From an uncultured archaeon (GTDB taxonomy: Archaea; Thermoproteota; Nitrososphaeria; Nitrososphaerales; Gagatemarchaeaceae): a stretch of DNA of 64,000 nucleotides. The notes beneath the pieces are model-generated. The model did no database searches and was not told where the DNA came from. It was given only the letters and a program-made list of their open reading frames with translations. How positions within the stretch are numbered: position 1 is the stretch's first letter; each line of letters begins with the position of its first letter. This document shows, in pieces, positions 1 through 64,000 of this stretch. Position numbers and translations under genes: made by a program. The DNA lies in NCBI GenBank assembly GCA_963817525.1, contig CAWFOU010000001.1, positions 288,001 through 352,000 on the forward strand. Reading direction: 5' to 3'.

Positions 1-335
1 TCAACGACGCGTACCTCAAGATACTTCAGTCGTCAAGACGCGGCGCGAAGGCGTCCCCGCCCAGCCGACCTGCCGCGGCAGAAGACGACGCGGTCACGCC
101 AAAGCAGGGGTCGAATCCTGACCCGAAGCAAGGGTCCTCGCCTCGGCAGCAGACGCACACCGAGCCGATATCCAGGATCAAGGCGAGACTGGCGAAGGGA
201 GAGATTCAGAAGGCCCAGTTCGAGCGGATGGCAAAGGAGCGATACAACTACCTCAAGAACAAGCCGTTCATCGACCTGACGGATTCTGAGTTTGAGGAGA
301 GGCTTCACGGGTTCGAGGGAATGAAGTTCCTATGA
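1..335 (+). CDS. Partial (5'-truncated) protein, possibly the end of a J-domain, a linker and a SHOCT-like C-terminal motif
   Basis: Open frame from position 3 to TGA 333-335: NDAYLKIL...PISRIKARLAKGEIQKAQFERM...; NDAY resembles J-domain helix III; RLAKGEI resembles SHOCT. Confidence 0.5.
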   Translation, partial: NDAYLKILQSSRRGAKASPPSRPAAAEDDAVTPKQGSNPDPKQGSSPRQQTHTEPISRIKARLAKGEIQKAQFERMAKERYNYLKNKPFIDLTDSEFEERLHGFEGMKFL

Positions 336-347
336 CCCGTGACGCGC

Positions 348-2285
348 TCAAGCCGCCTTCTTGTCGACCCGCCTCCTGATTATCTTTCCTCCTCCGGCGG
401 GGAGCATGCGCATCACATCATCGAGGCTGAGGCTGACCTTGGGGTTCGCGTAGGGCGTCAGTTCGTGGAGCACCTTCTTCGCCGTGTCGGACGGCTTCTC
501 CCTGCTCGGGACAAGCGCCACGTGTCCCTTGGCTGCCCTCATTATCGCCTCCTCGGGTCCCGAGATCACCCTTCCGCCCTCGTCTACGCCGACCGCCAGC
601 TCCACCGCGTTCTTCGTGACGAAGTTCTTCTTCCCGTTTATGGCGAACGAGCCGTGGGCTAGGAACTCACCGCTCGGCCCCGCCGTCCCTACCTGCCCCG
701 GGCTGACCCAGTAGGCGTCGGCGGCTCCCAACCCCGTCTTCCACGCGCTGCTGAAGGTCGCGGTCGCCTTCGCCACCTCCCTGACCTCCTCCCCCGTCTG
801 CTCGCTCCCGCCTTTGAGGACGAAGAACGGTGAGCCGAAGAGGTCAGCGTGGTAGACGGTGTCGCCCTCTTGGAGGTGCCTCCGTATCAGGATCGTGTTG
901 CTCTGCGCGTCGCGCCCCCCGATAGCGAGCTTCCCGCTGGACGTGAAGAACCACCTGAACTTCTCATACCACTCCTTCTTCGCTCTCGAGAGCGGGATCG
1001 CCTTCGCGCGGGCTGTCTCTCCCTTCCCGCTCTCCCTCTTGAGCTTGGACCGCAGCCCCTTCTCCGCGGTGTCAATGTCCTGGATCTCCCGTTCCGCCCG
1101 CTTCGCCCTGTCGAAGATGGCCGATGAGATGGAGGCCTGCCCTTTCTCGGCCAGCGCGTCCAGCGAAGCGAGGAGGTCGCTCGGGAGGACCTTCGCCGCT
1201 CGGGCTATCACCAGGGCCTGCTCCGCGTCGGGGGCGGCCCTCGCCAGAGGCGCCAGCTTCCTCAGCTCGGCCGAGAGCTTGGTGAGCCCCGCCTTCTTCG
1301 ACTCGAGGTCGGCGATGGTGGCCTTGTACTCCAGGGCCCGCCTCTCGTGGGCGTCGATCTTCGCCTCCCCACCGGCTTCGGCCCTCTCTGCCCGGGCGAC
1401 GTTCTCCTCCTCCGTGGTCAGGAGGTCTGAGAAGAACAGCTCGTCCAGCAGCGGGCTCAGCGTCGGTGCGGACTGGACGACATCCCTGCTCCTGGGATTG
1501 GTCACCATCACCTCGACCGTCTTCTCGTCCGTCCTCACCAAGCAGGGTGACGGGTTGGATTCGATGCTGGCTAGCATGTCCTTGACCGTTGCCATGACTC
1601 GGTCGACTTCGGCGTCGGGGATGTCGGTCGAGTCCTCCTGACCGTGCGAGATGCGCGCCAGTATTTCGTCGACGTACCTCCTTGGGATCGATAGCCCTCT
1701 CCCGAGGGCGCGGCCCAGCGTCTTCTCTTTCGCCAGGGCGCCCGTCAGGTCTTCACGGGTGAGCGTCTCGAGGGATGCCCGCGTCTGCGGAGGCGGGACA
1801 TACGGGTAGCCCTTGGCGAGCTTCCTCGCCCCTGTCTTGACCTCGCGGAGCGCGAGGGCTATCTTCCCGTCGGGCCCTGCAAGGACTATGTTACCAGGCG
1901 GCATCAGTTCCAGTATGAGCTTTAGGCGGTCGTCTCCTTTGCCCTCGAATTCCAGGATTAAGACCCTGTCGAGGTCGAACTGAGTGACTGACTCGAGCCT
2001 AGCCCTGAGCAGGTTCGAACGGAGCGAGGTCGTGAACTCCGTGGTCTCGACCCGGGCGGGCTTCTCAGTGACCCAAGCGCCGAGCTTGGGGGAGAGAACG
2101 AGGGAGACCTCAGTCGACTCGCCCTCCGCGCCGCCTGACTTTCTCATCCTGAGCAACTGGCTCTCCCCTACGGAATAGATGTTGGAGACGTATGTCTCTG
2201 CAAGGGCCTTGGAGAGCTCCTTTGCGAGGACTCTGAACTCCAGCCCTGAAAGCGAGCCCTTTGACTTGTCTGAAATGAGCGACAT
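348..2285 (-). CDS. rqcH: Ribosome quality-control protein RqcH/NEMF (NFACT family)
   Basis: NFACT N-term (QFDLDRVLILEF, LILELMPPGNIVL) and NFACT-R C-term (WYEKFRWF, GGRDAQSN, HADLFGSPF, GEFLAHGSF). Confidence 0.9.
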   Translation of the reverse strand: MSLISDKSKGSLSGLEFRVLAKELSKALAETYVSNIYSVGESQLLRMRKSGGAEGESTEVSLVLSPKLGAWVTEKPARVETTEFTTSLRSNLLRARLESVTQFDLDRVLILEFEGKGDDRLKLILELMPPGNIVLAGPDGKIALALREVKTGARKLAKGYPYVPPPQTRASLETLTREDLTGALAKEKTLGRALGRGLSIPRRYVDEILARISHGQEDSTDIPDAEVDRVMATVKDMLASIESNPSPCLVRTDEKTVEVMVTNPRSRDVVQSAPTLSPLLDELFFSDLLTTEEENVARAERAEAGGEAKIDAHERRALEYKATIADLESKKAGLTKLSAELRKLAPLARAAPDAEQALVIARAAKVLPSDLLASLDALAEKGQASISSAIFDRAKRAEREIQDIDTAEKGLRSKLKRESGKGETARAKAIPLSRAKKEWYEKFRWFFTSSGKLAIGGRDAQSNTILIRRHLQEGDTVYHADLFGSPFFVLKGGSEQTGEEVREVAKATATFSSAWKTGLGAADAYWVSPGQVGTAGPSGEFLAHGSFAINGKKNFVTKNAVELAVGVDEGGRVISGPEEAIMRAAKGHVALVPSREKPSDTAKKVLHELTPYANPKVSLSLDDVMRMLPAGGGKIIRRRVDKKAA

Positions 2286-2348
2286 CTCCCTCGACCGCGA
2301 TTTTGGAGGCAGGCGAAGCGAGAGTCTTAATGGTTTGGCCTTTAGCGA

Positions 2349-2637
2349 TTAGAGGTCCCCGGCCGCACTAGTCCCAAACCACTTCATCGCGTCTTCGTAG
2401 GAGACCGCGACCAGCGTCTCCGCGTGTGCGTTCTCCATGCCCATCATGCTCATCCTCTTCGTTCCGCTGATGTCTGCCGCCTCCGTTATCCAGACCGCCT
2501 CGTACTTCCCGAGAGTCAGAACCCTTGGCGATGGTGACGTCCTTCTTCTTGGCGCCGTCCATCATCATCTTGTTCATGGCCTCTTCCTCTTGCGGGTTCG
2601 AGGCCTTCTTCAGCTTGATGAGTGTTATGAACCACAT
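2349..2637 (-). pseudogene. GYD-domain protein, frameshifted near 2521
   Basis: MWFITLIKL...VTIAKG continues in another frame as LTLGKYEAVWITEAAD...AETLVAVSYEDAMKWF to TAA at 2349-2351. Confidence 0.65.
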
Positions 2638-2782
2638 AGCTGAGCGTATGCCTCTGCGAATATTTAAGTCGTCGCGACGGAGTTGTCGCCACGCCATGAG
2701 CCGAATATTACGACCAGAGTAGCTTTTAATAGCCTATCGGGGGTTCGGCTAAATCCGAGCTCCCGGAATCGAGTGATTTTAG

Positions 2783-3127
2783 TTGCCACTTACCCTGTTT
2801 GACAAGATTTACTGGCTCAGGGCGGGGCTGGGGGCGATTGGGGGGGTCTCGGCGGAGCTGTTCACAGGCTGCAGGGTGCTCATCCCGCCGCCCGCGAAGG
2901 GAGCGGCTTGCATAAACGGTCTCAGCCCCGACTACTCTACGGGCATCCTCATCGGGCTCTTCATCTATCTGGCCACCTTCTACTTGCTGAAGTGGACGGT
3001 CGGGAAGGGCTTGGCGAAGGACCAGGAGCGGAAGCTCTACACCACGGGCGTGGGGAGCTTCCTGATGCTCTTCATCTTCAGCTGGGTGCTGCTCTTCACG
3101 TTGGGCGTTACTTACTTGACTCTTTGA
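2783..3127 (+). CDS. Small 3-TM membrane protein, EMC6/Rab5ip-like
   Basis: DKIYWLRAGLGAIGG start, three hydrophobic helices, GVGSFLMLFIFSWVLLFTL end. Confidence 0.6.
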   Translation: MPLTLFDKIYWLRAGLGAIGGVSAELFTGCRVLIPPPAKGAACINGLSPDYSTGILIGLFIYLATFYLLKWTVGKGLAKDQERKLYTTGVGSFLMLFIFSWVLLFTLGVTYLTL

Positions 3128-3428
3128 CCCGCTTGGCCCACTTGCCCATCGTCTGAAGGTATCCGCGGTCGAGGTCGTCCGTCATGTGCGTCTTGGGCAA
3201 CCTGTCCACGGCTCTGAGTATCTTGTCTGCGTCCGCCATCTTGTCGGGTGTCCTGTTCTCGGTCACGTTCACGATGCCATTGAGAGCCAGCAGGGCGCCC
3301 TTCCCGTACTCGGAGGAGACCTGGGGCGCCAGGTGCGCCAGCCTCTGGCGGGCGTCCTCGAGCTTGGTGTGAGCTAGTGACTCGATAATCTCGTCGACCT
3401 CTTCCTTGATCATGCTGCTTGAGAGCAA
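3108..3428 (-). CDS. Hypothetical helical protein
   Basis: 106-aa ORF with host-like codon usage and AT-rich upstream promoter region. Confidence 0.6.
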   Translation of the reverse strand: MLSSSMIKEEVDEIIESLAHTKLEDARQRLAHLAPQVSSEYGKGALLALNGIVNVTENRTPDKMADADKILRAVDRLPKTHMTDDLDRGYLQTMGKWAKRVKESSK

Positions 3429-3522
3429 AGCCAGAGACGCATCGCTTTTCTTCGCTTAAATGCTTATGCCACATTTTCCATTCGAATGGCCGGCGTGGCT
3501 CGCCCTCGCCAGGGGGAAGGCT

Positions 3523-4695
3523 CTATGGACCCGGCGCGAAGATGCTCACGCTGGTGATCGCTTCGGGCAGGCGCTCCGCCGGCCAGAGGTAGATCGTATA
3601 CACTCCGCTACCGTGTACTGCTATCAGCGAGCTGAGGGAGAAGGTGACGTCGAAGCTCCCCGAGTTCACCTGCCAGGTCTGCGCATAGGTGTATGTGCCG
3701 TTGTCCGTCACGCAGTCCTCCCCCGTGGGGCAGGGCGGGAAGACAGTGGACACGACGGTCCCCGGCGTGTAAGCGCCCTCGTACTGGCAGGTTGCCGACT
3801 CGTTGAGCTCGCTGTTCTGCGCGCACGCGCTCAGGTCGTCGAGGGAGCTGACGCTGATGGCGGAGGGGGTGGGGTCATAGAAGACCGAAATCTCAGCCCC
3901 CGCTACCCTGCTCATCCAGCTGGAGACGTCCTGCTGAAGCGTCCCGTTGAAGGTCACGGTGCTCCCAGAGAGCTGGAGGGATTCGGAGCTCAGGTAGCTG
4001 TCCTCGAAGTCCTCGACGAAGAACACCGTCGTCGAGTTGTAGGCCACGCCGATCGACACCTTGTTGTGGAGAGCGTCCAGGATGTTATCGCGATGACCGT
4101 TGCCGCAGCACGCCGAGTCGTTGTTCATCATCACCCACTCTGAGTCGTTTATCGCGTTCTCCACCGTCTCGAGGGTGCAGGGGGCGGGGGTGCGCCCCGT
4201 CGCGTTGGTCGAGTCGCTGCAATAGTTGAGGGCGGCGTTCTCCTCCACGCTCCCGGTCCCGCCGAGGAGGGTGTAGCGCATGTACGGCTTGTAGCCCTGG
4301 TTGTCCCAGTGGCTGAAGTACCCGTAGTACGCCATAGAGTCCGCGTGCTGCTGCCCGGAAAGGACGGAGCTGACCACGACCGGGCTGAGGCCCGCGCCCA
4401 CCCTGTCGTGGTTTATCACGCCGAGCGTGAAGTTCTCGAGGGCGAGGTAGTCCGGAGGGAAGTCGATTTTGGCGGACTGCCCCACGATGATGGGGCTGTC
4501 GGTGAGCCAGTCTCCGGCGTTGGAGTCACTGGTGCTTGGCAGGCCGTCCACCGACGAGTCGGTGGCGCCGGTCGAGCTAGCCGACCCGGCTAGAGTCGAG
4601 GCGCCCGGGCCAACCGGAAAGTGCGTGGTCGCGGCCCATCCCACCGTCACGAGAAGGATCGCGACGACAATTACCCCTACGGTGAGATTTCTCAT
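3523..4695 (-). CDS. Secreted CAP (SCP-like) domain protein
   Basis: N-terminal TM/signal, INHDR, QQHADSMA..YFSH, ENAA, GHRDNIL, VSIGVA motifs. Confidence 0.85.
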   Translation of the reverse strand: MRNLTVGVIVVAILLVTVGWAATTHFPVGPGASTLAGSASSTGATDSSVDGLPSTSDSNAGDWLTDSPIIVGQSAKIDFPPDYLALENFTLGVINHDRVGAGLSPVVVSSVLSGQQHADSMAYYGYFSHWDNQGYKPYMRYTLLGGTGSVEENAALNYCSDSTNATGRTPAPCTLETVENAINDSEWVMMNNDSACCGNGHRDNILDALHNKVSIGVAYNSTTVFFVEDFEDSYLSSESLQLSGSTVTFNGTLQQDVSSWMSRVAGAEISVFYDPTPSAISVSSLDDLSACAQNSELNESATCQYEGAYTPGTVVSTVFPPCPTGEDCVTDNGTYTYAQTWQVNSGSFDVTFSLSSLIAVHGSGVYTIYLWPAERLPEAITSVSIFAPGP

Positions 4696-4760
4696 CCAAG
4701 GACGACCCTGAGGAGGAAAGGATTGACGGTCCTATATTTGGCCTCCGTGAGTGCACGACG

Positions 4761-5510
4761 CTACTCTATGCCCCTCTCCGACAGGCTGCACCTCGCTTGC
4801 CCCGCGCCCTGCGGGGGCTCGAGCTCGGCCCGGACGTACCCTCCCTCCCTCCAAAGGCGGAGAGACTTGCTCACGAACCTCCCGAGCGTCAGGCCGCCCA
4901 CGTTGATGTCCCTACTCGCCCCCCTCACTGTTATCGAAGCGACCCTGTTCGTGAGGAGCACGACCCTCCGGTGGAGGTACGCGTCTATCGCGATTCTGTT
5001 GAGGTACGCCCCCAGCGCCCCCTGCCGCCTCCCCATCCTCTCCCTGCCGGGGAACTCGAGTGTGAAGTTCTTCGTGACCGTGTCGACGATGACGAGCTTT
5101 GCCGAGCTGACCCGAGGGTCGTCCGCCATCCTCCTCAGGACGTGGGTCTGGGCGTCGACGTCCCCCGCCCTCAACGAATACACGCTCTCCAGCGCCGCCT
5201 TTGGGTCGAGCCCTCTCGACTCGGCGATCTGCGCCACCCTCTCCGGCCGGAAGGTGGACTCTGTGTCGACATAGACAGACTTCCACCCCTGGACGGCCGC
5301 CATCACGGTCGCCTGCATGGCCAGCTGGGTCTTGCCCGAGTTGCTGGCCCCAAACGCCTCCGTTATCTTGCCCTCCCCGTACCCCCCGCCCAGAAGCCCG
5401 TCCAGCACGGCCGAGCCGGTGGCAAGCCTGCCCAGGCTCCTGGCGACATCCAGCGCATCCGCGAACGTGAAAGACCTCAGCGAGCCCGCGGGCGCATCGC
5501 TTTCTGGCAA
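4761..5510 (-). CDS. RadA paralog (RadB/aRadC-like RecA-family ATPase)
   Basis: TGSAVLDGLLGGG, Walker A GASNSGKT, YVDTESTFRPER, Walker B LVIVD; lacks RadA N-domain; start estimated at TTG 5510. Confidence 0.85.
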   Translation of the reverse strand: MPESDAPAGSLRSFTFADALDVARSLGRLATGSAVLDGLLGGGYGEGKITEAFGASNSGKTQLAMQATVMAAVQGWKSVYVDTESTFRPERVAQIAESRGLDPKAALESVYSLRAGDVDAQTHVLRRMADDPRVSSAKLVIVDTVTKNFTLEFPGRERMGRRQGALGAYLNRIAIDAYLHRRVVLLTNRVASITVRGASRDINVGGLTLGRFVSKSLRLWREGGYVRAELEPPQGAGQARCSLSERGIE

Positions 5511-5562
5511 GAGACACGGTCTTTGGCCCCGGGGGCGATAATAGCTTTCGCGAGCGACCACG

Positions 5563-6120
5563 TCAGGGCTGGTTTCGCTTGACGGCGCGGACCATCTCAG
5601 TTATGGTCTCCGCGTGGGGGCTCGAGCTCACCCGCCGGATGGCGTCGCCCGCTCTGATCTCGCCCTCTCTCAGGACCTGGAAGTAGATGCCCGTCCTCTC
5701 AGATTCAAGGAACGACCTGACTATCGTTGCAGTGCCGAACCTGATGGCAAGCTTGTAGCACGGGAGCCTAGGCTGGGTCGCCGCCAGCTTCGCGGTGCCC
5801 ACCTCGAACACATCCCCCGTGTGGACGTCTACCTCGAGCATCCCCTTGGTGGTGAGGTTCTCACCCAGCGAGCCCCATGGGATGTCCATGTCCGGGAACT
5901 TCTCCCTCCAGTATTCGTAGTGCTCGCACGCGTAGGCGTAGACGGACTTCCTTTCGCCCCCGTGGACTGCGGGGTCGGCCTGCCGGTCTCCCTCGAGGTT
6001 GGCCGTCCTGACCTTCACCGGGCCTTGGACCGGCCTCTTGATTATGGCCGAGAAGACGGGCTTTCCCCTCGACTTGCCTATCTCGTTGGGGGTGCTGACG
6101 TTGACCGAGAGCAATCGCAA
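5563..6120 (-). CDS. MOSC domain protein (YiiM-like)
   Basis: GDRQAD..VHGG, GENLT, QPRLPCYKL, RTGIYFQVL. Confidence 0.9.
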   Translation of the reverse strand: MRLLSVNVSTPNEIGKSRGKPVFSAIIKRPVQGPVKVRTANLEGDRQADPAVHGGERKSVYAYACEHYEYWREKFPDMDIPWGSLGENLTTKGMLEVDVHTGDVFEVGTAKLAATQPRLPCYKLAIRFGTATIVRSFLESERTGIYFQVLREGEIRAGDAIRRVSSSPHAETITEMVRAVKRNQP

Positions 6121-6206
6121 TGTCGAGATCGAGGACTCCCCGATTCCCTCCGTCCATTACTAAGCATATCTGCGGGCGCGTCCTAGGCTGGAGGGAGGGT
6201 CACGGG

Positions 6207-6617
6207 TTGGCTGCCAAGACCAAGTCCATCTACGAGCCTGGGGAGCCTGGGGACGGGCTCAGGGTCCTGATAACCAGGTACTACCCCCGCGGCGTGAAGA
6301 AGGACCGCTTCGACCGCCGGGTGGTCGCCCTCTCCCCCAGCCGCGAGCTCCTTTCGAGCTACAGGAGCGGGGGGATGGACTGGGAGGAGTTCAGCAAGGC
6401 GTTCCTCGCGGAGCTGCGCGCCAACCCTGAGAGCATCGATGCGATACGTTCGCTACACGAGGTGAGCAAACAGCGCGACGTCACGCTGCTCTGCTACGAG
6501 CGGCCCGGCCTTCCGTGCCACAGGTACATCGTACGCGACCTCGTCGACTCTCCGGGTCGCCTCTCGATGCCCCCCGGGCCTCGGCGCGGCAAAAGGGAGA
6601 GGCGCGCTCGGTCGTAA
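6207..6617 (+). CDS. DUF488 family protein (YeaO-like)
   Basis: KSIYEP..DGLRVLITRYYPRG, LSPSRELL, VTLLCYE..CHR; start estimated at TTG 6207. Confidence 0.85.
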   Translation: MAAKTKSIYEPGEPGDGLRVLITRYYPRGVKKDRFDRRVVALSPSRELLSSYRSGGMDWEEFSKAFLAELRANPESIDAIRSLHEVSKQRDVTLLCYERPGLPCHRYIVRDLVDSPGRLSMPPGPRRGKRERRARS

Positions 6618-6758
6618 GCGCGTGAGACGGACGCGTTTTATCACGCTCATGAGCGTGAAGGTCGCCTGTCGTTTAGTCTTCGCAAGAGTAGTTTATTCCC
6701 CCACTTGCGAGCGTAAAATGTTTTTATTGGCGAAAAGGCGCCGTCGGATAGCTCAAAA

Positions 6759-7007
6759 GTGAACGCTTCTCAACAGACGCCAAAGCGGCCGCTCGCAGTT
6801 CTTCAGAAGGCCATAAGCAAGAAGGCGACGATCCGCCTCAAGACAGACGTCGAATATCGCGGGCGGGTCTCGAACGTCGACGCGTTCATGAACGTGATCC
6901 TAGAGGACGCCGAGGAGTTCGAGGGCGGCAGGCTATCGGCCAACTACGGCAAGGTCATAGTCAGAGGGGACAACGTCCTCTACGTCAAGCTCGAAAGCTC
7001 CCTGTGA
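6759..7007 (+). CDS. Sm-like archaeal protein (LSm/SmAP)
   Basis: Sm1 (YRGRVSNVDAFMNVILEDA) and Sm2 (VIVRGDNVLYV) motifs; upstream of mat, as for SmAP2. Confidence 0.92.
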   Translation: MNASQQTPKRPLAVLQKAISKKATIRLKTDVEYRGRVSNVDAFMNVILEDAEEFEGGRLSANYGKVIVRGDNVLYVKLESSL

Positions 7008-7046
7008 GACCAGCAGCTTGAACAGATTTATCGAAGGTGGCTCTAG

Positions 7047-8255
7047 ATGACAAGGTCAGTCCATTCCGAACAGCTTCCCGACTGCGTCTCCGACCTCCAA
7101 GTCGAGATCGTCGAGAGGAAGGGCATAGGGCACCCCGACAGCATCATCGACGGGGCCTGCGAGGCGGTCTCGATCGCGCTCTCGAAATACTACCTGGACA
7201 ACTTCGACGTCATATTCCACCACAACGTGGACAAGGGGCTCCTCGTGGGCGGCAAGTCGCACGCCGTCTTCGGAGGGGGCAAGGTCATCGACCCCATCTA
7301 CATCCTCGTGGCCGGAAGGGCGACCGACGTCGTCCCGATCGGGGGCAAGACCGAGGAGGTCCCCGTCGAGATGATAGCGAAGGAGGCCATCGCCAACTAC
7401 ATCAGGGGGACGATGCGCTTCCTCGACCCGAAGAAGCACACGCGCGTCGAGACGATGATCAGGCCGGGCTCCCCCGACCTCGTCGCGGTCTTCCTCAGGA
7501 AGCAGGCCATGCCCGTCGCCAACGACACCTCGATAGGCGTCGGGTTCGCCCCGCTCTCCGCGACCGAGAAGGTCGTCTTCGAGATCGAGCAGCTCCTCAA
7601 CTCGTCCAAGCTCAAGAAGAAGTACCCCGCGGTGGGCGAGGACGTCAAGGTCATGGGGATGAGGGTGGGCAAGAAGCTCAACGTCACGGTGGCCGTGGCG
7701 ATGGTGAGCGGCCAGATCAAGGACGCCAGCGAGTACGCGAGCATAATCAGGGACGTCAGGGACGAGGTCGACGACCTGGTCGCCAAGTCCCCGCTGGACG
7801 TCAACGTCAGGCTAAACCAGGCGGACGACGCCAAGCACGGCAGCTACTACCTCACGGTCACGGGCACCTCGGCAGAGCAGGGCGACGACGGCAACACGGG
7901 CAGGGGGAACAGGGTCAACGGCCTCATCTCGCCCATGCGGCAGTACTCCATGGAGGCGACCGCGGGGAAGAACCCGGTCAACCACACGGGCAAGCTCTAC
8001 AACGCCGTTGCGCTCCACGCCGCGGAGCAGATTGCGGACGAGGTGAAGGGCGTTAGGGAGGCCTACGTCAGGATACTCAGCAGGATCGGCAGCCCCATAG
8101 ACCAGCCGCAGATAGCGAGCGCCGCTGTGGTCCTCGAGAAGGGGACGAAGATGTCCAGCGTCAAGGGCGAGGTCGAGCAGATACTCGACGACCAGCTCAG
8201 GGACATCCGAAACATCACGAACCTGATCCTCGAGAAGCGCGTCATCCTGTTCTGA
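7047..8255 (+). CDS. mat: Archaeal S-adenosylmethionine synthetase
   Basis: VERKGIGHPD, HHNVDK, ANDTS, GEDVKVMG, GRGNRVNGLI, GKNPVNHTGKLYN. Confidence 0.97.
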   Translation: MTRSVHSEQLPDCVSDLQVEIVERKGIGHPDSIIDGACEAVSIALSKYYLDNFDVIFHHNVDKGLLVGGKSHAVFGGGKVIDPIYILVAGRATDVVPIGGKTEEVPVEMIAKEAIANYIRGTMRFLDPKKHTRVETMIRPGSPDLVAVFLRKQAMPVANDTSIGVGFAPLSATEKVVFEIEQLLNSSKLKKKYPAVGEDVKVMGMRVGKKLNVTVAVAMVSGQIKDASEYASIIRDVRDEVDDLVAKSPLDVNVRLNQADDAKHGSYYLTVTGTSAEQGDDGNTGRGNRVNGLISPMRQYSMEATAGKNPVNHTGKLYNAVALHAAEQIADEVKGVREAYVRILSRIGSPIDQPQIASAAVVLEKGTKMSSVKGEVEQILDDQLRDIRNITNLILEKRVILF

Positions 8256-9141
8256 CGGCCGGGTAGCGGCCCGTCCCTGTGACGTAGCCCGCCAGCGCGT
8301 CCGCGTCAGCAGACAGGCCGTAGCTCCTCTCGAAGAACTTGGAGACCGCGCCGACGTCCCGCCTCATCAGCTCCTTGGAGTTGGGGTGGTCCTTTCCCGC
8401 CCACTGCGGCCAGTCGATGAGCCACACTCTGGCCCCGTCGGTAAGGATGTTGTACTCGCTGAGGTCCCCATTGATCATCCCGGCCTTCACGTAGACCTCG
8501 CGCACCGTGTCCATTATGTCCCTGAGCACCTTGCGCGCGTCGACGAGCTCGGGCCTGTTGGCGAGCCTCACGCCGGGGAGCTCCTTGAGGAGCACCGTGT
8601 GCCTGTTGGTCGCCACCGCGACGGGGACGTTCTTGGTCACCTCGGCCAGCCTCGCCAGGGCGTTGAACTCCCTGTGCGCCGCCTCGTAGTTCACGTCCAG
8701 CCAGGTGTTCAGCTGCTTCGAGGAGGCGTGCCTCTTGCGCGTCACGTCCCGGAAGCTCGTCCTACCAAGCCTGAAGAGCTTCAGGGCGTAGAGCTCGCCC
8801 TTCTCGGAGAGGACCTCGTAGACGTCCGACTCCTTCCCCTTCGCGATAAGCTTCCCGAGCGCGTTGGCGTAGTCCTTGTCGGCATAGAACTTCAGAGCGA
8901 GGAGGTCGACCGCGGGTATGTAGATCTCGTAGACCCTGCCCGCCGTCCCCACCAGCTTCCTCTTGTTGAGCTCGTTGAGCCCGAAGTTGACCCGGTCGAG
9001 GGGCTGGCCAGAGACCTTCGCGATGGACTCCGCCGACGTGGTGGCCTTCCCCAAGGTGCACTTCTCTAGCGCCCTCAGCGCCTGCCACTCCTCGGGCTTG
9101 AGCTGCATTATGAGCGAGGCTGCGATGTCAGTCGACGACAA
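8242..9141 (-). CDS. rio2: RIO2-type serine kinase
   Basis: N-terminal wHTH, GKESDVY, FRLGRTSFR, NGDLSEYNIL, IDWPQ. Confidence 0.92.
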   Translation of the reverse strand: MSSTDIAASLIMQLKPEEWQALRALEKCTLGKATTSAESIAKVSGQPLDRVNFGLNELNKRKLVGTAGRVYEIYIPAVDLLALKFYADKDYANALGKLIAKGKESDVYEVLSEKGELYALKLFRLGRTSFRDVTRKRHASSKQLNTWLDVNYEAAHREFNALARLAEVTKNVPVAVATNRHTVLLKELPGVRLANRPELVDARKVLRDIMDTVREVYVKAGMINGDLSEYNILTDGARVWLIDWPQWAGKDHPNSKELMRRDVGAVSKFFERSYGLSADADALAGYVTGTGRYPAVRTG

Positions 9142-9260
9142 GGTTCTTCTTCGCCTATGCCGCGGGCCTTTTCAGGCCTCTTGAACCTTTCAAGGGCTCC
9201 TCGCTCTTCTCGCCGCGCGAAAAGAAGACTCAAATAACGAGGCCCGGGAATGCGCGACCG

Positions 9261-9476
9261 ATGCCGCAGAAGAGGGGCGAGGTCGTGGAGAAGGCCACCC
9301 AGGCCCTGCCGGACACCTACGAGGCCTGGCTCAAGAAGCAGGTCGCGGCCAGATACGACGCGGTCTCGGAAGACCAAGACGACGAGGAGGAGGACGAGAT
9401 CGACGAGGCCGAGGACGTTCACGAAAAGGCGCACAGGCGCAAGCGCGGCAAGGGCTCCGCAGCCAGCGGCACCTGA
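9261..9476 (+). CDS. Small acidic/basic hypothetical protein
   Basis: 71-aa ORF with host codon bias downstream of an AT-rich box. Confidence 0.5.
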   Translation: MPQKRGEVVEKATQALPDTYEAWLKKQVAARYDAVSEDQDDEEEDEIDEAEDVHEKAHRRKRGKGSAASGT

Positions 9477-9482
9477 CCCGGG

Positions 9483-10547
9483 TTATCTCAAGCCTCTGGC
9501 GACTGCGACCGAGTAAGCCTTCCAGTATCCGTCCTGGCCGGGGACGTGGGGCTCGGGCTCCGAGCCGTCAACGGAGAGCCACAGCCCCGTCCCTTTGCCG
9601 CGCCGGCCGACCCGCCCTATCTCGTAGCTCCCGATCCTTCTCTTCTCGAGCGCGGCTTTGAGCCCGGGGGCGGCCCCGGGCCTGCACGTGATGATCAGGG
9701 TCCCCTCGCTCGTGGACGTCAGCGGGTCGATGCCGAACGCCGCGCACACCACGGCAGCCTCAGTGGGGACGTGGATTGCCTCGCGCTTCGCGACCACCGG
9801 GAGGCCGCACGCGGAAGACAGCTCGAGGAGCCCTCCCAGCACGCCTCCCTCGGTGGCGTCGTGCATCGAGGTCACGCTCTCGTGAATCCCCAGAGACGCG
9901 GCTACCTGTGCGTCCTTCACGGTGGAGCAGTCCCGGAGGCGGGACCTCGCCTTTTTCAAGACCGCGGCGCCCGCCTTGTCGCTTATCGTCTCGGGGAATG
10001 AGTGCGCTAGTACGGCCGTCGCGCCTATCGCGGCGCCCTTCGTGATCACCACTGAGTCCCCCGGCCTGGCCATCGCGGGCGTGACGTATGCCCCCCCGTC
10101 CGCCACGCTGAACATCGTCCCACCTCCGACCACGGTGTATCCCGACCCTGGATACCTCCCTGTATGCCCCCCGGCTATCGCGATCCCGAGCCTCCTGCAC
10201 TCGTCCCCCATCGCCGCGAGGTACTCGCCGACGTCTGGTAGCCCTATCTCTGGCGGGAGGTTGAGGTCGAACATCGCGAACTGGGGGCTGACCCCGCTCG
10301 TAGTCAGGTCGGATGCCAGCAGGTGCACGCTTAGCCACGCGGACTCCTTCATCCCGAGGGATGGGACGACTGAGAGCGGGTCGCTGGTGACCAACAGCAC
10401 ATTCTTCCCTCCCAGCGAGATCACCGCGTTGTCCAGGCCGTGCCCGGGCCCGACCATCAGGGCGGCGCGCTTCGCCCCAAGGTGCGAGAAGACGGCCTTC
10501 TCAAGGAACTCGCGCGGGACTTTCCCCTGCTGGTCGGCTTCCGTCAA
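9483..10547 (-). CDS. AIR synthase-related (PurM/HypE/ThiL superfamily) protein
   Basis: GLDNAVI, SDP, IAGGHTG, SMHDATEGG, SEGTLII. Confidence 0.88.
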   Translation of the reverse strand: MTEADQQGKVPREFLEKAVFSHLGAKRAALMVGPGHGLDNAVISLGGKNVLLVTSDPLSVVPSLGMKESAWLSVHLLASDLTTSGVSPQFAMFDLNLPPEIGLPDVGEYLAAMGDECRRLGIAIAGGHTGRYPGSGYTVVGGGTMFSVADGGAYVTPAMARPGDSVVITKGAAIGATAVLAHSFPETISDKAGAAVLKKARSRLRDCSTVKDAQVAASLGIHESVTSMHDATEGGVLGGLLELSSACGLPVVAKREAIHVPTEAAVVCAAFGIDPLTSTSEGTLIITCRPGAAPGLKAALEKRRIGSYEIGRVGRRGKGTGLWLSVDGSEPEPHVPGQDGYWKAYSVAVARGLR

Positions 10548-11158
10548 TTCCGATAGCCCAGGCGCCTGAACGTCGGGCCTGCCGCCCCGATTATCGCGAA
10601 GGCGACCGGGATGAAAGCGAGGTCGAGGAGGGTCCCAAAGTCGTACGACGCCAGTCCTAGTGCTGCGTAGATGCCCTGCGGGCTGCCGTATTGGAAGAGC
10701 CCGTACGCGTAGAAGATCCAGTCAGAGAAGAAGAACGCCAGGGTCTCGTAGACGGTGGCGGCGACCATCGCCCATGCCAAAGTCTTCCTCCCCCTGGTCG
10801 CGGCCCAGGCGACGATGAGAGCCTCAGGGCCCCTGGCCCACACCATCCCGAACGGGTAGATGGGGGAGCCTCCCCTCGTGGAGATGTTGAAAAGCTCGCC
10901 CACGAAGCCGCCGATCGCGGTAGCCGAGAACGCGTCCCACCTGTCCACAAGCGCGGCGAGCGCCAGGAAGACCGCGGGCGCGAGCGTGATCTCGTAGAGG
11001 GGAGGCGGGAGAGGGACGGCGATTATCGTGCACACCGCGATGACCGAGGAGAAGACCGCGACTAGGGCCAGCCTCATGCTCTTTGTGGGCGCGGTCTTCC
11101 CGCCCGAGGTGTCCTCGTGAAACGCCGACTCTGCGTATGTCCCCAAAGAAGCTACCAA
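10544..11158 (-). CDS. ECF transporter S-component (possible thiamine or precursor uptake); start uncertain
   Basis: ALVAVFSSVIAV first helix, multiple TM segments, next to a ThiN-domain regulator. Confidence 0.7.
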   Translation of the reverse strand: MVASLGTYAESAFHEDTSGGKTAPTKSMRLALVAVFSSVIAVCTIIAVPLPPPLYEITLAPAVFLALAALVDRWDAFSATAIGGFVGELFNISTRGGSPIYPFGMVWARGPEALIVAWAATRGRKTLAWAMVAATVYETLAFFFSDWIFYAYGLFQYGSPQGIYAALGLASYDFGTLLDLAFIPVAFAIIGAAGPTFRRLGYRN

Positions 11159-11209
11159 GCGGGGCCTCCCAAGGGAATCTTATAAACGACCTGATAAATG
11201 ACTTATAGC

Positions 11210-12154
11210 ATGCATCCGCCCTGCGAGATGATGGTCGACTCTTTCCTGCCCTCGATGCGCGCCCTCGTCGCGAGGAGGCTCAAGGAGGACGGCCTCTCCC
11301 AGGGGAAGATCGCGAGCTTGCTGGGGCTGACCCAGGCCTCCGTGAGCACCTACCTCTCCACTCCCGTGGCGAAACAGACGCAGGCCTTGTCGAGCTTCGG
11401 TGTGAGCGCCGAAGAGGCCGAGACCTACGCTGCGCTCCTCGCGGAGGACCTCAAGAGCAACCCCACCTACGCGGTGGCGACCCTCTACTCCATCTGGAGC
11501 CGGCTCATCGGGGGAGGAGACGCGTGCTCCCTTCACAGGAGCGAGTACCCCTCCCTGGCCACCTGTGAGGTCTGCATGAAGGTCTTCGGCCCCGAGAGGG
11601 GGCACGCCGAGGGAGCGGTCGAGCACGTCGAGGGCGCCCTCAGGTCGATCGAGGGGTCGTCGCTCTTCGTGTGGGTGATGCCCGAGGTCTCCGTCAACGT
11701 GGCCTATGCTCCCCAGGGGGCCAAGTCGGCGGAGGACGTCGTCGCGATCCCTGGGAGGATAGTGAGGGTCAGGGGGCAGGCGCGCTCGTTCATGAAGCCA
11801 GAGTACGGCGCGTCGACCCACCTCGCCGCCATCCTTCTCGAGGTCGAGCGCAGGCGACCCTCCCTGCGGGCTGCGATGAACCTCAGGTACGACGAGCGGA
11901 TGTCGAAGGTCCTCGCGAGGCTGCGCGTGAAGCAGCTCACCATCGGACGCGCGTATCCTACGGGCTCCCAGGACAAGGTGCTTGGCGCCCTCAGCTCGAG
12001 GCTCTCTGCGCCGGAGGGGCCTGCCGAGTTCGAGGCCGTGGTGGACCTGGGGGGCGAGGGTGTCGAGCCCAGCCTCTACCTCTTCGCGGAGGACGCCGTC
12101 GATGTCGTGCGCAGGGCGCTCGAGATAGCCAGGGCCTACGCGACTTCAGGCTGA
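11210..12154 (+). CDS. HTH + ThiN (thiamine-phosphate synthase)-like domain regulator, ThiR-like
   Basis: MHPPCE, LSQGKIASLLGLTQASVS HTH, PEVSVNVAYA, IPGRIV, PEYGASTHLA, AAMNLRY, GVEP. Confidence 0.85.
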   Translation: MHPPCEMMVDSFLPSMRALVARRLKEDGLSQGKIASLLGLTQASVSTYLSTPVAKQTQALSSFGVSAEEAETYAALLAEDLKSNPTYAVATLYSIWSRLIGGGDACSLHRSEYPSLATCEVCMKVFGPERGHAEGAVEHVEGALRSIEGSSLFVWVMPEVSVNVAYAPQGAKSAEDVVAIPGRIVRVRGQARSFMKPEYGASTHLAAILLEVERRRPSLRAAMNLRYDERMSKVLARLRVKQLTIGRAYPTGSQDKVLGALSSRLSAPEGPAEFEAVVDLGGEGVEPSLYLFAEDAVDVVRRALEIARAYATSG

Positions 12155-13798
12155 GCGTGCGGCGACCTGCAGCTTCTTCCCCTTGCCTTGGTGCTGGTCT
12201 ATTGCGGCCTTCATGAACGCCAGGAACATGGGCTCTGGGTACTCGGGCCTGCTGCAGTACTCGGGGTGGTACTGCGTCCCCATGTAGAACGGGTGCTCCT
12301 TGAGCTCCAGTATCTCCGCGCGCCTCCCGCCGTCGCTGAACGCCGAGAAGTGCATCCCCGCGTCCTCCAGCCTCTGCATGTAGGACTGGTTGAGCTCGAA
12401 CCTGTGCCTGTGCCTTCCCCTGACGGTCTTGCTCTGGTAGACGTCAAATGCCTTGCTGGGCCTCTCCACCGAGATGTCGTGACCCCCGAGCCTCATCGTC
12501 CCGCCGAGCTTCGCTATCCCCTTCTGCCCAGGGAGGAGGTCGATCACGGGGTCGTGCGTGTCTGGCGCCAGCTCTGTGGAGTTTGCGTCCCTCAGGCCCA
12601 GCACGTTCCTCGCAAACGACACGATGGAGAGCTGGAAGCCGAAGCACAGGCCCAAGAGGGGCTTCATCTCCCTCCTCGCGTAGTCCGCAACCCAGATCTT
12701 CCCCTCAGTCCCCCTCTTCCCGTACCCCTGGGGCAGCACTATCCCGTCGGCGCCGTCCAGGACCGTGCGTGCCTCCTCGGCCTTGCTACCCCCCTCAAGA
12801 TCCTCGGACTCCACCCACTTGATGTCCACTCCGACCCCATTGGCGGCGGCCGCGTGCTTCAGCGCGAGGTTCACGCTCACGTAGCTGTCCATGAGGGTGA
12901 CGTACTTGCCCACCATCGCGACCGTCACAGAGCTCTTCTGGCGGACGAAGTTCGAGGCGACCTCGTTCCAGCCCAGAAGGTCGGTCTTCTTCCCCTTGAT
13001 CTGGAGATGGCCCATCAGGGGCTTCAGCACCCCCTGGCGGTAGAGCATGTCGGGCACCTGGTAGATCGACCCGACGTCCGGGTTAGAAATCACGCTGTTG
13101 ACTGGGACGCTCGTGAAAAGTGCGAGCTTCTCCTTGGCGTCCTCCGGGAGCGGCTTGGTCCCCCTCACGACGATCAGGTCGGGCTGGATGCCTATGCGCC
13201 TCAGCTCCTGGACGCTGTGCTGGGTCGGTTTGGTCTTCATCTCGCCCACCGCTCCCATCTCCGGGGCGAGAGTCACGTGGACGAAGAGGGTGTTCTCCGC
13301 GCCGTCCTCCAGCCGCATCTGGCGGAAGGCCTCGAGGAAGGGGAGGCTCTCGATGTCCCCCACGGTCCCGCCGCACTCGATGACCGCGACGCTCGAGCCG
13401 CTCTTCGCAGTCCGCTCCCTGATGCGCTTCTTGATCTCGTCTGTGACGTGCGGGATGATCTGGACGCACTTGCCGAGGTACTTGCCCTTGCGCTCGTCCT
13501 CGATCACCGCGTTGTAGACCTGCCCTGTGGTGATGTTGTCCTCTTTGCTAAGGTCCTTGTTGAGGAACCTCTCGTAGTTCCCCAGGTCCATGTCGCACTC
13601 TCCGCCGTCGTCCGTGACGAAGACCTCCCCGTGGGCGATGGGGTTCATCGTCCCCGCGTCGAAGTTGATGTATGGGTCGACCTTCATGCAGGTGACGGTG
13701 AGGTGCGAGCGCTGGAGTATCTTGGCCAGGGATGAGGTGGTGATTCCTTTGCCTAGGCCAGACATCACCCCGCCGGTGACAAAAATGTACTTCGGCAC
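12146..13798 (-). CDS. pyrG: CTP synthase
   Basis: KYIFVTGGVMSGLGKG, GGTVGDIES, KTKPTQHSV, GLCFGFQ, QYHPE. Confidence 0.98.
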   Translation of the reverse strand: MPKYIFVTGGVMSGLGKGITTSSLAKILQRSHLTVTCMKVDPYINFDAGTMNPIAHGEVFVTDDGGECDMDLGNYERFLNKDLSKEDNITTGQVYNAVIEDERKGKYLGKCVQIIPHVTDEIKKRIRERTAKSGSSVAVIECGGTVGDIESLPFLEAFRQMRLEDGAENTLFVHVTLAPEMGAVGEMKTKPTQHSVQELRRIGIQPDLIVVRGTKPLPEDAKEKLALFTSVPVNSVISNPDVGSIYQVPDMLYRQGVLKPLMGHLQIKGKKTDLLGWNEVASNFVRQKSSVTVAMVGKYVTLMDSYVSVNLALKHAAAANGVGVDIKWVESEDLEGGSKAEEARTVLDGADGIVLPQGYGKRGTEGKIWVADYARREMKPLLGLCFGFQLSIVSFARNVLGLRDANSTELAPDTHDPVIDLLPGQKGIAKLGGTMRLGGHDISVERPSKAFDVYQSKTVRGRHRHRFELNQSYMQRLEDAGMHFSAFSDGGRRAEILELKEHPFYMGTQYHPEYCSRPEYPEPMFLAFMKAAIDQHQGKGKKLQVAARSA

Positions 13799-13882
13799 AG
13801 GGCAGTTGGGCGCTCGTTCGTAATTAAGTTTTTGCGGCCCGAAATCCCGTTTATTACGACGTCAGGAGGCTCCTGGCTTGAC

Positions 13883-14407
13883 ATGGCCAGTCCGTTGATG
13901 GATATCCACATCGCCGCCGCCGTGACTCTCATCGCTGTGGGAATATTCGTGGCAGAGGAGGTCCTTAGCTTCGTCATCAGGGGCGTGGCAAGGAGGGCCG
14001 GCGCTGCGGCGACGGTGACCCGGGACATAGGGGCCTCCTTGCGGATAATCGCGCTGGCACTGGTGCTATCGGACATACTTAGCTTCTCAGGCCTCTCCTC
14101 CCTCTTCACGGGCCTCACCGTGTCCGCGGTCTTGGCGGTCGCCGTCTCGCTCGCCCTGCAGACGACGCTCTCGAACGTGATCGCGGGGATTCTCCTCCTC
14201 AGCGACGGCGTGGTGCGCCTCCACGACACGATAGAGTACAGCGGGGCCAAGGGGGAGGTTGTGCGCATCGGCCTGAGGAACACGTGGATCAAGACCGCGG
14301 ACGGCTACATCACCGTCATCGGGAACTCGTCCCTTGCGGGCGGGCCTCTCATCAACCACACCGCCACGGAGCGCCTCTCTAGGAAGTACGACCTGGACGC
14401 ACCCTAG
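13883..14407 (+). CDS. Small mechanosensitive channel (MscS family, short)
   Basis: Three TM helices, SLALQTTLSNVIAGI, GEVVRIGLRNTWI. Confidence 0.85.
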   Translation: MASPLMDIHIAAAVTLIAVGIFVAEEVLSFVIRGVARRAGAAATVTRDIGASLRIIALALVLSDILSFSGLSSLFTGLTVSAVLAVAVSLALQTTLSNVIAGILLLSDGVVRLHDTIEYSGAKGEVVRIGLRNTWIKTADGYITVIGNSSLAGGPLINHTATERLSRKYDLDAP

Positions 14408-14414
14408 GATGCCT

Positions 14415-14546
14415 TCACTCGGGCCTGAACTGATGCGTCGCGAGCGCGATATCCGAGATGTCCACGAAGATGCTCGCTACGCTCTCGAGAAGTGCGAGCA
14501 GGTCGACCATTGCGCGGGTTGACGTCCGCTTCATCCCCACCGTCCC
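14415..14546 (-). pseudogene. Diverged duplicate of the 3' end of the phoU-like gene
   Basis: Translates GTVGMKRTSTRAMVDLLALLESVASIFVDISDIALATHQFRPE*, colinear with the PhoU C-terminus GIVGLRGGYSGTTVDLLAHLERIANLLVDVSDLALPTYQFRPE*. Confidence 0.85.
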
Positions 14547-14778
14547 CTCTTCTCGGGCGGAACACCACGCTTCCCGAGGCAGACCTCGCAGGTGACGTGC
14601 GAGCCCCTGGAGATGTTGGTTTACCGCCTCTTGGCCTGGGTGTCGTCCAAAAAGTTACTGCGGCTGTCCTTCAAGTTTCAAAGGCATGATTCCCCTTCCT
14701 TTCCAAATAAAAAGCGTAGGGGTCCCGCCCTAAAAAAGAGGTGGACCCCTCTCGTCACGGGCTCTTTTCTGGACCTGA

Positions 14779-15060
14779 CTACCCCGCTTCAACTACCGGG
14801 ATAGGCTCGTCGAGAGGGATCAGCTGGGCGATCTCATCGTATACGTGCCGAAAGCGCAGGCCCTTCTCCGTCAGTGCGAATATGTGCGTGTCGTCGTTCC
14901 TCGTGATCAGTCCGTTGGCCATGAGGAACTTCAGGTAGTCGTTGATCTGGGCGAATGAGAGGAACGAGCCGTACATCAGCCTCGTCTTGGTCGCATTTCC
15001 CGCCTGCGCGACTTCCAGAATGGTCGCTGCGATTGAGAACCTGCTCCGATACTTCCCCAT
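14779..15060 (-). CDS. Winged-helix transcription regulator (archaeal ArnR1/HTH_45-like)
   Basis: YRSRFSIAATILE..ATKTRLMYGSFLSFAQINDYL..L...LTEKG; start may be further upstream. Confidence 0.85.
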   Translation of the reverse strand: MGKYRSRFSIAATILEVAQAGNATKTRLMYGSFLSFAQINDYLKFLMANGLITRNDDTHIFALTEKGLRFRHVYDEIAQLIPLDEPIPVVEAG

Positions 15061-15208
15061 CTTCTTGGGAGGGGTCCTTCCCAAGTTTGCCCGCACCGTG
15101 CCGTTGCCTTGCTCCGTAGTAGAGTCCTTTAGGATAGCAGTCATCTTCTTAGTCCAGTACATTGCTATGGACCCCATATCAATAGGCTGTGTTCAGTGCA
15201 ATCACCGG

Positions 15209-15311
15209 GGGGGATTCGCCTCATTTGCAGTGAGTTGCAATTTATTTCGAATCCTCAGTGGGGGATTCGAGCCATTTGCAGCGAGTTTGCAATTTATTTC
15301 CAACCCTCGGG
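15209..15311. repeat. Two imperfect ~51-bp tandem repeats, each with a TTGCA-N6/7-TGCAA palindrome
   Basis: gggggattcgcctcatttgcagtgagttgcaatttatttcgaatcctc vs gggggattcgagccatttgcagcgagtttgcaatttatttccaaccctc, between divergent regulators. Confidence 0.85.
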
Positions 15312-15394
15312 GGTCGCTCTACCTCGCGAAAACCCCCGATTGGACCCGTGCGATAGTTAATTAACTAGAACATCGGTACGTAACGAGGCTTCAC

Positions 15395-15994
15395 TTGCCA
15401 AAACACAAGAGCGCGACTGTCTCATTAAGGATAAGCGACCTAGCGCTAAAGGCGCTGCAAGAGGAGTCGAAGAAGATGAACGTTAGCATGAACACCCTCG
15501 CCAACCAGATACTCCTGTCTTTTGCTACCTACGACAGGTACCTTAGCAGGTTCGGGATGGTGAAGGTCGGGGTCCCTACGCTCAGGAGGATAATCGCCGC
15601 CGGCACCGATTCAGAGATAGCGGAGGCCGGCAGGTACGCCGGGATGAGCTTGCCGCCAAGCTTCATCCTTAACATGAGGGGGAAGCTGACTCTCGACAGC
15701 GTCATAGAGTATCTGGAGATAATGGGGAGGTACGCGAACATGTTCGACTACAGCGAGGCATCCCAAGGGGGTCAGACTACCATCACGCTCGTCCACGACT
15801 TTGGGGAGAAAGGGAGCTTATTCTTGGAGAAGTACGTAGAGGGTATGTTCGAACGGCTAGGGGAGAAGATCAAGATACTGCGGTACCCTGACTCTATCAC
15901 GATAGAGGTCACTCAGGCCAGCCGGCTGTTGGACAAGCACCGCCTGGACGCAACGGAAAACATGAAATTCGTTGCACATGAAACGGTCCATTAA
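15395..15994 (+). CDS. Putative ribbon-helix-helix regulator with C-terminal ligand-binding-like domain
   Basis: ATVSLRISDLALKALQEESKKMNVSMNTLANQIL is RHH-like. Confidence 0.7.
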   Translation: MPKHKSATVSLRISDLALKALQEESKKMNVSMNTLANQILLSFATYDRYLSRFGMVKVGVPTLRRIIAAGTDSEIAEAGRYAGMSLPPSFILNMRGKLTLDSVIEYLEIMGRYANMFDYSEASQGGQTTITLVHDFGEKGSLFLEKYVEGMFERLGEKIKILRYPDSITIEVTQASRLLDKHRLDATENMKFVAHETVH

Positions 15995-16020
15995 ATAGGC
16001 ACCGATGGCGCCCCACCGGT

Positions 16021-16239
16021 GTGCTAAGGCCCGACTCGGCCGAGGCCGTTATCACCCTGAAGGGCGAACAAGACGGCGAAAAAGTCCAGCAGCTCCTTAG
16101 GGCATTATCTGCCGTTCCCGGCGTCCTCGAGACCGACTACAACCTTTTGACGAGGAAGGTGATAGTGAAGTACGACCCCAACGTCTTGACGCATCTGCAG
16201 ATCCTCGAGAAGATAGACAGGATTCTTTTAGCAAGCTAG
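16021..16239 (+). CDS. HMA-fold small protein lacking the CxxC motif
   Basis: LSAVPGVLETDYNLLTRKVIVKYDP pattern; no cysteines. Confidence 0.65.
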   Translation: MLRPDSAEAVITLKGEQDGEKVQQLLRALSAVPGVLETDYNLLTRKVIVKYDPNVLTHLQILEKIDRILLAS

Positions 16240-16377
16240 AGTCCGAAACGCGCCGACCGGCGAGTTCATAGCAAGCACCATGTTATTCGTGACGCTTCCG
16301 GTGATTCCTCGGCTCAGAGGGCGATCAGGTTGTGCACGACGGTCCGCCCATGAACAGGACTGCGCGGCCGCGTCCTC

Positions 16378-17376
16378 TCATTCGGGCCTGAACTGATACG
16401 TCGGGAGCGCGAGGTCCGAGACGTCGACCAAGAGGTTGGCAATTCTCTCAAGGTGCGCCAGAAGGTCGACCGTCGTCCCTGAATATCCGCCCCTCAGTCC
16501 CACGATCCCCTTCGAGAGCTCGGCTAGGCGTTGACGCATGGCCTCCACCTCTGTGCTCGTACGTTGGGGTTGAACGCGCCTCCTTCCAAGGAAGGAGGAA
16601 ATCGCGACCTCGCCCATCCTCTCCAGCGTCTCTAGGGACTGGGCGAGCTGGGTCGCCACTCCCTTCCCGAACTCTTCTCCCGAAGCGCGTTTCGAAAAGT
16701 CGGTCACCGCGTCTCCAAGGCTCTCCAGGTAGCTGGCGAGGACCCGATAGTCAAGGCACTCGATCGGCGCGAGCTTGTATCTCTCGGCGACCACGGGGTC
16801 GATGGTCGCGGTCCGAATCGCCCTGACCAAGAGAAAGTAAAGCCTGTCCACTTCGTCGTCCCTTTCTCCAACCTGCCCCAGCAAAGCGCGGTCGCGTCTC
16901 AGCCCCTCCGCCGAGTCCCTCAGCATGCCGCTGATGAGGCTGGACATCCTGCGCACTATCTTCTCAGGGTCCAGGACCGCCGGGTCTAGCAGGAACTGCA
17001 TGGTCATCCGTTTTGCGTCCTCGTCCACTATCTCGAGCCCGACCAGCCTGGAGATTGCTGCCTTGAGCCTCCCGCGGTCTTCCCTCGCAATAATTGACTT
17101 GCCAACTATCCTGATCGTGTTGATTCCCATCAGGTACGCTCCGGTGACGTCATTGGTCACGTAACTCAGACTCTGCCGGGGGTAGTCCAGGGAGACCTCG
17201 CTCTCAACAGGTGGACCTGCTTCATCCGTGATGGGTTTCACGATCAGCCTTCGCTCCGAGATTTCTTCGACTGCCACACTTGAGCCGCGCACCACGCCGT
17301 TATTCTGTGCCCACTTCTTCGGCAGCGAGATAAGGACGGTGCCTTTTCCCATCTCCATCACCTTCCTCGTGTCCAT
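16378..17376 (-). CDS. phoU: AbrB + PhoU domain phosphate uptake regulator
   Basis: RKVMEMGKGTVLISLPKKWA (AbrB), ERDDEVDRLYFLLVR, YLESLGD. Confidence 0.9.
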   Translation of the reverse strand: MDTRKVMEMGKGTVLISLPKKWAQNNGVVRGSSVAVEEISERRLIVKPITDEAGPPVESEVSLDYPRQSLSYVTNDVTGAYLMGINTIRIVGKSIIAREDRGRLKAAISRLVGLEIVDEDAKRMTMQFLLDPAVLDPEKIVRRMSSLISGMLRDSAEGLRRDRALLGQVGERDDEVDRLYFLLVRAIRTATIDPVVAERYKLAPIECLDYRVLASYLESLGDAVTDFSKRASGEEFGKGVATQLAQSLETLERMGEVAISSFLGRRRVQPQRTSTEVEAMRQRLAELSKGIVGLRGGYSGTTVDLLAHLERIANLLVDVSDLALPTYQFRPE

Positions 17377-17379
17377 CGG

Positions 17380-17401
17380 AATCTATAGACTACTCTAGAT
17401 T
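17380..17401. promoter_or_regulatory. Inverted repeat in the divergent phoU/transporter promoter
   Basis: AATCTATAG-acta-CTCTAGATT (one mismatch) adjacent to TTATAAA. Confidence 0.5.
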
Positions 17402-17448
17402 ATAAAGAGTTAATCTTGATAAATTCTGCCGGGACCGGGAGGACAGGA

Positions 17449-18267
17449 ATGTTCGCCGACAGGGTCAGGCAGACGCCCGCGAGCAAGGTCGCGCTCATCG
17501 CCATCACGGCGGCGCTCTATGCGGTGGCGAAGGGCCTCACCGCGTTCATCCCGACCCCCTTCGGGGTGGGGCAGTTCCTGCTGTTCATCTTCGTCCCCGC
17601 CTTCTTCGCGATCACGGGGGACACGCTCTCGGCCGCCACCGGCGCGGCGATCGGCACCTTCCTCGGGGACACCATCTTCCTCACGCCCCTGGGGCAGACG
17701 AACCCCGCGCTCTCGCTCGTCTCGGGCGTACCCGGGAACTTCATCGCCTTCCTGCTCTACGGCTACCTCGTCAAGAAATACCGTTCGTGGCCCGCCTTCA
17801 TCTCGAGCACCGTCCTCTGCCTCACGCTCGGCAACCTCATCGTCTCAGTGCTCGTCGTGGAGTTCGCGGCAAAGGTCTTCCTCCCGGCCTTCGCGAGCAT
17901 AGTCGCGAAGTACGGCGTCGTCAGCCTCATCCTGGGGTACACCCTATTCTGGACGGGCACGATGGTCCCCGCCGTGGTGATCGCGATCCCCCTGCTTCTC
18001 AGGGCGCTCAAGCCGCTCTTCGGGCGCTCAAGCATCCTCAGCTACTACCCAGAGTGGTCAGACTACGAGGTCAGGCGGCTCCTCCCCTTCTCCATCGGGT
18101 ACGCGGTCGCGTTCATCGTCATAGGGGCTGGGTTCTTCGTCCTGCGCTTCAACGTGCTTCAAGGCTGGTCCGTCATCGGGACCTGGATCCTCGTCGCGGG
18201 GGTGGTCCTGGCCATCGTCGGCCCGGTCGTAGGCCTTTTAGCCGGGACCAAGCGACCGGGCACCTAG
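17449..18267 (+). CDS. ECF S-component-like membrane protein, candidate pantoate/pantothenate transporter
   Basis: KVALIAITAALYAV, multi-TM, abuts pantoate kinase. Confidence 0.65.
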   Translation: MFADRVRQTPASKVALIAITAALYAVAKGLTAFIPTPFGVGQFLLFIFVPAFFAITGDTLSAATGAAIGTFLGDTIFLTPLGQTNPALSLVSGVPGNFIAFLLYGYLVKKYRSWPAFISSTVLCLTLGNLIVSVLVVEFAAKVFLPAFASIVAKYGVVSLILGYTLFWTGTMVPAVVIAIPLLLRALKPLFGRSSILSYYPEWSDYEVRRLLPFSIGYAVAFIVIGAGFFVLRFNVLQGWSVIGTWILVAGVVLAIVGPVVGLLAGTKRPGT

Positions 18268-19203
18268 ATGAGGCCGCAGACCGCCCTAGCCTTCGCCCCG
18301 GCCGTAATCTCGAACTTCTTTGCGATTCAGACCGACTCCCTCTCCCTCAGGCCGCCCGACTTCGCCCACGCCGGGGCGACGGGCGGGGGGTTCACGCTCT
18401 CCAAGGGGGTGTACTCGCACGCTTGGGTCGTCAAGAGCTCGGCCCGGGCGGTATCGGTCGCTGTCAACGGGAACGCGAACTACCCTGCCGACACCACGAA
18501 GAAGGCGGTGGAGCTCCTCCTCGAGGCTGCGGGGGGCCGTCCCCATCTCGTCGAGCTCGTCCAGACGGTGGAGGTCCCCATAAAGGCGGGCTTCGGCAGC
18601 AGCTCCGCCTCCGCGCTCTCCGCGGTGATGGCGGTCGCCGCGGCCCTGAAGCTCCCCTTCAGCAGGGAGGAGGTCGCGTCCTTCGCGCACCAGGCGGAGA
18701 TCATGCGGCACACTGGGCTGGGGACCGTCTCCTCCACCTACAAGTTCTCGGGGGCGGCGGTAATAACCAAGGCGGGCGGTCCGGGGCTCGTCAGGATGAG
18801 GCGCGTCGCCGTCCCCCAGGGGGTCCGCGTCGTGACCGCGTTCCTCTCTCTGAAGAAGGGCCACCTCCTCTCGTCCACGAGGATGCGCAATAGGGTCAAC
18901 AGGCTGGGGGAGGCCGCCCTCGAGCAGGCCTCCGACCTGAGCCTCGAGAGTCTCTTGGCCGCGGGGCACGACTTTGCGGAGGGGCTTGGGCTCATGACCC
19001 AGGCGGTCAAGACCCTGGTGGCCGTCTCGCTGGAGAACGGGGCGATTGGGGCGAGCCAGAACATGTTGGGCAACGCGATGCACGCCGTCGTCCGGGACCG
19101 GGACTTTGAGAGGGTCTTCTCCGCGGTCCAGTCGGCGTCGAGGGCCGCCAAGGTGGACTACTTCCACATCGGCGGCAGGACCGCCCGCGTCCTGACCGAA
19201 TGA
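18268..19203 (+). CDS. Pantoate kinase (GHMP family)
   Basis: AFAPAVISNFF, GATGGG, PIKAGFGSSSASA, AHQAE..TGLGTV, ASQNMLG. Confidence 0.88.
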   Translation: MRPQTALAFAPAVISNFFAIQTDSLSLRPPDFAHAGATGGGFTLSKGVYSHAWVVKSSARAVSVAVNGNANYPADTTKKAVELLLEAAGGRPHLVELVQTVEVPIKAGFGSSSASALSAVMAVAAALKLPFSREEVASFAHQAEIMRHTGLGTVSSTYKFSGAAVITKAGGPGLVRMRRVAVPQGVRVVTAFLSLKKGHLLSSTRMRNRVNRLGEAALEQASDLSLESLLAAGHDFAEGLGLMTQAVKTLVAVSLENGAIGASQNMLGNAMHAVVRDRDFERVFSAVQSASRAAKVDYFHIGGRTARVLTE

Positions 19204-19277
19204 TTCGTCGGACATCGCTCGATGCTTAGGCTTATATCGCCTTCTCGCACCAGCGTAAGCTAGTCGGAGTCCGCAGA

Positions 19278-22200
19278 ATGGGTTATATTCGAAGGCTCGA
19301 AGTAAAGGGTTTCAAGTCCTTCGGCCCTCGCCCGCTCACAATCACGTTCGAACAAGGGCTGAACGTAGTGACGGGACCCAACGGGAGCGGCAAGTCCAAT
19401 ATCGCGGACGCGATCTTGTTCGCGCTGGGGGAGAACTCGCCCAGGACGCTCAGGGCTGCTCAGGGCAGGCTCACCGGCCTCATCTACGACCCCAAGCGCG
19501 AGGCGATAGAGGCCAGGCAGCAGGGGGCTGAGGGCGAGGGGGCCGCCGCGGCCGGGGACCGGGCTTTCCCCACGGAGGAGCGCCCGACGAGCTGCAGGGT
19601 GAGCATCCAGATAGACAACCTTGACAGGAAGATACCAGTCGACGCCGACCTCGTCACGCTCACCAGGGAGCTCAGAAACAACGGCGAGAACTCCTACTAC
19701 CTCAACGGGAAAAAATCGACAAAGTCCATGATCGCCGACTTCCTCGAGGTCTCGGGTCTCTCCCCAAGCGGGCTCAACGTCATCCCGCAGGGGGCGGCGA
19801 CGAGGGTCGCCGACCTCACCCCCGACGAGAAGAGGAAGATGATCGAGGACGTCGTCGGGATATCAAAGTTCGACGACAAGAAGGCGGAGGCCCAGAAGCA
19901 GCTCTCCCATGCCGACACCAAGCTCCAGATAGAGCTCGCAAGGACGGGGGAGATGAAGTCCCAGCTCGAGAGGCTCGAGGAGCAGAGGAACGACCTCGTG
20001 AGGTTCAACCAGCTCGAGGGCCAGCTGAGCTGGCTCAAGGCGGTGCAGACCTCGAGGAGGGTGGCCGAGCTGCGCGAGAAGCTCAGCTCAAACAAACGGA
20101 TGGAGGAGGAGCTCACGCTGAAGCTCGAGGAGGTGCGCAAGAGGAAGGAGGAGTTCGAGTCCCGCGCGACCACGCAGACCACGGAGAAGGAGAAGTTCAT
20201 CGTAGAGATAGTCCAGGGGGGTGGCGAGGGGCCGACCAAACTCCGAGACGAGCTGGAGTCGGTCAGGCTCCGTCGCGACCAGCTCACAGGCGAGGTCCAG
20301 AAGCGGGAGGAGAACATCCGGCGCCTGGAGATGGATACGATGCCCACCATGCGGTCGATAGTAGCCGAACGCAAGAAGCTGGTGACCGCGGTGAGCTCTA
20401 CCGTCGACTCCCTCTCCGGGACCAACGAGAAGCTCGAGGCGAGGAGGAAAGACATGGGCGCTCAGCTTCAGGAGCTGCTCGACGCGGAGGAGACGCTCCG
20501 CGCGACCATCGAGCGCAACAGGAAGCAGGCGGAAAGGGTCAGGGCCAAGCTCCAGCAGCTGTCGGAGGAGGTCGCCCCGGTAGGACTAGAGATCAACGCG
20601 GTGCAGGCGAGCCTGGGCGCGGAGAAGAAGAGGGCGGGGGAGCTCGAGGCGAGGGTCAAGAACTTCACGGAGCTGCTTGACAGGCTGGACAACAACTCGA
20701 AGCAGCTCATGGAGCTCCAGACCAAGGAGACCGAGCAGCTCGCGGAGATAGACCAAGACCTCTCGGGGCTGGAGAAGGAGAGGAACCTCATCGAGCAGAG
20801 CATCGGCGCGGCCAGTAAGGTGTTGGACAAGGCCGCAGGAGAGGTGGCTACGCAGTCCGCCAAGGCGGAGTTCTCGGAGGAGCTGAGCTCCGACCGTGTG
20901 GGCCACGGCAGGCTGAGGGAGCTCTGCGAGGGGGGCGGGATCCCCGGCTACATCGGTATGGTCAACCAGCTGATCACCTATCCCTCCCAGTACGCGCGGG
21001 CCTGTTCGGCGGTGATGGACGTGTGGAGCAGCGCGTTCGTCGTCAGCGACGTCAGGTCCATGACCGCCCTGATCAAGGCCGGCAAGAAGCTCGACATCAG
21101 GTCGTTCGCGATAATCCCACTATCGGAGGTGTCGGAGGTCCGCCCCGTCTCCGTCAGCAAGTCGGCCGGGGTCATCGGGCCGCTCTCGACCGTGCTAAAA
21201 GCGGACAAGGAGTACAGGGGAATGATCAACTTCATTGCCGGAGACACGGTCCTGGTGGAGTCCGAGGGGATCGCGTACATCCTCGCCTCTGAGGGTTTCA
21301 AGACCGTGACGCCTGATGGCGAGATCTTCGAGCTGGGCGGGAGGGCCTTCGCCTTCGGGCTGCGCGACGCACTCTCCAAGGTGCTCGAGGCACTCGAGGA
21401 CATCGAGAACGTGGGAGAGGTCCAGGGCGCTGTGAAGGCCCTCAGGTCAGCGATAGAAAAGAGGAAGCAGCAGATGTCCTCCCTCGAGAACGACGACAAG
21501 ACACTGACCAAGGACCGCGTGAAGAAGATCGCCTCGGTGGCCGCGTTGAGGGCGGAGGCGGAGACGGTGGTGAGGCTCTCAAAGCGCTACAGGGCGATGC
21601 ACCGCTCGATCAACCAGGACTTTGAGGGCCAGCTCAGGGCGGTCGAGAGGCTGGAGAGGCGCGAGGCCTCCCTCCAGCTCAAGAAGGACGCGATGACCAC
21701 CGAGGTGACGCTCCTCAAGGAGGGGCTCGCGGAGCAAGAGTCTCTCGGCCTCGACGGACACATGGCGGAGATCGAGGGGGCGAGGAACGACCTCAACCTT
21801 CAGCTCAACGAGCTCTCGGCCAAGATATCCGAGATCCACCTCTCCTTCACCCGAGAGAGGGCGAACCTCGAGCAGATGGTCGTCCCCAACCTTGAGCGCG
21901 TGAGGCAGGACCTGGAGGCGAGCGAGATGCAGTACGAGTCCGACAGGCAGTTCGTCATCGCCTCGAGGAAGGAGCTCACCGAGCTCAACCACAGGTTCGC
22001 CGACCTCGACTCACAGCTCCTGAAGGTCCTCGACTCGTCGACCAACAGCAGGCCCGTCCTAGAGGAGTTCGACAACAAGATCAGGCGCCTAAGAGAGGAG
22101 GCCGCCGCCGCTGAGCGCTCCGCCTTCAACACAGAGAAGGAGATCTTTGCCCTCCAGCAGAGCGCGATATCGCTCCAGGACAAGGTCGCGGAGCAGCTCA

Positions 22201-22901
22201 GCAGCCTCAGGTTCTACGGCTACGAAGAGGTGCTCGAGGTCTTCGAAGGCAGCGAGCACCTGCTCTCGCAGGTGGAGTTCGAGCACGAGGGCCTCGCCAG
22301 GACCGTGAACAAGAGCTCCGAGAGGGACTATGGGGCTGTCTACGACAGCTACAGGAACCTCTCCCAGAGGATAAACGAGCTCGAGCAGGAGAGGAACTCC
22401 ATCGTGAGGTTCATCGAGAGCGTCGACGCGGAGAAGCGCAAGGTCTTTGCCAGCGCCTTCGGGACGATCAACCAGGAGTTCGCGCAGACCTTCAAGACCC
22501 TCACCAGCGGAGACGCTTGGCTCGAGCTCGAGAACAAGGACGAGATATTCACGGGCGGGATATACATGATGGCGAGCTTCAGGGGCAAGCCCGCTTGGGA
22601 GTCCTCCTCCATGTCGGGCGGAGAAAAGTCGGTCACGGCCGTCGCCCTCATCCTCGCGATACAGAAGGTCAACCCCCACCCGTTCTACCTCTTCGACGAA
22701 ATCGACCAGAACCTTGACCAGGCGAACTCCCAGAGCCTCGCCAGCTTCTTCAAGGAGAGGTCCCAGCAGTCCCAGATAATCGTGGTCTCCCTCAAGGACA
22801 CGATGGTGGCCGGGAGCGGCATCGCGTACGGGGTCTACAATGTCGCAGGCATCTCGAGGATAGTCCGCGCGAAGATGGAGGTGCAGGTCAAGAGTGGTTG
22901 A
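19278..22901 (+). CDS. smc: Chromosome segregation protein SMC
   Basis: GFKSF, GPNGSGKSN, long coiled coils, hinge (GYIG...VTPDG), MSGGEKS, FDEID. Confidence 0.97.
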   Translation: MGYIRRLEVKGFKSFGPRPLTITFEQGLNVVTGPNGSGKSNIADAILFALGENSPRTLRAAQGRLTGLIYDPKREAIEARQQGAEGEGAAAAGDRAFPTEERPTSCRVSIQIDNLDRKIPVDADLVTLTRELRNNGENSYYLNGKKSTKSMIADFLEVSGLSPSGLNVIPQGAATRVADLTPDEKRKMIEDVVGISKFDDKKAEAQKQLSHADTKLQIELARTGEMKSQLERLEEQRNDLVRFNQLEGQLSWLKAVQTSRRVAELREKLSSNKRMEEELTLKLEEVRKRKEEFESRATTQTTEKEKFIVEIVQGGGEGPTKLRDELESVRLRRDQLTGEVQKREENIRRLEMDTMPTMRSIVAERKKLVTAVSSTVDSLSGTNEKLEARRKDMGAQLQELLDAEETLRATIERNRKQAERVRAKLQQLSEEVAPVGLEINAVQASLGAEKKRAGELEARVKNFTELLDRLDNNSKQLMELQTKETEQLAEIDQDLSGLEKERNLIEQSIGAASKVLDKAAGEVATQSAKAEFSEELSSDRVGHGRLRELCEGGGIPGYIGMVNQLITYPSQYARACSAVMDVWSSAFVVSDVRSMTALIKAGKKLDIRSFAIIPLSEVSEVRPVSVSKSAGVIGPLSTVLKADKEYRGMINFIAGDTVLVESEGIAYILASEGFKTVTPDGEIFELGGRAFAFGLRDALSKVLEALEDIENVGEVQGAVKALRSAIEKRKQQMSSLENDDKTLTKDRVKKIASVAALRAEAETVVRLSKRYRAMHRSINQDFEGQLRAVERLERREASLQLKKDAMTTEVTLLKEGLAEQESLGLDGHMAEIEGARNDLNLQLNELSAKISEIHLSFTRERANLEQMVVPNLERVRQDLEASEMQYESDRQFVIASRKELTELNHRFADLDSQLLKVLDSSTNSRPVLEEFDNKIRRLREEAAAAERSAFNTEKEIFALQQSAISLQDKVAEQLSSLRFYGYEEVLEVFEGSEHLLSQVEFEHEGLARTVNKSSERDYGAVYDSYRNLSQRINELEQERNSIVRFIESVDAEKRKVFASAFGTINQEFAQTFKTLTSGDAWLELENKDEIFTGGIYMMASFRGKPAWESSSMSGGEKSVTAVALILAIQKVNPHPFYLFDEIDQNLDQANSQSLASFFKERSQQSQIIVVSLKDTMVAGSGIAYGVYNVAGISRIVRAKMEVQVKSG

Positions 22902-23550
22902 CGGCGGCATCCTGGCGAGGCCACCGCTCAACCTCCTCATCGACCCCAACGCCGCGAAGAGGAAGAGCCCCTGGGAGATACACATCTCCGAGCTCCTGGA
23001 CATGTTCCTCGAGGCCATCCTAAAGTCCGAGTTCCTCGACCTCAGGGCGGCTGGCACCGCGGCTCTGACCTCCGCGACCATCTACAGGTTCAAGGTCGAG
23101 TCGCTCTTCCTCTTCGAGAAGCTCCAGCGCGAGAGGAGGATAATGGACGCGGTCGAGCCCCCGCAGATCGTCGTCATGCCGTTCAGGTACGAGGTGTACT
23201 CCACCACGGTCGACGAGCTCTTCGACGCCCTCACGAGGATCCTCGAAGAGATAGTCCACAACGACAGGGAGGAGAGCACGGTCTTGCCGTCCCTGCTCGA
23301 GGAGGGCACGCCCCCGAACCCAGAGGACTACCTCATCACGATACTCTCCAACCTCCAGGCGTTCCAGAGGGTGCTGAGGGAGCGCATCGGCGCCTTGGGA
23401 AGGATCAAGTTCTCCGACCTCATCGCCGGGATGTCTCTGATAGAGGCCTCCCGCACGTTCATCCTTCTCCTCTTCTCGGCCAGCAACGGGACCGTCGTCC
23501 TCGAGCAGGGAAGGGAGGGGGACGACCTCCTGGTAATATTGGTGGGCTGA
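22894..23550 (+). CDS. scpA: Kleisin ScpA
   Basis: SPWEIHISELL, DLRAAG, FILLLF; between smc and scpB. Confidence 0.88.
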   Translation: MVDGGILARPPLNLLIDPNAAKRKSPWEIHISELLDMFLEAILKSEFLDLRAAGTAALTSATIYRFKVESLFLFEKLQRERRIMDAVEPPQIVVMPFRYEVYSTTVDELFDALTRILEEIVHNDREESTVLPSLLEEGTPPNPEDYLITILSNLQAFQRVLRERIGALGRIKFSDLIAGMSLIEASRTFILLLFSASNGTVVLEQGREGDDLLVILVG

Positions 23551-23557
23551 CCGCCAG

Positions 23558-24142
23558 ATGAGCGAACCTCAGCAGCAGGAGCAAGGGGAGGCGCCACAGC
23601 CCGAGCAGGCGGCAAGGCCCAAGGTCAGCGACCAGGAGATAAGGGCGAGGATCGAGGCCGCGCTCTACTCCTCGGGCAGGGCCCTGGATGCCGAGCAGCT
23701 CGCGAGGGCCGCCGGCATCTCGTCCAAGAAGCGGGCGATGGACGAGGCGAAGGCGATCCAGTCGCGGATGAAATCCATGCTCTCTGCGATCGAGGTCGTA
23801 GAGTACCCAGGGCAGAGATACGCCATGCAGCTCAAGGCCGAGTACACCAGCGTCGCTAGGAAGTTCGCCACCAAGCCGCTCCTCTCCAAGGCCGCCCTCC
23901 GCACCCTATCTTTCATCGCGTACTTCCAGCCCATCACCAGCGCCGACCTGGCGCTGAGGCGGGGGTCCCAGGCCTACGACCACCTGAAGGACCTCGAGGA
24001 GGTGGGGTTCCTGGCCTGGGAGAGGAAGGGGAGGTCGAAGCTCTACAGGACCACCACGGAGTTCTCCGAGTACTTCGGCCTGAGCGTCGACCCACAGACG
24101 CTGAAGCACCAGCTCGAGAGGCGCGCCCTCATCCTCAGGTAG
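23558..24142 (+). CDS. scpB: ScpB
   Basis: IEAALY, LSKAALRTLSFIAYFQPIT, YRTTTEFSEYFG. Confidence 0.95.
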   Translation: MSEPQQQEQGEAPQPEQAARPKVSDQEIRARIEAALYSSGRALDAEQLARAAGISSKKRAMDEAKAIQSRMKSMLSAIEVVEYPGQRYAMQLKAEYTSVARKFATKPLLSKAALRTLSFIAYFQPITSADLALRRGSQAYDHLKDLEEVGFLAWERKGRSKLYRTTTEFSEYFGLSVDPQTLKHQLERRALILR

Positions 24143-24196
24143 CGTTTGAAGGAAAGGCTTAACACCCTCCCCAAGCGGGAGTCGCCAGAACTCGAC

Positions 24197-24580
24197 TTGG
24201 TCAAGGCAGTGGAGAACCTAAAGAAGAGGAAGCTCACAGGCGGAAAGAGGCGCCAGTTCCGAGGCCGCAAGGCGTGCGAGACGGACGACTACGCCTTCGA
24301 GACCGCGGTCGGCGAGACCGTGAGCTCCCACAAGAGGACCAGGGGAGGCAGCTGGAACTTCGGGCTGCGATACACCAACCAGGCCAACGTCTTCGACCCG
24401 TCGACCAGCAAGACCGTGAAGACCGAGATCGTCCGCGTGACCGCGAACCCCGCCAACAGGGAGTATGAGCGCAGAGGAGTGATCACGCGCGGCGCGACCA
24501 TCGAGACCAAGCTCGGCAAGGCCAAGGTGACCTCAAAGCCGAGCGACGACGGAGTGGTCAACGGCGTCCTCATCAAGTAA
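24197..24580 (+). CDS. rps8e: 30S ribosomal protein S8e
   Basis: RKLTGGK, RTRGG, NPANREYERRGVITRGATIET..GKAKVTS..GVVN. Confidence 0.95.
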   Translation: MVKAVENLKKRKLTGGKRRQFRGRKACETDDYAFETAVGETVSSHKRTRGGSWNFGLRYTNQANVFDPSTSKTVKTEIVRVTANPANREYERRGVITRGATIETKLGKAKVTSKPSDDGVVNGVLIK

Positions 24581-24643
24581 GCGATACTATATCACACGCG
24601 CCTCTCCGGGCATCGCAGTCGAGCAAGGGTTGGGCGAACCAAG

Positions 24644-24943
24644 TTGAAGGAATACGAGCGCGTGGTCGTCTGGCTCGACTACCTCGACTCCGAGAAGAAG
24701 AGGAGGGAGGGTCGGCGCGTCCCGCTAAACTCCTGCGTCCGCGCCCCCACGCTCGACGAGATGGCCCAGGCCTGCAAGAGGCTGAAGCTCGACGCCCAGC
24801 CCCAGGAGGCATTCCACCCAAAGTCCCCTAGGCGAAAGTCTGGATACGTCTCGATTAAGAAAACGGAGCGAAAACAGCAGGTTATCATGGCAATCGCCCG
24901 CGAAATGTCAAGAATCAGGGGTTCGCAGCCAAAGAAAGTTTAA
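24644..24943 (+). CDS. srp19: Signal recognition particle protein SRP19
   Basis: VVWLDYLDS..RREGRRVP, PTLDE, HPK..SGYV. Confidence 0.92.
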   Translation: MKEYERVVVWLDYLDSEKKRREGRRVPLNSCVRAPTLDEMAQACKRLKLDAQPQEAFHPKSPRRKSGYVSIKKTERKQQVIMAIAREMSRIRGSQPKKV

Positions 24944-24972
24944 AGGCAACCTTTGGGCTCGAACCAAGCCAT

Positions 24973-25197
24973 ATGCAGGAAGTCGGCGAAGTTCTCCACA
25001 GAGCTAAGAGCGGCAGGCTGATAATCCGTCTGGCAGGTCGGGTCGACCCGGGGACGGTCCTGGTGGACTCGAAGGGTAGAAACGCGGCGAAGGTCGTCGA
25101 ACTCATAGGCCCGGTCTCGAGACCCTACGCCTCGGCGGCGCCGGCGTCCGAGCGCGCGGACTCGGGGAAGGACGGCAAGAAGCTCTTCCTCGGGTGA
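24973..25197 (+). CDS. gar1: H/ACA RNP protein Gar1
   Basis: VGEVLHRAKSGRLII, VVELIGPVSRPY. Confidence 0.88.
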   Translation: MQEVGEVLHRAKSGRLIIRLAGRVDPGTVLVDSKGRNAAKVVELIGPVSRPYASAAPASERADSGKDGKKLFLG

Positions 25198-25206
25198 CGA
25201 CGCAAA

Positions 25207-26151
25207 ATGTGGGACCCAAATGCAGACAGCGAGCTCTACAGGACTTATTGCCCCAACTGCGGCGACAGGCTCATCGGCGACTCTGAAAAGGCAGAGCAGG
25301 TCTGCCAGGCCTGTGGCTACGTCGCTGCGGCGGGCGCGGACCAAGGGCCCGAGTGGAAGGCGATCGATCTAGAGGAGAAGGGCAAGCGCGTCAGGGTGGG
25401 CTCCCCGACGACGCTCACTCTCCACGACCTGGGCCTGTCCACCGACATCGGGACGGACATGCGCGACTCCCACGGCAAGTACCTCGATCCGACGATGCGC
25501 GCCACCGTGGAGAAGATGAGGAAATGGCAGAGCCGTGTCAGGACGATAAACAGCCAGGAGAGGGGCCTCTCGATAGTGCTCGCGAAGATTACCGAGGTCT
25601 CCGGCAATCTAAACCTCCCCCGCAACGTCGCGGAGACCGCGGCCCACATCTACAGGACCTCGGTCAAGCTCAAGGTCGCGAAGAGCAAGTCGATAATGGG
25701 GATGACCGCTGCCACGGTCTACCTTGCGTGTAGGAAGTGCGGCGTGAGCAGGACCCTCAAGGAGGTCGCCAGGGCGGCCGGGATAGAGAAGGGCTCGGTC
25801 GCGAAATACTACAGGCTGATACTCAAGGATGTCGAGAAGGAGTACGTCCCTCCCGCCTCCGTGGAGAAGCACATCTCGAAGCTCGTCAACCTCGCAAAGA
25901 TCGACCCGCGTGTCGAGCACCTGGCCCTGCTCCTCTCGCGCATGACCAACGACTCCAAGATCTCGAGCGGCAAGGCTCCCGCGGGGCTCGCGGCCGCCTA
26001 CGTCTACATGTCCTCGGTGATGAGAGGGGACCACCTCCCCCAGCGCGAGGTGGCGGAGTTCGCAGAAGTGACCGAGGTAACCGTCAGGAACAGGTGCAGG
26101 GAGCTCCTCGACAATTACATTATAAGGCAGAAGATAGGGTCGGCCGAATAG
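25207..26151 (+). CDS. tfb: Transcription initiation factor IIB
   Basis: CPNC..CQACG Zn ribbon, GPEWK, RVG, HDLGLST, two cyclin repeats, EVTVRNR. Confidence 0.96.
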   Translation: MWDPNADSELYRTYCPNCGDRLIGDSEKAEQVCQACGYVAAAGADQGPEWKAIDLEEKGKRVRVGSPTTLTLHDLGLSTDIGTDMRDSHGKYLDPTMRATVEKMRKWQSRVRTINSQERGLSIVLAKITEVSGNLNLPRNVAETAAHIYRTSVKLKVAKSKSIMGMTAATVYLACRKCGVSRTLKEVARAAGIEKGSVAKYYRLILKDVEKEYVPPASVEKHISKLVNLAKIDPRVEHLALLLSRMTNDSKISSGKAPAGLAAAYVYMSSVMRGDHLPQREVAEFAEVTEVTVRNRCRELLDNYIIRQKIGSAE

Positions 26152-26667
26152 TTGGCAAAGGGCGAGAAGGGCAAGAGCGACAAAGCCGCGAAGAAGGCGG
26201 CGAAGGCTCCTCCCGCTGAGAATCCGGAAGTCAAGCCTGTCGAGAAGAAACCAAAAGTCCTCCAGAGGACAGAGAAGACCGAGGAGGAGCTGGTCGACCT
26301 GACGTCGAGGGTCTACAAGCTCGTGGTCGAGAGGGGCAAGGACGGCGTCCTTCAGAGCGAGATCTGGAAGGAGCTCGGGCTCACCAGCAGGGACGGCTCC
26401 AGGCTGGCGATCAGGCTAGAGAAGCGGGGGATGATCAGGCGGGTGAAGGTCCTAGACGACGGCAGGTGGACCTACAAGCTCACCCCGCTCCGCCTCCCCG
26501 CGAACATCTCCTCGATGGAGGCCGCGCCCTGCATCGTCTGCCCCGTTGAGGCCAAGTGCTCGGTCACCACTGACATCAACCCGCTAACCTGCCCCCTCAT
26601 CGGGCCGTGGGTGTTGAAGGAATACGCCATCTCGAAGACCATAGAAGTAGCGCCCCCGGTAGTCTAA
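26152..26667 (+). CDS. TFE beta subunit (Rpc34-like wHTH + FeS domain)
   Basis: GVLQSEIWKELGLTSRDGSR wHTH and PCIVCP..KC..PLTC..W cysteine cluster; downstream of tfb. Confidence 0.85.
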   Translation: MAKGEKGKSDKAAKKAAKAPPAENPEVKPVEKKPKVLQRTEKTEEELVDLTSRVYKLVVERGKDGVLQSEIWKELGLTSRDGSRLAIRLEKRGMIRRVKVLDDGRWTYKLTPLRLPANISSMEAAPCIVCPVEAKCSVTTDINPLTCPLIGPWVLKEYAISKTIEVAPPVV

Positions 26668-26673
26668 TCCACG

Positions 26674-27267
26674 ATGAGGCTCGAGGACGCGAAGCGAGAC
26701 CAGTACAGGAGGCTCGCCAGAGAGGAGGGATACAAGAGCAGGGCCGCCTACAAGCTCCTCGAGAACGTGAGGAAGTACAAGCTCATCAAGAGCGGGGACG
26801 TGGTGCTCGACTTTGGGGCCGCCCCGGGCGGGTGGCTTCAGGTCGCCTCCGAGGCCGCGGGGGACAAGGGGCTGGTGGTGGGGGTCGACCTCGAGCCCGT
26901 CGACTTGGACGAGCCTAACATGGTGCTGATCCAGTCGGACGTGAGGTCGCCGGAGCTCCCCCTCAAGCTCGAGAAGGCGCTCCCGAGGAAGGCCGACGTC
27001 GTCCTCTCCGACCTGTCGCCTCAGGTGATGGGGACCTGGGACCTCGACCACTACAGGCAGATCGACATCACCATGGCGGCCGCGGCGTTGATGGGCGGGT
27101 TCCTCCGGAAGGGGGGCAACGCCATGTTCAAGGTCTTCGACGGCGAGAGGTTCGGCGAAGCCAGGGCCACCCTCTCCAAGCAGTTCACAAAGGTCCAGGT
27201 CACAAAGCCCAAGGCGAGCCGGAAGGGGAGCGCCGAGCTCTACCTGGTATGCCTCGGCTTTCTCTGA
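26674..27267 (+). CDS. rlmE: 23S rRNA 2'-O-methyltransferase RlmE/FtsJ
   Basis: YKSRAAYKL, DFGAAPGGWLQ, VLSDLSP, KPKASR..SAELY. Confidence 0.95.
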   Translation: MRLEDAKRDQYRRLAREEGYKSRAAYKLLENVRKYKLIKSGDVVLDFGAAPGGWLQVASEAAGDKGLVVGVDLEPVDLDEPNMVLIQSDVRSPELPLKLEKALPRKADVVLSDLSPQVMGTWDLDHYRQIDITMAAAALMGGFLRKGGNAMFKVFDGERFGEARATLSKQFTKVQVTKPKASRKGSAELYLVCLGFL

Positions 27268-27278
27268 CCCGCGCGGCC

Positions 27279-28421
27279 TCAGCGGGCGGACTGACTCACC
27301 GCGGCGAGCACCTCGCTATACGCAGCGTCCGTCTTCAATCCGGACGACCCGAAGGGCTGTCGCATCGCCGACCTCCCCGCCGCCTCCAGCGCGTCGACGA
27401 CCCTCTCGAACCTGACCGAGGAGATCCTCTCCCTCGAGGTTATCGCCTCCAAGGAGTATCCGAAGGGGGGGAAGGCGTCCACGCCCTCGAGCGCCCCGAG
27501 GGCCTCGGCGGCGCCCTCCCAGCCGAGCTTCGAGCTCTGCTTCGAGGCCTCCCCGACCACGTCTTCGTCGACGAGCCTCCCGATCCACTGGGGCCCGACA
27601 CACCTGGCCTTCCCGCCGCACCCCGCACAGACCGCGGTGAACTCCGCCACGACGGAGTTCTCGTGGCACGCTGTGCAGGATGCCACGTAGCCCACCTCCC
27701 TGAGGCAGCGGTCGGACTTTTCCGCGCCCCTCAGCACCCGAAAGTAGACCCGGAGGTAGTGGAGCGTGGCGTGGGCCGCGACGGGCGCCACGCCCGTGTC
27801 GACGACCCCACCGACGCGCGCGCAGAATCCGAAGAGGACGCGTATTGCCGCCTCGTGGGGAAACTCAGTCTTGACCACCTTTGCACCATATCGCCTCACG
27901 GCCACGGTGGGGAAGACCCCGCACAGGGTGGCCGTGTCCGTGGCGGTCAACGAGACCATCGCCCCGTCGTCTGCCGCGGCGAGCGCCCCCTGCACGTAGG
28001 GGGCGGGGGTCCCGAAGGGGTCGACGTCGACCGCCCCGAACCTCTCCAGCCGCCCGAACCTGGAGTGGAGGTACGCGTTAGCCTCCTCGTGGACGACCTC
28101 GCACCTGGACTCCACGCCGTTCTTCTTAGCGTTCTTCCGGGCCACCCGGAGGGACGTTTCGTTGAACTCCACCAGCGTCACCTCCGTCCGCCTCGAGCAC
28201 TCGTTGGCGATGCGCACCCCCCTCGCGCCTACCCCCGCGAGCGCGTCGAGGAAGGTGCGCGGACGGGTCGCCCTCGCGATCGCCACCGAGACGTCGCGGT
28301 TCACCCTCGCCGCCGGGTTGAAGAACGCGGGGAACGTCTTGGGCTCCTTGGCCTTGAGGCTCTCCTCGGGGACGAAGAGGTCGGTCGAGCCCTCCCGTGC
28401 GAGGGCCAGCTTCAGGGGCAC
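27279..28421 (-). CDS. trm1: tRNA (guanine-26,N2)-dimethyltransferase
   Basis: FFNPAARVNRD, DALAGVGARGVR, DVDPFGTP, TATD, GPQWIG, KTDA. Confidence 0.93.
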   Translation of the reverse strand: MPLKLALAREGSTDLFVPEESLKAKEPKTFPAFFNPAARVNRDVSVAIARATRPRTFLDALAGVGARGVRIANECSRRTEVTLVEFNETSLRVARKNAKKNGVESRCEVVHEEANAYLHSRFGRLERFGAVDVDPFGTPAPYVQGALAAADDGAMVSLTATDTATLCGVFPTVAVRRYGAKVVKTEFPHEAAIRVLFGFCARVGGVVDTGVAPVAAHATLHYLRVYFRVLRGAEKSDRCLREVGYVASCTACHENSVVAEFTAVCAGCGGKARCVGPQWIGRLVDEDVVGEASKQSSKLGWEGAAEALGALEGVDAFPPFGYSLEAITSRERISSVRFERVVDALEAAGRSAMRQPFGSSGLKTDAAYSEVLAAVSQSAR

Positions 28422-28451
28422 GGGGGCCCGACCTCGCGACGAAGCATTTAA

Positions 28452-29819
28452 CACGTCAGGGGAAATCCCAGGTGCTTCAGCCCTGGGATGAATGAAAGCG
28501 AGGCGCTTTTATACGAAAAGAGACATCTCCGGGCAGATGCCTTCCGCGCTGCGCTTCCGTCTCTATCCGTCGCGCAAGCAGGAGGAGAGGATGCTGCGCT
28601 CGCTCGCGTCGTGCCGAAGTCTCTGGAACGACGCCCTGGCGCACCGGAGAAGCAGATGGCAGGACAAGCGCATATCAACATCGTACGACCTCCAGCAATG
28701 GATCCTGACCGAGGAGCGGCACCTGGATCCCGAGCTCGGAACTCTCTACTCTCAAGTTGGTCAGGATGTCCTCCATCGCCTCGACAGGGCGTTCAAAGGC
28801 TTCTTCAATCACCAATCAGGATATCCGAAGTTTAAGAAGTTCTCGACTAGTGGCTCGTTCACGTACCCGCAGGCGTACAACGGGTCGGTCAAGCCCGACG
28901 TTCGAAGAAGCCGCTTGTACGTCTCGAAGATCGGCAACATCCCGGCTGTCTTCCATCGTCAGCTTCCCAAGGCCTCTAGGATGAAGACGTGCACGCTGAC
29001 CAGAGAGCCAGACGGCAAGTGGTTCGCGTCGATGGTCTTCGAGGAGGTCGTCCCGCTGCAGGATCTGTCGGGACAGGTTACCGTGATTCCAAGCAAGCCG
29101 GTCGGGGTGGACCTTGGCCTCCTCTCGCTCATCGTCACCTCCGACGGCGAGGGCGTCGAGCATCCGCGCTTCCTCCGCAAGTCAGAGAAGCGGCTGAAGC
29201 GCCTCCAGCGCGTCTTCTCCCACAAGAAGAAGGGCTCTAAGAACAGGTCCAAGGCACGACAGCGCGTCGCGTCCCAGCACGCGAAGGTCGGACGCCAGCG
29301 CCTCGACTTCAACCACAAGCTCTCTTCGAATCTCGTCAAACGGCACGATTTCATCGCGTTCGAGGACCTTCGCATAGAGAACATGGTCAAGAACCACAGG
29401 CTGGCCAAATCGATCCAGGACGCGGCTTGGGGTCAGCTCATTACATTGACAGAGTACAAGACCCTGAAGGTCGGCTCACGCATCGTCAAGGTCCCTCCAG
29501 CCTATACGACCCAGGAGTGCATGTACTGCGGCGCGCTCAACAAGATCTCTCTCGACGTACGAGAGTTCGGTTGCATCGGCTGCGGTCGCCACCTATATCG
29601 CGACCACAACGCCGCAAACGTGGTGCTGAAGCGCGGCCTGGCCATCGCGGGCCTTGTCGTCGCATCGAAGGTAGGGCAGGTCATGCCCGATCTCAAGCCT
29701 ATGGAGACCAGGCCCCTGTTCCTTCAGACAACTGGGAGAGCAAGCAAGGTCAATGAAGCAGGAACTATACGCCCGCAAGGGCTGGAAGCCCACGGCCTCC
29801 AGCCGTGAGAGGATGTCAC
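28452..29819 (+). mobile_element. IS200/IS605-family non-autonomous element (tnpB only, IS1341-like)
   Basis: Preceded by TTTAA; left-end hairpin ATCCCAGG-tgcttcagc-CCTGGGAT; right end GAAGCCCACGGCCTCCAGCCGTGAGAGGATGTCAC; no tnpA. Confidence 0.88.
28537..29808 (+). CDS. tnpB: RNA-guided endonuclease TnpB
   Basis: FRLYP HTH, RuvC GVDLG / AFEDL / RDHNAA intact, CMYC..CIGC Zn finger. Confidence 0.95.
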   Translation: MPSALRFRLYPSRKQEERMLRSLASCRSLWNDALAHRRSRWQDKRISTSYDLQQWILTEERHLDPELGTLYSQVGQDVLHRLDRAFKGFFNHQSGYPKFKKFSTSGSFTYPQAYNGSVKPDVRRSRLYVSKIGNIPAVFHRQLPKASRMKTCTLTREPDGKWFASMVFEEVVPLQDLSGQVTVIPSKPVGVDLGLLSLIVTSDGEGVEHPRFLRKSEKRLKRLQRVFSHKKKGSKNRSKARQRVASQHAKVGRQRLDFNHKLSSNLVKRHDFIAFEDLRIENMVKNHRLAKSIQDAAWGQLITLTEYKTLKVGSRIVKVPPAYTTQECMYCGALNKISLDVREFGCIGCGRHLYRDHNAANVVLKRGLAIAGLVVASKVGQVMPDLKPMETRPLFLQTTGRASKVNEAGTIRPQGLEAHGLQP

Positions 29820-29846
29820 GCGGAGTCGGAGGGGTTCGAGTCTAAC

Positions 29847-30395
29847 TTGGCCTCACCTCGCACGCGGCTGTGGCTGGTCACCGGCCCCCCCGGGATAGGC
29901 AAGTCCACGCTCGTCTCCAAGGTGGTCTTCGCGGTCAGGTCGAAGGGGCTCGGGGTCGGGGGCTGCCTCACGCGGGAGGTGCGGAAGGGCCGGGAGCGGA
30001 CGGGCTTCCGGCTGATCGACCTGCTCAGCGGGAACGAGGCGGAGCTGGCCTCGGTCGGCGGGCTAGGCCCGCGGGTGGGCAAATACCGAGTCAACATCAC
30101 GAACCTCTCCTCGCTGGGGGCGGGGTCCCTCCTCCGCGCCGCGGAGGTAGCGGACCTCATTGTCATCGACGAGGTAGGCCCGATGGAGCTCACGAGCCCC
30201 GAGTTCAGGAAGGGGGTGAAGGCCTGCCTCGCTTCCGGCAAGCCGATGCTCGTCGTTCTGCACGAGAGCATGAAGGACCCGCTCATGACGGAGATCACCG
30301 AGCAGCCGGACAAGGAGTTCGTCGAGCTTACCCTCCACAACAGGGAGGGGGTCTCCCAGCAGCTCCCCGAGCAGATTGCCTTAAGCCTCGGATAG
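29847..30395 (+). CDS. Nucleoside-triphosphatase (THEP1/NTPase_1 family)
   Basis: VTGPPGIGKST, GGCLTREVR, RVGKYRV, IDEVGPMEL. Confidence 0.92.
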   Translation: MASPRTRLWLVTGPPGIGKSTLVSKVVFAVRSKGLGVGGCLTREVRKGRERTGFRLIDLLSGNEAELASVGGLGPRVGKYRVNITNLSSLGAGSLLRAAEVADLIVIDEVGPMELTSPEFRKGVKACLASGKPMLVVLHESMKDPLMTEITEQPDKEFVELTLHNREGVSQQLPEQIALSLG

Positions 30396-30411
30396 TAGGA
30401 GCCTAGCAGGC

Positions 30412-31516
30412 ATGCGTCTCGGCGGCGTGGCCTTGTCTATTGTGACTTCCCGCACCTGACATCTGCGCTGAAATAGGTCTCGCCATTCTCCATTTACGAA
30501 AACCTCAGGCCAAGACTTGGCGCAGACAGTAGGACTCTGGCTGGCAGAAGGTGACCACAAAACGCTCCGCGAGGTTACATTCACCAACAATGACCCGAAA
30601 CTCATTTCCTTTTTTCACCTTGTTCTTTGGAAATACTTCAGGCCACGCAACCCCGCGAGAATCTATGTGTATTGGCCGTCTGAGGACATCACTTTCCAAC
30701 GGTCTGTCCCGGGTGCGGTCTACAGGATTTATGTTGACCGTCGGGCCAACACGCCCTATTACATTTACAGAGTGTCTGGAGTTGAATTGGTGAGAGTCTG
30801 GAGAAGGACGGAGCGGGCGATATGCGCTGAACCGAGAAATTATCGAGGAATACTTCAGGGTTTTTTCGCCGGCGAGGGCAACGTCAAGGACATCGTCGGC
30901 CACCATTCCAGAGTCCTCAGAATCGCTCAAGGCAAGAGACTCGGTCTTCTTGAGCGGATTTTGCGCTCTTTCGATGTGAGCTTCACTTACGAACCTTCGG
31001 AAAGAGCCTATGTAATTTCGGGACGAGAGAATCTAGAGAAGTTATGGAGAATCAGCATAAGCGAACTGCATTCGAAGAAACAGGCAAGATTTACAGCCAT
31101 GATGTCCTCGTACCAACAGTATCATTACGGGCGTCAGTTTCTCGGTCCCCGAATTTCAGAGATTCTCTCTTCCCCGCTGACCACTACCGAAGTTGCCGAC
31201 AGAGTCGAGGTAAATCAAGGGTTAGTCAGGTCCTGACCGCGCTCAACCGGAATGGTGAGGTCGAAATGTTCAAGGTAAGAAGCTCGTGCTACTGGATTAG
31301 GAGCGACCAACGATGCGTGATAATTTCCAACGAGAAGTCCAAAATCCTCAAATTGCTTTCTTCCCCTCTCCGAACATGCGAGATCGCCCGGCGTGTTGCT
31401 CGGACGGAAAAGTCGGTTTCGAAAAGACTAGCAGAGTTGATAGGCTCGGACTGGTTGAGAGAGCAAACTCTAATTGGCGAGCAATCGAGGTATCAAAGCG
31501 GGTGATTGTCAAATAA
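30412..31516 (+). pseudogene. Two-motif LAGLIDADG endonuclease-like gene with tandem C-terminal wHTH, frameshifted
   Basis: GLWLAEGD..VTFTNND and GFFAGEG motifs; C-terminal frames give SPLTTTEVADRV/KSRVSQVL and SPLRTCEIARRV..SVSKRLAEL/RLGLV; shifts near 31208 and 31439; lower GC than flanks. Confidence 0.75.
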
Positions 31517-32192
31517 AGCTCATCGCTGGGGTCGATGAGGCCGGGAGAGAGCGCGACGAAAAGTCGCCTCCCCGCGAGGTTGTGTACTCGGCCCCCTCGC
31601 GGTCGCCGGCGTCTCGATAGAATCGTCGAGATTGGAGGAGCTCGCCGAGCTCGGCGTCAAGGACTCGAAGATGCTCTCGCCAGAGCAGCGGGAGGCGATG
31701 TACCCCGAGATCCTGAGGATCTGCGACCGCGTGGAGGTCTCTCGCATCCCGCCGAAGATGATAGACCGCTACGTCAGCAGGGGGAAGAAGTACAGGCGCC
31801 TCAACTATCTCGAGACCATCCACATGGCGAAGGTAATCGACGCGCTGGGGGTCGACGAGGTCTTCGTGGACGCCCCGGACGTCAACCCGGTGAGGTTCAA
31901 GGCGGAGCTTGAGGAGCTGCTTTCGTGCAGGCCGAGGATAGTCGCCGAGCACAAGGCGGACGTGAACTACGCCGTCGTCTCCGCCGCGTCGATCGTCGCG
32001 AAGGTCGAGAGGGACAGCGACATCGCCCAGCTCAGGGAGATCCACGGGGACTTTGGGTCCGGCTACCCCTCCGATCCCGACACGATAGCGTTCCTCGAGT
32101 CGTGGGTCAAGGCCAACAGCTCGCAGCCAGAGTTCGCCAGGAAGAGCTGGAAGACCTGGGAAAGGATCTTCGTCTACGCTACCCTGGACTAG
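31474..32192 (+). CDS. rnhB: Ribonuclease HII, intron-containing: join(31474..31547,31577..32192)
   Basis: IAGVDEAGR|GCVLGPLAVAGV is restored only after removing 29 nt; then GVKDSK, HKAD, VSAASIVAKVERD, GSGYPSDP; TTG 31474 start is tentative. Confidence 0.93.
31548..31576 (+). other. 29-nt BHB mRNA intron in rnhB
   Basis: CGGG-AG^A-GAG-c-GCGAC-gaaaa-GTCGC-CTC-CCCG-CG^A; 4-bp helix CGGG/CCCG with two 3-nt bulges. Confidence 0.88.
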
Positions 32193-32193
32193 C

Positions 32194-32883
32194 TCAGGGC
32201 ATCTTCGCCGAGATCAGCGCGTGGTCCTTGTCAAAGGGGCGCAGGTCGATCACCCTCTCTACGACGAACCCCGCCTCGTTCAGCTTCTGCGCCTCCTCCC
32301 TGAACACTAGCTTGGGGTCCTTGAGCTGGTCGATGCTCCTGGCCTTCACGATGAGAAGGAGCCTCCCTCCCTCCTTGAGGTGCCTCTTCGCGTTCTCCAT
32401 GGCAATCTCCGTCTGGTCCCTCTGCGCGATGTCGCAGTAGACGACGTCCATCTTCCCGAACTCCCCGAACCTCTCCGTCTCCCGGGCGTCCGAGATGAAC
32501 GGGATGACGTTCCCCCTCGCCTTCGCTACCTTCTCGAGGAACTCCCGGCCCACGCGGGCGGACATCTCCACGCCGACCACCAGCCCCTCGCCCCCCACGA
32601 TGTCCGAGACGTGCGAGGCCGTGGTGCCCGTCGAGGCGCCCAGGTAGAGGACCTTGTCCCCCGCCTTGATGATGTCAGGGTCCAGCTCGCCCTTGAGGAT
32701 GGCTCCGGCGAGCTTGCTCCTGTAGGGGTCCCAGCTGCGGTACTCACTGCCGTGGATCCTCAGAAGGTCTTCGTCGTATACCCTATTGCCCGGGACGAGG
32801 TTTCTTGTAAAAACGCTTGTCCTTCCGTCCTCCCGGTTTCCTCTCCGCCCCCGGCCTTCCATAACGAGGACGTTGGTTGTCAT
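32194..32883 (-). CDS. flpA: Fibrillarin (box C/D 2'-O-methyltransferase)
   Basis: WDPYRSKL, VLYLGASTGTTASHVSD, DIAQRDQ, KARSID, PFDKDH. Confidence 0.96.
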   Translation of the reverse strand: MTTNVLVMEGRGRRGNREDGRTSVFTRNLVPGNRVYDEDLLRIHGSEYRSWDPYRSKLAGAILKGELDPDIIKAGDKVLYLGASTGTTASHVSDIVGGEGLVVGVEMSARVGREFLEKVAKARGNVIPFISDARETERFGEFGKMDVVYCDIAQRDQTEIAMENAKRHLKEGGRLLLIVKARSIDQLKDPKLVFREEAQKLNEAGFVVERVIDLRPFDKDHALISAKMP

Positions 32884-34024
32884 TTCGGCGGAACTCTCTT
32901 CGCTGCTCGGGTCGCGGCGGCGGTGGCTCCTTATACTTTATCTTGATCTCGGCGAGCCTCTTCTCGAACAGGCCCGTCAGCTCGTTGGCCTTGGTCCCCC
33001 TGTAGTAGTCGATCCGGGCGGCGATGGCTATCTTGTTGGCCAGGGTCCTAGCGATCTTGCCCCTCTGCCACTTCGGGGCCATGTGGACCGCCTCGTGCTG
33101 GAAGAGTATGCCGTGCTTCGGGGGCCTCGACCCCGTCCTTATGGCCCTGAAGAGCGCCTTCTCCGCGCCCAGTACCTGTATCGTGCTCGCGGGCAGCCTC
33201 GCCATCCTCTCGAGCCCCCCGGCCCTCGCGATGAGCCTCGCGCCGATCGTTGCCCCTGCGACCTGCGTGATGTTGGGGGCGATCTTGTTCATGGTCGAGT
33301 CGACGGTCTCTGCCATCTTCTCCCTCTCGTTGGCGGTCTTGACCGCGAGCTCGGCCAGGCCGACGATCCGATGCATGTCCTTCTCGGAGATCGTCCCTCC
33401 CTTGGACTTCTCCGACGCCAGCATTATCGCCTCTGCCTTCTTGCCGGCGTAGCCCTGCTTCTCAAGCGCCTCTTCGTCGAAGGTCCCGCGCCTCCCTATC
33501 TCGATTATCAGCTTGGCGAGGGCGAGGTTGTCCTTCAGGATGTCCTGCAGCTCGGGGAAGTGCAGGCTATACCATTCCATCGTCCTCTCCGTCGTGATAT
33601 TGAGGAAGCGGTCGAGCTCGTCGAGGGCCTGGATGGCGTTGACGAGGTGCAGGTCCTCCTTGGAGGAGGCCTCGCTCACCTCGTGCTCGGCCGCCGCGAT
33701 CGCGCGGGCCCTCGCCTCTCCTATGGCGCTCCCAGCGTCTCGAGCGAGCCCCGCCTTTGCCATTATCGCAGCCTTCCTAGAGTCGAGGTCGTCGCGCTCC
33801 TCGTCGGTCGCTATCGACGTCTCGATCCCGAACTCCTCCATCTTCTCCTTCGCAGGCATGCTGGAGACCTTGAGGCGGGAGATGCCCTTGCGCTTGACCC
33901 CCTCGGCGACCCTCTCCAGCTTCTCATCCCTCTCCATCGCCTCGGCCCTCTCCGAGACGAGGACGTCGTCCCCCTGGACGACTATGAACCCCGCCTCCGT
34001 CTCGTAGAGAATCGGCTCTGGCAA
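32783..34024 (-). CDS. nop5: Box C/D RNP protein Nop5 (Nop56/58)
   Basis: EWYSLHFPEL, APN, PASTIQVLGAEKALF, PKHGILFQ, RGKIAR..AARIDY; start estimated at TTG 34024. Confidence 0.95.
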   Translation of the reverse strand: MPEPILYETEAGFIVVQGDDVLVSERAEAMERDEKLERVAEGVKRKGISRLKVSSMPAKEKMEEFGIETSIATDEERDDLDSRKAAIMAKAGLARDAGSAIGEARARAIAAAEHEVSEASSKEDLHLVNAIQALDELDRFLNITTERTMEWYSLHFPELQDILKDNLALAKLIIEIGRRGTFDEEALEKQGYAGKKAEAIMLASEKSKGGTISEKDMHRIVGLAELAVKTANEREKMAETVDSTMNKIAPNITQVAGATIGARLIARAGGLERMARLPASTIQVLGAEKALFRAIRTGSRPPKHGILFQHEAVHMAPKWQRGKIARTLANKIAIAARIDYYRGTKANELTGLFEKRLAEIKIKYKEPPPPRPEQRREFRRNDNQRPRYGRPGAERKPGGRKDKRFYKKPRPGQ

Positions 34025-34153
34025 GAAAAATTCGATTCCAGCGTCCGCGGGGCACGGATAAAGGTTGTCGCTGCGGGTTGAACTCACGCTCTTCGCCAAT
34101 CGGCGGCTGAGGTCCTTCGAACCGACGTGGGCGGTTAAATCATCTGATTCGAT

Positions 34154-34793
34154 GTGTTGATGTTGGAACTGAGGTTCTGTGGGTCCTGTGGAAGGGCGCT
34201 GGAGAGGACGAAAAACGCCAAGTTTTGCGACAGGGCTTGCTATGCGCAGGCAGTCAGAGATGGCATCACCTCGAACAATGGCCGCTTTCGAAAGGGCAAC
34301 CCGTCCCCCAAAAAGGCAGGACGCTCGAATCTTGGGTCGGGGAGGAGAGAGCTCAAGAGATCAGAAACAGGATGTCTCAATCGTCGAAAGGGAAGGCCCC
34401 TTGGCTTAGAAGGTTGAACGAAGATGCGGAAGTCTTGGCGAAGAGAAAGGCTTCACGAAGATTCCACGAAGCCACCGTCCAAGAACTCGTCAAGCAATTC
34501 AGGAAGCTTGGTTGGAAGTGTTACACGCTGTCCGAATACGTCAGGGAAACGAGAACACCTGACGCGATTCTGTTTGACGGGAGAGAGCTCGTTGCGCTGG
34601 AGTGGAGCTGAAGAAGAAATGGAAGCCCAGCGCTGAGTTGATGACCCGGCGCCTGACCGATCTGAACGACCAATCGAGGTTCTTTGATAGGACAAGCCTG
34701 GTATTTCCAGACGAGAGGACTGAGCTGACCAAACAGATCCCCTCTTTCGTGGACGAGATATTGACTCACAAAAGATTATATCGGGACTCTTGA
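34154..34793 (+). pseudogene. Homing-endonuclease-like gene (Zn finger + NUMOD3-like + PD-(D/E)xK-type nuclease), two frameshifts
   Basis: CGSCG..FCDRAC; FRKGNPSPKK/GRTLE..EIRNRMSQSSKGKAPW; TPDAILFDGRELVALE/VELKK; shifts near 34316 and 34602; lower GC. Confidence 0.7.
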
Positions 34794-34823
34794 TGCTCGG
34801 AATCGGAGGACTGAAAACAAAAC

Positions 34824-35019
34824 ATGCCGACCCACGGGAGTCAGCAGCTAAGAGCAAGTCTTACTGCCTCCAATCACTAAGGCCGGAAAAGTTCGCAGCC
34901 AAACGCCGAAAATTGAGGGAAAGCCCCACAAGGGTAAGATCCCCAAGGTCAGGAACACCCGGACCTACGTGAAGAGATTCACACTAAAGAGAAAGCCCGG
35001 ACAGAATTGGAGACTTTAG
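34824..35019 (+). CDS. rps30e: 30S ribosomal protein S30e, intron-containing: join(34824..34842,34874..35019)
   Basis: Spliced product [54 protein letters not shown] (54 aa); absent from the ORF track. Confidence 0.93.
34843..34873 (+). other. 31-nt BHB mRNA intron in rps30e
   Basis: GGAG-TC^A-GCAG-c-TAAGA-gcaag-TCTTA-CTGC-CTCC-AA^T; 4-bp helix GGAG/CTCC with two 3-nt bulges. Confidence 0.9.
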
Positions 35020-36626
35020 ACTCCAATCCTCCCTCGGAAGGAGAGCTGGCGGCAGTCTCCTCGATTGTCGCCTCCATCCTCTCAGGGGACGTCACGTCCC
35101 GCCCCCACCTGGAGCGGGCCAAGAAGGAGGCCGCGAAGCGCTATCGTCTCGGCAAGTTCCTCAAGAACTCTCAGATCTACCTCGCGCTCTCACCAGAGGA
35201 GCGAGAAGGGAGGAAGGAGATGTTCCGCGTCCACCCCCGGAGGAGCGCCTCCGGAATCGTCATCGTCACTGTCTTCACGTCCCCTGCCAGCTGCCCCCAC
35301 GGCACCTGCGTCTACTGCCCGGGCGGCCCCTCCATGGGGACGCCCCAGAGCTACGTCCCTGACGGCCCCAGCATGAGAGGCGCGCGCGGGGTCGGCTTCG
35401 ACCCCTTCCTCCAGGCGCAGAAGATGCTCAGGAAGTACCTAGACCGCGGGCACGAGGCCTCGAAGGTCGAGCTGATGGTGGAGGGCGGGACCTTCCTCGC
35501 GATGCCGAGGGGATACCAGGAGTGGTTCATCAAGGGGGCGTTTGACGGCCTCAACTGCGCGCAGACTCCTTCTGTGTCTCTCGAGGAGGCACACACGGCA
35601 AACGAGTCGGCGGAGTACAGGTCAGTGGGCCTCACCATAGAGACCAAGCCTGACTGGTGCCGGCCCGAGCACGTCGACATGCTCCTCTCGTACGGGGTCA
35701 CCAAGGTGGAGATAGGGGTCCAAGCCCTAAGGGACGACATACTCGCGAGGAGCAACCGGGGCCACACCGTCCAGGACACGCTCGACGCGTTCCGCGTGGC
35801 GCGGGACGCCGGGCTCAAGGTCGCGGCCCACATGATGCCGGGGCTCCCCGGCTCCAACCCGGAGGACGACCTCGCCGACCTCCTGCGGCTGTTCGAGGAA
35901 GAGTCCCTCCGCCCCGACATGATGAAGCTCTACCCCACCACCGTCGTGAAGGGGACGGCCCTCGCGAAGATGTGCGAAGCGGGGCTCTACGAGCCCTACG
36001 ACCTCGAAACCGTCGTCAGCCTAATCGCCGAGATGAAGGTGCACGTCCCGCCCTGGCACAGGATAATGAGGATACAGCGGGAGATACCCGAGGCCGACAT
36101 CGCGGCCGGCAACAAGGCGGGGAACCTCAGGGAGCTCGTCCTCGCAAGGGTGAAGGCCGACGGCCACTCGTGCGGCTGCATAAGGTGCCGCGAGGTGGGC
36201 ATGGACACCCCCTCCGACCTCCAGGGCGGCGAAGAGGGCGACCTCGTCCTGCGCGTCACGAGCTATCCTGCCTCGGGAGGCGCCGAGGTCTTCGCCACCT
36301 ACGAGTACGAAAGGTCGGGCAAGCTCGCGGGGTTCGTCAGGATGCGCTCCCCGTCCGAGAGGTCGCACCGGCCGGAGATGGGCGGAGCTTGCATAGTGAG
36401 GGAGCTCAAGGTCTACGGGAGGGTGGTCTCTGTGGGCTCGAGGGACGAGCAGGCCTTCCAGCACCGGGGGCTGGGACGCTCCCTCCTCGAGGAGATGGAG
36501 AAGGAGGCCTCTGAGCGCTTCGACGCTCGCACGCTCCTGGTGATGAGCGCCGTGGGGACGAGGAACTACTATAGGAAGCACGGCTACGAGAGGTCGGGCC
36601 CCTACGTGGGCAAGAGTCTGAAATAG
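35007..36626 (+). CDS. elp3: Elp3 tRNA uridine(34) acetyltransferase (radical SAM + KAT)
   Basis: CPHGTCVYCPGG, PQSY, GGTF, ETKPD, RIQREIP, VRELKVYG, QHRGLG. Confidence 0.95.
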   Translation: METLDSNPPSEGELAAVSSIVASILSGDVTSRPHLERAKKEAAKRYRLGKFLKNSQIYLALSPEEREGRKEMFRVHPRRSASGIVIVTVFTSPASCPHGTCVYCPGGPSMGTPQSYVPDGPSMRGARGVGFDPFLQAQKMLRKYLDRGHEASKVELMVEGGTFLAMPRGYQEWFIKGAFDGLNCAQTPSVSLEEAHTANESAEYRSVGLTIETKPDWCRPEHVDMLLSYGVTKVEIGVQALRDDILARSNRGHTVQDTLDAFRVARDAGLKVAAHMMPGLPGSNPEDDLADLLRLFEEESLRPDMMKLYPTTVVKGTALAKMCEAGLYEPYDLETVVSLIAEMKVHVPPWHRIMRIQREIPEADIAAGNKAGNLRELVLARVKADGHSCGCIRCREVGMDTPSDLQGGEEGDLVLRVTSYPASGGAEVFATYEYERSGKLAGFVRMRSPSERSHRPEMGGACIVRELKVYGRVVSVGSRDEQAFQHRGLGRSLLEEMEKEASERFDARTLLVMSAVGTRNYYRKHGYERSGPYVGKSLK

Positions 36627-36649
36627 CCCGCCCCGGCCACCCACGCGCC

Positions 36650-37315
36650 GTGCTCATAGGCAACTGCAGGTTCGCCGACGACGTCCTCTACGACACGGCA
36701 GCCAACACCTGGGTGCGCTTCGAGGAGGACGGGACGGCCACCGTCGGGATCAACACGGTGCTAGCCTACTTGGGAGGCCCCATCAACTCGGTCTCGTTCA
36801 AGGCCGTCGGCACGGTCGTCGAGAAGGGCAAGGCCCTCGGGGCCATCGAGAGCCCCCGGCACTTCGACACGGTCCGGAGCCCGATCACGGGCAAGGTCAT
36901 AGAGATGAACCCGGCCCTCGTGGGGAACCCCCTCCTGCTCAACCGCGACCCGTACGGCGGCGGGTGGTTCGCGAGGCTCGAGCCCCTCCACAAGCAGGAG
37001 GAGGTCGCGCTAAAGTCTCCGGCTCTCGCACGGGGCGACTTGCAGGCGAGGATCGCCGAACTGAAGATCCGCTGCTTCGCGGAGTTCCCCGACCGGGAGA
37101 TGTACGAGATAGGCACCGAGTGCTCGGCGGTGCTGGTGAGGCTCGACGAGCTCCTGTCGGGCTCCCCGACGGGCACGGTGGTGCACCTCGTCTCGGACGA
37201 CCCCGCGTCCGAGATAGAGATGATCCGCTGGACCGACAGGACGGGGAACCAACTCCTCGAGACGAGAAGGGAGGGGAGCCTGGTGCACTATGTGCTGAAG
37301 AAGACGCAGCCCTGA
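36650..37315 (+). CDS. Glycine cleavage H-like domain fused to a TusA/SirA-like domain
   Basis: TWVRFEEDGTATVGI, SPITGKVIEMN, NRDPYGGGW; C-term GTEC..LVSDDPASEIEMIRW. Confidence 0.82.
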   Translation: MLIGNCRFADDVLYDTAANTWVRFEEDGTATVGINTVLAYLGGPINSVSFKAVGTVVEKGKALGAIESPRHFDTVRSPITGKVIEMNPALVGNPLLLNRDPYGGGWFARLEPLHKQEEVALKSPALARGDLQARIAELKIRCFAEFPDREMYEIGTECSAVLVRLDELLSGSPTGTVVHLVSDDPASEIEMIRWTDRTGNQLLETRREGSLVHYVLKKTQP

Positions 37316-37379
37316 GCCTTGCGCAGAAAGATGAGCGGACGGGGGCCCCGAAAAGGGGAGCCCCGCGCCCCTGGAAACC

Positions 37380-38234
37380 CTACTTCTCGACCGGCGTGCC
37401 CACCGAGTTGCCCCACTCCGTCCAAGAGCCGTCGTAGTTCTTGACGTTGGGGTAGCCCAGCAGGTACTTGAGGACGAACCACGAATGAGACGACCTCTCT
37501 CCTATCCTGCAGTAGGTGATCACTTCCTTGTCAGAGGTCACGCCCTTTGGTAGGTAGAGAGCCTCCAGGTCCTTACGGGCCTTGAACGTCCCGTCGGCGT
37601 CGTTCACCGCCTGCGCCCAGGGGATGTTCTTCGCTCCGGGGATGTGCCCTCCCCGCTGCGCGTGCTCCGTCGGGTACTCCGGGGGCGCGAGGATCTCGCC
37701 GCTGAACTCCTTCGGCCCTCTCACGTCGACCAGGACCTTGTCGCCCAGCCGGATGGCCTGCAGGACATAGTCCTTGTAGACCCTCAGGGAAGGGTCGGGG
37801 GCGCCGAGCTTGTAGCTGGTATTCTGCGGCGCGGGGACGTCCTTGGAGACAGGCTTGTCCTCGAGGAGCCACTTCTTCCTTCCCCCGTTCATGAGTCTGA
37901 CCTTCTCCACTCCGAGGTACTTGAAGACCCAGAACGCGAAGGTCGCGAACCAGTTGTTAAAGTCCCCGTAGAGGATGACCCAGGTGTCGTCGGTGATACC
38001 GGCGTTGCCGAACAGGGCCTCGAGCTGCTCCTTGCTCAGGATGTCTCTCCGCACGGGGTCGTTGATGTCCTTCTTCCAGTCGAACAGGACGGCCCCGGGG
38101 ATGTGACCCGTGTTGTAGTTTGCAGCCGGATCGTAGTCGACCTCGGCGATCCTCACGTTTGCGTCGTTGTGGTGCTGAAGCACCCAGTTGGTGTCTACGA
38201 GGACCTCAGGGTGCGCATATTCAACGGTACTCAT
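37380..38234 (-). CDS. Thiosulfate sulfurtransferase (tandem rhodanese)
   Basis: GHIPGA twice, LMNGGRKKW, YCRIGERSS, YDGSWTEW. Confidence 0.95.
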   Translation of the reverse strand: MSTVEYAHPEVLVDTNWVLQHHNDANVRIAEVDYDPAANYNTGHIPGAVLFDWKKDINDPVRRDILSKEQLEALFGNAGITDDTWVILYGDFNNWFATFAFWVFKYLGVEKVRLMNGGRKKWLLEDKPVSKDVPAPQNTSYKLGAPDPSLRVYKDYVLQAIRLGDKVLVDVRGPKEFSGEILAPPEYPTEHAQRGGHIPGAKNIPWAQAVNDADGTFKARKDLEALYLPKGVTSDKEVITYCRIGERSSHSWFVLKYLLGYPNVKNYDGSWTEWGNSVGTPVEK

Positions 38235-38275
38235 ATTTTCAGCAACCCCATTATTCTCTATATTAATACCATTGC

Positions 38276-38294
38276 TCGCAATATTCTATTGCGA
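38276..38294. promoter_or_regulatory. Palindromic operator candidate upstream of the sulfurtransferase TATA box
   Basis: TCGCAATA-ttc-TATTGCGA perfect 8-bp arms. Confidence 0.55.
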
Positions 38295-38409
38295 ATCGCC
38301 CTTGCCGGCGGGAGTCGGAGTTGGTGGGCGGCCGTCCGAAAGGGGCCCGACGAGGGGCGGATGAGACCTCAAACCTTTATGCGCACTTTGCGACCGGATG
38401 GTAGCGACA

Positions 38410-39728
38410 TGTCAGGACTCACCGGCTACCGGGGGCCCTCGGAGAAAATCCTCGCCGAGGCGGGAGCGAGCATCGGCGACGTCCTCGAGGTCCAGGCAGG
38501 AGGGGAGACCGTCAGGGGGACGCTGGTCCCCAGGTACGAGCACGACGACGACAGGCACATCGTGATCAAGCTGAAGAGCGGCTACAACGTAGGCATCTCG
38601 GTAGAGAAGGTCTCGAAGGTCGTGAGGGTGGCCAAGGGCGAGGCCCCCAAGTTCGTCTCGCCCAAGAAGGTCGAGGGGAATGACCTCCCTCAGGTCTCGA
38701 TCCTGGGCACGGGAGGGACCATCGCCTCCAGGGTCGACTACCGGACGGGCGGGGTCCACCCGGCCACGACCGCGGAGGAGCTGTACTCCCTGTTCCCGGA
38801 GCTCTCCGAGATCGCGAGCGTCAGCCCGGAGATAGTAATGAGCGTCTTCAGCGAGAACCTGGAGCCCGGGCACTGGGAGACCATCGCGAAGAAGGCCACC
38901 GAAGTAGTCACGAAGGGGGTCAGGGGGATCATCGTGACGACCGGGACCGACACCATGGGGTACACCGCGGCGGGGCTCAGCTTCGCCCTCAGGGGGCTCC
39001 CGGTCCCCCTCTTCATCGTGGGCTCGCAGCGCTCCTCCGACAGGCCCTCCTCTGACGCCTTCCTCAACCTGATCGGGGCGGCCACGATGGCGGTCAAGGT
39101 CGACTTCTCGGGGGTGTACGTGGTGATGCACGCGGACTCGAGCGACGACAGGCTGGCGGTGCACAGGGGGACGAGGGTGCGCAAGAACCACACGAGCGCT
39201 AGGGACGCCTTCGAGTCCATGGGCGTCGAGCCGGTCGGCATTTGGTCAAGGCAGGGGTTCGAGCTGACGGCCAGGGATCCGCCGCCTCCGCGCGGCGACT
39301 CTGGAGGCTTCGCCTCGAAGCCCAAGTTCGACCCGCGCGCGGCTCTCGTGAAGTTCTACCCGTCGATGCCCACTGAGTACCTGGGAGCGCTCCTCTCGTC
39401 AGGCCTCCACGGGGTGGTCTTCGAAGGGACGGGGCTCGGGCACATCAACAGCAAGAACATCGACAACGTGAAGAAGTTCGTCTCTGGCGGAGGAGTCGCC
39501 TGCATGACATCCCAGTGCCTGTGGGGGAGGGTCGACATGAACGTCTACGACACGGGGAGGGATTTGCTAAAGGCGGGGGTCGTACCCCTCGAGGACATGC
39601 TCCCCGAGACAGCCATCGCGAAGCTGATGTGGGCGCTAGCGAACACAAAATCCGCGGAGGAGACGGCGAAGGTGATGCGCGAGAACCTAGCGGGCGAGAC
39701 GACCGTCAGGTCGGTCCAGAGGAGGTAG
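38410..39728 (+). CDS. gatD: Glu-tRNA(Gln) amidotransferase subunit D
   Basis: KLKSGYNVG, GTGGTIASRVDYRTG, GTDTM, GSQRSSDRPSSD, GTGLGH. Confidence 0.96.
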
Positions 39729-41650
39729 CTAGCACGGAGAGACCCACAGGCGCGAGCCTCCCCTTCGACCCCGAGGCCTGCCAGCTCAGGGTGGGCCTAG
39801 AGATCCATCAGCAGCTTGCTACCAGCACCAAGCTCTTCTGCCCCTGCCCTATCGTAAAGTCCGAGGAGCTCCCTCTCTCCTTCGAGAGGAGGCTGCGCCC
39901 GACCCAGAGCGAGCTCGGCCAGATAGACCCCGCCGCGGTCTTCGAGTTCAACAAGGGGCGGGTCAACCTCTACAAGTGGAACCCCGAGTCGGCGTGCCTC
40001 GTCGACGCAGACGAGGAGCCCCCCCACCCGCCCAACGGCGAGGCCATCGAGACCGCCATGCTCATGGCAGAGGTGCTGGGGTCGAGCACCGTCGACGAGG
40101 TGCACGTGATGCGCAAGCTGGTCATCGACGGGTCCAACACGTCGGGGTTTCAGAGGACCGCGATCATCGCGCTCGGGGGGGCGCTCCGCGTCCTCGCCCC
40201 CCGCCCGTTCAAGGTGGGAGTCCAGACGATCACCGTGGAGGAGGACTCTTCGCGGGTCCTGAGGGAGGGGAGCCGAGCGAGGGAGTACGCCCTCGACAGG
40301 ATGGGCGTCCCTCTCGTCGAGATAGCGCTCGACCACGTCGTCGGTATCCCGGAGGAAGTGGAGGCCGTCGCCCTCACGCTTGGCAGGTCCCTCCGCTCGA
40401 CGGGGCGGGTGACGAGGGGCCAGGGGACGATCCGGCAGGACCTGAACGTCTCGCTTCTTGGGGGCCAGGTGGTCGAGGTCAAGGGCGTCCAGAAGCTGAA
40501 CCTGATCGCGAAGGTCGTCCGCTACGAGGCGACCCGACAGATGGGGATGGTCAGGATCGCCGACGAGATCAAGAAGAAGATCGCGGAGGTCGAGTGCAGG
40601 TCGCTCGACGTCACCTCGGCCCTCAGGGGGACCGCCTCCCCGATCCTCAAGCGCATCGTCCAGAAGGGGGGCGTCGTCACCTGCGTCTCCGTCGCGGGCT
40701 TTCATGGCCTCCTCGGCTTCGAGCCGTTCCCCGGGATCCGTCTCGGTAAAGAGCTCGCGGAGATTGCCAGGACGAACGGCCTCGGCGGGGTGATACACTC
40801 CGACGAGTTCGCGAAGCAGGGGCTGACCGAGGAGGAGTCCGTGGCGCTGCGCGCCCTCACAGGGTCCGACTCCGGGGCGGGGCTCGTCCTCATCGCTGGG
40901 GAGCCAGAAAGCGTCGAGACCGTGTCCGCGCTCGTCATCGAGCGCCTCAAGAGGGCCCCCCTAGGCGTCCTGGGGGAGACCAGGGCGGCGACGGACGAAG
41001 GCGAGACGAGGTACCTGAGGCCCCGACCCGGCGCGGCGAGGATGTATCCGGAGACGGACATCCCCGAGATAGTCGTTGCGGAGGAGTGGAAGCAGAGGCT
41101 CAAGACGATGCTCCCCGTGCCGTGGAGGGAGAAGGTGGCCGGATACTCGAAGAAGTACTCGCTGAGCGAGGAGGCGGCCCTCCAGCTCTACGACTCCGAC
41201 AACGCGAAGCTATTCGAGGAGCTCGCGGGTCGGCTCGAGCTCGAGCCCTCGGTGATAGCCTCGATGTTGGTCGAGCTCCCGGTGCGCCTCTCGAGGGAGG
41301 GCGTGGACGAGTCTAAGATCACGCCCGAGACCCTCTCGTCGGTCCTCGAGGCGGTCGACGAGGAGAGGTTCGCGAAGGAGGCGGCGATCGAGGTCCTCCG
41401 GGCCATAGGGAGGGGCGACGCGCGAGGCGTCGACGAGGCGGTCTCGAAGCTCGGCCTGACCGGGATGAGCGACGAAGAGCTCAAGAAGATCATCGCCGGC
41501 GTGGTGAAAAGAAACAAGCAAGTCGTGAGGGAGAAGGGGGACCGCGCGTTCAGCGTCCTCATGGGCGAGGTGATGAAGCTCGCGAGGGGGAAGGTCGACG
41601 GAAAGAAGGTCAGCAAGATGCTGAAGCAAGCGATAGACGACGCCCGCTGA
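39725..41650 (+). CDS. gatE: Glu-tRNA(Gln) amidotransferase subunit E (start codon unclear)
   Basis: VGLEIHQQL, MRKLVIDGSNTSGFQRT, GTIRQDLNVS, RPRPGAARMYPETD. Confidence 0.95.
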   Translation, partial: VASTERPTGASLPFDPEACQLRVGLEIHQQLATSTKLFCPCPIVKSEELPLSFERRLRPTQSELGQIDPAAVFEFNKGRVNLYKWNPESACLVDADEEPPHPPNGEAIETAMLMAEVLGSSTVDEVHVMRKLVIDGSNTSGFQRTAIIALGGALRVLAPRPFKVGVQTITVEEDSSRVLREGSRAREYALDRMGVPLVEIALDHVVGIPEEVEAVALTLGRSLRSTGRVTRGQGTIRQDLNVSLLGGQVVEVKGVQKLNLIAKVVRYEATRQMGMVRIADEIKKKIAEVECRSLDVTSALRGTASPILKRIVQKGGVVTCVSVAGFHGLLGFEPFPGIRLGKELAEIARTNGLGGVIHSDEFAKQGLTEEESVALRALTGSDSGAGLVLIAGEPESVETVSALVIERLKRAPLGVLGETRAATDEGETRYLRPRPGAARMYPETDIPEIVVAEEWKQRLKTMLPVPWREKVAGYSKKYSLSEEAALQLYDSDNAKLFEELAGRLELEPSVIASMLVELPVRLSREGVDESKITPETLSSVLEAVDEERFAKEAAIEVLRAIGRGDARGVDEAVSKLGLTGMSDEELKKIIAGVVKRNKQVVREKGDRAFSVLMGEVMKLARGKVDGKKVSKMLKQAIDDAR

Positions 41651-41708
41651 TTTCTCGAATGTGTCGAAGGACGCTTAAATAACGATGAATCCCTTGTGGC
41701 GCTCGTCG

Positions 41709-42296
41709 ATGTCAGAAGACTCGAGGAACGTCAAGATAAGAGTAAGGTCAGGAGACAGCGAAGCGGAGATCGAAGCGTCGTTCTCCGACGTCATCGAAGC
41801 TATCGAGCTCATACCAAAGGTCCTTGCGAAGCTCCCGCAGCCAGGGACCGAGAGGAGACAGGCGCCTCTCGCCTCTGAGATGGACATCACCGCGCCGGCA
41901 CCGAGGGATTTCGCGCTAGCGACCACCTCCGCCTCGCAGTCGTCCATGCCGCTCGTGACGATAGAGAAGGGGGATTCGCTCAGCGAAGTGATCTCAAAGT
42001 TCTTCGCGGACTCGTGGGGGAGGAGCCCGAAGAAGTTGATGGAAGTGAGGGAGGCGCTCCAGTCGTACGGCCTGAACTACCCGAAGCAATCAGTCGCGGT
42101 CGCGCTGCTGCGCCTCGCCAAGGGCTCCAAGATAAGGCGCTTCAAGGGAGAGACGGGCGAGTACGTCTACACCGCCGCTACGGGCGCGGTGCGCGTCCCC
42201 GCGCCGGTGCAACTAGCGGTGGAGGCTCCTCCCGCGCTCGAGGATGTCGTCGTGCAAGAAGAGCAGCTCGACCTCGACGCGCCCGCGGCAAACTAA
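41709..42296 (+). CDS. Hypothetical protein, N-terminal beta-hairpin + C-terminal wHTH
   Basis: VKIRVRSGDSEAEIE; KKLMEVREALQSYGLNY..VAVALLRL..IRR..YVY. Confidence 0.7.
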   Translation: MSEDSRNVKIRVRSGDSEAEIEASFSDVIEAIELIPKVLAKLPQPGTERRQAPLASEMDITAPAPRDFALATTSASQSSMPLVTIEKGDSLSEVISKFFADSWGRSPKKLMEVREALQSYGLNYPKQSVAVALLRLAKGSKIRRFKGETGEYVYTAATGAVRVPAPVQLAVEAPPALEDVVVQEEQLDLDAPAAN

Positions 42297-42337
42297 CAAA
42301 CATTTAATCGGGGTCGAATTTCTCCCAGCGTCCGCTC

Positions 42338-42865
42338 TTGTCGGCCGCTCAAGAAAGGCTGCTCTCAGTCTCCGTGAGCTACGGAGACGTGAAGGTCGAG
42401 TTCTCCGGTTCTCCCGATGTGGTCTTCCGGTCTCTCCACGAGTTCATCTCGAAGGAGGTCCCTAACATCGACCTAGCCAAGAGCATCTCGGTCAACTACT
42501 CCCTCAACGACCTGATACAGATGTTCAAGGACTACGTCAGGTTCACCGAGGAGGGCCCCCGGGTCTGGGCACAGGACAAGAGGCTGAGCGACAAGGACGT
42601 CATCGCGCTGCAGCTCGTCGCGGCGAAGGCGGCGATGCTGTCCGGCAGGGCGAAGAGCGACGACATGAACGTGGCGGAGCTCCAGGCGGCCACCAGCCTC
42701 CTAGCCAAGACGATAGGCTCGCGCCTATCAGAGCTGAACAAGTCGGGCGCCGTGGACAGGGTCGAGGGCGAGACCACCGGCAGGTACAGGATCACGACGA
42801 CCGGCGTGCACTGGCTGCACGCGCAGCTCTCGAAGAAGTTCCCGAGGTCGCCTCAGGGTCCCTGA
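42338..42865 (+). CDS. Hypothetical protein, N-terminal beta-hairpin + C-terminal wHTH
   Basis: VSVSYGDVKVEFSG; MNVAELQAAT..KTIGSRLSEL..G.V..GRYRITTTG. Confidence 0.7.
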   Translation: MSAAQERLLSVSVSYGDVKVEFSGSPDVVFRSLHEFISKEVPNIDLAKSISVNYSLNDLIQMFKDYVRFTEEGPRVWAQDKRLSDKDVIALQLVAAKAAMLSGRAKSDDMNVAELQAATSLLAKTIGSRLSELNKSGAVDRVEGETTGRYRITTTGVHWLHAQLSKKFPRSPQGP

Positions 42866-43284
42866 GGCTCGAGCGGCCGCTTCTGGACGTACCTGTAGTT
42901 CCTCATCGTCCCGTCCCTGAACAGGGTCCCCTCGCGGACGAGGTCCACCAGCGCGTGCGAGACCGCCGTGCGGTCGTAGTGGTATCCCCTGCGGGCAAGC
43001 TCCTCGTGCACCTCACCCAGGGTCTTCTCCGAGGCGAACCACCCCTCTCTCCACATCCTCTCGAGCAAGCCCCTGCAAGTGTCGAACCTCTTTCCCTCCT
43101 CTCCCGGGGCGGGCGCGTCCAGCGACGCCTCTATCGAGACCTGCTCCTTCGAGACCATCCCTGCGAGGACGCTCTCCACCGCCCGCTGCACCCTGTCGGG
43201 GGCGCACGTGATCTCTATCTCCCAGGTCCCGCGCTTGAGCCTTACCGTCACGCTGGGCGGGGGAGGCTCACCCGACAACTGCAT
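42853..43284 (-). CDS. Hypothetical protein, N-terminal beta-hairpin + C-terminal wHTH
   Basis: VTVRLKRGTWEIEIT; WFASEKTLGEVHEELARRGYHY..AVSHALVDLVREG. Confidence 0.75.
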   Translation of the reverse strand: MQLSGEPPPPSVTVRLKRGTWEIEITCAPDRVQRAVESVLAGMVSKEQVSIEASLDAPAPGEEGKRFDTCRGLLERMWREGWFASEKTLGEVHEELARRGYHYDRTAVSHALVDLVREGTLFRDGTMRNYRYVQKRPLEPQGP

Positions 43285-43409
43285 CTTCCCCGGGCGTCAT
43301 CACAAGCGGCATGAGGTCCCTTCCTCGTCGATGTAAGACTTCACGCGTCGGGCCCGGAGCGGCATCGGCTCTTTGCCCCGTCCCGGGAGGAATCTCATCT
43401 TGCGCACTA

Positions 43410-43464
43410 GCATGTTGCGCAACACTTATTAATTAAGTTGCGGATAGGCATGTTGCGCAACATG
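43410..43464. promoter_or_regulatory. Two TGTTGCGCAACA palindromes flanking a TTAATTAA box at the nurA promoter
   Basis: GCATGTTGCGCAACA at 43410 and 43448 (38-bp spacing). Confidence 0.75.
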
Positions 43465-44454
43465 AACAATCAATTGAGCGTCGCATCGGTCGTGAGCATG
43501 GACACGCTTGAGGCCCTGGCCAAGGAGTTCAAGCAGCGGTTTGAGCTCTCCTCGGGCCTCATACACGAGAGGCTGGCGGGCAAGGAGTTCATCTTCAACC
43601 ACGATGGGAAGGACGCCTACCCTTTCGCAGGGTGGAGCGAGGCCTGCGACGGGGAGCTCCATCCCATCCTCCCGGTGCAGGAGCAGGAGACAATCGCCTC
43701 CACCGACTCGTCGTGCATCCTCCTCGGCGAGTCCTTCGAGGGGGCGGTCTACGCAGTTAGGGCGGCGGTCGCTTTCAGCTGCGCCGGCCTCGTCAGGGGC
43801 TATTTCCGGGTCGGGCCCACCATCGTCTACCTCTCCGCGAAGGGGGCCTACGGCCTCCCCTCTGACCTCGAGCCGTTCGAGCTCCGCGTCGCATTGACCG
43901 ACCACCAGATAGCCGAGCGCATCATCAGGAACTCCGTGGAGCGAAAGATAGTCTCGGCGCTCGTCTCGTCCCCGCAGATCTCCATCGTGATGGCGGACGG
44001 GTCGCTGAAGCACCCCTTCGAGCTTTATCCCACGGAGATCGGCAAGTCCGAGTCCGACGCGTGCCTCGTCGGCTTTTCAAAGTCCAGCTCGCTGGTGGCC
44101 TCGAGCAGGCTCACCGGGACGGTCTCGAAGGCCATAGGGCCGGCCTACTGCGCCTCCCACGAGGGCCTCGTCCAGACGATAGTCGCGAAGTTCTCCAACG
44201 ACGGCCTCGTCTTCAGGCTCGACGTCGCGCGGCCCGTGGCACAGCTCCAGCGAGTCCTGGGGCTCGTCTTGTACAACGACGGCTTCTCGGTGGGCTACCC
44301 AGAGTCGCTCAGGGCGGCGCACCACCTCTCGGTCTTCTCCAGGTCGGAGGACACCGCCCTCAAGGCATACCTCAGCAAGCGCTACATGCTGAAGCACCTG
44401 CCCGCCTTCGGGCTGCGCAGGATGACCCTCGGCGGGCTGAGCAACTCGGGGTGA
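43462..44454 (+). CDS. nurA: NurA-family 5'-3' nuclease
   Basis: STDSS, MADGSL, GFSKSS, GYPESLRAAHHLS; upstream of herA. Confidence 0.85.
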   Translation: MNNQLSVASVVSMDTLEALAKEFKQRFELSSGLIHERLAGKEFIFNHDGKDAYPFAGWSEACDGELHPILPVQEQETIASTDSSCILLGESFEGAVYAVRAAVAFSCAGLVRGYFRVGPTIVYLSAKGAYGLPSDLEPFELRVALTDHQIAERIIRNSVERKIVSALVSSPQISIVMADGSLKHPFELYPTEIGKSESDACLVGFSKSSSLVASSRLTGTVSKAIGPAYCASHEGLVQTIVAKFSNDGLVFRLDVARPVAQLQRVLGLVLYNDGFSVGYPESLRAAHHLSVFSRSEDTALKAYLSKRYMLKHLPAFGLRRMTLGGLSNSG

Positions 44455-44463
44455 ATCTGGGCG

Positions 44464-45981
44464 ATGAGAATCCTCAGAAAGGAAGGCGCGAACATCCTCG
44501 TTGTGGCCTCCCCCTCAGAGAACGTGAGGCTCGGCGACTACCTCATGGTCTCCGACAAGGACGAGAGGAGCCTGATCCTGCAGATCTACGACGAGCACTA
44601 CCTGGACGTGAGCGGGATCGAGGAGGAGGTGGCGAGGGAGGAGGTCCTCTTCTCGTCCACGCAGGGGGTGACCGAGGACCCCGCGGACGTCGGGACCATC
44701 TCCAAGGAGATACGCGACATGAGGCTCCTCCAGTGCAAGGCGAGGGGGAGCATCGAGCGCGGGACCTATAGCCCCCGCAACGACTGGATACCGTCGAGGA
44801 CCGCCTCAAAGGTCTCCAAGCTCGGCGTCAACGAGCTCCTCGACTTGGTGGGAAGGCCGGGCGAGAGGTTCATCAAGATAGGGAGGTCAGGCAGCAGGAA
44901 CCACCAGTTCAGTATCCCCGCCGAGGCGCTTGACGGCCGCGTCACGATAATCACGGGGAGGAAGGAGTCGGGCAAGTCGCACCTCGCGAAGATGCTCGTC
45001 AGGGGGCTCGTCCAGCAGGGGGCCTACTGCATAGTCTTCGACCTCAACGACGAGTACGGCAGCATCGGGATGAAGGCCGACGGGAGCAGCACGGAGATCG
45101 CGAAGAAGGTGGACGTCAGGCGGCCCGGGCGCAACCTGAAGTTCTCTCTCGCCGGGGCGGGCCTCCGCGCCATCACCTCGCTCCTCCAGCACTCGCTGGA
45201 CATGACGGGCACCTCGATCAGGGAGTTCATCCGCATCTGGGAGGCCATGGAGGCCAAGCAAGAGCTGGGGATGACGTCCCTCGGGAACTACATCCAGCAG
45301 TGGCGCTGCAACGAGTTCGTACGCGACGCGCTCTACTCGAGGTTCTTCACGCTCTCGAACTCTGGGATCTTTTACGAGGGGAAGGTCGGGGACCCGGACA
45401 CGAGGGACGACGACGCAATCGAGACCTTCTTCCAGACGCACCCCGAGGGCGGCGCCCTCGTCATCTCGCTGACCCGGACGTCCCCCCTCAACCGGAGGAT
45501 GACCGTGGAGCTCGTCCTCTCGAAGCTGGTGGACCTCCTCGAGCACCGCAAGATCCCGCCGGTCTTCCTCCTCTCAGAGGAGGCCCACCTATACCTCCGC
45601 GACACGTACTGGGAGGACCTCATCACCAGGATGAGGCACTTCGGGGTCTTTGCCACCTTCGTCACCAACCAGCCGGACGCCATCAAGCAGGAGATCTACA
45701 GGCAGGCAGACAACATCTTCCTCTACAACTTCTCGAACGACTCCGACCTATCGTTGGTCTCCCAGGCCTCGATGGTCGACACGGACACCGTAAGGTCCAT
45801 AGTCCGGACGCTCCCGCCGAGGATGTGCCTGGCCCTGGGGCACGCGGTCAGCAACCTCCCAATCCTGGTCAACGTGGACGCTTTCGACTCGCCGCCGACT
45901 GGCCTCACGAGGCTCTTCTTCCAGAAGGAGGCGGGCGCCGTGAGCGTGGCTGTCCGCGGCCGAAGGAGCGCCGAGCCATGA
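44464..45981 (+). CDS. herA: HerA-family helicase/ATPase
   Basis: HAS-like N-term, GRKESGKS, FDLNDEY, EEAH, RMRHFG..TNQP. Confidence 0.88.
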   Translation: MRILRKEGANILVVASPSENVRLGDYLMVSDKDERSLILQIYDEHYLDVSGIEEEVAREEVLFSSTQGVTEDPADVGTISKEIRDMRLLQCKARGSIERGTYSPRNDWIPSRTASKVSKLGVNELLDLVGRPGERFIKIGRSGSRNHQFSIPAEALDGRVTIITGRKESGKSHLAKMLVRGLVQQGAYCIVFDLNDEYGSIGMKADGSSTEIAKKVDVRRPGRNLKFSLAGAGLRAITSLLQHSLDMTGTSIREFIRIWEAMEAKQELGMTSLGNYIQQWRCNEFVRDALYSRFFTLSNSGIFYEGKVGDPDTRDDDAIETFFQTHPEGGALVISLTRTSPLNRRMTVELVLSKLVDLLEHRKIPPVFLLSEEAHLYLRDTYWEDLITRMRHFGVFATFVTNQPDAIKQEIYRQADNIFLYNFSNDSDLSLVSQASMVDTDTVRSIVRTLPPRMCLALGHAVSNLPILVNVDAFDSPPTGLTRLFFQKEAGAVSVAVRGRRSAEP

Positions 45982-46238
45982 CCACCGAGAGCCTCGCCCC
46001 TCCCATGGGCGGGGGCATCCAGCCGGAGCCGAGGGCGAACGCCGTGGCTTGCGCCTTCTGCAGGAGGAGGCTCGCGGAGGAGTACTACTTCACCTGCCGA
46101 AGGTGCGAGGAGTCGTACTGCTACATCCACATGTCACGCCACCTCCCCGCCCGCTGCGGACGTCGCATCCCCGTCGAGGTCTCCAGCCCCCTGCTCGTCG
46201 CGGGGGCGAGGCGCGGCCGCTCTTCGGCAAATGTTTAA
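45978..46238 (+). CDS. Small AN1-like zinc-finger protein
   Basis: CAFC..YFTCRRCEESYCYIH..H..C; ATGA overlap with the herA stop. Confidence 0.7.
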   Translation: MTTESLAPPMGGGIQPEPRANAVACAFCRRRLAEEYYFTCRRCEESYCYIHMSRHLPARCGRRIPVEVSSPLLVAGARRGRSSANV

Positions 46239-46264
46239 TACTTATTCACTTTGTTTTCGGCGCT

Positions 46265-46972
46265 ATGGAGTCGTCCCGGCAGGAGTCCATCGCAAAGATA
46301 GCTGGCGAGGTGGTCGCCAGCGAGGAGCCGGGCAAGGCCCTAAAGTCCTGGAGAGAGAAGCTGGGCATCCGCCAGATCAACCTCGCCAGGCAGCTCAAGC
46401 TCTCCCCCTCGGTCCTGAGCGACTATGAGAGCGGGAGGAGGCCTTCTCCGGGCGTCCTCTTCGTGAGGAAGTACGTCGAGGCGATGGTCACCCTGGACGA
46501 GTCCCAGGGCAGGGTCGCCTCGAGGCTCCTGTCGAGGGAGGACAGCTCGGCGATATTGGCGATAAAGGAGTTCGTGGAGCCCATCAGCGCGGCCGACCTC
46601 CTCCACAGGGTAAAGGCCAAGGTACTCGTGGGCGACCCGTCGAGGCTCCACCTGTACGGCTACACCGTGGTCGACAGCATCAAGACGATCTACGCGCTTT
46701 CCGGCTACGACTTTTACCGCATCTTCGGCGCTACCACAGAGCGCGCGATAATCTTCACCAAGGTGGGGATGGGGAGGAGCCCACTCGTCGCCATCCGCGT
46801 CTCACAGCTAAAGCCGAGGGTGGTTGTGGTCCACGGCCCGGAGCACCTGGACCCGCTCGCCGTAGACCTGGCCAGGAAGGAGGGCCTCGTCCTCGCCCTC
46901 TCGCACAGCACGGACGAGGCGGACATCATCTCATCCCTCGCGTCCCTTGGCCGCGAGCGCTCCAAGCCCTGA
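46265..46972 (+). CDS. XRE-HTH transcriptional regulator (archaeal COG1709-like)
   Basis: IAGEVVASEEPGKALKSWRE, SPSVLSDYESGRR, GYTVVDS, GRSPLVAIRV. Confidence 0.88.
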   Translation: MESSRQESIAKIAGEVVASEEPGKALKSWREKLGIRQINLARQLKLSPSVLSDYESGRRPSPGVLFVRKYVEAMVTLDESQGRVASRLLSREDSSAILAIKEFVEPISAADLLHRVKAKVLVGDPSRLHLYGYTVVDSIKTIYALSGYDFYRIFGATTERAIIFTKVGMGRSPLVAIRVSQLKPRVVVVHGPEHLDPLAVDLARKEGLVLALSHSTDEADIISSLASLGRERSKP

Positions 46973-47033
46973 GGGTCCCGCGCCGGGAACCTTTTTAGGG
47001 CATGTCCGGGGCGCGTCGAAAAAGCGGCCTGCC

Positions 47034-47852
47034 GTGATTCACGTCACACCACTCTCTTCCCTAGTCGCCCTTGCCGTGGTGGTCGCCTTCGCGCTCGTCG
47101 CCATAGGGGCCAAGGCCATCGACAGGCGCGGCTTCCTCGCCAGCTTGGCGGTGGGCTATCCGATCATCCTCGGAGGGGGGTGGACCTGGTTCGCCATCGT
47201 CGCCACCTTCTTCGTCCTGGGGGTAGCCTTCACCTGGTATCGCTACGAGTACAAGAAGAGCATAGGGAGCGCACAGGAGAAGGGCGGCACGAGGAACTGG
47301 CCAAACATCCTCGCGAACGGGGGGATCGCCTCCCTCCTCGGGCTGGGAGAGCTCCTCGGCGGGGGACTCGTCTTCTCCGTCCTCTACGTGGGCGCCGTCT
47401 CCGCCGCCGCCAGCGATACCGTCGCGACCGAGCTCGGCCTACTCAACAAGGCCCCGCCTCGCCTCATCACCGACCTGAGGAAGAGCGTCTCTCCCGGGAC
47501 CTCCGGTGGAGTGAGCCCGATGGGGATGGCCGGGACGCTCCTCGCCTCCGCCCTGATAGGGGTGGTCGCCGCTGCCCTGGGGGTGGCGAGCGGCCTGCAG
47601 GCTCCCTACGTCGTGGCGGTGACCATCTCGGGAGGCGTCATCGGCTCCCTCGCCGACAGCGTCGCGGGCGCGACCATCCAGAGGAAGAGCTACTGCGTGG
47701 TTTGCGGCAAGCCCTCGGAGAACCTGGTCCATTGCGACGAGCCCACCAGGTACTCGTCCGGCCTAAAGCCGGTGGACAACCACGTGGTCAACATCATCGC
47801 GACGGTCTTCGGCGCCCTCGGGGCGCTCGGGCTGTTCCTGCTTCTCAGGTGA
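47034..47852 (+). CDS. DUF92/TMEM19 membrane protein
   Basis: RNWPNILANG, SDTVATELG, PGTSGGVS, DSVAGATIQ, DNHVVN. Confidence 0.92.
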   Translation: MIHVTPLSSLVALAVVVAFALVAIGAKAIDRRGFLASLAVGYPIILGGGWTWFAIVATFFVLGVAFTWYRYEYKKSIGSAQEKGGTRNWPNILANGGIASLLGLGELLGGGLVFSVLYVGAVSAAASDTVATELGLLNKAPPRLITDLRKSVSPGTSGGVSPMGMAGTLLASALIGVVAAALGVASGLQAPYVVAVTISGGVIGSLADSVAGATIQRKSYCVVCGKPSENLVHCDEPTRYSSGLKPVDNHVVNIIATVFGALGALGLFLLLR

Positions 47853-47859
47853 GGCGCGG

Positions 47860-49323
47860 CTAGCGGAGGTTGGCCGTGAGCCACTCGCCCAGCTTGTCCT
47901 TGCCGACCTTGTCCTGCGACCTGTCGTCCCTGTGCCTCACCGTGACCTCCCCCTTGGCGAGGGTGTCCTGGTCGACGGTGACGCAGAAGGGGACCCCCGC
48001 CTCGTCGGCCCTCGCGTACCTCCTGCCTATCGAGCCCGACTCGTCGTAGAACAGGTCATAGTCCCCGCGCAGCGAGTTGTAGAGCCTCTCCGCCTCCACG
48101 TCTAGGCCGTCCTTCGAGACGAGGGGGAAGATGCCCGCCTGGATGGGGGCTATCCCGGGCCTGAGGGAGAGGTAGACCCTCTCCTGCCCCTTCGCGTCCT
48201 GCTCTGACCGGTAGGCCTTTTCCAGGATGACGTAGATGCTCCTGTCCACCCCCATCGAGAGCTCGAATATGTGGGGAAGGACCTTCTTCCCGTCGTCCTC
48301 GACGGTGTAGTCGGTCCCGCTCACCTCCGAGTGCCGCTTGAGGTCGTAGTCCGACCTGTAGTTGCACGCGACGAGCTCCAGCCACCCCACCGAGGTCCTG
48401 ACCTCCAGGTCGAACGCCACCTTGGAGTAGAACGCCTTCTCGACGTCCGTGAGCGTCCGGAGCCTGATGTCGCCCTTCGGTATCCCGACTGCCTCCTCGT
48501 AGAAGTTCTGGATGAGATAGAGGTAGTAGCCGATCAGCTTGTTGGGGACCGTCCCGGCCGCGATCGCGTCAGAGACCTTGGAGGGGGTGGGCTCGGCGTC
48601 CCCCTTCGAGATGGAGAGCGCAAAGTCAGACGCGACGTCGAATTTGGTGAGCGAGACGTTGTCGGGGTTGAAACAGACCTCTATCTCCGCCTGGTAGATT
48701 TCCCTGACCCGGAGGACCCCCTGCCTGGGGGCTATCTCGTTCCTGAAGCTCTTCCCGAACTGGGCGAACCCCTTCGGGAGCTTGAGGCGCTGCGTCTTGA
48801 AGAGGTAGGGGATGTCGGCGAAGATCCCCTGACAGGTCTCCGGGCGGAGATACGCTTCGTCCCCCTGGGGGCCTATCCCGAGCTTGAACATCATGTTGAA
48901 CCTCTTCGTCCCGCTCAGCTCGGCCTTGCACTTTGCGCAGCGTATCCCGTTCTCCTTGAGGAGCTCGTCGTATCTCTCGTCGGGCAGCCCCTCGGGCACG
49001 GGGTGGCCCGTATTCTCCTCGATGAGCTTGTCCGGCCTGTATAGCGAGTGGCAGTTCGCGCAGACGACTATGGGGTCGGTGAAGTTGGACAGGTGCCCGG
49101 AGGCCACGAACACGGCCTTGGGCATGATCTGGGCGGCGTCGATCTCCACCATCTCGTCGCGCTTGACCAGGTGCTTCCTCCAGAGCTCGACGTACCTGTT
49201 CTTGAGGGCGACCCCGAGCGGGCCGTAGTCCCAAAAGCCGGCCGGAGTGTTGGGATACGCCTCGGCGGACCTGATGAGGTAGCCGCGCCTCTGCGCGACG
49301 TTCATGACGTCTTCGTAGTTCAT
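47860..49323 (-). CDS. glyS: Glycine--tRNA ligase (alpha2 type)
   Basis: DYGPLG, LRPETCQG, GKSFRNEIAPR, ELSMGVDR, SIGRRYAR. Confidence 0.96.
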   Translation of the reverse strand: MNYEDVMNVAQRRGYLIRSAEAYPNTPAGFWDYGPLGVALKNRYVELWRKHLVKRDEMVEIDAAQIMPKAVFVASGHLSNFTDPIVVCANCHSLYRPDKLIEENTGHPVPEGLPDERYDELLKENGIRCAKCKAELSGTKRFNMMFKLGIGPQGDEAYLRPETCQGIFADIPYLFKTQRLKLPKGFAQFGKSFRNEIAPRQGVLRVREIYQAEIEVCFNPDNVSLTKFDVASDFALSISKGDAEPTPSKVSDAIAAGTVPNKLIGYYLYLIQNFYEEAVGIPKGDIRLRTLTDVEKAFYSKVAFDLEVRTSVGWLELVACNYRSDYDLKRHSEVSGTDYTVEDDGKKVLPHIFELSMGVDRSIYVILEKAYRSEQDAKGQERVYLSLRPGIAPIQAGIFPLVSKDGLDVEAERLYNSLRGDYDLFYDESGSIGRRYARADEAGVPFCVTVDQDTLAKGEVTVRHRDDRSQDKVGKDKLGEWLTANLR

Positions 49324-49389
49324 GTGGTCCCCGTGCGCCCGGCTCGCCCGCACCATATTTTAGGAGTCGGTGGGGCGAGTGACCCTTTC

Positions 49390-49617
49390 TTAGATTGCCT
49401 TGATCTGCTTGACGACGCTGGGCCTTACCTTCCTGAAGACCCTGTAGCCGCAGATGCACTTCACCTCGGGAAGAGTGGAAAGCTCCTCCTGGGTCGTCCG
49501 CGTCCCGCACCTCACGCACTCGTAGACCGCCCCTGGGAAGACCTTGACCGGCTGCTCTGCCGCAGGCGCGACCTGGGTCGTCGCCTCGCCGGATTGCGGC
49601 GGTTGTGTTTCAGACAT
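49390..49617 (-). CDS. rpo12: RNA polymerase subunit Rpo12 (RpoP)
   Basis: YECVRCG..KCICGYRVFRKVRP. Confidence 0.92.
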   Translation of the reverse strand: MSETQPPQSGEATTQVAPAAEQPVKVFPGAVYECVRCGTRTTQEELSTLPEVKCICGYRVFRKVRPSVVKQIKAI

Positions 49618-49719
49618 GTCACTTTGTCGCGCCCAAGGGTCGTATTTTTACATTGCCCCTCAAATCGGGGTTTTTTCAATGCGAACGGTTAAATTTCGCT
49701 CCTGCGACCCTCCGCTTGC

Positions 49720-49998
49720 ATGGCAAACGACCGGGCCCTTGGATGGGCGATACTCATCGTGAGCGCCCTGGGGATAATCGTCTACGGCGGGCTCCTATAC
49801 TTCTATTCGACTTTGATACTGGAGATCACTGCCTTCTTGGCCGTCGTGGTCCTTCTGGGGATCCTCGGCTGGATAGGCTGGACTATGGCGACCACTCCTC
49901 CGCCAGAGCCGATGCCCGACATGGCAGCGTCAGCAACTCAGGCGCCTCCCGCATCTGGCGCCCCCGCCACGGCCGGGGACAAGAAGCCCTCCAGCTGA
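49720..49998 (+). CDS. Conserved small 2-TM archaeal membrane protein
   Basis: GILGWIGWTMATTPPPEP. Confidence 0.8.
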   Translation: MANDRALGWAILIVSALGIIVYGGLLYFYSTLILEITAFLAVVVLLGILGWIGWTMATTPPPEPMPDMAASATQAPPASGAPATAGDKKPSS

Positions 49999-50002
49999 AA
50001 GG

Positions 50003-50740
50003 CTAGTACTTCCTGAACCGGATGCTCAGGACCCCCACAAGGAACCCCCAGATCTCTCCTCCTCCCATCTTGGAGGCGCCCTTTGACCTCTCCTCGAAGG
50101 TGAACGGGACCTCCACCATCTTGAACCCGTTCTCCTTCATGATGTAGAGAGACTCCACTTGGAAGATGAACCCGCTCGAGCGAGGCGGGTGGGCGAGCAG
50201 GCACTCGACGGCGGTCCTCCTTAGCGCCTTGAACCCGGTGGTGGTGTCCTTGACCGGGAGGCCGAGGATCGTCCGCGAGAGCCAGCTCGCCCCCTTGCTG
50301 ATCATCTTCCGCCTCCAGTTCAGGCCCTTGAAGCTCCCCCCCTTGACGTGCCGAGACGCGATGGCCACGTCGGCGCCGCCCGTGGCGACCTTCGCCACGA
50401 GGGACTCGAGGATCTCCGGCGGGTGCTGCAGGTCTGCGTCCATCTGCACGACGACGTCAGTGTCCTTGTCCTGCATCACCTGCCTGAAGCCGTCCAGATA
50501 GGCCGTCCCGAGGCCTTTCTTCCCCTCCCTCTCCAGGAGCCGGAACGCGGGGGTGGTCGCCATCTGGCCCCTTATCTCTCCGCCCGTCCCGTCCGGGCTG
50601 TTGTCGTCCACGAAGAGGACGGTCATCCTGGGCCCCATTGACGCGAGGACCGGTGCGAGCCTGCGCTTGAACTCCGCGATGTTCTCCCTCTCGTTGTAGG
50701 TCGGGACGACGACCGCGACTCTCGGCTTGGCCCCGGACAT
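50003..50740 (-). CDS. Polyprenol-phosphate mannosyltransferase-like GT2
   Basis: VVPTYNERENI, DDNSPDGT, GLGTAY, MDADLQHPP, DTTTGFK. Confidence 0.9.
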   Translation of the reverse strand: MSGAKPRVAVVVPTYNERENIAEFKRRLAPVLASMGPRMTVLFVDDNSPDGTGGEIRGQMATTPAFRLLEREGKKGLGTAYLDGFRQVMQDKDTDVVVQMDADLQHPPEILESLVAKVATGGADVAIASRHVKGGSFKGLNWRRKMISKGASWLSRTILGLPVKDTTTGFKALRRTAVECLLAHPPRSSGFIFQVESLYIMKENGFKMVEVPFTFEERSKGASKMGGGEIWGFLVGVLSIRFRKY

Positions 50741-50781
50741 CGCCGCGGGATCGACTCTCGGCTGGGGTCCCTTCTCCAGGG

Positions 50782-51888
50782 TCAACCCTTGACCGCCTTC
50801 GCGAACTCCTCCGCGATGAGCTGGATGTCGGCCTCGCTCACCCCGGGGTGGACGGGGAGGGAGAGGACGTGAGCGGCGGCGCTCGCCGACATGGGGAGCT
50901 TCTTCTCCCCGTGTCCCAGCTGCTTGTAGAGGGGCATCTTGTTCACCGGGGTCTCCCAGTACGCGGCTGCCCCCACGCCCCTGGCCCTGAGCTTCTTCAT
51001 GACCTCGTCCCTCTTCTTGGAAAGGAACAAGGTGTAGAGGTACCAGACGTGAGTCCTGTCGGTCGGCTCCTGCCTGAGGTCCACGCCCTTCATCTGCGAG
51101 ATCGCCTCGGTGAGGGCCTTTGCGTTCCTCCTCCGCGCCCCGATGTAAGCGTCGAGCCTGTCCATCTGCACGGAGGCGATGGCGGCGGCCATCTCAGGGA
51201 GCCTGTAGTTGAAGCCGAGGACCCTCGTGTCGTAGCCTCCCCGCATCCCGTGGTTTCTCACGAGCCTGACGCGGTCGGCGAACTCGTCGTCGTCGGTGGT
51301 TATCGCGCCCCCCTCGCCCGACGTTATCACCTTCGTCGCGTATAGGCTGAAGCACCCAGAGTGGTCGGTCTTCCCCGCTGGCCTCCCGTGGTACTCCGCC
51401 CCGAGGGACTCTGCGGCGTCCTCTATCATCCTGATGGAGTGCCTGTCGGCGATCTCCCTCACCTCGTCCAGGTCGGCGGGGTACCCATAGACGTCGACCG
51501 GTATTATCGCCTTGGTCTTCTTGCCCACCTTCTTCCGGACGTCGGCCGAGTCGACGTTGTAGTCGGCCTTGATGTCGGCGAAGACCGGCTTGGCACCGCA
51601 CGCTAGAACCACGTTCGCCGTCGCCTCGAAGGTGAAGGCGGGCACGACGACCTCGTCTCCGGGGCCGACGCCGTACGCGACGAGCGAGGCGTGGAGAGCG
51701 GCCGTCCCAGAGTTTACGGCGATGGCATGCTTCGTCCCCACCTTGGCCTTCAGCTTCGCCTCGAACTCCTTGACGAACTTCCCGCCCTCGTAGCTGGCGT
51801 TGGTGAGGATGCCGCTCTCGAGCACCGACATCACCGCCTCCTTCTCCTCCTTCCCCAGTATGGGGATGTTTATCGGGATGAATCTCAT
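50782..51888 (-). CDS. DegT/DnrJ/EryC1/StrS aminotransferase
   Basis: NSGTAALH, EDAAESLG, FSLYATKVITSGEGG, GFNYR. Confidence 0.93.
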   Translation of the reverse strand: MRFIPINIPILGKEEKEAVMSVLESGILTNASYEGGKFVKEFEAKLKAKVGTKHAIAVNSGTAALHASLVAYGVGPGDEVVVPAFTFEATANVVLACGAKPVFADIKADYNVDSADVRKKVGKKTKAIIPVDVYGYPADLDEVREIADRHSIRMIEDAAESLGAEYHGRPAGKTDHSGCFSLYATKVITSGEGGAITTDDDEFADRVRLVRNHGMRGGYDTRVLGFNYRLPEMAAAIASVQMDRLDAYIGARRRNAKALTEAISQMKGVDLRQEPTDRTHVWYLYTLFLSKKRDEVMKKLRARGVGAAAYWETPVNKMPLYKQLGHGEKKLPMSASAAAHVLSLPVHPGVSEADIQLIAEEFAKAVKG

Positions 51889-51895
51889 GGTCTGG

Positions 51896-52987
51896 TCACC
51901 GCGCCGCCGGGGCCTTCGCCTCTTCGTGTATGGTCGCCACGACTTCCTCGAGGGCCTTCGTCCCCGCGAAGTGCTTCCTCACTGGCGCGACCACCTCGTC
52001 CAGGCTCTGGGCCACCGCCTTTTTTAGGTCAGTGGGGTGGAGCTTGCCCTGCAGGTACGCTGCTTCGAGCTCGGCATAGCTCCCGAACGACACCGTCCCG
52101 CCATATTTTTCCGGCCTGACCACCTCCAGGTGGTCCGCCTCGTGGAAGACGATTTGCTTCGCAAAGTCGAGCACGGGGTTGCCTTCCGCCTGCTTCTCGG
52201 GGCACCACGCCTTGCCCATCTTCCGGGCTATCTCCTCCGTGCTGTCGTGTATGAAGATCGCAGAGTCAGGCTTTGACTTGCTCATCTTGCTCGAGACTAC
52301 CTTGTCGGACTCGGCGTCCTCGTCGATCCCCACGCCCTCCGGCTTTTGTAGGCCCGCGAGGAGGTGGTGGTGGAGAGCGACCGGGACCTTCCACCCGAGG
52401 GACGGGAAGACCTCCCTCACGAGGACGTGCACCTTCCGCTGGTCCATCCCACTGTGCGCGATGTCGAGGTCCATCGCCCTGATGTCCGTCGCCTGCATCG
52501 GCGGGTAGACGTACTGCGCCACGTCCAGCTTCTCCTTCGTCGTCCTGCCCATTATCGTGAGGCAGCGCGTGTCGCGCGCCAGGGTTATCTGCTTCGAGAA
52601 GCGCAATAGGTCCATCCAGTACCGGTCGTTGCCTTTGTAGAGAGTGCTGCCCAGCTCGAACTCCACGCCGGGGCAGAAGAACCCGAAGGCCTGCTTATAG
52701 TATCTGGAAACCCGTTCTATCTTCTCAAAGTCGCCCCCCATCTTGTTGTTGATGTAGCTGTGCCAGTCGGCGAGGAAGACCTTACAGCGGATGCCCGCCT
52801 TCAGAAAGTCGTTTATCTTGAAGCCGAGGATGACGAGCGATCCAAGGTGCAGGAGCCCCGAGATCTCGAGGCCGATGTAATGCTTAGGGTGCGCCTCCCT
52901 CTCCAGGAGCGCGGCGAGCTCTGCCTCGGTCAGGACCTCCTCCGTCGGCGGCCTCCTCACGAGCGCGAGCCTTTCCTCTAGGTCCAA
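51896..52987 (-). CDS. tyrS: Tyrosine--tRNA ligase
   Basis: YIGLEISGLLHLGS, YPPMQATD, GMDQRKVH, KMSKS. Confidence 0.96.
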   Translation of the reverse strand: MDLEERLALVRRPPTEEVLTEAELAALLEREAHPKHYIGLEISGLLHLGSLVILGFKINDFLKAGIRCKVFLADWHSYINNKMGGDFEKIERVSRYYKQAFGFFCPGVEFELGSTLYKGNDRYWMDLLRFSKQITLARDTRCLTIMGRTTKEKLDVAQYVYPPMQATDIRAMDLDIAHSGMDQRKVHVLVREVFPSLGWKVPVALHHHLLAGLQKPEGVGIDEDAESDKVVSSKMSKSKPDSAIFIHDSTEEIARKMGKAWCPEKQAEGNPVLDFAKQIVFHEADHLEVVRPEKYGGTVSFGSYAELEAAYLQGKLHPTDLKKAVAQSLDEVVAPVRKHFAGTKALEEVVATIHEEAKAPAAR

Positions 52988-53124
52988 GATCTCTCGCCGT
53001 CTCTTTCCCTTCGCCGGTCGGCATTTAAGGGATTAATCAACACAGCACTGATTTGTTAGAGGATCGCACCTAGGACAGGGGTCGCAAACATCATGAGCGC
53101 GCCCACCTCGCAGGGCCGGTTGGT

Positions 53125-53733
53125 CTAGCCGATGCTGGTGACCTGGCAAACGCTGATTGGCGTGGTCCCGGATATTTCTGGTCGTCCGGTATACGGGTCG
53201 CATACCACGGTCAATGGCAATCCATTTGGGGTTCCGCAGTCAATAGGGCAGTTGGCACAGGACTCGTTGGGGTCACACACCGCGTTCCCACACGACTGTT
53301 GGAACACCGCGCAATCGGTGGCGTCCATGCCAGAAGGGCAGGGATAGTCTGGCGCGTACGGATAGTGTGGTGCCAGGGTGTATCCCTGGGGGATGTAGCC
53401 CAGGTAGTCTGCCCAGACGCCTTCCGGCACGATGCACTGGCCCGCCGAATTCCTCGCGCAAGTGCCGCCGGCCGGACCCAGCTGTGCGGTGGCACTCGTT
53501 TGAGTCTGCGTTGTGTTGCTCGAAGCAACACCGGTGCTGCCAGCGCTCGTGATGGTGCTCACACGTGTCGGTGGTGCTGCCGTGTAGTGGTATATCCCCA
53601 CCGCCCCCCCGAGCAGCAGGAGTCCGAGCAGCGCAATGACACTGGCCTTCGCAATCGCGCCACGATTGACCAAGTCAACCAGACTCTGCCAAAAGGATAG
53701 GTCCGAGCCATTAAAACCTTCAGGGTTAGACAT
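53125..53733 (-). CDS. Membrane-anchored Cys-rich secreted protein
   Basis: TM helix, S/T linker, CGNAVCDPNESCANCPIDC motif; atypical codon usage. Confidence 0.7.
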   Translation of the reverse strand: MSNPEGFNGSDLSFWQSLVDLVNRGAIAKASVIALLGLLLLGGAVGIYHYTAAPPTRVSTITSAGSTGVASSNTTQTQTSATAQLGPAGGTCARNSAGQCIVPEGVWADYLGYIPQGYTLAPHYPYAPDYPCPSGMDATDCAVFQQSCGNAVCDPNESCANCPIDCGTPNGLPLTVVCDPYTGRPEISGTTPISVCQVTSIG

Positions 53734-53941
53734 GGTTTTTGGGTTCTGGGATTACAGGTCCAGCTGAAAGCGCCCGCTGCCGAGAACACGGGCGACTCCA
53801 CTTGTTTTGCGGAAGCTCCAAGGGTCTGAATTGAGGGATTAAGGCGAAGGGGCCTCGGTCGCGCCGCGCGGCCGGTCGCCGGCGTCTGCCCCCTTCGAAA
53901 AACCCTTAAAGGAAAGTCAGGACGACTCCGAGACGATACGA

Positions 53942-54508
53942 ATGGAGCAGATGGACGAGCTCCGGCGTCCGGACGCAAGGACCCGACTGATGTACAAGAT
54001 AGTCTGCGGGGTCTCCGGCGTAGTCATCCTCGCGACCATAACCTACGGCGTCGCGACCTCCGCCCTCTACGCTAGCGGGAGCATACCAGTCATCGGTCAG
54101 AACATGATCAATGTCAGCTGGCCGCTCCCGTATCTGGCGCAGCCCGTCGACTATCTCAGCGTGGCTTCCGTCATATTCTTCTACACAGCGATCCGGCTGT
54201 GGCAGAACAAGGTCGCCCAGTGGTCGCACCTAGAGCTCGCTTCACTACAGCTGGTAGCCATCGTGGTCGCGTTCGCGTCTGCATACGAGATCATGTACAA
54301 CTTCATGTTGTGGGGTTCGTACTTCAGCGTGCAGGTTCTGACCGACAGCGTGACCGCAAACCCGAACTTCATCGTTAGCCCCGGGTCGACCCCGTGGAAC
54401 CTGGTCTTCGCGACCAAGGTCTTCTCTTCTCTCTTCGTGATAAGCGGATATACAGTGTACTTCCTGAGAAAGGTCCATCAGGTCCGGGGACTGCCAGACA
54501 CGCTCTGA
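53942..54508 (+). CDS. Hypothetical multi-TM membrane protein
   Basis: Four hydrophobic helices; YEIMYNFMLW, NLVFATK. Confidence 0.7.
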   Translation: MEQMDELRRPDARTRLMYKIVCGVSGVVILATITYGVATSALYASGSIPVIGQNMINVSWPLPYLAQPVDYLSVASVIFFYTAIRLWQNKVAQWSHLELASLQLVAIVVAFASAYEIMYNFMLWGSYFSVQVLTDSVTANPNFIVSPGSTPWNLVFATKVFSSLFVISGYTVYFLRKVHQVRGLPDTL

Positions 54509-54510
54509 GC

Positions 54511-54879
54511 CTACTTCGCGCCTGTCGTCTGGCTGCCCATCGAAAGGGTCGCTAGCTCGAGGTATGCGCAGATTATCGCAAACACCCCGAAGATCGCGCC
54601 CGTCGTGAGCCCGAGCGACCCCAGGCCGGTCCCGAAGAGCGTCGCCGCGACATAGACCTGGTATATCGTGAGCGTCAGCCCGAACAAGGCGCTGGCCCCT
54701 GCCAACGGTCTCGTGCCCCAGTTGCTCGGCATAGCGATGAGGAGTAGCCCGCTGAGGATGAACGCGAGGACGGCGAGGAGAAGGAGCAGGTCTCCGCCGG
54801 TGGCCACTATCCCCAGCCAGAAGACCCCCACCACGAGGAAGAGGATGGGGACTAGCAGTTCCTTCGGCGACTTCGCCAC
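54511..54879 (-). CDS. Hypothetical 4-TM membrane protein
   Basis: Hydrophobic 122-aa ORF, host codon usage. Confidence 0.7.
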   Translation of the reverse strand: MAKSPKELLVPILFLVVGVFWLGIVATGGDLLLLLAVLAFILSGLLLIAMPSNWGTRPLAGASALFGLTLTIYQVYVAATLFGTGLGSLGLTTGAIFGVFAIICAYLELATLSMGSQTTGAK

Positions 54880-54995
54880 GACTCCGACCGAAAAATGCAG
54901 AAGTTATAATCGTAGCGGTTCCCCGCGAGGCCAGCACGGCCTAGACCAGCGGGTTTTTGAGAGGCAGGAGCCGGGCCGGGCAGGGAGAGTTTACC

Positions 54996-56492
54996 ATGGC
55001 CGAAGCGTCTCACGCCGACAAGACTATCCAGGTCCAGGGAGGCCTCTCGCCCCCTGAGGTCCGCGGCGTGACGGATTACATCAAGAAGCACTACCTCGAC
55101 CTGAACCTGGACTCGCTCTCAGGAAAGGCCTACAGGGAGGCTTGGGCGAAGGACGGCGAGAGCGTCGAGCTCGACTGGGGCTTCTCTCCGCCAGAGACCC
55201 CGGGGAGGATAATAGAGCCCCTGCGCGGAAAGGCCGTGCGCCTGACCATCGCGCCGGCGTCTGTCTCGATCGGTTTCTCCGGGTTGGACGCCGCAGACGA
55301 GCCGGGACTGCAAGCGTGCCGAAGGGTGGCCGACGACCTCGACGTTCTTGTGAGCATGTTCCTCGCGAAGGCGAAGACCGCGAGCCTCTACTTCATCTTC
55401 TCCACAGAAGAGCCGGGGGCACTGAGGGACCTCCCCACCCCGTCCCCCTCGCTGTGGAAGGAGGCGCTGAGCAGGGTGACGAGGGGGAACATGATGAACC
55501 TCTACATCCTGATAATGGCCCTCAGCTTCGGGCTGTTCTTCCTGCTCGGCGACTCTGCGATATTCGCGGTGCTGGTGATCCAGCTCGGGGCGCTCTTCTA
55601 TTCAGACAGGATAGCCCTGCTGGTCGGCAGGGTCCGACCGACCTCCGAGAGGCCCAGGGTCACCATGGTGTGCGTGCCTGTCTCGATCGAGATGAAAGGC
55701 GAGGTGGCGAAACTGGCGAAGAGCGTCGTATCCGAGATCAGCGACAGGCTCGAGGGGAGGATCACCGGCGACGCGCTGCAGGGGCCTGCTGCGACGGAAG
55801 CCGTCCAGCAGGTGCTCACCAAGTCCGGGATCAAGTCCTCCACCGCGGAGATCAAGATAATCACGCGGAACGTCTATGGCCTGGTGAAGGACGTGGCAGA
55901 CCGGTTCAGGCTCCCGGTGCCAAAGATTACCATCCAGAACACCCTCGCGGACAACGCTGCAGCCACGGGCGTCTCTCCAGCAAGGTCGTCCATCGCCATC
56001 ACGGCTGGCTCTCTGGAGGACCTCGGTGACGCGGAGCTCTCTTCGGTCATAGGCCATGAGCTCGGCCACATAAAGGGAAGGGACTCCCTAATCCTGTTCT
56101 CGGCTACCTTCATCCTATACATCGGGGGCCTCTATCTCTGGTTCCCCGTTCTCCTCTTCCTGGGGCTCTTCTACTACATCCTGATCTTCGCCGTCATATT
56201 CTCGATCGGAAAGGTCCTCGAGACCCGTGCCGACACCGAGTCCGCGGCCACCTTGGGGGAGCCCGGGATGCTCGCCGCCGCGCTCACGAACATAGGCTTC
56301 AGGCAGCTCTACGCTGAAAAGTACTCCCGCGGGGCCCGGTTCATGGACTGGTTGACCTTCGACCCCCATCCGCCCATCTACTTCCGCGTCCAGCGCCTGT
56401 CGAAGCTCGCGGCGAGCGGGAAGGCGATCGGGAACACGTTGCTGGTCTCGATCAGGGACTGCGTCTCGGGCTTCTTCGACGCGATCCTCTGA
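54996..56492 (+). CDS. M48 (HtpX-like) membrane zinc metalloprotease with N-terminal extension
   Basis: NAAATG, GHELGH, ETRAD, HPPIYFRV. Confidence 0.88.
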   Translation: MAEASHADKTIQVQGGLSPPEVRGVTDYIKKHYLDLNLDSLSGKAYREAWAKDGESVELDWGFSPPETPGRIIEPLRGKAVRLTIAPASVSIGFSGLDAADEPGLQACRRVADDLDVLVSMFLAKAKTASLYFIFSTEEPGALRDLPTPSPSLWKEALSRVTRGNMMNLYILIMALSFGLFFLLGDSAIFAVLVIQLGALFYSDRIALLVGRVRPTSERPRVTMVCVPVSIEMKGEVAKLAKSVVSEISDRLEGRITGDALQGPAATEAVQQVLTKSGIKSSTAEIKIITRNVYGLVKDVADRFRLPVPKITIQNTLADNAAATGVSPARSSIAITAGSLEDLGDAELSSVIGHELGHIKGRDSLILFSATFILYIGGLYLWFPVLLFLGLFYYILIFAVIFSIGKVLETRADTESAATLGEPGMLAAALTNIGFRQLYAEKYSRGARFMDWLTFDPHPPIYFRVQRLSKLAASGKAIGNTLLVSIRDCVSGFFDAIL

Positions 56493-56524
56493 GCCCCTAC
56501 GTGCCCTGATTGAGGGTGTGGATT

Positions 56525-56756
56525 CGTTGGTCTGGTTCTGATGCGCCTCCGTGAGACGCGCCTTCCTGGCATCTGCTCCAAGGATCAGAGTCGTCGTCTC
56601 GTTCCCCGTCACAGCTTCACCCGCCAGGCCGAGCCTGATGGCGTCGTTGCACATGAGGCGGAACTCCTCGAAGAGGGAGGACAGCTCCTCGGAGGCCTCG
56701 TACCGGAAGCTGATTGCCTCGACCGATTCCATGCCTTGAAGGGAGATTTCAAGATA
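56525..56756 (-). mobile_element. Internally deleted TnpB-family element (MITE-like remnant); boundaries approximate
   Basis: MESVEAISFRY..LFEEFRLMCNDAIR (TnpB-like N-term) fused to GEAVTGNETTTLILGADARK (TnpB-like C-terminal tail); TTGAA-N7-TTCAA hairpin at the left end. Confidence 0.6.
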
Positions 56757-56845
56757 TAACCGCCCTTCTCCCGAAGACGCACGAGAGCCGTTGGTCTATA
56801 CGCTAAAATACTTCGGCGGCCGTCGTTCTGGCACTCGTCAAATTG

Positions 56846-57250
56846 ATGCCCGAAAGGCTCCAGGTTGATTTGCTGACCGGATTCGCAATCGTCCTCTCCG
56901 CGACGTTAGTCCTCGACAAGGCGGGTGACTTCTTCTATCACAGGGGAATCGCAAAGCCCTTCTACCTCTTCGGCTACCGCCTGCACCACAGGCACGTCCT
57001 GCTCTCCATCGTGCCCGCCACCTACGTCGCGGTGGCGAGCCTCCTGTACGTGCACTACGCACGGGTCCTCTGGAGCTCCTTCTGGCCGAGCGTGGAGATC
57101 ACGCTCTTCCTGGCGGGCGCGTGTCTCACGATAGACATGACGCTGGATGCGCTCTCCGGGGTCGAGAAGAAGCGGGCGCTCCTACACCACGAGTGGCTGT
57201 ACGTGGTCGTCCCCGCCTATGCGTTCACGCACCTCGTGGCCCTGGTCTGA
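56846..57250 (+). CDS. Hypothetical membrane protein with His-rich motifs
   Basis: YRLHHRH and LLHHEW between TM helices. Confidence 0.65.
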   Translation: MPERLQVDLLTGFAIVLSATLVLDKAGDFFYHRGIAKPFYLFGYRLHHRHVLLSIVPATYVAVASLLYVHYARVLWSSFWPSVEITLFLAGACLTIDMTLDALSGVEKKRALLHHEWLYVVVPAYAFTHLVALV

Positions 57251-57282
57251 GCTCTTTCGGGCCGCCCCGAACGCTGCCTCTT

Positions 57283-58815
57283 CTAGGCCTTTACAAGCGG
57301 CGCCATTTCTGGGGCGCTCTCGACTGCTTGCTTCGTGGAGTCGACCTTCGGCTCGCGTGCCAGGTACCTCGACAGGCTCATGGACTTGAGCGTGAACATG
57401 CCGAACCCAACCAGCGACACCGACAGGAACCACACCCCCTGAACGAAGACCGGCACCGCGAGAGCTATCGCGGAGACGGCTAGCACCGCCTCCACTACTG
57501 CGTTGCGGTCGTTCGTGAGGTGCCTGAAGTAGGTCTTCCTGCTCGCCTTGCCTGTCCCCGAGTGGGGAGTTCGGTATTGGAAGAAGCCCGTCCTGTCGAA
57601 CACGCCGTAGAAGAAACCTATCGATGAGAGGCTGAGCATTGCGCCCGTTACGTATCCGAGCATTGGGATCATGACCACGTTCCTGGCCGTCATCAGCCCC
57701 TGCAGCCACAGGGCCCACGCGCCTGAAGCCATGGAGACCGCGAAAGGCACTGCGACAATCCCTATGTAGAGCGGGTTGTTGAATATCGAGTTGGCGGGCT
57801 CGATCACGCCCGCGACCACGGCGAACGCCGAGAGAAAGGTGACGAGTATCCAGCTAAAGCCCGAGAAGGGGCCTAGCAGCATCAGGAGGAGCCCCACCTT
57901 CTTCTGGAGGCTCACGTCCTTGGCAGTGGCTATGGTCTTCCAGTACTTTGCTATGCACCTCCACCACCCCTGCGACGTCCTCGCGACCTGCTTCTTCCAC
58001 GCCTCGAGGGTCGAGGGGTCCTCGCTCATTATCTTCACGCTGCTGAGGTATATCCCGCGCTTCCCCGCCAGGTAGAGCTTGATAGAGACGTCCCCGTCGT
58101 CCGCTATCCTCTCGTTTGACCACATCCCGACGTCCCTGAGGTCCTTTGTCCTGACGAGGGCGAACCCGCCCTGGAACGAGAACGGGGCGTCTATCTTGTA
58201 GGCCCCCATCTTGGAGAGCGTGTCCCCGATGTCCTGGGAGAGGGCGAAGAGCTTCGTGATCATGTTGTCGTTCCTGTTGTAGTGGCCGTACCTGAACGCG
58301 GCGAACGAGGCGCGTGGGTGGCTCTCGACCGCGGCGATCCCCTTCGTCAGGACGTCAGGTGGGACGACAGAGTCCGCGTCCAACAGGAGCACGAACTCCC
58401 CGACCACGCGCTCCATCGCCTTGTTGAGCGCCCCGCACTTGAAGTGCTCTCTGTTCGGCCGCCTGGACACGACTGTCGATATCCCAAGGTCGTTGAGCTC
58501 GCGGGCCTTCGCGTCGATCGCGTCGACGGTCTGATCGTTCGAGTCGTCCGCGACCACCACCTGGAGCCTGTCCTTTGGGTAGTCGATGAGCTTCACCGCG
58601 TCGAGCGTCTTCTCGATCACGAACTTCTCGTTGAAGCTCGCGATGAGGAGCGAGACCGTGGGGTGGCTCTCGAGCCGCACGTACTGGTTCGTCAGGTTCC
58701 TAGGGTAGCGCGTGGAAGTGGCGAGGAGAACGACCCAGTAGTACTCGAGCGCGAGGACAGGAATCGTGATGACAATAGTGATCGCTTCCACAAGTTGCCA
58801 TATCTGAATTACCAT
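57283..58815 (-). CDS. Membrane GT2 glycosyltransferase (cellulose-synthase-like)
   Basis: FNE, DDSND, KCGALN, DAD, ADD, KQVARTSQGW (QxxRW variant), C-terminal TMs. Confidence 0.9.
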   Translation of the reverse strand: MVIQIWQLVEAITIVITIPVLALEYYWVVLLATSTRYPRNLTNQYVRLESHPTVSLLIASFNEKFVIEKTLDAVKLIDYPKDRLQVVVADDSNDQTVDAIDAKARELNDLGISTVVSRRPNREHFKCGALNKAMERVVGEFVLLLDADSVVPPDVLTKGIAAVESHPRASFAAFRYGHYNRNDNMITKLFALSQDIGDTLSKMGAYKIDAPFSFQGGFALVRTKDLRDVGMWSNERIADDGDVSIKLYLAGKRGIYLSSVKIMSEDPSTLEAWKKQVARTSQGWWRCIAKYWKTIATAKDVSLQKKVGLLLMLLGPFSGFSWILVTFLSAFAVVAGVIEPANSIFNNPLYIGIVAVPFAVSMASGAWALWLQGLMTARNVVMIPMLGYVTGAMLSLSSIGFFYGVFDRTGFFQYRTPHSGTGKASRKTYFRHLTNDRNAVVEAVLAVSAIALAVPVFVQGVWFLSVSLVGFGMFTLKSMSLSRYLAREPKVDSTKQAVESAPEMAPLVKA

Positions 58816-58975
58816 GAATCGAGTCCCGGGAAAGCCTTCGTCAACCTTACGAATCGAGTATGTAAGTTTTGGGCCGGCTCCCTTCACCGCGGGGTCGCCT
58901 CGGCGGCCCGCCTCGAGGAGATGACGACCGGACTCCCCCCGGATATATAGGCGGCCAAGGCACCCAGCGAGAAAG

Positions 58976-60157
58976 ACGACGGCAGCGCACAAGGTCTACT
59001 TTGCAATCTTCGGCTCGGGACTGGGCCACGCGACCAGGGTCATGGACATCGGCAAGCGCCTCTCGGCAGAGGAGTGCGCCCTGCGCTACTCCTGCTCGGG
59101 CCAAGGCTTCCGATACATCCGGACGCACAGTCCCGCCGCGGACACACTGGAGTGCCCTCCGCTCGACGTGGAATGGACGGAGGAGGGGAGCTTCTCCGGG
59201 AGGGACTTCATGGTGCACTTCCCCGTGATGCTCCGCTCCTTCGCCAAGCAGGTCGCCTTCGAGGCTGAGAGCATAGCAAAGTTCGACCCGGCGGTTGCCG
59301 CCTCCGACTCGAGGCTGTCGGCCGTCCTGGCGGCCAGGTCGAGGTCCTACCCTGTCGTCACCCTCCTGAACCAGTTCAAGGTCACCCTCCCCCCAAGATA
59401 CAGGGGCGACGCGCTGGGGGGCCTCTACGAGAGGATCGCAGGCAACGGCCTCGGGCTCTTGTGGTCGTTGAGCGAGCAGGTGCTGCTCACTGACCTTCCC
59501 CCGCCCTACACGATCGGGGAGGCCAACGTCGCCGGGACGGACCTCTCCAGGATAGTGAAGTACGTCGGTTTCACCTCCCCGGGCCTCGAGATCGACGAGG
59601 ACCGGCTTCTGAAGGCGAGAGAGGTCCTCGACAACGACCCGCGCCCCCTGATATTCTTCCAGATCAGCGGGCCCGACGCGACTAAGAAGAGGTTCATCGA
59701 GATCGTCCTTGGGTCGGTCGGGGGCCTCTCCGCGAGGTACAAGGTGGTCGTCTCAATGGGCTACCTGGGAGGCTCTGGAGAGCCCAGGAGGCTCGCCGGC
59801 GGGGCGCTCCTCTACGACTGGTGCCCCATCAAGGACGAGCTCTTCACCCTCTCTGAGGTGCTGGTGGGGAGGTCCGGCCATCGGACGATAGGTCAGTGCA
59901 TCGACGCGGGGAAGCCGGCCGTCCTCGTCCCCATCCACAACCACTCGGAGCAGATCGGGAACGCCGAGAAGTTCCAGAGCCTAGGGCTGGGGATCGCCAT
60001 CCTCCCGGGAGACCTCGAACCAGGTCGACTCATCGAGGCCATCGACTCGTGCGTCCAAGACCCGAAGTACAAGAGGAACCTAGAGTCGGTCGGGCGCGTC
60101 TCGAAGAGATACAGGGGCGTCGAGAGGTGCGCTGAGATCATCAGGTCGTACGCCTGA
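58976..60157 (+). CDS. GT-B glycosyltransferase (MJ1255/GT28-like); no canonical start upstream of the conserved N-term
   Basis: In-frame KVYFAIFGSGLGHATR from 58991; RSGHRTI, P..HSEQIGNA. Confidence 0.8.
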   Translation, partial: TTAAHKVYFAIFGSGLGHATRVMDIGKRLSAEECALRYSCSGQGFRYIRTHSPAADTLECPPLDVEWTEEGSFSGRDFMVHFPVMLRSFAKQVAFEAESIAKFDPAVAASDSRLSAVLAARSRSYPVVTLLNQFKVTLPPRYRGDALGGLYERIAGNGLGLLWSLSEQVLLTDLPPPYTIGEANVAGTDLSRIVKYVGFTSPGLEIDEDRLLKAREVLDNDPRPLIFFQISGPDATKKRFIEIVLGSVGGLSARYKVVVSMGYLGGSGEPRRLAGGALLYDWCPIKDELFTLSEVLVGRSGHRTIGQCIDAGKPAVLVPIHNHSEQIGNAEKFQSLGLGIAILPGDLEPGRLIEAIDSCVQDPKYKRNLESVGRVSKRYRGVERCAEIIRSYA

Positions 60158-60169
60158 CCGCAGACCGCC

Positions 60170-60862
60170 TCACCCCTCGCCAGAGATGAAGCGCTCGAAC
60201 TCGCTCAGCGACGCGGGCGTCCCGATCTCGAAGAAACGTTCCCCCACGGAAAAGGCGAGGAGCTCCTCGCGCCTTATCAGCTCCCCGTAGAACGCCTCCT
60301 CGCCGAACTCCTTCCCCGTCGGGATCAACCCAAGGGCGCGCCTCGTCAGGGCCGACACTCCGAAGTTCACCCACTCCATGCCGTTCCCTCCGCCCTTGTC
60401 GTACCTGACTACCTGGCCGCCGCTCACGACGACGTCGCTCCTTCCGTGCCTCCCGTGGTTCTCGTACACGGCCATCACCCCCATCTTGCCCGACTCCACG
60501 AGCGCGTTCATCATCCCTCTATAGTCCATCCGCAGATAGGCGTCGCCGTACGTGACGAAGAAGCGCTCCGAGAGGAGGGGCTCGGCTCGCTTGAGCGCCC
60601 CGGCCGGCCCGAGAAGCTTCGGCCCGTCATAGCTATACCTCACCCTTACCCCCCACCCGCCGCCGTCCCCAAAGTGGGCCTCCACCTTCTCGCCCAAGTA
60701 CCCCACGCAGAGCACAAAGTCCTCAATCCCGCTCCGCCTCAGCAGGCCTATCTCATGCTCCAGGAAGGGCTTCCCTCCCACCAAGACCATCGGCTTGGGC
60801 ACCTGTTTGGTGAGGCTGCCCAGCCTCGTGCCAAGTCCCCCCACGAGTATCGCAGCCTGCAA
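60170..60862 (-). CDS. Sugar-phosphate nucleotidyltransferase (HddC-like)
   Basis: LVGGLGTRL..PKPM, LGPAGAL, YGDAY, EIGTP. Confidence 0.9.
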   Translation of the reverse strand: MQAAILVGGLGTRLGSLTKQVPKPMVLVGGKPFLEHEIGLLRRSGIEDFVLCVGYLGEKVEAHFGDGGGWGVRVRYSYDGPKLLGPAGALKRAEPLLSERFFVTYGDAYLRMDYRGMMNALVESGKMGVMAVYENHGRHGRSDVVVSGGQVVRYDKGGGNGMEWVNFGVSALTRRALGLIPTGKEFGEEAFYGELIRREELLAFSVGERFFEIGTPASLSEFERFISGEG

Positions 60863-60878
60863 GCGCGAGCCCTCCGTC

Positions 60879-61883
60879 TCAGACGTTGTAGATTACCTTG
60901 CTGCCTTCGAAGTCGAACCTGAACCTCATCTCCGTCAGTCCTTGTCGCGCGAGCGCCGCCCTGACCTTCTCCCTTCCCTCCTGGCAGAAGAGCATGAGGA
61001 AGCCCCCGCCTCCCGCCCCGACGAGCTTCCCACCGAGCGCCCCCGCCTTCCTCGCGGCAGAGTACCACGAGTCCACCTTGCCTGTGCTCATCCCCTCCGT
61101 GATCCCGCGCTTCACCGTCCAGTGCTCGTGGAGCAGCTCGCCGAACCTCCCGAGGTCTCCGGACTCGAGGGCCTTCTTGCTCTCCTGGCCTATCGCCTTT
61201 ATCGCATGCATCTTCTTGACCGCCTCCCCCGCGCTCTCCGAGACCTTCGCCTGCTGCCTTCCCAGGATTTCCGATGCGCTCCGCGTGATCCCCGTGTAGA
61301 ACATCATTATCCCGTACTCGAGTTCGGAGAGCGTGCTCTCTGAGATCTCGAGCTTCGTGGATGTGACTCGCCCACGGGCGTCTATCTCGTACGACCTTAT
61401 CCCTCCCAGGCTGGCGGTGTACTCGTCCTGCTTCCCCGAAGGCTCCCCCAGCCTGTTCATCGCGATGTCGCACGCCGCCTCGGCGACCTCCTCGGGGGTC
61501 TTGACTGTCCTCTCCCGCGCGTAGAGGGCGTTGAGCAGCCCGACGGTGAAGCTCCCCGACGACCCGAGGCCTGTCGAGGCGGGGACGTCTGCGAGGGAGA
61601 CTATCTCTAGCTTGTCCCTCATGCCCAGGAGCTTGAGCGACTCCCGCACGGAGGGATGGCGTATCTGCTCGACGGACTCGACGATCTCCGTCTTGCTATA
61701 GCTCAGCCTTATCCCGGGCTCGAACCTGTCGTTCAGGACGATGTGCATGTACTTGTCGACCGCCCCCGAGATGAAGAATCCGCCGTGCTGCTTGTAGTAC
61801 GCGGGCAGGTCCGTCCCGCCACCCCCGAGCGACAGTCTGAAAGGGGTCCTTGAGACGATCAAAGAAGGATGAGGCCGCTCCAA
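60879..61883 (-). CDS. GHMP sugar kinase (HddA-like heptose-7-phosphate kinase)
   Basis: RTPFRLSLGGGGTDLP, PASTGLGSSG, GKQDEY, GGKLVGAGGGGF. Confidence 0.9.
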   Translation of the reverse strand: MERPHPSLIVSRTPFRLSLGGGGTDLPAYYKQHGGFFISGAVDKYMHIVLNDRFEPGIRLSYSKTEIVESVEQIRHPSVRESLKLLGMRDKLEIVSLADVPASTGLGSSGSFTVGLLNALYARERTVKTPEEVAEAACDIAMNRLGEPSGKQDEYTASLGGIRSYEIDARGRVTSTKLEISESTLSELEYGIMMFYTGITRSASEILGRQQAKVSESAGEAVKKMHAIKAIGQESKKALESGDLGRFGELLHEHWTVKRGITEGMSTGKVDSWYSAARKAGALGGKLVGAGGGGFLMLFCQEGREKVRAALARQGLTEMRFRFDFEGSKVIYNV

Positions 61884-62115
61884 TCCATCACGTTGTCGTG
61901 TTCTTCGACCGACTCAACCGATTCCATGTGTGATGTATAGAAAAATCAGTATTTACGGGCTTTTCTGTACGTAGAATCAGTAACCGAATGGCTCTTGTGG
62001 GTCATAGGGAGCTATCTCGTTTGGTCTCTCATGCTACATTGTCGGCGCAAGGCCGATTGTCTGTTCTACGAATTAGCATTATAACCCACAAGTAGGAGAT
62101 GTCCTCACTGAAGCA

Positions 62116-62709
62116 ATGTCACACCCGCCGAGCCCAATGATCTTTGTGGCGGCCTTCTCAACCGTCTCTATCCTCACACTGTTCTTCGTTCTCTCCCCTT
62201 ACGTCTTCCCCTATCATGACGCCGGAGCGCTCGTATTGAGCTCCTCCGCAGGCCCAGTAAACGTGGGGGAGAACCAGACGGTTACCGTGACGGTCACGGA
62301 ACGGAACACGCTCTGGTATCCAGACGTCCTCCCCTTCACTAACGCGCTAACATCGCAGAACCTCTCGTCGACGCCATGCGGAGGGCTCTTCCCATTCGGC
62401 ATCGCTGTCTTCGAGGGTCACGACACCCAGGCCAACCTCTCGTCGGTCAAAGCCGTCGAGGTCTTCGACGTGTTCTCCGTCTACTTCTGCCCCGCCTCGG
62501 CGGGGCCGCACCCTTTCACCTTCCAGCCCCAGCAGACGGTGACCAGACAGACCAGCTTCGATGGGTACTGGACGTCCGGTGAGACTCCGCATCCGGGCGG
62601 CGGCGTTTCGGAGGGCGTGCTTCACCCGTTCGAGCCGGGAGCGTATACCTTCCTTGTCGGCGACGAATGGGGCCACACGCAGCTGCTGTACTTTCAGGTA
62701 ACGTCCTAG
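62116..62709 (+). CDS. Membrane-anchored secreted hypothetical protein (beta-rich)
   Basis: N-terminal TM, PGAYTFLVGDEWG C-terminal motif. Confidence 0.7.
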   Translation: MSHPPSPMIFVAAFSTVSILTLFFVLSPYVFPYHDAGALVLSSSAGPVNVGENQTVTVTVTERNTLWYPDVLPFTNALTSQNLSSTPCGGLFPFGIAVFEGHDTQANLSSVKAVEVFDVFSVYFCPASAGPHPFTFQPQQTVTRQTSFDGYWTSGETPHPGGGVSEGVLHPFEPGAYTFLVGDEWGHTQLLYFQVTS

Positions 62710-63067
62710 CAGCCCGCTCAGGCCTCTTAGGCGCCCATCCTGAAGTGATGTCTCTTTGGACGCGTCATGAAGCAAAAGGCCCACCACGAAGCCGAAGAGC
62801 GTCATCAGGAAGTACTCCTCGTCCGGATGGAGGACGTATACTCTTTTTAGAACTTCCTGAGCGACGAGGGGAGGACGCTCTTCACGACCAAATCGAAGGG
62901 GGTTGCTCCCTGGCTGGGTTCTCGGGTGAAGGCAATGAACCCCTTCGAAATCTTCCAAGTTCTTGAAGATGCCCCCGGCGAATCTTGCAAAAAATTCGAT
63001 GTAGAAGGACTTCAAAACTCTAGAACTAAATAGAATCGGAGCTCTCTGGCCCTACCAGGCGACGAAG

Positions 63068-64000
63068 TTGTCTGAATATCGCGGTAGAATCGCAATAGGC
63101 GTGATAGTTGTCGTAGTCATTTCTGTAGGGTTCGCGGTCGAGTTGAACAACTTCCTGCCTGCCAATTCCGTCACGACGACGGGTTCTTCCAACTCGTCCT
63201 CACAGAGCGGGTCCACTTCAACGGTCACGGGAACCCTAGGAACCACGCCCGGCAACTGCCCCTCAGCTACCAATCAGACTTCAGAAGGATACCGGCTTGC
63301 CCTATATGCGCCCTCCACCGTCACCGCGGGGCAAACCGTGTGCATCAACACCAGTTTCATGAATATCTCCAACCAATCCGACCTGGCTCCAAAGAGCGAA
63401 TATGTGGTGGTGAGGAACTCGCCCTCGGGTGCACCTAGCTACATATTCCTCCAGACAACCTGCTTCTACTCGGGAGGGACCAGCAGCTTTGGCCCCGACA
63501 GTCTTGGCTGGAATTGCAGCGTGAGCTGGAACACAGCGAAGTCTTACGACGGTCTTGTCGCCACGAATGGCCTGTACACTGTCTGGGCGGTTGTGACCTA
63601 CTCGTGGGAGGCGACCCCAATCTTTGCAGTTGGCGACATAAACGTTAGGTCGACTGGCAATGAGTCGACGACCTCGACTTCGCAAACGGCGACCCAGCCT
63701 GTCAACGGGAGCAGCGGTGTCCCCACCTGCACGTTCCTAAACGGCCAGACTCACGTGCTGTTCCCGCCGCTTCAGCAGAGCGGCCCGATCTACCTCAAGG
63801 TGATCACATCGCAGGGGACTCTGACGAATGGGACGGTTTTCGCCGCACACCAGGCGTCGGCCTCTGACTCGCAGGGCTCCGCTGACTATTGCATCTCCCT
63901 GTCTGCGGATACCAACTCCACAGGATTCATGCAAATATCTGACACCGGAGCCGTCGAAACCAACGGGCTTCCTCTCGGCGGCGCGTACAACTTCACCGTG
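63068..64000 (+). CDS. Secreted S/T-rich protein, 3'-truncated by the window
   Basis: TTG 63068, MSEYRGRIAIGVIVVVVISVGF signal/TM, open frame to the window end, many N-x-S/T sequons. Confidence 0.75.
   Translation, partial: MSEYRGRIAIGVIVVVVISVGFAVELNNFLPANSVTTTGSSNSSSQSGSTSTVTGTLGTTPGNCPSATNQTSEGYRLALYAPSTVTAGQTVCINTSFMNISNQSDLAPKSEYVVVRNSPSGAPSYIFLQTTCFYSGGTSSFGPDSLGWNCSVSWNTAKSYDGLVATNGLYTVWAVVTYSWEATPIFAVGDINVRSTGNESTTSTSQTATQPVNGSSGVPTCTFLNGQTHVLFPPLQQSGPIYLKVITSQGTLTNGTVFAAHQASASDSQGSADYCISLSADTNSTGFMQISDTGAVETNGLPLGGAYNFTV

Follow-up and report, generated by a model that had tools for sequence, protein, structure and literature searches.

The window, i.e. the whole 64,000-nucleotide stretch of DNA analysed here, belongs to the genome of an uncultured archaeon of the Gagatemarchaeaceae, referred to as G000; other G-numbers denote the genomes of its relatives. 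Two modules are located on its + strand, each consisting of a nuclease-like ORF followed by a housekeeping gene that carries a BHB intron, and both lie where the first-pass annotation had placed them. The 5' module involves rnhB and the ORF immediately upstream of it, named LAG, which combines a LAGLIDADG region with two winged-helix domains:

30412..30430, + strand: remnant of the native rnhB 5' end (ATG CGT CTC GGC GGC GTG G, which reads MRLGGV), stranded 5' of the cassette
30517..31516, + strand: LAG pseudogene (LAGLIDADG plus two winged-helix domains), frameshifted near 31210 and 31450 and read in three frames
31513..31547, + strand: cassette-borne rnhB exon 1, reading ...KLIAGVDEAGR
31548..31576, + strand: 29-nt BHB micro-intron of rnhB, the removal of which restores the frame and DEAGRG-CVLGPL
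31577..32192, + strand: rnhB exon 2, the RNase HII body (Pfam RNase_HII, E 2e-32)

The nuclease ORF had been thought to start at the ATG at 30412. Instead, this ATG is the native rnhB start, which has been displaced and left behind 5' of the cassette: the spacing of the remnant from the NTPase stop equals that of the genuine rnhB start in relatives that lack the cassette and read MLVGGVDEAGRG. Remnants are also found in relatives, with MLVGGVD kept in G019 and the ATG changed to ACG in G017 and G009. As the LAG ORF of G000 runs through three frames, it has two frameshifts; it ends with a TAA at 31514-16 and has a GC content of 0.50 versus 0.63 for the window. An in-frame ATA at 31513 overlaps this stop codon, and an alternative in-frame TTG for rnhB exon 1 is present at 31474. 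In G357, the ATA position is occupied by ATG, which overlaps the LAG stop as ATGA. The rnhB gene is single-copy in G000 (sole match in a whole-genome search).

The 3' module involves rps30e and an upstream ORF of the PD-(D/E)xK type, named N2:

34160..34793, + strand: N2, a zinc-ribbon plus putative PD-(D/E)xK nuclease gene, frameshifted near 34310 and 34605 and read in three frames
34824..34842, + strand: cassette-borne rps30e exon 1, from ATG 34824, encoding MPTHGS plus the first base of a Leu codon
34843..34873, + strand: 31-nt BHB micro-intron A of rps30e, the removal of which restores the frame and the conserved motif
34874..35019, + strand: rps30e exon 2, ending with TAG at 35017-19

The G000 copy of N2 ends with a TGA at 34791-93 and has a GC content of 0.53. 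One of its frameshifts sits within a run of C5A6 and may reflect faulty assembly; intact copies of 204-211 aa are present in G018, G014 and G021. A single match to rps30e is found in the G000 genome, so that this gene is also single-copy.

Both housekeeping genes had been described as split in a conserved 5' motif by a BHB intron of ~30 nt, and this is confirmed, with introns of 29 nt and 31 nt and canonical cuts that restore both motifs. Each has a 4-bp central helix between two 3-nt bulges, which reads CGGG/AGA ... CCCG/CGA in rnhB and GGAG/UCA ... CUCC/AAU in rps30e. The paired elements, all on the + strand, are:

31542-45 with 31571-74: central helix of the rnhB intron, with bulges at 31546-48 and 31575-77
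31549-51 with 31568-70, and 31553-57 with 31563-67: inner hairpin of the rnhB intron
34837-40 with 34868-71: central helix of rps30e intron A, with bulges at 34841-43 and 34872-74
34844-47 with 34864-67, and 34849-53 with 34859-63: inner hairpin of rps30e intron A

Cutting in silico after the second bulge base exactly restores the frame and DEAGRG in rnhB and the conserved motif in rps30e of G000. The outer exon-exon helix, judged by hand, is weak in both G000 introns, being 1 to 2 bp, and the motifs are therefore of the relaxed BHB form. In the computed folds of the two G000 regions this helix does not form, leaving them short of a strict hBHBh' structure. The relaxed form would require a broad-specificity EndA. 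G000 has two EndA-family genes (PF01974 matches of 93.7 and 78.5 bits), whose products may form a two-subunit enzyme, and an RtcB ligase (match of 479.7 bits), the gene for which is interrupted.

Comparison with other genomes supports the register of both introns. A perfect central helix is present in the G000 register for 50/63 rnhB inserts, versus 0 to 4/63 in slid registers, and half of the re-examined rnhB loci (8/16) fit a BHB that is shifted by -1 or +2 nt or that lies at a variant motif. The intron sequences diverge widely, with 17 central-helix pair combinations among the inserts, and the insertion site is constant. Following in silico splicing, the joined rnhB codon is Arg in 56/63 loci and Lys in 7/63, all seven of the latter being in other registers. 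In addition, the unspliced gene reads DEAGS where the 5' bulge is AGU (12 loci) or AGC (2 loci), and splicing changes this codon to AGA, that is, Arg. Pairing holds in 93.6% of cells for rps30e intron A, versus 21 to 52% in slid registers, and six pairs have changed on both sides; at the central pair, 20 sequences have AU and 10 have GC. Its covariation score was reached by 0/500 shuffles, a control that is inflated by relatedness of the sequences, and the strict BHB parse was passed by 42/44 rps30e loci. Across the cassettes, intron sizes range from 19 to 73 nt and the insertion sites are DEAGR/G in rnhB and HGS/LTK (intron A) and TKAGK/VR (intron B) in rps30e, the slash marking the point of insertion. 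These introns interrupt the most conserved 5' codons and lie no further than 30 to 50 bp from the stop codon of the nuclease. Their geometry and covariation indicate that the inserts in rnhB and rps30e are introns, which are probably spliced in vivo.

LAG of G000 contains the sequences LWLAEGD and GFFAGEGN. When compared to Pfam LAGLIDADG_3, the G019 copy scores 22.3 bits (cut-off 22.5) and the G000 copy 20.5 bits (E 6e-4), and many homologues carry a precomputed PF14528 match. Intact homologues are ~340 aa. The structural model of LAG (pLDDT 92.3) has 39 PDB matches at E <= 1e-3, led by E-DreI, I-DmoI (TM ~0.6) and I-Tsp061I, with WhiA and the bI3 maturase also among the top fold matches. Residues E10, G11, E119 and G120, in the motifs LWLAEG and FAGEG, are invariant in 30 sequences, and the two glutamates are taken by us to be catalytic from the corresponding residues of I-DmoI. 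The LAGLIDADG catalytic residues of WhiA are degenerate. One match to the two winged-helix domains of LAG is to TrmB (28.3 bits), and homologues are annotated as 'predicted transcriptional regulator' in source records.

For N2, an alignment of 23 sequences shows no variation at P132, D133, E146, V147, E148, K151 and K154 (PD, ExE, K), and these residues probably correspond to the PD-(D/E)xK active site. Its model (pLDDT 79.9) matches the R2 endonuclease domain and Hjc resolvases (E 2.5e-3 to 5e-3, TM ~0.5, over ~90 columns); the best PDB matches have a probability of 1.0, with none at E <= 1e-3. The profile search with N2 returned no Pfam match. A NUMOD3-like motif, which had been proposed for this ORF, was not detected by Pfam search at E <= 1 in the three intact copies. 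The view that the two ORFs are nuclease-like is upheld for both LAG and N2 by predicted fold and conserved, putative catalytic residues, and each may cut intron-less alleles in a site-specific manner. In relatives, rps30e intron B is accompanied by a different protein, N3, which is a zinc-finger LAGLIDADG nuclease that exceeds the Pfam LAGLIDADG_1 cut-off.

The intron and nuclease ORF had been predicted to be non-independent, and this is what was found. Among relatives, the rnhB intron is present in 7/27 loci, and LAG or its remnant accompanies 7/7 intron-bearing versus 0/20 intron-free rnhB loci. Similarly, rps30e with intron A is located 3' of N2 in 4/4 genomes and in 46/46 metagenome loci with enough DNA to judge. 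The 19-nt intron B of rps30e occurs with N3 in 7/7 genomes, whereas N3 is found in 0/17 intron-free loci; intron B without N3 occurs in 24 metagenome loci. This third, unrelated pairing strengthens the earlier suggestion of more than one origin for the strategy. On a larger scale, rnhB lies immediately 3' of LAG in 78/80 loci from many archaeal phyla, the contigs of the remaining two ending earlier. According to database records, the taxa include Nitrososphaeria, DPANN, Thermoplasmata and others. The rnhB body is full-length in 78/78 LAG-rnhB loci, LAG itself is intact in 63/78, and an insert is present at the DEAGRG site in 65/78. Since rnhB is intron-less in the other 13/78, the nuclease can persist without an intron, and immunity at these 13 loci would need another basis. 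The LAG-rnhB pairing is thus a pan-archaeal family with mostly intact ORFs and not a local oddity.

The cassettes are patchily distributed, being present in 7/18 congeners, and their GC content is 0.50 to 0.53 versus 0.63. LAG similarity exceeds that of the adjacent RNase HII in 1353/1953 locus pairs, by >10 points in 304 of them. For example, LAG of a Thermoplasmata copy is 54-57% identical to Woese- and Pacearchaeota copies, where RNase HII is 33-35%. Within the genus, LAG and host divergence are roughly parallel (72% vs 85% for G009 and ~63% vs 66% for G010), and here old vertical inheritance with losses fits equally well as repeated homing. It had also been proposed that the nucleases decayed after fixation. 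This holds for the G000 copies, with two frameshifts each, but LAG is mostly intact elsewhere. The intron survives beside a decayed or deleted nuclease gene in G017, G020, G417, G334, G008 and G024. In addition, most wobble positions of the cassette-borne rnhB exon 1 are recoded with respect to the native alleles, and because of this recoding, immunity might not need the intron. In many DPANN loci, the LAG stop overlaps the rnhB start (GTGA/ATGA) and a Shine-Dalgarno sequence lies inside the last codons of LAG; this overlap and the intact LAG ORFs are also compatible with a domesticated partner of rnhB.

Arrangements of this kind are familiar from phages. In cyanophage S-PM2, the free-standing F-CphI reportedly cuts the intron-less psbA allele at the insertion site of the psbA group I intron, and both elements are said to move together. 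Phage T4 mobE / I-TevIII is said to be a trans-homing case. Collaborative homing, the pairing of a free-standing homing endonuclease with an ORF-less intron, has been described in phages (PMC6083498, PMC2790892, PMC3984707). The corresponding layout, in which a free-standing nuclease gene adjoins a conserved gene with an ORF-less intron at a conserved site and the two co-occur, is found for all three archaeal pairings. The main difference is that the introns here are BHB motifs of 19 to 73 nt, predicted to be removed by EndA/RtcB, and are not group I ribozymes. Furthermore, the hosts here are cellular archaea, the nuclease gene is 5' of the start codon, the cassette supplies its own exon 1 and the cleavage specificity is a predicted one.

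The protein-coding precedent for short BHB introns is the cbf5 pre-mRNA of Crenarchaeota, where the intron is reported to be cleaved by the tRNA splicing endonuclease and to have been gained and lost among relatives (PMC2738675). In the portion of a 2025 paper that concerns protein-coding-gene introns, the cbf5 papers are still the sole citations (PMC12397907). The modules here share with cbf5 a short BHB intron within a coding sequence. In contrast to cbf5, the genes are rnhB and rps30e, the taxa are Nitrososphaeria, DPANN, Thermoplasmata and others, and each intron lies at the far 5' end of its gene and is linked to an adjacent nuclease gene. No such link has, to our knowledge, been reported for the cbf5 intron. 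The splicing chemistry would be that of the archaeal rRNA and tRNA BHB introns that encode I-DmoI, I-PorI and I-Tsp061I. LAG resembles I-DmoI-type enzymes in being a monomeric, double-motif LAGLIDADG protein for which homing would target a conserved site. However, I-DmoI-type genes are within stable-RNA introns, whereas LAG lies outside the intron, 5' of a protein-coding gene; the intron here is little beyond a BHB motif, and LAG adds two winged-helix domains. WhiA and bI3 maturase share with LAG the LAGLIDADG scaffold and a C-terminal helix-turn-helix. Unlike them, LAG retains both catalytic acidic residues, is patchy in distribution and readily decays. In the literature searched, no description of a nuclease gene paired with a BHB micro-intron was found.

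The proposed mechanism has two parts. One is the free-standing gene for a site-specific nuclease immediately 5' of the housekeeping gene, i.e. LAGLIDADG-wHTH for rnhB, PD-(D/E)xK for rps30e intron A and zinc-finger LAGLIDADG for intron B. The other is the ORF-less BHB micro-intron, 19 to 73 nt, in the most conserved 5' codons of the target gene. The nuclease would recognise and cleave the uninterrupted coding sequence of intron-less alleles. In the carrier, the intron would split the target site, making the carrier immune. Repair of the break from the carrier allele would then co-copy the nuclease gene, replacement exon 1 and intron, which would be tightly linked because they lie within ~30 to 50 bp. 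Host EndA and RtcB would excise the intron from the mRNA, so that the cost to the host would be nil. Finally, the nuclease gene may decay after fixation, as in G000, and the intron may outlast it.

Other explanations must be weighed against this mechanism. It is highly improbable that the inserts are frameshift lesions in pseudogenes, assembly errors or signals for translational bypass or frameshifting. For both G000 regions, the MFE fold is ordinary relative to shuffles (z -0.65 to -1.5), as would suit this idea. However, a single site is used across 65 loci in many phyla with the downstream gene full-length, helices covary in both rnhB and rps30e inserts, canonical EndA cuts exactly restore the catalytic motif, including AGU to AGA, and both genes are single-copy in G000. 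A more serious, although still unlikely, explanation is that the upstream proteins are domesticated, having lost their homing role, and bind DNA or RNA in a sequence-specific manner as WhiA or a maturase does; they would regulate the downstream gene or assist relaxed-BHB splicing, the intron being a regulatory device that makes expression EndA-dependent. LAG is uninterrupted at 63/78 loci and its mean conservation exceeds that of RNase HII, and the overlap of LAG stop and rnhB start, with the Shine-Dalgarno sequence in the last LAG codons, recurs at many loci. The two winged-helix domains (TrmB, 28.3 bits), the non-cutting LAGLIDADG proteins WhiA and bI3 maturase among the best fold matches, and the annotation of homologues as regulators point the same way. 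Against this, both LAGLIDADG glutamates are invariant, as in I-DmoI; the protein is absent at 20/27 loci of relatives and has decayed or been deleted in several genomes while rnhB is intact; the identical layout occurs with three unrelated nuclease families at three intron sites; and at 13 LAG loci there is no intron whose splicing could be assisted.

Linked hitch-hiking is similarly doubtful. In this case, mobile nucleases would tend to land by conserved genes, and the introns would be independent BHB elements, repair scars or leftovers of introns that once bore ORFs, and would not shield the nuclease target; co-occurrence would reflect shared descent of one recombined segment, not functional cooperation. 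The separate codon usage of cassette exon 1 indicates that the 5' segment is inherited as a block, and co-occurrence would follow automatically from this. Introns without nucleases (G334, G417, G008, G024 and the 24 metagenome loci with intron B and no N3) and nucleases without introns (13 LAG loci) are likewise as expected from hitch-hiking. Yet the pairing is repeated with three unrelated nucleases, and that of LAG spans phyla with RNase HII bodies just 33 to 45% identical. The introns are in the most conserved codons, 30 to 50 bp past the nuclease stop, as a target-splitting element would be, and their sequences vary widely while the site is retained.

The homing interpretation put forward in the first-pass annotation is therefore supported in part: co-occurrence, the nuclease-like ORFs and the third pairing favour it, the nuclease start at 30412 did not stand, and NUMOD3 was not confirmed. 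On balance, both modules are probably selfish homing cassettes akin to those of phage collaborative homing and built on host-spliced BHB introns. The pairing of nuclease gene and BHB micro-intron is far wider than the two local modules from which it was recognised, and recurs across many archaeal phyla.

Two housekeeping genes in the window, rnhB and rps30e, are each interrupted by a bulge-helix-bulge (BHB) micro-intron and each is preceded by a nuclease-like ORF. The anatomy of these modules, the covariation of the intron helices and the co-occurrence of nuclease and micro-intron are established. The window covers positions 288001-352000 of contig C1 in the genome under study (G000), a 2.8-Mb archaeal MAG of 15 contigs, which is 95% complete and 8.75% contaminated. 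The ORF 5' of rnhB, called LAG, has a LAGLIDADG part and winged-helix domains; the ORF 5' of rps30e, called N2, has a zinc ribbon and a predicted PD-(D/E)xK domain. The GC content of these two stretches is 0.50 and 0.53, versus 0.63 for the whole window. The features are as follows.

28492-29808, plus strand: TnpB-like IS605 ORF, directly upstream of the NTPase gene; intact, 438 aa, with OrfB_IS605, Cas12f1-like TNB and HTH_OrfB_IS605 domains
29805-30395, plus strand: NTPase
30412-32192, plus strand: module 1 (rnhB)
30412-30430, plus strand: ATG CGT CTC GGC GGC GTG G, between the NTPase stop and the LAG ORF
31514-31516, plus strand: stop TAA of the LAG ORF, which has motifs LWLAEGD and GFFAGEGN and lies in three frames (two frameshifts)
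31542-31545 with 31571-31574, plus strand: central helix CGGG:CCCG of the rnhB BHB, with bulges AGA (31546-31548) and CGA (31575-31577) and an inner hairpin between
32194-32883, minus strand: fibrillarin
32783-34099, minus strand: Nop56/58
34160-35019, plus strand: module 2 (rps30e)
34160-34793, plus strand: N2 ORF, in three frames (two shifts)
34824 (ATG, MPTHGS) to 35017-35019 (TAG), plus strand: rps30e, with a 31-nt gap
34837-34840 with 34868-34871, plus strand: central helix GGAG:CUCC of the rps30e BHB (intron A), with bulges UCA and AAU and an inner hairpin of 4 + 5 bp
35007-36626, plus strand: Elp3

The RNase HII body of module 1 (31577-32192; Pfam E 2e-32) lacks the N-terminal catalytic motif. 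This motif, ...KLIAGVDEAGR, is present in a different frame with its last base at 31547, and 29 nt lie between the pieces. In silico excision of 31548-31576, with the cut after the second base of each bulge, gives ...DEAGR-GCVLGPLAVAG... in frame. Thirty rnhB loci were examined; three (L014, L018, L024), on contigs that stop short of the N-terminus, were set aside, leaving 27, 18 of them from the same genus. The insert is found in seven (G000, G017, G009, G019, G020, G010, G015). LAG tblastn matches occur in exactly these seven, full-length in five and as a remnant in G017 and G020, and in none of the 20 intron-free loci. The first-pass annotation had suggested testing whether the intron accompanies the upstream nuclease ORF in relatives, and at rnhB the two do travel together. 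The seven carriers hardly differ from one another in the last 60 nt of the LAG ORF, in exon 1 and in the intron. Carrier exon 1 codons differ from those of native alleles (GGGGTCGATGAGGCCGGGAGA versus GGCGTCGACGAAGCGGGCCGC) and thus the cassette, comprising the nuclease ORF, exon 1 and the micro-intron, supplies its own exon 1. No extra copies of LAG or N2 were found in G000 by tblastn.

A class-wide rnhB search covered 401 genomes, mostly ammonia oxidisers, and the best 150 of 403 matches were considered. Among these 150, a late rnhB start is seen only in G000, G417 and G357 and an internal TAG in G334, and the genes of G169, G319 and G361, unpublished genomes on which no other result here depends, look intron-free. 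Three further family members show later stages: in G357 the LAG ORF and the intron are both present, with an ATG overlapping the ORF stop; in G417 the intron persists next to a mere 3' stump of LAG; and in G334, which lacks the LAG ORF, the intron is 30 nt long, in frame and contains TAG.

The 5' end of module 1 had initially been assigned as the start of the LAG ORF, at 30412, and this assignment is withdrawn. In cassette-free relatives, rnhB starts M-L-V-G-G-V-D-E-A-G-R-G at a spacing from the NTPase stop equal to that of 30412-30430, and because of this equal spacing the stretch is read, on sequence grounds, as the original rnhB start, stranded upstream on arrival of the cassette. In relatives, the displaced start is retained as MLVGGVD in G019, has ACG for ATG in G017 and G009, and is absent from G010 and G015. 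The ACG codons and the missing remnants also eliminate a single large, ORF-bearing intron with MRLGGV at 30412 as exon 0. As for the cassette-borne rnhB, the codon that overlaps the nuclease stop (ATAA) is ATA at 31513-31515, where ATG or GTG stands in G357 and many DPANN loci. ATA is kept in two genera (the window; L204 of G417; L002, L004, L007, L008, L010). An in-frame TTG exists upstream in G000, at 31474, and a stop closes that frame in G015. This suggests that the cassette-borne gene may initiate at a near-cognate codon.

A search with the LAG copy of G019 (P0001) returned 195 proteins at E <= 0.001, mostly of about 340 aa and annotated as 'hypothetical' or 'predicted transcriptional regulator'; those carrying organism names belong to several DPANN lineages and Hadarchaeaceae. 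A pattern scan for LAG over species-representative genomes gave 80 loci, assigned by record title to Nitrososphaeria/Thaumarchaeota, Aenigmatarchaeota, Nanoarchaeota, Woesearchaeota, Pacearchaeota, Micrarchaeota, Iainarchaeum, Nanohaloarchaea, Altiarchaeota, Thermoplasmata and Methanosarcinales. In 78 of the 80, an RNase HII body lies about 90 to 130 nt past the ORF on the same strand, and the contig ends first in the other two. The DEAGRG-type motif is uninterrupted in 13 of the 78 and carries an insert of 20 to 73 nt in 65. In many DPANN loci the LAG stop overlaps the rnhB start (GTGA or ATGA), with a Shine-Dalgarno sequence, GAGGTGAT, within the last codons of LAG.

A perfect 4-bp central helix in the exact G000 register is present in 50 of 63 automatically parsed rnhB inserts, versus 0 to 4 of 63 when the register is slid by 1 to 3 nt. 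On the exon side the helix is made up of the Gly codon and the base before it, the third of the Ala codon, which pair with intron bases; it exists in 17 distinct pair combinations (e.g., CGGG/CCCG, UGGC/GCCA, CGGU/GCCG, AGGA/UCCU). The 5' bulge is the Arg codon; it is AGU or AGC in 14 loci, which would read DEAGS if unspliced, and there the last 3'-bulge base provides the A that restores AGA. When 16 loci were re-examined, a strict BHB was found in eight, mostly shifted by -1 or +2 nt (L117 has the main register and a variant motif); two have three of the four central pairs and for five no BHB assignment was reached. The predicted splice point in Micrarchaeota loci is after AGA-G. Separately, 10 of the 12 uninterrupted rnhB genes in the automatic parse of LAG loci encode DDSGRG, DDAGRG or DEAGKG and not DEAGRG (L082, L084, L087, L094, L100, L101, L107, L110, L129, L138). 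These variants could be cleavage-resistant alleles; contrary to this, DDAGR is also found with introns (L098, L103, L106, L109, L111).

In module 2, in silico excision of 34843-34873 rejoins the rps30e reading frame, the first restored residue being L. The housekeeping genes neighbouring N2 are free of frameshifts, and for one of the two N2 shifts, located in a C5A6 run, assembly error could be the cause. Thirty rps30e loci were examined and intron A is present in six (G000, G008, G014, G018, G021, G024). N2 is upstream in four of the six, three of which (G018, G014, G021) have an intact copy of 204 to 211 aa, and in none of the 24 loci lacking intron A. When metagenome contigs were scanned with the N2 alignment, 53 loci emerged, seven of which end within 12 nt of the ORF. 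In all 46 that remain, rps30e exon 1 and intron A (31 or 32 nt) lie directly 3' of N2; 45 fit the pattern as it stands, and exon 1 of L152 has lost 1 nt. The association of nuclease and intron is borne out at rps30e as well. Across 33 sequences (30 distinct), 93.6% of cells in the intron A pairing are paired, versus 21 to 52% in slid registers, and six pairs have changed on both sides. At the second central position, 20 sequences have an A-U pair and 10 a G-C pair, in step with the wobble base of the Gly codon.

The native rps30e gene of most genomes in the genus has ACG in place of ATG (ACG CCA ACx CAC GG...; L031, L036, L038-L048, L050; compare window 34824), preceded at about 8 nt by a GGTG Shine-Dalgarno. 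None of ATG, GTG and TTG occurs in frame past the preceding stop. ATG is seen only in cassette-borne alleles, G022 and outgroups. Either ACG initiates translation of the native gene or some other feature has escaped notice. The nop56-rps30e spacer of genomes with neither rps30e intron has an opposite-strand ORF of 160-190 aa with a hydrophobic N-terminal stretch (L031, L033, L036; G017, G022, G020); in carriers it is filled by N2 or a zinc-finger LAGLIDADG ORF instead.

The latter ORF, N3, belongs to a third pairing. A second rps30e intron of 19 nt, intron B, is found in 9 of 30 loci, six codons past the intron A site (TKAGK|VR), with the geometry GGGG/AAA, a hairpin UGCC-loop-GGCA, then CCCU/UUA. 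Seven genomes have intron B alone (G006, G012, G009, G003, G004, G016, G007), and in all seven N3, about 200 aa long, lies 5' of rps30e on its strand. N3 is absent from 17 of 17 rps30e loci without an intron and wherever N2 fills the upstream slot; intron B occurs without N3, with N2 in that slot, in G021, G024 and 24 metagenome loci. N3 combines a C2H2 finger with a single LAGLIDADG motif, YLAGFLDGEGG (Pfam LAGLIDADG_1, 23.7 bits against a cut-off of 23.1).

The AlphaFold model of LAG (pLDDT 92.3) has 39 PDB matches at E <= 1e-3, the top ones being E-DreI, I-DmoI, I-Tsp061I, bI3 maturase and WhiA. Both LAGLIDADG-motif glutamates of LAG are invariant in 30 sequences, and two winged-helix domains follow its LAGLIDADG part (TrmB 28.3 bits). 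For the N2 model (pLDDT 79.9) the best matches, with probability 1.0 and E about 3e-3, are archaeal Hjc resolvases and the endonuclease domain of the R2 retrotransposon, and the N2 alignment has an invariant PD...ExE..K and four conserved N-terminal cysteines. A NUMOD3 module, suggested in the first-pass annotation for the rps30e-side ORF, found no Pfam match and is unsupported. No Pfam or NCBIfam family claims N2, NCBIfam has no family for LAG (sub-threshold HTH matches only) or N3, and PDB sequence searches with LAG and N2 gave nothing significant. In several relatives' assemblies, elp3, nop56 and rnhB are split into two or three frames (L009, L019, L040, L041, L049; G010, G022, G009, G021). 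Because housekeeping genes there are also split, assembly error may account for some frameshifts in the relatives' nuclease ORFs and for a 1-nt insertion before G010 rnhB exon 1.

When the whole G000 genome was scanned for BHBs under coding filters, with wrong bulge sizes as controls, a loose filter gave 5388 candidates versus 5234 and 4992 in controls, and a strict one 1722 versus 1445 to 1598. The scan recovered the rnhB intron and missed that of rps30e; real introns are not separable from background. Low-GC islands, at 302, are too many to point to further cassettes. Of 31 LAGLIDADG_3 matches in G000, many sit within long open frames (700 to 1800 aa), a pattern that looks like numerous inteins. 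Outside the window, 8 of 11 short-frame matches have a tRNA gene no more than 1.5 kb away; introns are predicted in five of these tRNAs, one of them tRNA-Glu, whose 838-nt intron contains the ORF. A partnership of nuclease and BHB intron may thus exist at tRNA genes also. The tRNA-adjacent LAGLIDADG_3 ORFs are:

contig C7: 848077-848548
contig C7: 269484-269942
contig C7: 814219-814722
contig C7: 401125-401604
contig C7: 1045105-1045917
contig C1: 706071-706571
contig C1: 676465-676896
contig C1: 82453-83371

Cassettes are patchily distributed among congeners and GC-poor, and the displaced native start survives upstream. In a pairwise comparison of the 63 loci whose LAG is uninterrupted, similarity is higher for LAG than for the neighbouring RNase HII in 1353 of 1953 pairs, and by over 10 points in 304; across locus pairs the two similarities correlate at r = 0.46. 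Between one Thermoplasmata copy and Woese- and Pacearchaeota copies, LAG is 54-57% identical and the RNase HII bodies 33-35%. This excess fits a spread of the nuclease gene between lineages after their divergence, and strong purifying selection on LAG is an alternative. Within the genus the reverse is seen, LAG being 72% and RNase HII 85% identical, which would fit decay after fixation.

Homing by a nuclease together with a host-spliced BHB intron, a mechanism that we infer, fits best and is probably correct. The nuclease would cut the uninterrupted conserved motif, the intron would split its target site, nuclease gene and intron would be copied together, and the host would splice the intron from RNA. 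Domestication of LAG as a regulator or splicing helper is the main rival and seems unlikely. Mere physical linkage of nuclease and intron, with no targeting, comes next and is just as improbable. A pseudogene, assembly error or translational bypass behind the inserts is rejected in view of the covariation and the exact restoration of the motif. On the host side, G000 has two EndA-family genes and RtcB, and we infer that its EndA is a two-subunit enzyme of broad specificity, as a relaxed BHB would need. The RtcB gene (C1:1102130-1104943) also carries an interruption: within one 996-aa frame the RtcB match falls into two parts, divided at profile position 50 and about 1.4 kb apart.

To our knowledge, introns in archaeal protein-coding genes are essentially confined to cbf5. 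Searches of open-access article texts turned up neither BHB introns in rnhB or rps30e nor a pairing of a nuclease with a BHB intron. For introns in protein-coding genes, a 2025 paper cites only cbf5 work (PMC12397907). Two interrupted genes, rnhB and rps30e, are now added to cbf5, and rnhB is broken at a single codon in no fewer than 65 genomes, which by record title include DPANN lineages, Thermoplasmata, Methanosarcinales, Altiarchaeota and Nitrososphaeria. Gene callers will report such rnhB and rps30e genes as truncated or frameshifted, and label the nuclease 'hypothetical protein' or 'transcriptional regulator'. As enzymes, the nucleases would be new rare cutters with predicted targets in universally conserved coding motifs.

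The tie between an intron and the adjoining nuclease gene provides a concrete, testable mechanism of intron gain, and the proposed module would be the archaeal, host-spliced counterpart of collaborative homing in phages. Tentatively, and at somewhat less than even odds, free-standing, site-specific nucleases may be the general driving force by which ORF-less BHB micro-introns are inserted into archaeal mRNA and tRNA genes and spread; as parts of this same reading, the rnhB cassette may be one pan-archaeal example that moves between phyla, and the three pairings, together with the LAGLIDADG ORFs beside intron-bearing tRNA genes, may represent a hidden class of two-part mobile elements. If true, these elements outsource splicing to the host, which would explain the gain of ORF-less BHB introns at conserved sites.

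Follow-up and report, generated by a model that had tools for sequence, protein, structure and literature searches.

Introns in the cbf5 pre-mRNAs of Crenarchaeota were reportedly described by Watanabe in 2002. According to passages of Yokobori 2009 (PMC2738675), cbf5 introns are BHB-type introns of 16–44 bp in a protein-coding gene, show lineage-specific gain and loss, are linked to hetero-oligomeric splicing endonucleases and are too short for nuclease coding; cbf5 was then the only archaeal protein-coding gene with confirmed transcript splicing. Their lack of nuclease-coding capacity left the gain of these introns unexplained. The non-canonical tRNA introns of Thermoproteales are likewise short and BHB-type and form a sequence family that transposes into new sites, and I-DmoI exemplifies the LAGLIDADG nucleases of rRNA introns. 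That archaeal rRNA BHB introns may carry a LAGLIDADG homing endonuclease ORF is noted in passages of the cbf5 report (PMC2738675). Passages of other sources describe collaborative homing, in which the free-standing F-CphI lies beside the intron-containing psbA gene of cyanophage S-PM2 (PMC6083498), and fractured genes, in which a free-standing homing endonuclease gene separates the two halves of a split intein (PMC2677866).

The window analyzed here, a 64,000-nt stretch of an archaeal genome (G000), contains two putative micro-introns, A in rnhB (RNase HII) and B in eS30 (Table 1). They resemble the cbf5 introns in being short, BHB-type, located in protein-coding genes and patchily gained and lost, but they belong to another lineage, which has four micro-intron sites in three genes (rnhB, eS30 with two sites, and carB), all within the first ~25 codons, and they have a nuclease gene adjoining. 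Three of the four sites are paired with nuclease genes, making a mechanism for their origin and spread directly testable. As in archaeal rRNA introns, BHB splicing would go together with a LAGLIDADG nuclease conferring mobility on the unit; there, however, the intron houses the ORF, whereas these introns are far too small to do so and have their nuclease gene outside, as a free-standing neighbor. The F-CphI/psbA pair is alike in that a nuclease gene adjoins an ORF-less intron, the intron would shield its allele and the nuclease would mobilize the intron, but there the intron is of the self-splicing group I type, in a phage, and homing was demonstrated experimentally, while here the introns would be protein-spliced BHB introns of archaeal chromosomes and it is co-occurrence that points to homing. 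In fractured genes too, a free-standing nuclease gene interrupts a host gene that is repaired after expression, at the protein level there and, as it would be here, at the RNA level. Unlike the Thermoproteales tRNA introns, those of this lineage form no detectable sequence family, each type being confined to its own site. A literature search, with most subscription journals beyond its reach, returned no description of BHB introns in rnhB, eS30 or carB and none of nuclease-linked BHB micro-introns. We posit, with a probability of about 60%, that both inserts are BHB micro-introns whose common shape is coincidental and which spread by collaborative homing as nuclease–intron cassettes, the nucleases decaying later.

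Table 1. Features of the rnhB and eS30 loci (positions in the window)
Feature	Positions	Strand	Remarks
RNase HII, relic of the original 5′ end (ATG + 5 codons)	30412..30430	+	the inserted block separates it from the gene
LAGLIDADG-like homing endonuclease ORF, low-GC block	30517..31236	+	frameshifted in G000
DNA-binding winged-helix (TrmB-like) portion of the above nuclease gene	31044..31505	+	in a different frame in G000
RNase HII exon 1, codons LIAGVDEAGR	31516..31547	+	AAG aligns with the ATG of intron-less alleles
Predicted micro-intron A, 29 nt, relaxed BHB (HBh′)	31548..31576	+	same site in 7/30 RNase HII loci
RNase HII exon 2 including stop codon	31577..32192	+	Pfam RNase_HII, E 2.7e-40, profile positions 9–198 of 199
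Zn-ribbon + likely PD-(D/E)xK-like nuclease gene, low GC	34154..34793	+	1-nt deletion near 34601 frameshifts the G000 copy
eS30 exon 1, MPTHGS + base 1 of a Leu codon	34824..34842	+	continuous over a 14-residue stretch in intron-less relatives
Predicted micro-intron B, 31 nt, relaxed BHB	34843..34873	+	same site in 6/30 eS30 loci
eS30 exon 2 including stop codon	34874..35019	+	83–98% identity with eS30 of the genus's other genomes

In both inserts, two 3-nt bulges on opposite strands flank a 4-bp central helix: CGGG/CCCG in micro-intron A (31542–31545 with 31571–31574; bulges 31546–31548 and 31575–31577) and GGAG/CUCC in micro-intron B (34837–34840 with 34868–34871; bulges 34841–34843 and 34872–34874). 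The last 4 paired bases of exon 1 would face the 4 intron bases preceding the final two, with the remainder folded as an inner-helix hairpin. The initial annotation had described the two inserts as starting with AG, followed by two stems (3–4 bp and 5 bp) with a bulged C between them and a 5-nt loop, and as ending in 2 bulge nt preceded by 4 nt complementary to exon 1 of the same gene; reading and folding the inserts bears out both descriptions. In A, the AG precedes the 3-bp stem GAG/CUC, bulged C 31552, the 5-bp stem and loop GAAAA, and the 3′ end is CCCG+CG (MFE −12.0 kcal/mol, z −3.3; 1/200 shuffles equally good); B has AG, the 4-bp stem GCAG/CUGC, bulged C 34848, a 5-bp stem, loop GCAAG and the 3′ end CUCC+AA (MFE −9.1 kcal/mol, z −2.2; 5/200 shuffles equally good). 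Removal of A creates Arg-Gly across the AG|A junction and regains both the DEAGRG motif and the frame, and removal of B regains the frame and an 11-residue motif in eS30. Since the RNase_HII match of exon 2 begins only at position 9, the first 8 profile positions must lie on exon 1. The RNase HII start in G000 is uncertain, with an in-frame TTG at 31474.

Our scan returned 482,956 BHBs by its own definition, a rate of ~7.9e-4 for each position and length, so exact fits at independently fixed junctions are not chance. Close relatives have clean intron-less rnhB and eS30 alleles, and DNA contigs from 4 soil runs of a single study contain the inserts without gaps or joints; no RNA run was among those listed for window 31450–35050. 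The central helix is intact in 13/13 orthologous copies of the two introns, with one G-U change per family (CG to UG in one rnhB copy), and among the six eS30 site-1 orthologues compensatory changes occur at 5/13 pairs, 96% of cells being paired, a level that 0/500 shuffles matched. We infer from the DNA that both inserts are archaeal BHB micro-introns of the HBh′ kind in protein-coding mRNAs. The outer exon 1–exon 2 helix of the strict hBHBh′ form is absent at both, where a single pair stands beside the bulge, and the relaxed form therefore requires a broad-specificity enzyme. G000, an assembly with 8.75% contamination, contains RtcB and two PF01974 endonuclease genes, and the two paralogues would be compatible with a heteromeric splicing endonuclease, which passages of one source give as the usual type in Thaumarchaeota and as cutting non-canonical introns too (PMC5829648). 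Splicing would then proceed through cuts of the tRNA splicing endonuclease in both bulges, followed by in-frame ligation of the exons by RtcB.

The nuclease genes are free-standing and end 30–60 nt upstream of exon 1 of the host gene. The rnhB-linked ORF lies in a block with a GC content of ~0.50, compared with ~0.65 in its surroundings, and has two LAGLIDADG-like motifs by eye, its Pfam LAGLIDADG_3 score of 20.5 bits falling below the cut-off of 22.5 (E 5.9e-4). A 4-nt deletion near 31203 interrupts it in G000; in a related genome, G019, a single 289-aa ORF runs into the winged helix, and this intact copy matches Pfam TrmB (28.6 bits, cut-off 25.6), the G000 fragment giving weak matches. The gene linked to eS30 site 1 is an intact 212-aa ORF in G018 and has invariant E..PD..ExK columns across 21 aligned homologues. 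It matched no family in Pfam or PHROGs; an AlphaFold2 model (mean pLDDT 77) gave Hjc Holliday-junction resolvases as top Foldseek matches, though weakly (E 6e-3). From the motif and these weak fold matches, it is likely to be a PD-(D/E)xK-like nuclease. At eS30 site 2, the zinc-finger LAGLIDADG gene of G012 scores above the cut-off for Pfam LAGLIDADG_1 (23.7 vs 23.1 bits).

Introns and nuclease genes occur together. A LAGLIDADG + winged-helix gene lies upstream at 7/7 rnhB intron loci and 0/23 others, the PD-(D/E)xK-like gene at 4/6 eS30 site-1 intron loci and 0/24 others, and the zinc-finger LAGLIDADG gene at 7/9 eS30 site-2 intron loci and 0/21 others; three nuclease families thus pair with three intron sites, and 0/68 intron-less loci carry a nuclease gene, although these counts overstate the support because related genomes are not independent. 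At rnhB, the relic in G000 aligns with the intact gene start of a G012 allele that lacks both intron and element. The BLAST alignment stops there, with ~1.16 kb in G000 against 28 nt in G012, and the inserted block holds a second, recoded copy of the 5′ end, the former start being left behind. When the whole 1.1-kb block was considered as one BHB intron (5′ sites 30412–30470 against 3′ sites 31440–31600), there was no in-frame BHB.

In the life history that we favor, each intron would be part of a cassette with the nuclease gene immediately upstream. The free-standing homing endonuclease would cut the intron-less allele, and repair would carry over the whole cassette, nuclease gene, recoded 5′ end and intron alike; once in place, the intron would divide the target site and so shield the allele that carries it. 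In G000, both nuclease genes have meanwhile decayed through frameshifts. More tentatively, and at somewhat under even odds, these pairs may represent a so far undescribed mobile unit, consisting of a free-standing nuclease (LAGLIDADG or PD-(D/E)xK) and a 19–31-nt BHB micro-intron in the first codons of a neighboring essential gene, with three independent pairs in a single genus. The host's tRNA-splicing enzymes would make insertion of such a unit harmless, and the intron would render the carrier allele immune. If true, this would explain how introns of non-coding size are gained by archaeal protein-coding genes.

Real introns could also owe their nuclease neighbors to something other than homing: selfish nucleases may favor promoter-proximal spacers and be co-inherited vertically and lost jointly with the introns. 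This is unlikely in our estimate, albeit the best of the alternatives. The divergence of the element runs parallel to that of its host, with 77/72/61% identity in the nuclease block and 82/70/66% in the host gene; the block identities gave no sign of recent horizontal transfer, and vertical descent with repeated loss fits them equally. No nuclease gene was seen at 2/6 site-1 and 2/9 site-2 intron-bearing eS30 loci, and none was found adjoining the carB intron, which is conserved across an order. Chance neighborhood and joint loss, however, sit poorly with three nuclease families at three sites and none at the intron-less loci, with a recoded 5′ copy that strands the old rnhB start, and with four very close genomes that display four different intron/nuclease combinations.

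The initial annotation had gone further and seen in the two inserts a single selected, mobile micro-intron RNA family, possibly derived from tRNA introns, in which the last 6 nt are fitted to each target and proteins might recognize the element made up of the bulged C and the purine-rich pentaloop. We consider this improbable, more so than linkage without homing, even though the likeness itself is real: both introns, and most carB introns as well, begin with AG, and a lone unpaired base is kept in the 5′ arm of 6/7 rnhB and 5/6 eS30 orthologues. Covariance models of the two introns, R1 and R2, each match only their own intron in G000; neither detects the other in the genome at E up to 10, direct cross scores (6.4 and 2.8 bits) are no better than spurious matches in the same 231 nt, and neither matched any tRNA gene, which leaves the proposed derivation from tRNA introns without a trace in this genome; nor does it have further copies. 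Other matches near 20 bits in G000 were in-frame coding sequence. Across 151 genomes of the order, in which only two other members of the genus were sampled, R2 retrieved the G000 copy alone. Clear canonical tRNA introns (ARAGORN plus a BHB scan, a rough and noisy search) measure 14–17 nt and lack such hairpins. What stands of the earlier proposal is the splice-substrate anatomy of both inserts, the tie to mobile-element genes and the recurrence of each intron at its own site in relatives with compensatory changes; a single selected family embracing both finds no support.

The shared form is likewise not maintained. Among orthologues, the bulge slides (3+1+5, 4+1+4, 5+1+3), its base may be C, G, A or U, and the loops of both rnhB and eS30 introns vary; the exact G000 form occurs in 2/7 rnhB and 2/6 eS30 copies (one with U), in 0/21 carB introns and in 0/9 eS30 site-2 introns. 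The carB introns (in 21 of the 22 genomes that were read) and the eS30 site-2 introns (9 of 30 loci) are plain hairpins without a bulge. The initial annotation had itself held that the match would be chance if other introns of the lineage lacked a conserved bulged C, 5-bp stem and pentaloop, and this is largely the situation found. In rnhB, the 5+1+3 form looks older, being present in each of the genus's two clades; only G000 and G009 have the G000 form, whose similarity to the eS30 intron is thus a late development. As a chance null, 12,000 of 30,973 BHB-like hairpins of the same size in G000 were sampled, 2,738 of them being single hairpins with at least 8 pairs. A 1-nt 5′-arm bulge is the sole bulge in 145 of these (5.3%), 22 (0.8%) add a 5-nt loop, and 10 (0.4%) add a 5-bp apical stem too; the resemblance is thus uncommon under the null, with the proviso that it was chosen post hoc and that its features are interdependent. 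One unpaired base is in fact forced, because the interior is of even length and the loop of odd length. Most likely, constraints of size and motif gave both hairpins their common shape by coincidence, and it marks neither an RNA family nor protein binding. At a null frequency of ~0.4%, coincidence alone is an uncomfortable explanation.

That neither interrupted gene is spliced, each being a pseudogene or decoded by frameshifting or ribosome hopping, could be argued from the odd starts of both genes in the genus (ACG, AAG or AGG in place of the relatives' ATG), but is very improbable, given that the downstream exons are open and conserved in all carriers, the helices are maintained by compensatory changes, inserts of 29, 31 and 19–20 nt with in-frame stops are unbridgeable by a +1/−1 shift, and, while matching take-off and landing codons flank the gap in the phage T4 gene 60 bypass, these mismatch at rnhB (AGA vs CGA) and the eS30 gap splits a codon. 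Gene callers will mislabel such intron-bearing genes as truncated or frameshifted.

Two genome-wide comparisons were made. Of the 311 gaps of at least 10 nt between G000 and the 965,717-nt contig G012:C5, one (16 nt) fits a BHB of gap length; gaps were counted inside alignments, which broke at both window introns. A census of G000 that combined the BHB motif with a coding score, and had low sensitivity, found rnhB and eS30 again, carB being its sole addition. Its best-looking internal candidates were adjacent genes or in-frame coding sequence (an Sm protein, for example), and at loose thresholds it yielded 135 matches, mostly noise. The cbf5 gene of G000 matched the TruB_N domain, the only part covered, as an unsplit domain.

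The reading frame of RNase HII in the source genome (2.82 Mb, 61% GC) is interrupted directly after the GVDEAGR codons and resumes 29 nt on, in a different frame, with GCVLGPL. On the downstream part, the match to Pfam RNase_HII begins at profile position 9 of 199. The ribosomal gene eS30 breaks off after MPTHGS plus one base and continues 31 nt on with the remainder of a Leu codon and TKAGKVR. In the insert in rnhB (intron A), the four bases ahead of the last two are CCCG, complementary to CGGG of exon 1; in the insert at eS30 site 1 (intron B), they are CUCC, complementary to GGAG. The paired exon-1 bases lie two positions ahead of the 5' junction in both, and the resulting 4-bp helix between two 3-nt bulges is the bulge-helix-bulge (BHB) substrate of the archaeal splicing endonuclease. 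Because the outer exon-exon helix forms at neither intron, both represent the relaxed HBh' form. The initial annotation had described this shared architecture, and sequence reading and folding bear it out in all details.

Positions of the introns and associated features (window coordinates unless a contig, C, of the source genome is named)
Feature	Position	Strand	Description
RNase HII, fibrillarin, Nop5, eS30, in this order	31.5-35.0 kb	+, -, -, +	
Old RNase HII start	30412-30430		retained ATG and five codons
Replaced RNase HII start codon	31516-31518		
Intron A (rnhB)	31548-31576	+	starts AG; 3-bp stem, bulged C, 5-bp stem, loop GAAAA (folding)
Intron B (eS30 site 1)	34843-34873	+	starts AG; 4-bp stem, bulged C, 5-bp stem, loop GCAAG (folding)
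eS30 site-2 introns	loci L038-L040, L046-L050, L052		in eS30 genes of relatives
carB intron, 20 nt	C1:1120748-1120767 (outside window)		plain 5-bp stem and triloop; BHB
RtcB open frame	C1:1102130-1104943		996 aa, matched in two pieces
Weak LAGLIDADG matches	C1:676726-677139; C1:880819-881187		tblastn

Both inserts are probably genuine mRNA micro-introns, and we predict that they are spliced. A scan of the genome for BHB motifs (4-bp helix, 3-nt bulges, inner helix of at least 3 bp; both strands, 109 lengths) gave 482,956 hits, or ~7.9e-4 per position and length. At that rate, chance does not account for exact fits where protein homology sets the junctions independently. The insert in rnhB recurs at the same site in 7/30 RNase HII loci of relatives and is 29 nt every time; the eS30 insert is found at 6/30 eS30 loci, always with 31 nt; and clean, uninterrupted alleles are present in close relatives. 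Two-sided changes affect 5 of 13 pairs among the eS30 copies, and 96% of cells are paired, a level reached by 0/500 shuffles; 87% of cells in the rnhB set pair under the fixed structure of the source genome, because the bulge moves. Short-read contigs from four soil runs, all of one study, span both inserts without gaps or joints; the inserts are therefore present in the DNA. The genome encodes an RtcB ligase, and the catalytic domain of the endonuclease occurs in two of its genes; the heteromeric splicing endonuclease is the type that PMC5829648 describes for Thaumarchaeota and one of the two types stated there to cut non-canonical introns.

When the genome is aligned by BLAST with a 966-kb contig of its relative G012, the alignment breaks exactly at both introns. 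At rnhB, ~1.16 kb of the source genome stand opposite 28 nt of G012: the old RNase HII start is followed by a low-GC block, a synonymously recoded second copy of the 5' codons and, last, the micro-intron. The low-GC block holds a LAGLIDADG-like ORF and two winged-helix repeats; the nuclease gene is a single open ORF of 289 aa in the relative G019 and carries a 4-nt deletion in the source genome. The low-GC gene upstream of eS30, intact in another relative (G018; 212 aa) and broken here by a 1-nt deletion, has 52 unnamed homologues; its product contains a zinc ribbon, and the columns E..PD..ExK are invariant. An AlphaFold2 model of this product (mean pLDDT 77) best matches, though weakly, Hjc resolvases together with further PD-(D/E)xK nucleases (E 6e-3). 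One metagenomic homologue, P0013, is called as reading into an eS30 start in a different frame, thus placing the same nuclease-eS30 adjacency on an independent contig. Genomes with a second eS30 intron carry another gene there, with a C2H2 zinc finger and a LAGLIDADG domain (Pfam LAGLIDADG_1 just above the cut-off; PHROG 5046, E 4.8e-19).

By tblastn, a nuclease gene adjoins 7/7 intron loci vs 0/23 other loci at the rnhB site, 4/6 vs 0/24 at eS30 site 1 and 7/9 vs 0/21 at eS30 site 2, counts that overstate the support because kin are not independent. This arrangement matches collaborative homing, in which the free-standing gene, if its product is an active nuclease, would give the neighbouring micro-intron mobility, and the intron, inserted at the presumed target site, would spare the carrier allele from self-cleavage. 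Host proteins would remove the intron by splicing; the direction of transfer is one that we infer. A similar arrangement is described for F-CphI, a cyanophage nuclease, with the group I intron of psbA, in which the intron blocks self-cleavage and a free-standing nuclease confers mobility (PMC6083498), whereas the archaeal introns would be removed by host proteins. For BHB introns, PMC2738675 reports 16-44 bp examples in the protein-coding cbf5 of Crenarchaeota, which it considers too short to hold a nuclease gene, and LAGLIDADG genes inside rRNA introns; besides cbf5, it counts no gene as confirmed at its date. A literature search of incomplete coverage found no earlier description of rnhB, eS30 or carB introns or of nuclease-linked BHB micro-introns. 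Of these findings, it is the pairing of micro-introns and free-standing nuclease genes that merits further study. In a tree of RNase HII and fibrillarin (21/30 loci; the nine without a long match to both proteins were dropped), four very close genomes each have a different combination of the three units. Divergence of the nuclease block tracks that of the host gene, which counts against recent spread of nuclease-intron units.

The common hairpin shape had also been read as the mark of one selected, mobile RNA family, with the bulged C and loop as a protein-recognition element; neither proposal is supported. Covariance models built from orthologous copies (R1, six eS30 introns; R2, seven rnhB introns) each recovered their own intron in the genome at ~61 bits, with all remaining hits at 21 bits or lower; neither detected the other intron, even with E allowed up to 10, and the three next-best hits lie in frame within coding sequence. 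In an unfiltered search of 231 nt around the other intron, R1 gave a partial match of 6.4 bits and R2 one of 2.8 bits, no higher than spurious hits in the same stretch. Over 151 genomes sampled across the order, just two of them other members of the genus, R2 recovered only the source copy. A single unpaired base on the 5' arm is kept in 6/7 rnhB and 5/6 eS30 orthologues, as C, G, A or U after 3, 4 or 5 pairs, and loops vary from 3 to 7 nt. Both clades of the genus contain the rnhB 5+1+3 form, and the form seen here occurs only in the source genome and G009; its resemblance to the eS30 intron thus seems to be a late, derived state. Of 2,738 similarly sized chance hairpins, 145 have a lone 5' bulge and only 10 match in all three features, a rarity that leaves a shared cause some 12%, an unlikely explanation of the resemblance.

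Micro-introns at further sites in the lineage are of another form. The carB intron, between KIGEAGE and FDYSG of the carbamoyl-phosphate synthase large subunit, is present in 21/22 genomes read across the order (comparison including loci L195-L214), and in G030 the gene is uninterrupted; the intron ranges from 17 to ~31 nt, with strong covariation in stem and central helix. The immediate upstream neighbour is carA, and no nuclease gene adjoins. The second eS30 site, between AGK and VR, holds a plain hairpin of 19-20 nt at 9/30 loci and is empty in the source genome; two relatives (G021, G024) carry both eS30 introns in one gene of ~55 codons. In RNase HII alleles with the intron, AAG, ACG or AGG replaces the ATG of relatives, and many eS30 alleles without the site-1 intron have ACG, preceded by a good Shine-Dalgarno-like GGTG or GGAG (loci for both genes together: L002, L004, L007-L010, L031, L036, L041-L045); this suggests non-AUG initiation or coupled re-initiation past the TAA of the nuclease gene. 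RtcB is matched in two pieces (profile 1-50 and 49-426) ~1.4 kb apart in one open frame, an arrangement that resembles an intein within this RNA ligase. ARAGORN reports no more than 33 tRNA genes, and in several of them the introns are long (predicted at up to 1.7 kb) or in unusual positions; non-canonical introns that the program misses or misreads are probably numerous in this tRNA set. Near-identical or identical candidate stretches turned up twice in genome scans (C2 and C7; C10 and C7), and it seems that the small contigs repeat portions of C7, which agrees with the 8.75% contamination/redundancy figure. Two weak matches to the G012 zinc-finger LAGLIDADG protein (24-29% identity; E 1.7e-5 and 2.4e-4) may represent inteins or additional genes of the LAGLIDADG type.

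Follow-up and report, generated by a model that had tools for sequence, protein, structure and literature searches.

Why does an archaeal genome that encodes a recognizable ribosomal protein S30e (eS30) show no open reading frame for it? The window analysed here, that is, the whole stretch of 64,000 nucleotides, carries such a gene, rps30e, at 34824-35019. The list of open reading frames contains only a wrong-frame ORF of 60 aa there (34790-34972), so the gene was missed, as an earlier sequence-only reading had pointed out. Read from its ATG without splicing, the locus gives MPTHGSQQLRASLTASNH*, a peptide of 18 aa. The sequence-only reading had likewise given an 18-aa peptide and had attributed the break to a 31-nt insert, which is indeed seen at 34843-34873. 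On the evidence below, it is highly probable that 34824-35019 is a functional, single-copy eS30 gene of a soil-type thaumarchaeon, an uncultured member of Nitrososphaerota, and that an archaeal endonuclease-type intron of 31 nt, here called intron 1, breaks its coding sequence behind the first 19 nt. From its sequence, the rps30e mRNA is predicted to be cleaved, ligated and translated in the spliced form. Within one archaeal family, two mini-introns are variably present in rps30e, and intron 1 is one of them.

Identity and surroundings of rps30e

The gene and its neighbours have the following positions in the window.

34824-35019, plus strand: rps30e, with ATG at 34824 and stop TAG at 35017-35019
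34824-34842, plus strand: exon 1 of rps30e, comprising the ATG and five codons (MPTHGS) and the first base of a Leu codon
34843-34873, plus strand: intron 1, 31 nt, of relaxed BHB (BHL-like) type
34874-35019, plus strand: exon 2 of rps30e, starting with the remaining two bases of the Leu codon, followed by 47 codons (P0001) and the TAG stop
34770-34783, plus strand: putative promoter element of BRE/TATA type, AAAAGATTATAT..., some 45 nt upstream of the ATG
34805-34809, plus strand: putative Shine-Dalgarno-like GGAGG, 14 nt upstream of the ATG
32194-32883, minus strand: fibrillarin, upstream of rps30e
32783-34099, minus strand: Nop5, upstream of rps30e

The frame starting at 34876 yields P0001, a peptide of 47 aa. 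This product of exon 2 alone matched the Pfam family Ribosomal_S30 (PF04758) with 31.9 bits (cut-off 27) over profile positions 7-57 of 58, and a six-frame search of the genome with PF04758 gave 32.7 bits at the same locus. In a scan of exon 2 only against the NCBIfam S30e equivalog NF006817, P0001 scored 52 bits (E 4.4e-14); the whole-protein cut-off is 75, and a lower score is expected because the query is only a piece of S30e. Among database proteins from uninterrupted genes, P0002 is the closest; it shares 98% identity with exon 2 and continues without a break across the junction region. The assembly comprises 2.82 Mb in 15 contigs, with 95% completeness and 8.75% estimated contamination. 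The six-frame search across all of it found S30e at 34824-35019 only. The gene assignment made in the sequence-only reading is thus borne out, and an uninterrupted rps30e elsewhere in the genome, which that reading had named as possible counter-evidence, was looked for without a second S30e locus appearing.

The gene lies on the largest contig, near nop5 and fibrillarin as had been noted from the sequence, both of them upstream on the minus strand; an Elp3-like gene also flanks it. MAGs with the labels Nitrososphaerota, Nitrososphaeria or Thaumarchaeota have fibrillarins that share 82-90% identity with this one; for Ca. Gagatemarchaeum the value is 67%. In an alignment of 16 same-genus loci, a TTATATA/TTAAATA column is aligned in 15, and GGAGG/GGTG-type motifs occur in relatives at the aligned Shine-Dalgarno position.

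Several other features were observed around the gene. An ORF of 128 aa between nop5 and rps30e (34225-34611, plus strand) has no Pfam match. The Elp3-like ORF downstream is listed with a TTG start at 35007, which overlaps the last 13 nt of rps30e (35007-35019), and its true start may be further downstream. Between the nop5 region and rps30e, positions 34602-34658 (plus strand) matched two archaeal C/D-box sRNA families of Rfam below threshold (sR30, 14.9 bits; sR36, 14.6 bits; E about 0.3); these matches are far under the Rfam gathering scores and could be due to chance. No tRNA genes were found within the window.

Structure and covariation of the predicted intron 1

The interruption is composed of the following elements.

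34837-34840, plus strand: exon strand of the central helix H (GGAG), pairing with 34868-34871 in the MFE fold
34841-34843, plus strand: 5' bulge TCA, with the predicted cut at 34842/34843
34844-34867, plus strand: inner hairpin h' of the MFE fold, GCAG-C-TAAGA, loop GCAAG, TCTTA-CTGC
34868-34871, plus strand: intron strand of the central helix H (CTCC), by MFE fold and covariation
34872-34874, plus strand: 3' cleavage triplet AAT, with the predicted cut at 34873/34874, unpaired in the MFE fold

In the MFE structure of 34824-34890, the GGAG/CTCC helix is followed by the 3-nt TCA bulge, the stem GCAG/CTGC, a single bulged C, the stem TAAGA/TCTTA and a loop of 5 nt; base for base, it is the fold drawn in the sequence-only reading. 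A strict hBHBh' motif has a 4-bp central helix and two 3-nt bulges on opposite strands, each closed by a further helix. Intron 1 has the central helix, the 5' bulge and the inner helix; its 3' triplet is not closed by a helix, and beyond AAT no outer helix was found, one G-C pair being possible as read from the sequence. Because the 3' site is without an outer helix, the motif is best described as relaxed and BHL-like and not as a strict hBHBh'. It corresponds to the relaxed form of helix, one bulge and inner helix that is accepted by (alpha-beta)2 enzymes. Of the BHB motif originally proposed, the central helix, the TCA bulge and the hairpin are present, the helices being supported by covariation, and the AAT "bulge" has to be given up in favour of a BHL-like 3' site. 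No further copies of the intron 1 sequence were found in the genome.

In the motif layout described in PMC2738675, one strand of the central helix belongs to the 5' exon and the other to the intron's 3' end, and both cuts fall between the second and third bulge residues. Applied to intron 1, this rule places the cuts at 34842/34843 and 34873/34874, which coincide with the homology boundaries and restore the frame. The cut sites chosen in the sequence-only reading agree with the rule and with the gap against intron-free relatives. Those relatives are eight same-genus genomes with an uninterrupted rps30e (G001, G002, G010, G011, G015, G017, G020 and G022). In the alignment, exon 1 is collinear with the 5' end of all eight genes. 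The 31 nt of G000, G008, G014, G018 and G021 form a single clean gap against the uninterrupted genes, and the exons on both sides are collinear base for base. The boundary of the insert is unambiguous, since the bases flanking its two ends differ.

Taken alone, the sequence folds no more stably than expected by chance (34824-34890: z = -1.39; 20 of 200 shuffles equally stable). It is the comparative evidence for intron 1, and not its single-sequence fold, that goes beyond chance. Among all 12 intron-1 carriers, which belong to five genera, 96.5% of the pair cells pair, against 26-58% with slid partners; a smaller set of six carriers gave 96.2% against 27-55%. Two-sided changes occur in 7 of 13 pairs (16 cells), including one pair of the exon-intron helix. 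None of 500 shuffles reached the covariation score, a control that overstates significance because the carriers are relatives, and the slid-partner comparison is the fairer one. The central helix is paired in 100% of cells in the 12 carriers. In the inner hairpin, 94.9% of cells are paired and 6 of 9 pairs have two-sided changes. In G298, G357 and G417, exon 1 has GGA and not GGG as its Gly codon, and the intron strand is CTTC instead of CTCC; this change from GGAG/CTCC to GAAG/CTTC indicates that exon and intron covary. The exons are intact and conserved in all 12 carriers across the five genera.

Distribution of the two predicted introns

Intron 2 occurs in relatives only and is not present in the window. 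It lies 47 nt downstream of the intron-1 site (gene coordinates) as a 19-nt insert between the Lys and Val codons of the AGK/VR motif. Its structure is a full hBHBh', in which the outer helix has 3 bp, the central helix 4 bp (GGGG/CCCT in genus g1), the bulges 3 nt each, and the inner stem 4 bp with a loop of 4 nt. Variants of 20 nt (G024, G375, G417, G422 and G424) and 22 nt (G099) keep this geometry with other stems. When the cut rule of PMC2738675 is applied to the 19-, 20- and 22-nt forms, the AGK/VR codons are restored and the boundaries match those of intron-free genes. Across nine sequences, 98.9% of cells pair, against 40-60% when slid, and two-sided changes occur in four pairs, two of them within the exon-intron helix. 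The folds of four intron-2 regions are not more stable than shuffles (z -1.5 to +0.4), and the MFE structure of the G087 intron is a different fold, its centroid alone showing the hairpin and three of the four central-helix pairs. Intron 1 measures 31 or 32 nt and intron 2 measures 19, 20 or 22 nt, while the exons are unchanged; lengths in different classes modulo 3 fit excision of the inserts and do not fit a single frameshift.

In family f1, 36 genomes were examined, and 22 of them have at least one intron in rps30e.

Intron 1 only: 9 genomes
Intron 2 only: 10 genomes
Both introns: 3 genomes (G021, G024 and G417)
Neither intron: 9 genomes
No state assigned: 5 genomes (G005, G013, G019, G023 and G423)

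The queries used found no S30e match in G005, G013, G028 and G031, with G013 queried by Pfam and DNA only. The rps30e gene is cut by a contig end in G019 and G023, and G423 gave no match to the intron patterns. G201, with a full-length profile row and no pattern matches, was counted as intron-free.

Exon-anchored pattern scans covered 401 genomes of the class in 20 families, with G169 entering as one genome in the class tallies only. Intron 1 was found in none of 389 genomes of families other than f1. Besides f1, intron 2 was present in two of the five genomes of genus g66, family f18 (G087 and G099); this genus belongs to another order, and a matching public record is labelled Conexivisphaerales. 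Reversed-pattern controls gave no matches. Among all species-representative genomes, the intron-1 pattern has 34 carriers, mostly labelled Nitrososphaerales, Thaumarchaeota, Nitrososphaerota or "archaeon", with five labelled "uncultured Nitrosopumilales" and one "bacterium". The contig with the last label (L130) bears a thaumarchaeal intron-1 rps30e allele, and the bin has probably been given a wrong label or is a mixture. Among the species representatives, 28 matches to the intron-2 pattern were obtained, of which 20 are true introns. The other eight, from two Thorarchaeota, a Thor-like "uncultured archaeon", Promethearchaeota, Ignicoccus pacificus, Methylarchaceae, one Nitrososphaerales genome and an unrelated Prevotellaceae stretch, are false positives and were rejected as uninterrupted genes or noise. 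A pattern match in G078 is likewise a false positive. Outside Nitrososphaeria, these patterns found no S30e intron among the species representatives; as they fix particular codons, they can miss divergent carriers. In-frame introns suspected from internal stops in G202, G118, G091, G066 and G223 turned out to be ordinary genes in which the profile had overrun the terminal stop.

Both introns affect how S30e is annotated. A search of 41 genomes of relatives gave a Pfam S30 match above the cut-off in 26. Nine of the remaining 15 carry intron 2 (19-20 nt): six of these scored 18-22 bits, and three had no match at E <= 0.01. The suggestion that S30e reported as missing in related genomes is hidden in the same way was therefore right in substance, the main cause being a different, second intron. 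Genes with intron 1 only exceed the Pfam cut-off in the six-frame search, yet gene callers give them wrong N-termini. The public calls P0005 and P0006 start within intron 1 and read its 3' end as protein, P0014 has exon 1 in the wrong frame, and P0029 is truncated; these mis-annotations are caused by intron 1. The exon-2 frame in the window contains no ATG, GTG or TTG.

The inner-stem type TGCC/GGCA of intron 2 occurs in genus g1 and in G087 (L091:1611-1657), and the type CACC(A)/(T)GGTG in genus g20 and in G099 (L090:1466-1515), each spanning two orders; the exons of these genes follow their own lineages. Convergence within a very small sequence space, an ancient polymorphism or transfer of the intron could account for the shared stems. 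Every intron-1 gene starts with ATG-CCG (ATG-CCG-ACC), or with TTG-CCG in G347, and the family genes without intron 1 (g1 and g20) start with ACG-CCA (ACG-CCA-AC), except that of G022, which has ATG-CCA. In genus g1, three C-terminal sequence types were distinguished, each with mixed intron states. The linkage of intron 1 to the start allele, together with the mixed states in each C-terminal type, suggests repeated loss and gain, or allele exchange. From these two patterns and the stems shared by two orders, we tentatively consider that the 5' 70 nt of rps30e may be a hot spot in which mini BHB introns are repeatedly gained and lost, and possibly exchanged between lineages, by reverse splicing or allele recombination, although at present this is the less likely case.

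The start codon itself varies. At the codon aligned with the ATG of the window, 14 of 20 same-genus S30e genes and three genus g20 genes have ACG. Two Nitrosopumilaceae-like genomes have GTG there, G087 and G347 have TTG, and the g66 genes of G099 and G104 have CTG. In G010 (L007:1477-1662), an in-frame stop lies seven codons upstream of the ACG, and the six intervening codons include no ATG, GTG or TTG; for this reason, translation probably initiates at the ACG (or CTG). The public gene call for P0002 uses an in-frame ATG five codons upstream instead.

Proposed splicing, alternative explanations and known systems

The genome contains two separate EndA-domain genes, each with N- and C-terminal domains. 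EndA alpha (187 aa; L031 1453-2016, minus strand) has its best matches to the catalytic chains 3p1z_B, 2cv8_A, 3ajv_B and 2zyz_B of two-subunit enzymes with solved structures (E 3e-42 to 9e-38) and keeps the Tyr/His/Lys positions; EndA beta (L032, within 1468-2295, minus strand) is without the catalytic His. K42 and K44 of EndA alpha align gap-free with K44 and R46 of the loop of A. pernix (3p1z_B), and this "Crenarchaea-specific loop" confers cleavage of non-canonical and BHL motifs (PMC3241643). RtcB is encoded in the genome as well. The host is thus predicted to have a two-subunit, broad-specificity EndA together with RtcB. A feature of the RtcB gene was noted at L069:2716-4155 (minus strand; G000 contig C1, outside the window). 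The gene is a single open frame of 996 codons, whose Pfam match is split (profile 1-50 and 49-426) by an in-frame insert of 480 aa. The insert gave a weak Intein_splicing match (26.2 bits, under the cut-off of 35.8) and is probably an intein.

Splicing of the pre-mRNA would proceed as follows. GGAG at the end of exon 1 and CTCC at the intron's 3' end would base-pair, giving the 4-bp central helix; together with the TCA bulge and the interrupted inner hairpin of 9 bp, this helix would make up a relaxed bulge-helix-bulge motif. The (alpha-beta)2 endonuclease would cut after the second base of the bulge and of the 3-nt stretch beyond the helix, and RtcB would ligate the exons. Ligation would restore the Leu codon and with it the conserved N-terminal motif of S30e. 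A degenerate 29-letter motif of the spliced junction matched no public metagenome contig, a result that is uninformative on expression.

Other explanations of the insert were considered. The ribosome might frameshift or bypass (hop) the insert, with the RNA structure acting as a stimulator and no splicing taking place. The insert is structured and, with its 31 nt, causes a +1 shift of the frame, and the exon-2 frame stays open for eight codons upstream of 34876 (an open frame of 55 aa); both would suit such recoding. However, frameshifting would add about 10 foreign residues within the most conserved S30e motif, and matching take-off and landing codons around the insert were not seen when the sequence was read. 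A constant recoding event also fits poorly with inserts that differ modulo 3 (31 and 32 nt; 19, 20 and 22 nt) between identical exons, with a covarying helix of BHB geometry that links exon 1 to the 3' end of the insert, and with a BHB cleavage rule that falls exactly on the homology boundaries of both introns. Recoding is therefore very unlikely. Gene decay, in which the insert is disabling and S30e is dispensable or being lost in the lineage, is suggested by the unspliced RNA, which codes for 18 aa only, and by the many Euryarchaeota without S30e mentioned in the Caldiarchaeum genome paper (PMC3082918). The probability of decay is lower still: rps30e is the sole copy in the genome, its exons are intact and conserved in 12 of 12 intron-1 carriers from five genera, the length and pairing of the insert are kept through compensatory changes, the stringent pattern is present in 34 species-representative genomes, and the promoter and Shine-Dalgarno-like motifs are kept.

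The insert might also be removed from the RNA by machinery other than EndA and RtcB, for example another structure-specific RNase or self-cleavage, and the 3' site outside a canonical bulge could be taken to favour this. A length of 31 nt is too small for any known self-splicing intron. Moreover, the 4-bp helix, the 3-nt bulge and the cut after the second base are the substrate geometry of EndA, intron 2 is a full BHB, and EndA alpha bears the loop lysine that permits cleavage of BHL motifs (PMC3241643), which makes other machinery about as improbable as recoding. The source is a MAG with 8.75% estimated contamination, and an assembly or sequencing artefact might be suspected on that ground. 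It is scarcely credible as an explanation, given that 12 genomes from independent assemblies and 34 public species representatives contain the insert, with lineage-specific compensatory differences. An endonuclease-type intron in a functional rps30e accounts for these observations best, and the comparisons below refer to this reading.

No report of an intron in an S30e gene was found in the full-text literature, subscription journals and supplements being outside reach. A BHB-type intron in the crenarchaeal cbf5 pre-mRNA was reportedly described by Watanabe in 2002. Since that year, cbf5 of Crenarchaeota has been the one confirmed archaeal gene with endonuclease-type introns in its coding sequence; with rps30e, a second gene joins it, this time from Nitrososphaerota, another major lineage. 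The two sites, at which close relatives naturally have alleles with and without an intron, provide a ready-made system, which could address intron gain and loss and what the splicing endonuclease needs outside tRNA. In the annotation of dozens of genomes, this universal marker protein either does not appear or has a false N-terminus, and this affects presence/absence tables of ribosomal proteins and marker-gene phylogenies. By extension of the tentative hot-spot reading above, introns of the endonuclease type might occur in archaeal coding sequences far more often than the one textbook example suggests, with annotation based on ORFs concealing them systematically.

According to the available text of PMC2738675, pre-mRNA splicing had been confirmed as of 2009 for no gene other than cbf5, and that of PMC7714728 gives cbf5 of Crenarchaeota, besides its own 5' UTR case, as the only reported mRNA intron as of 2020. 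The rps30e intron would work like the cbf5-type mRNA intron but is a different one. It is not the orthologous intron, which is located in cbf5 at the catalytic Asp codon, because the gene is different; no intron was found in the TruB_N domain of the host's cbf5, which matches profile positions 1-149 unbroken. The table in PMC2738675 shows no cbf5 intron for Cenarchaeum and Nitrosopumilus. Both introns are small, of the endonuclease type and located within coding sequence, and the cbf5 intron likewise has a mostly unconventional or relaxed BHB that is cut between the second and third bulge residues (PMC2738675). Both are also linked to a hetero-oligomeric EndA, show patchy gain and loss among relatives and lead annotators to mis-predict the gene (PMC2738675). 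In contrast to cbf5, rps30e encodes a ribosomal protein, belongs to Nitrososphaerota and has two intron sites 47 nt apart in a gene of 165 nt, with an intron 2 of only 19-22 nt. Splicing of cbf5 has been confirmed by cDNA (PMC2738675), whereas that of rps30e is predicted here from the genome sequence.

The crenarchaeal and thaumarchaeal pre-tRNA introns of the BHB/BHL types share motif classes, enzyme type and loop-lysine dependence with the rps30e intron (PMC3241643); a BHL mini-helix from a pre-tRNA of the thaumarchaeon C. symbiosum served as a substrate for Hirata in 2011 (PMC3241643). Unlike these introns, that of rps30e lies in an mRNA substrate without a tRNA body, and its junction must keep the reading frame. 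The 5' UTR BHB intron of HVO_1309 in Haloferax volcanii is also a case of mRNA processed by the tRNA splicing endonuclease, and it differs in being located in the untranslated leader of a euryarchaeal mRNA instead of in coding sequence (PMC7714728). As the HVO_1309 intron lies in the leader, it does not hide the ORF. In eukaryotes, HAC1/XBP1 mRNAs are cut at stem-loops by a non-spliceosomal endonuclease and joined by RtcB-type ligation, and the short intron that is removed shifts the frame. That endonuclease is Ire1, which recognizes a different motif, and the process is stress-regulated. The splicing proposed for rps30e is similar to that of HAC1/XBP1 and differs from it in the endonuclease and the motif.
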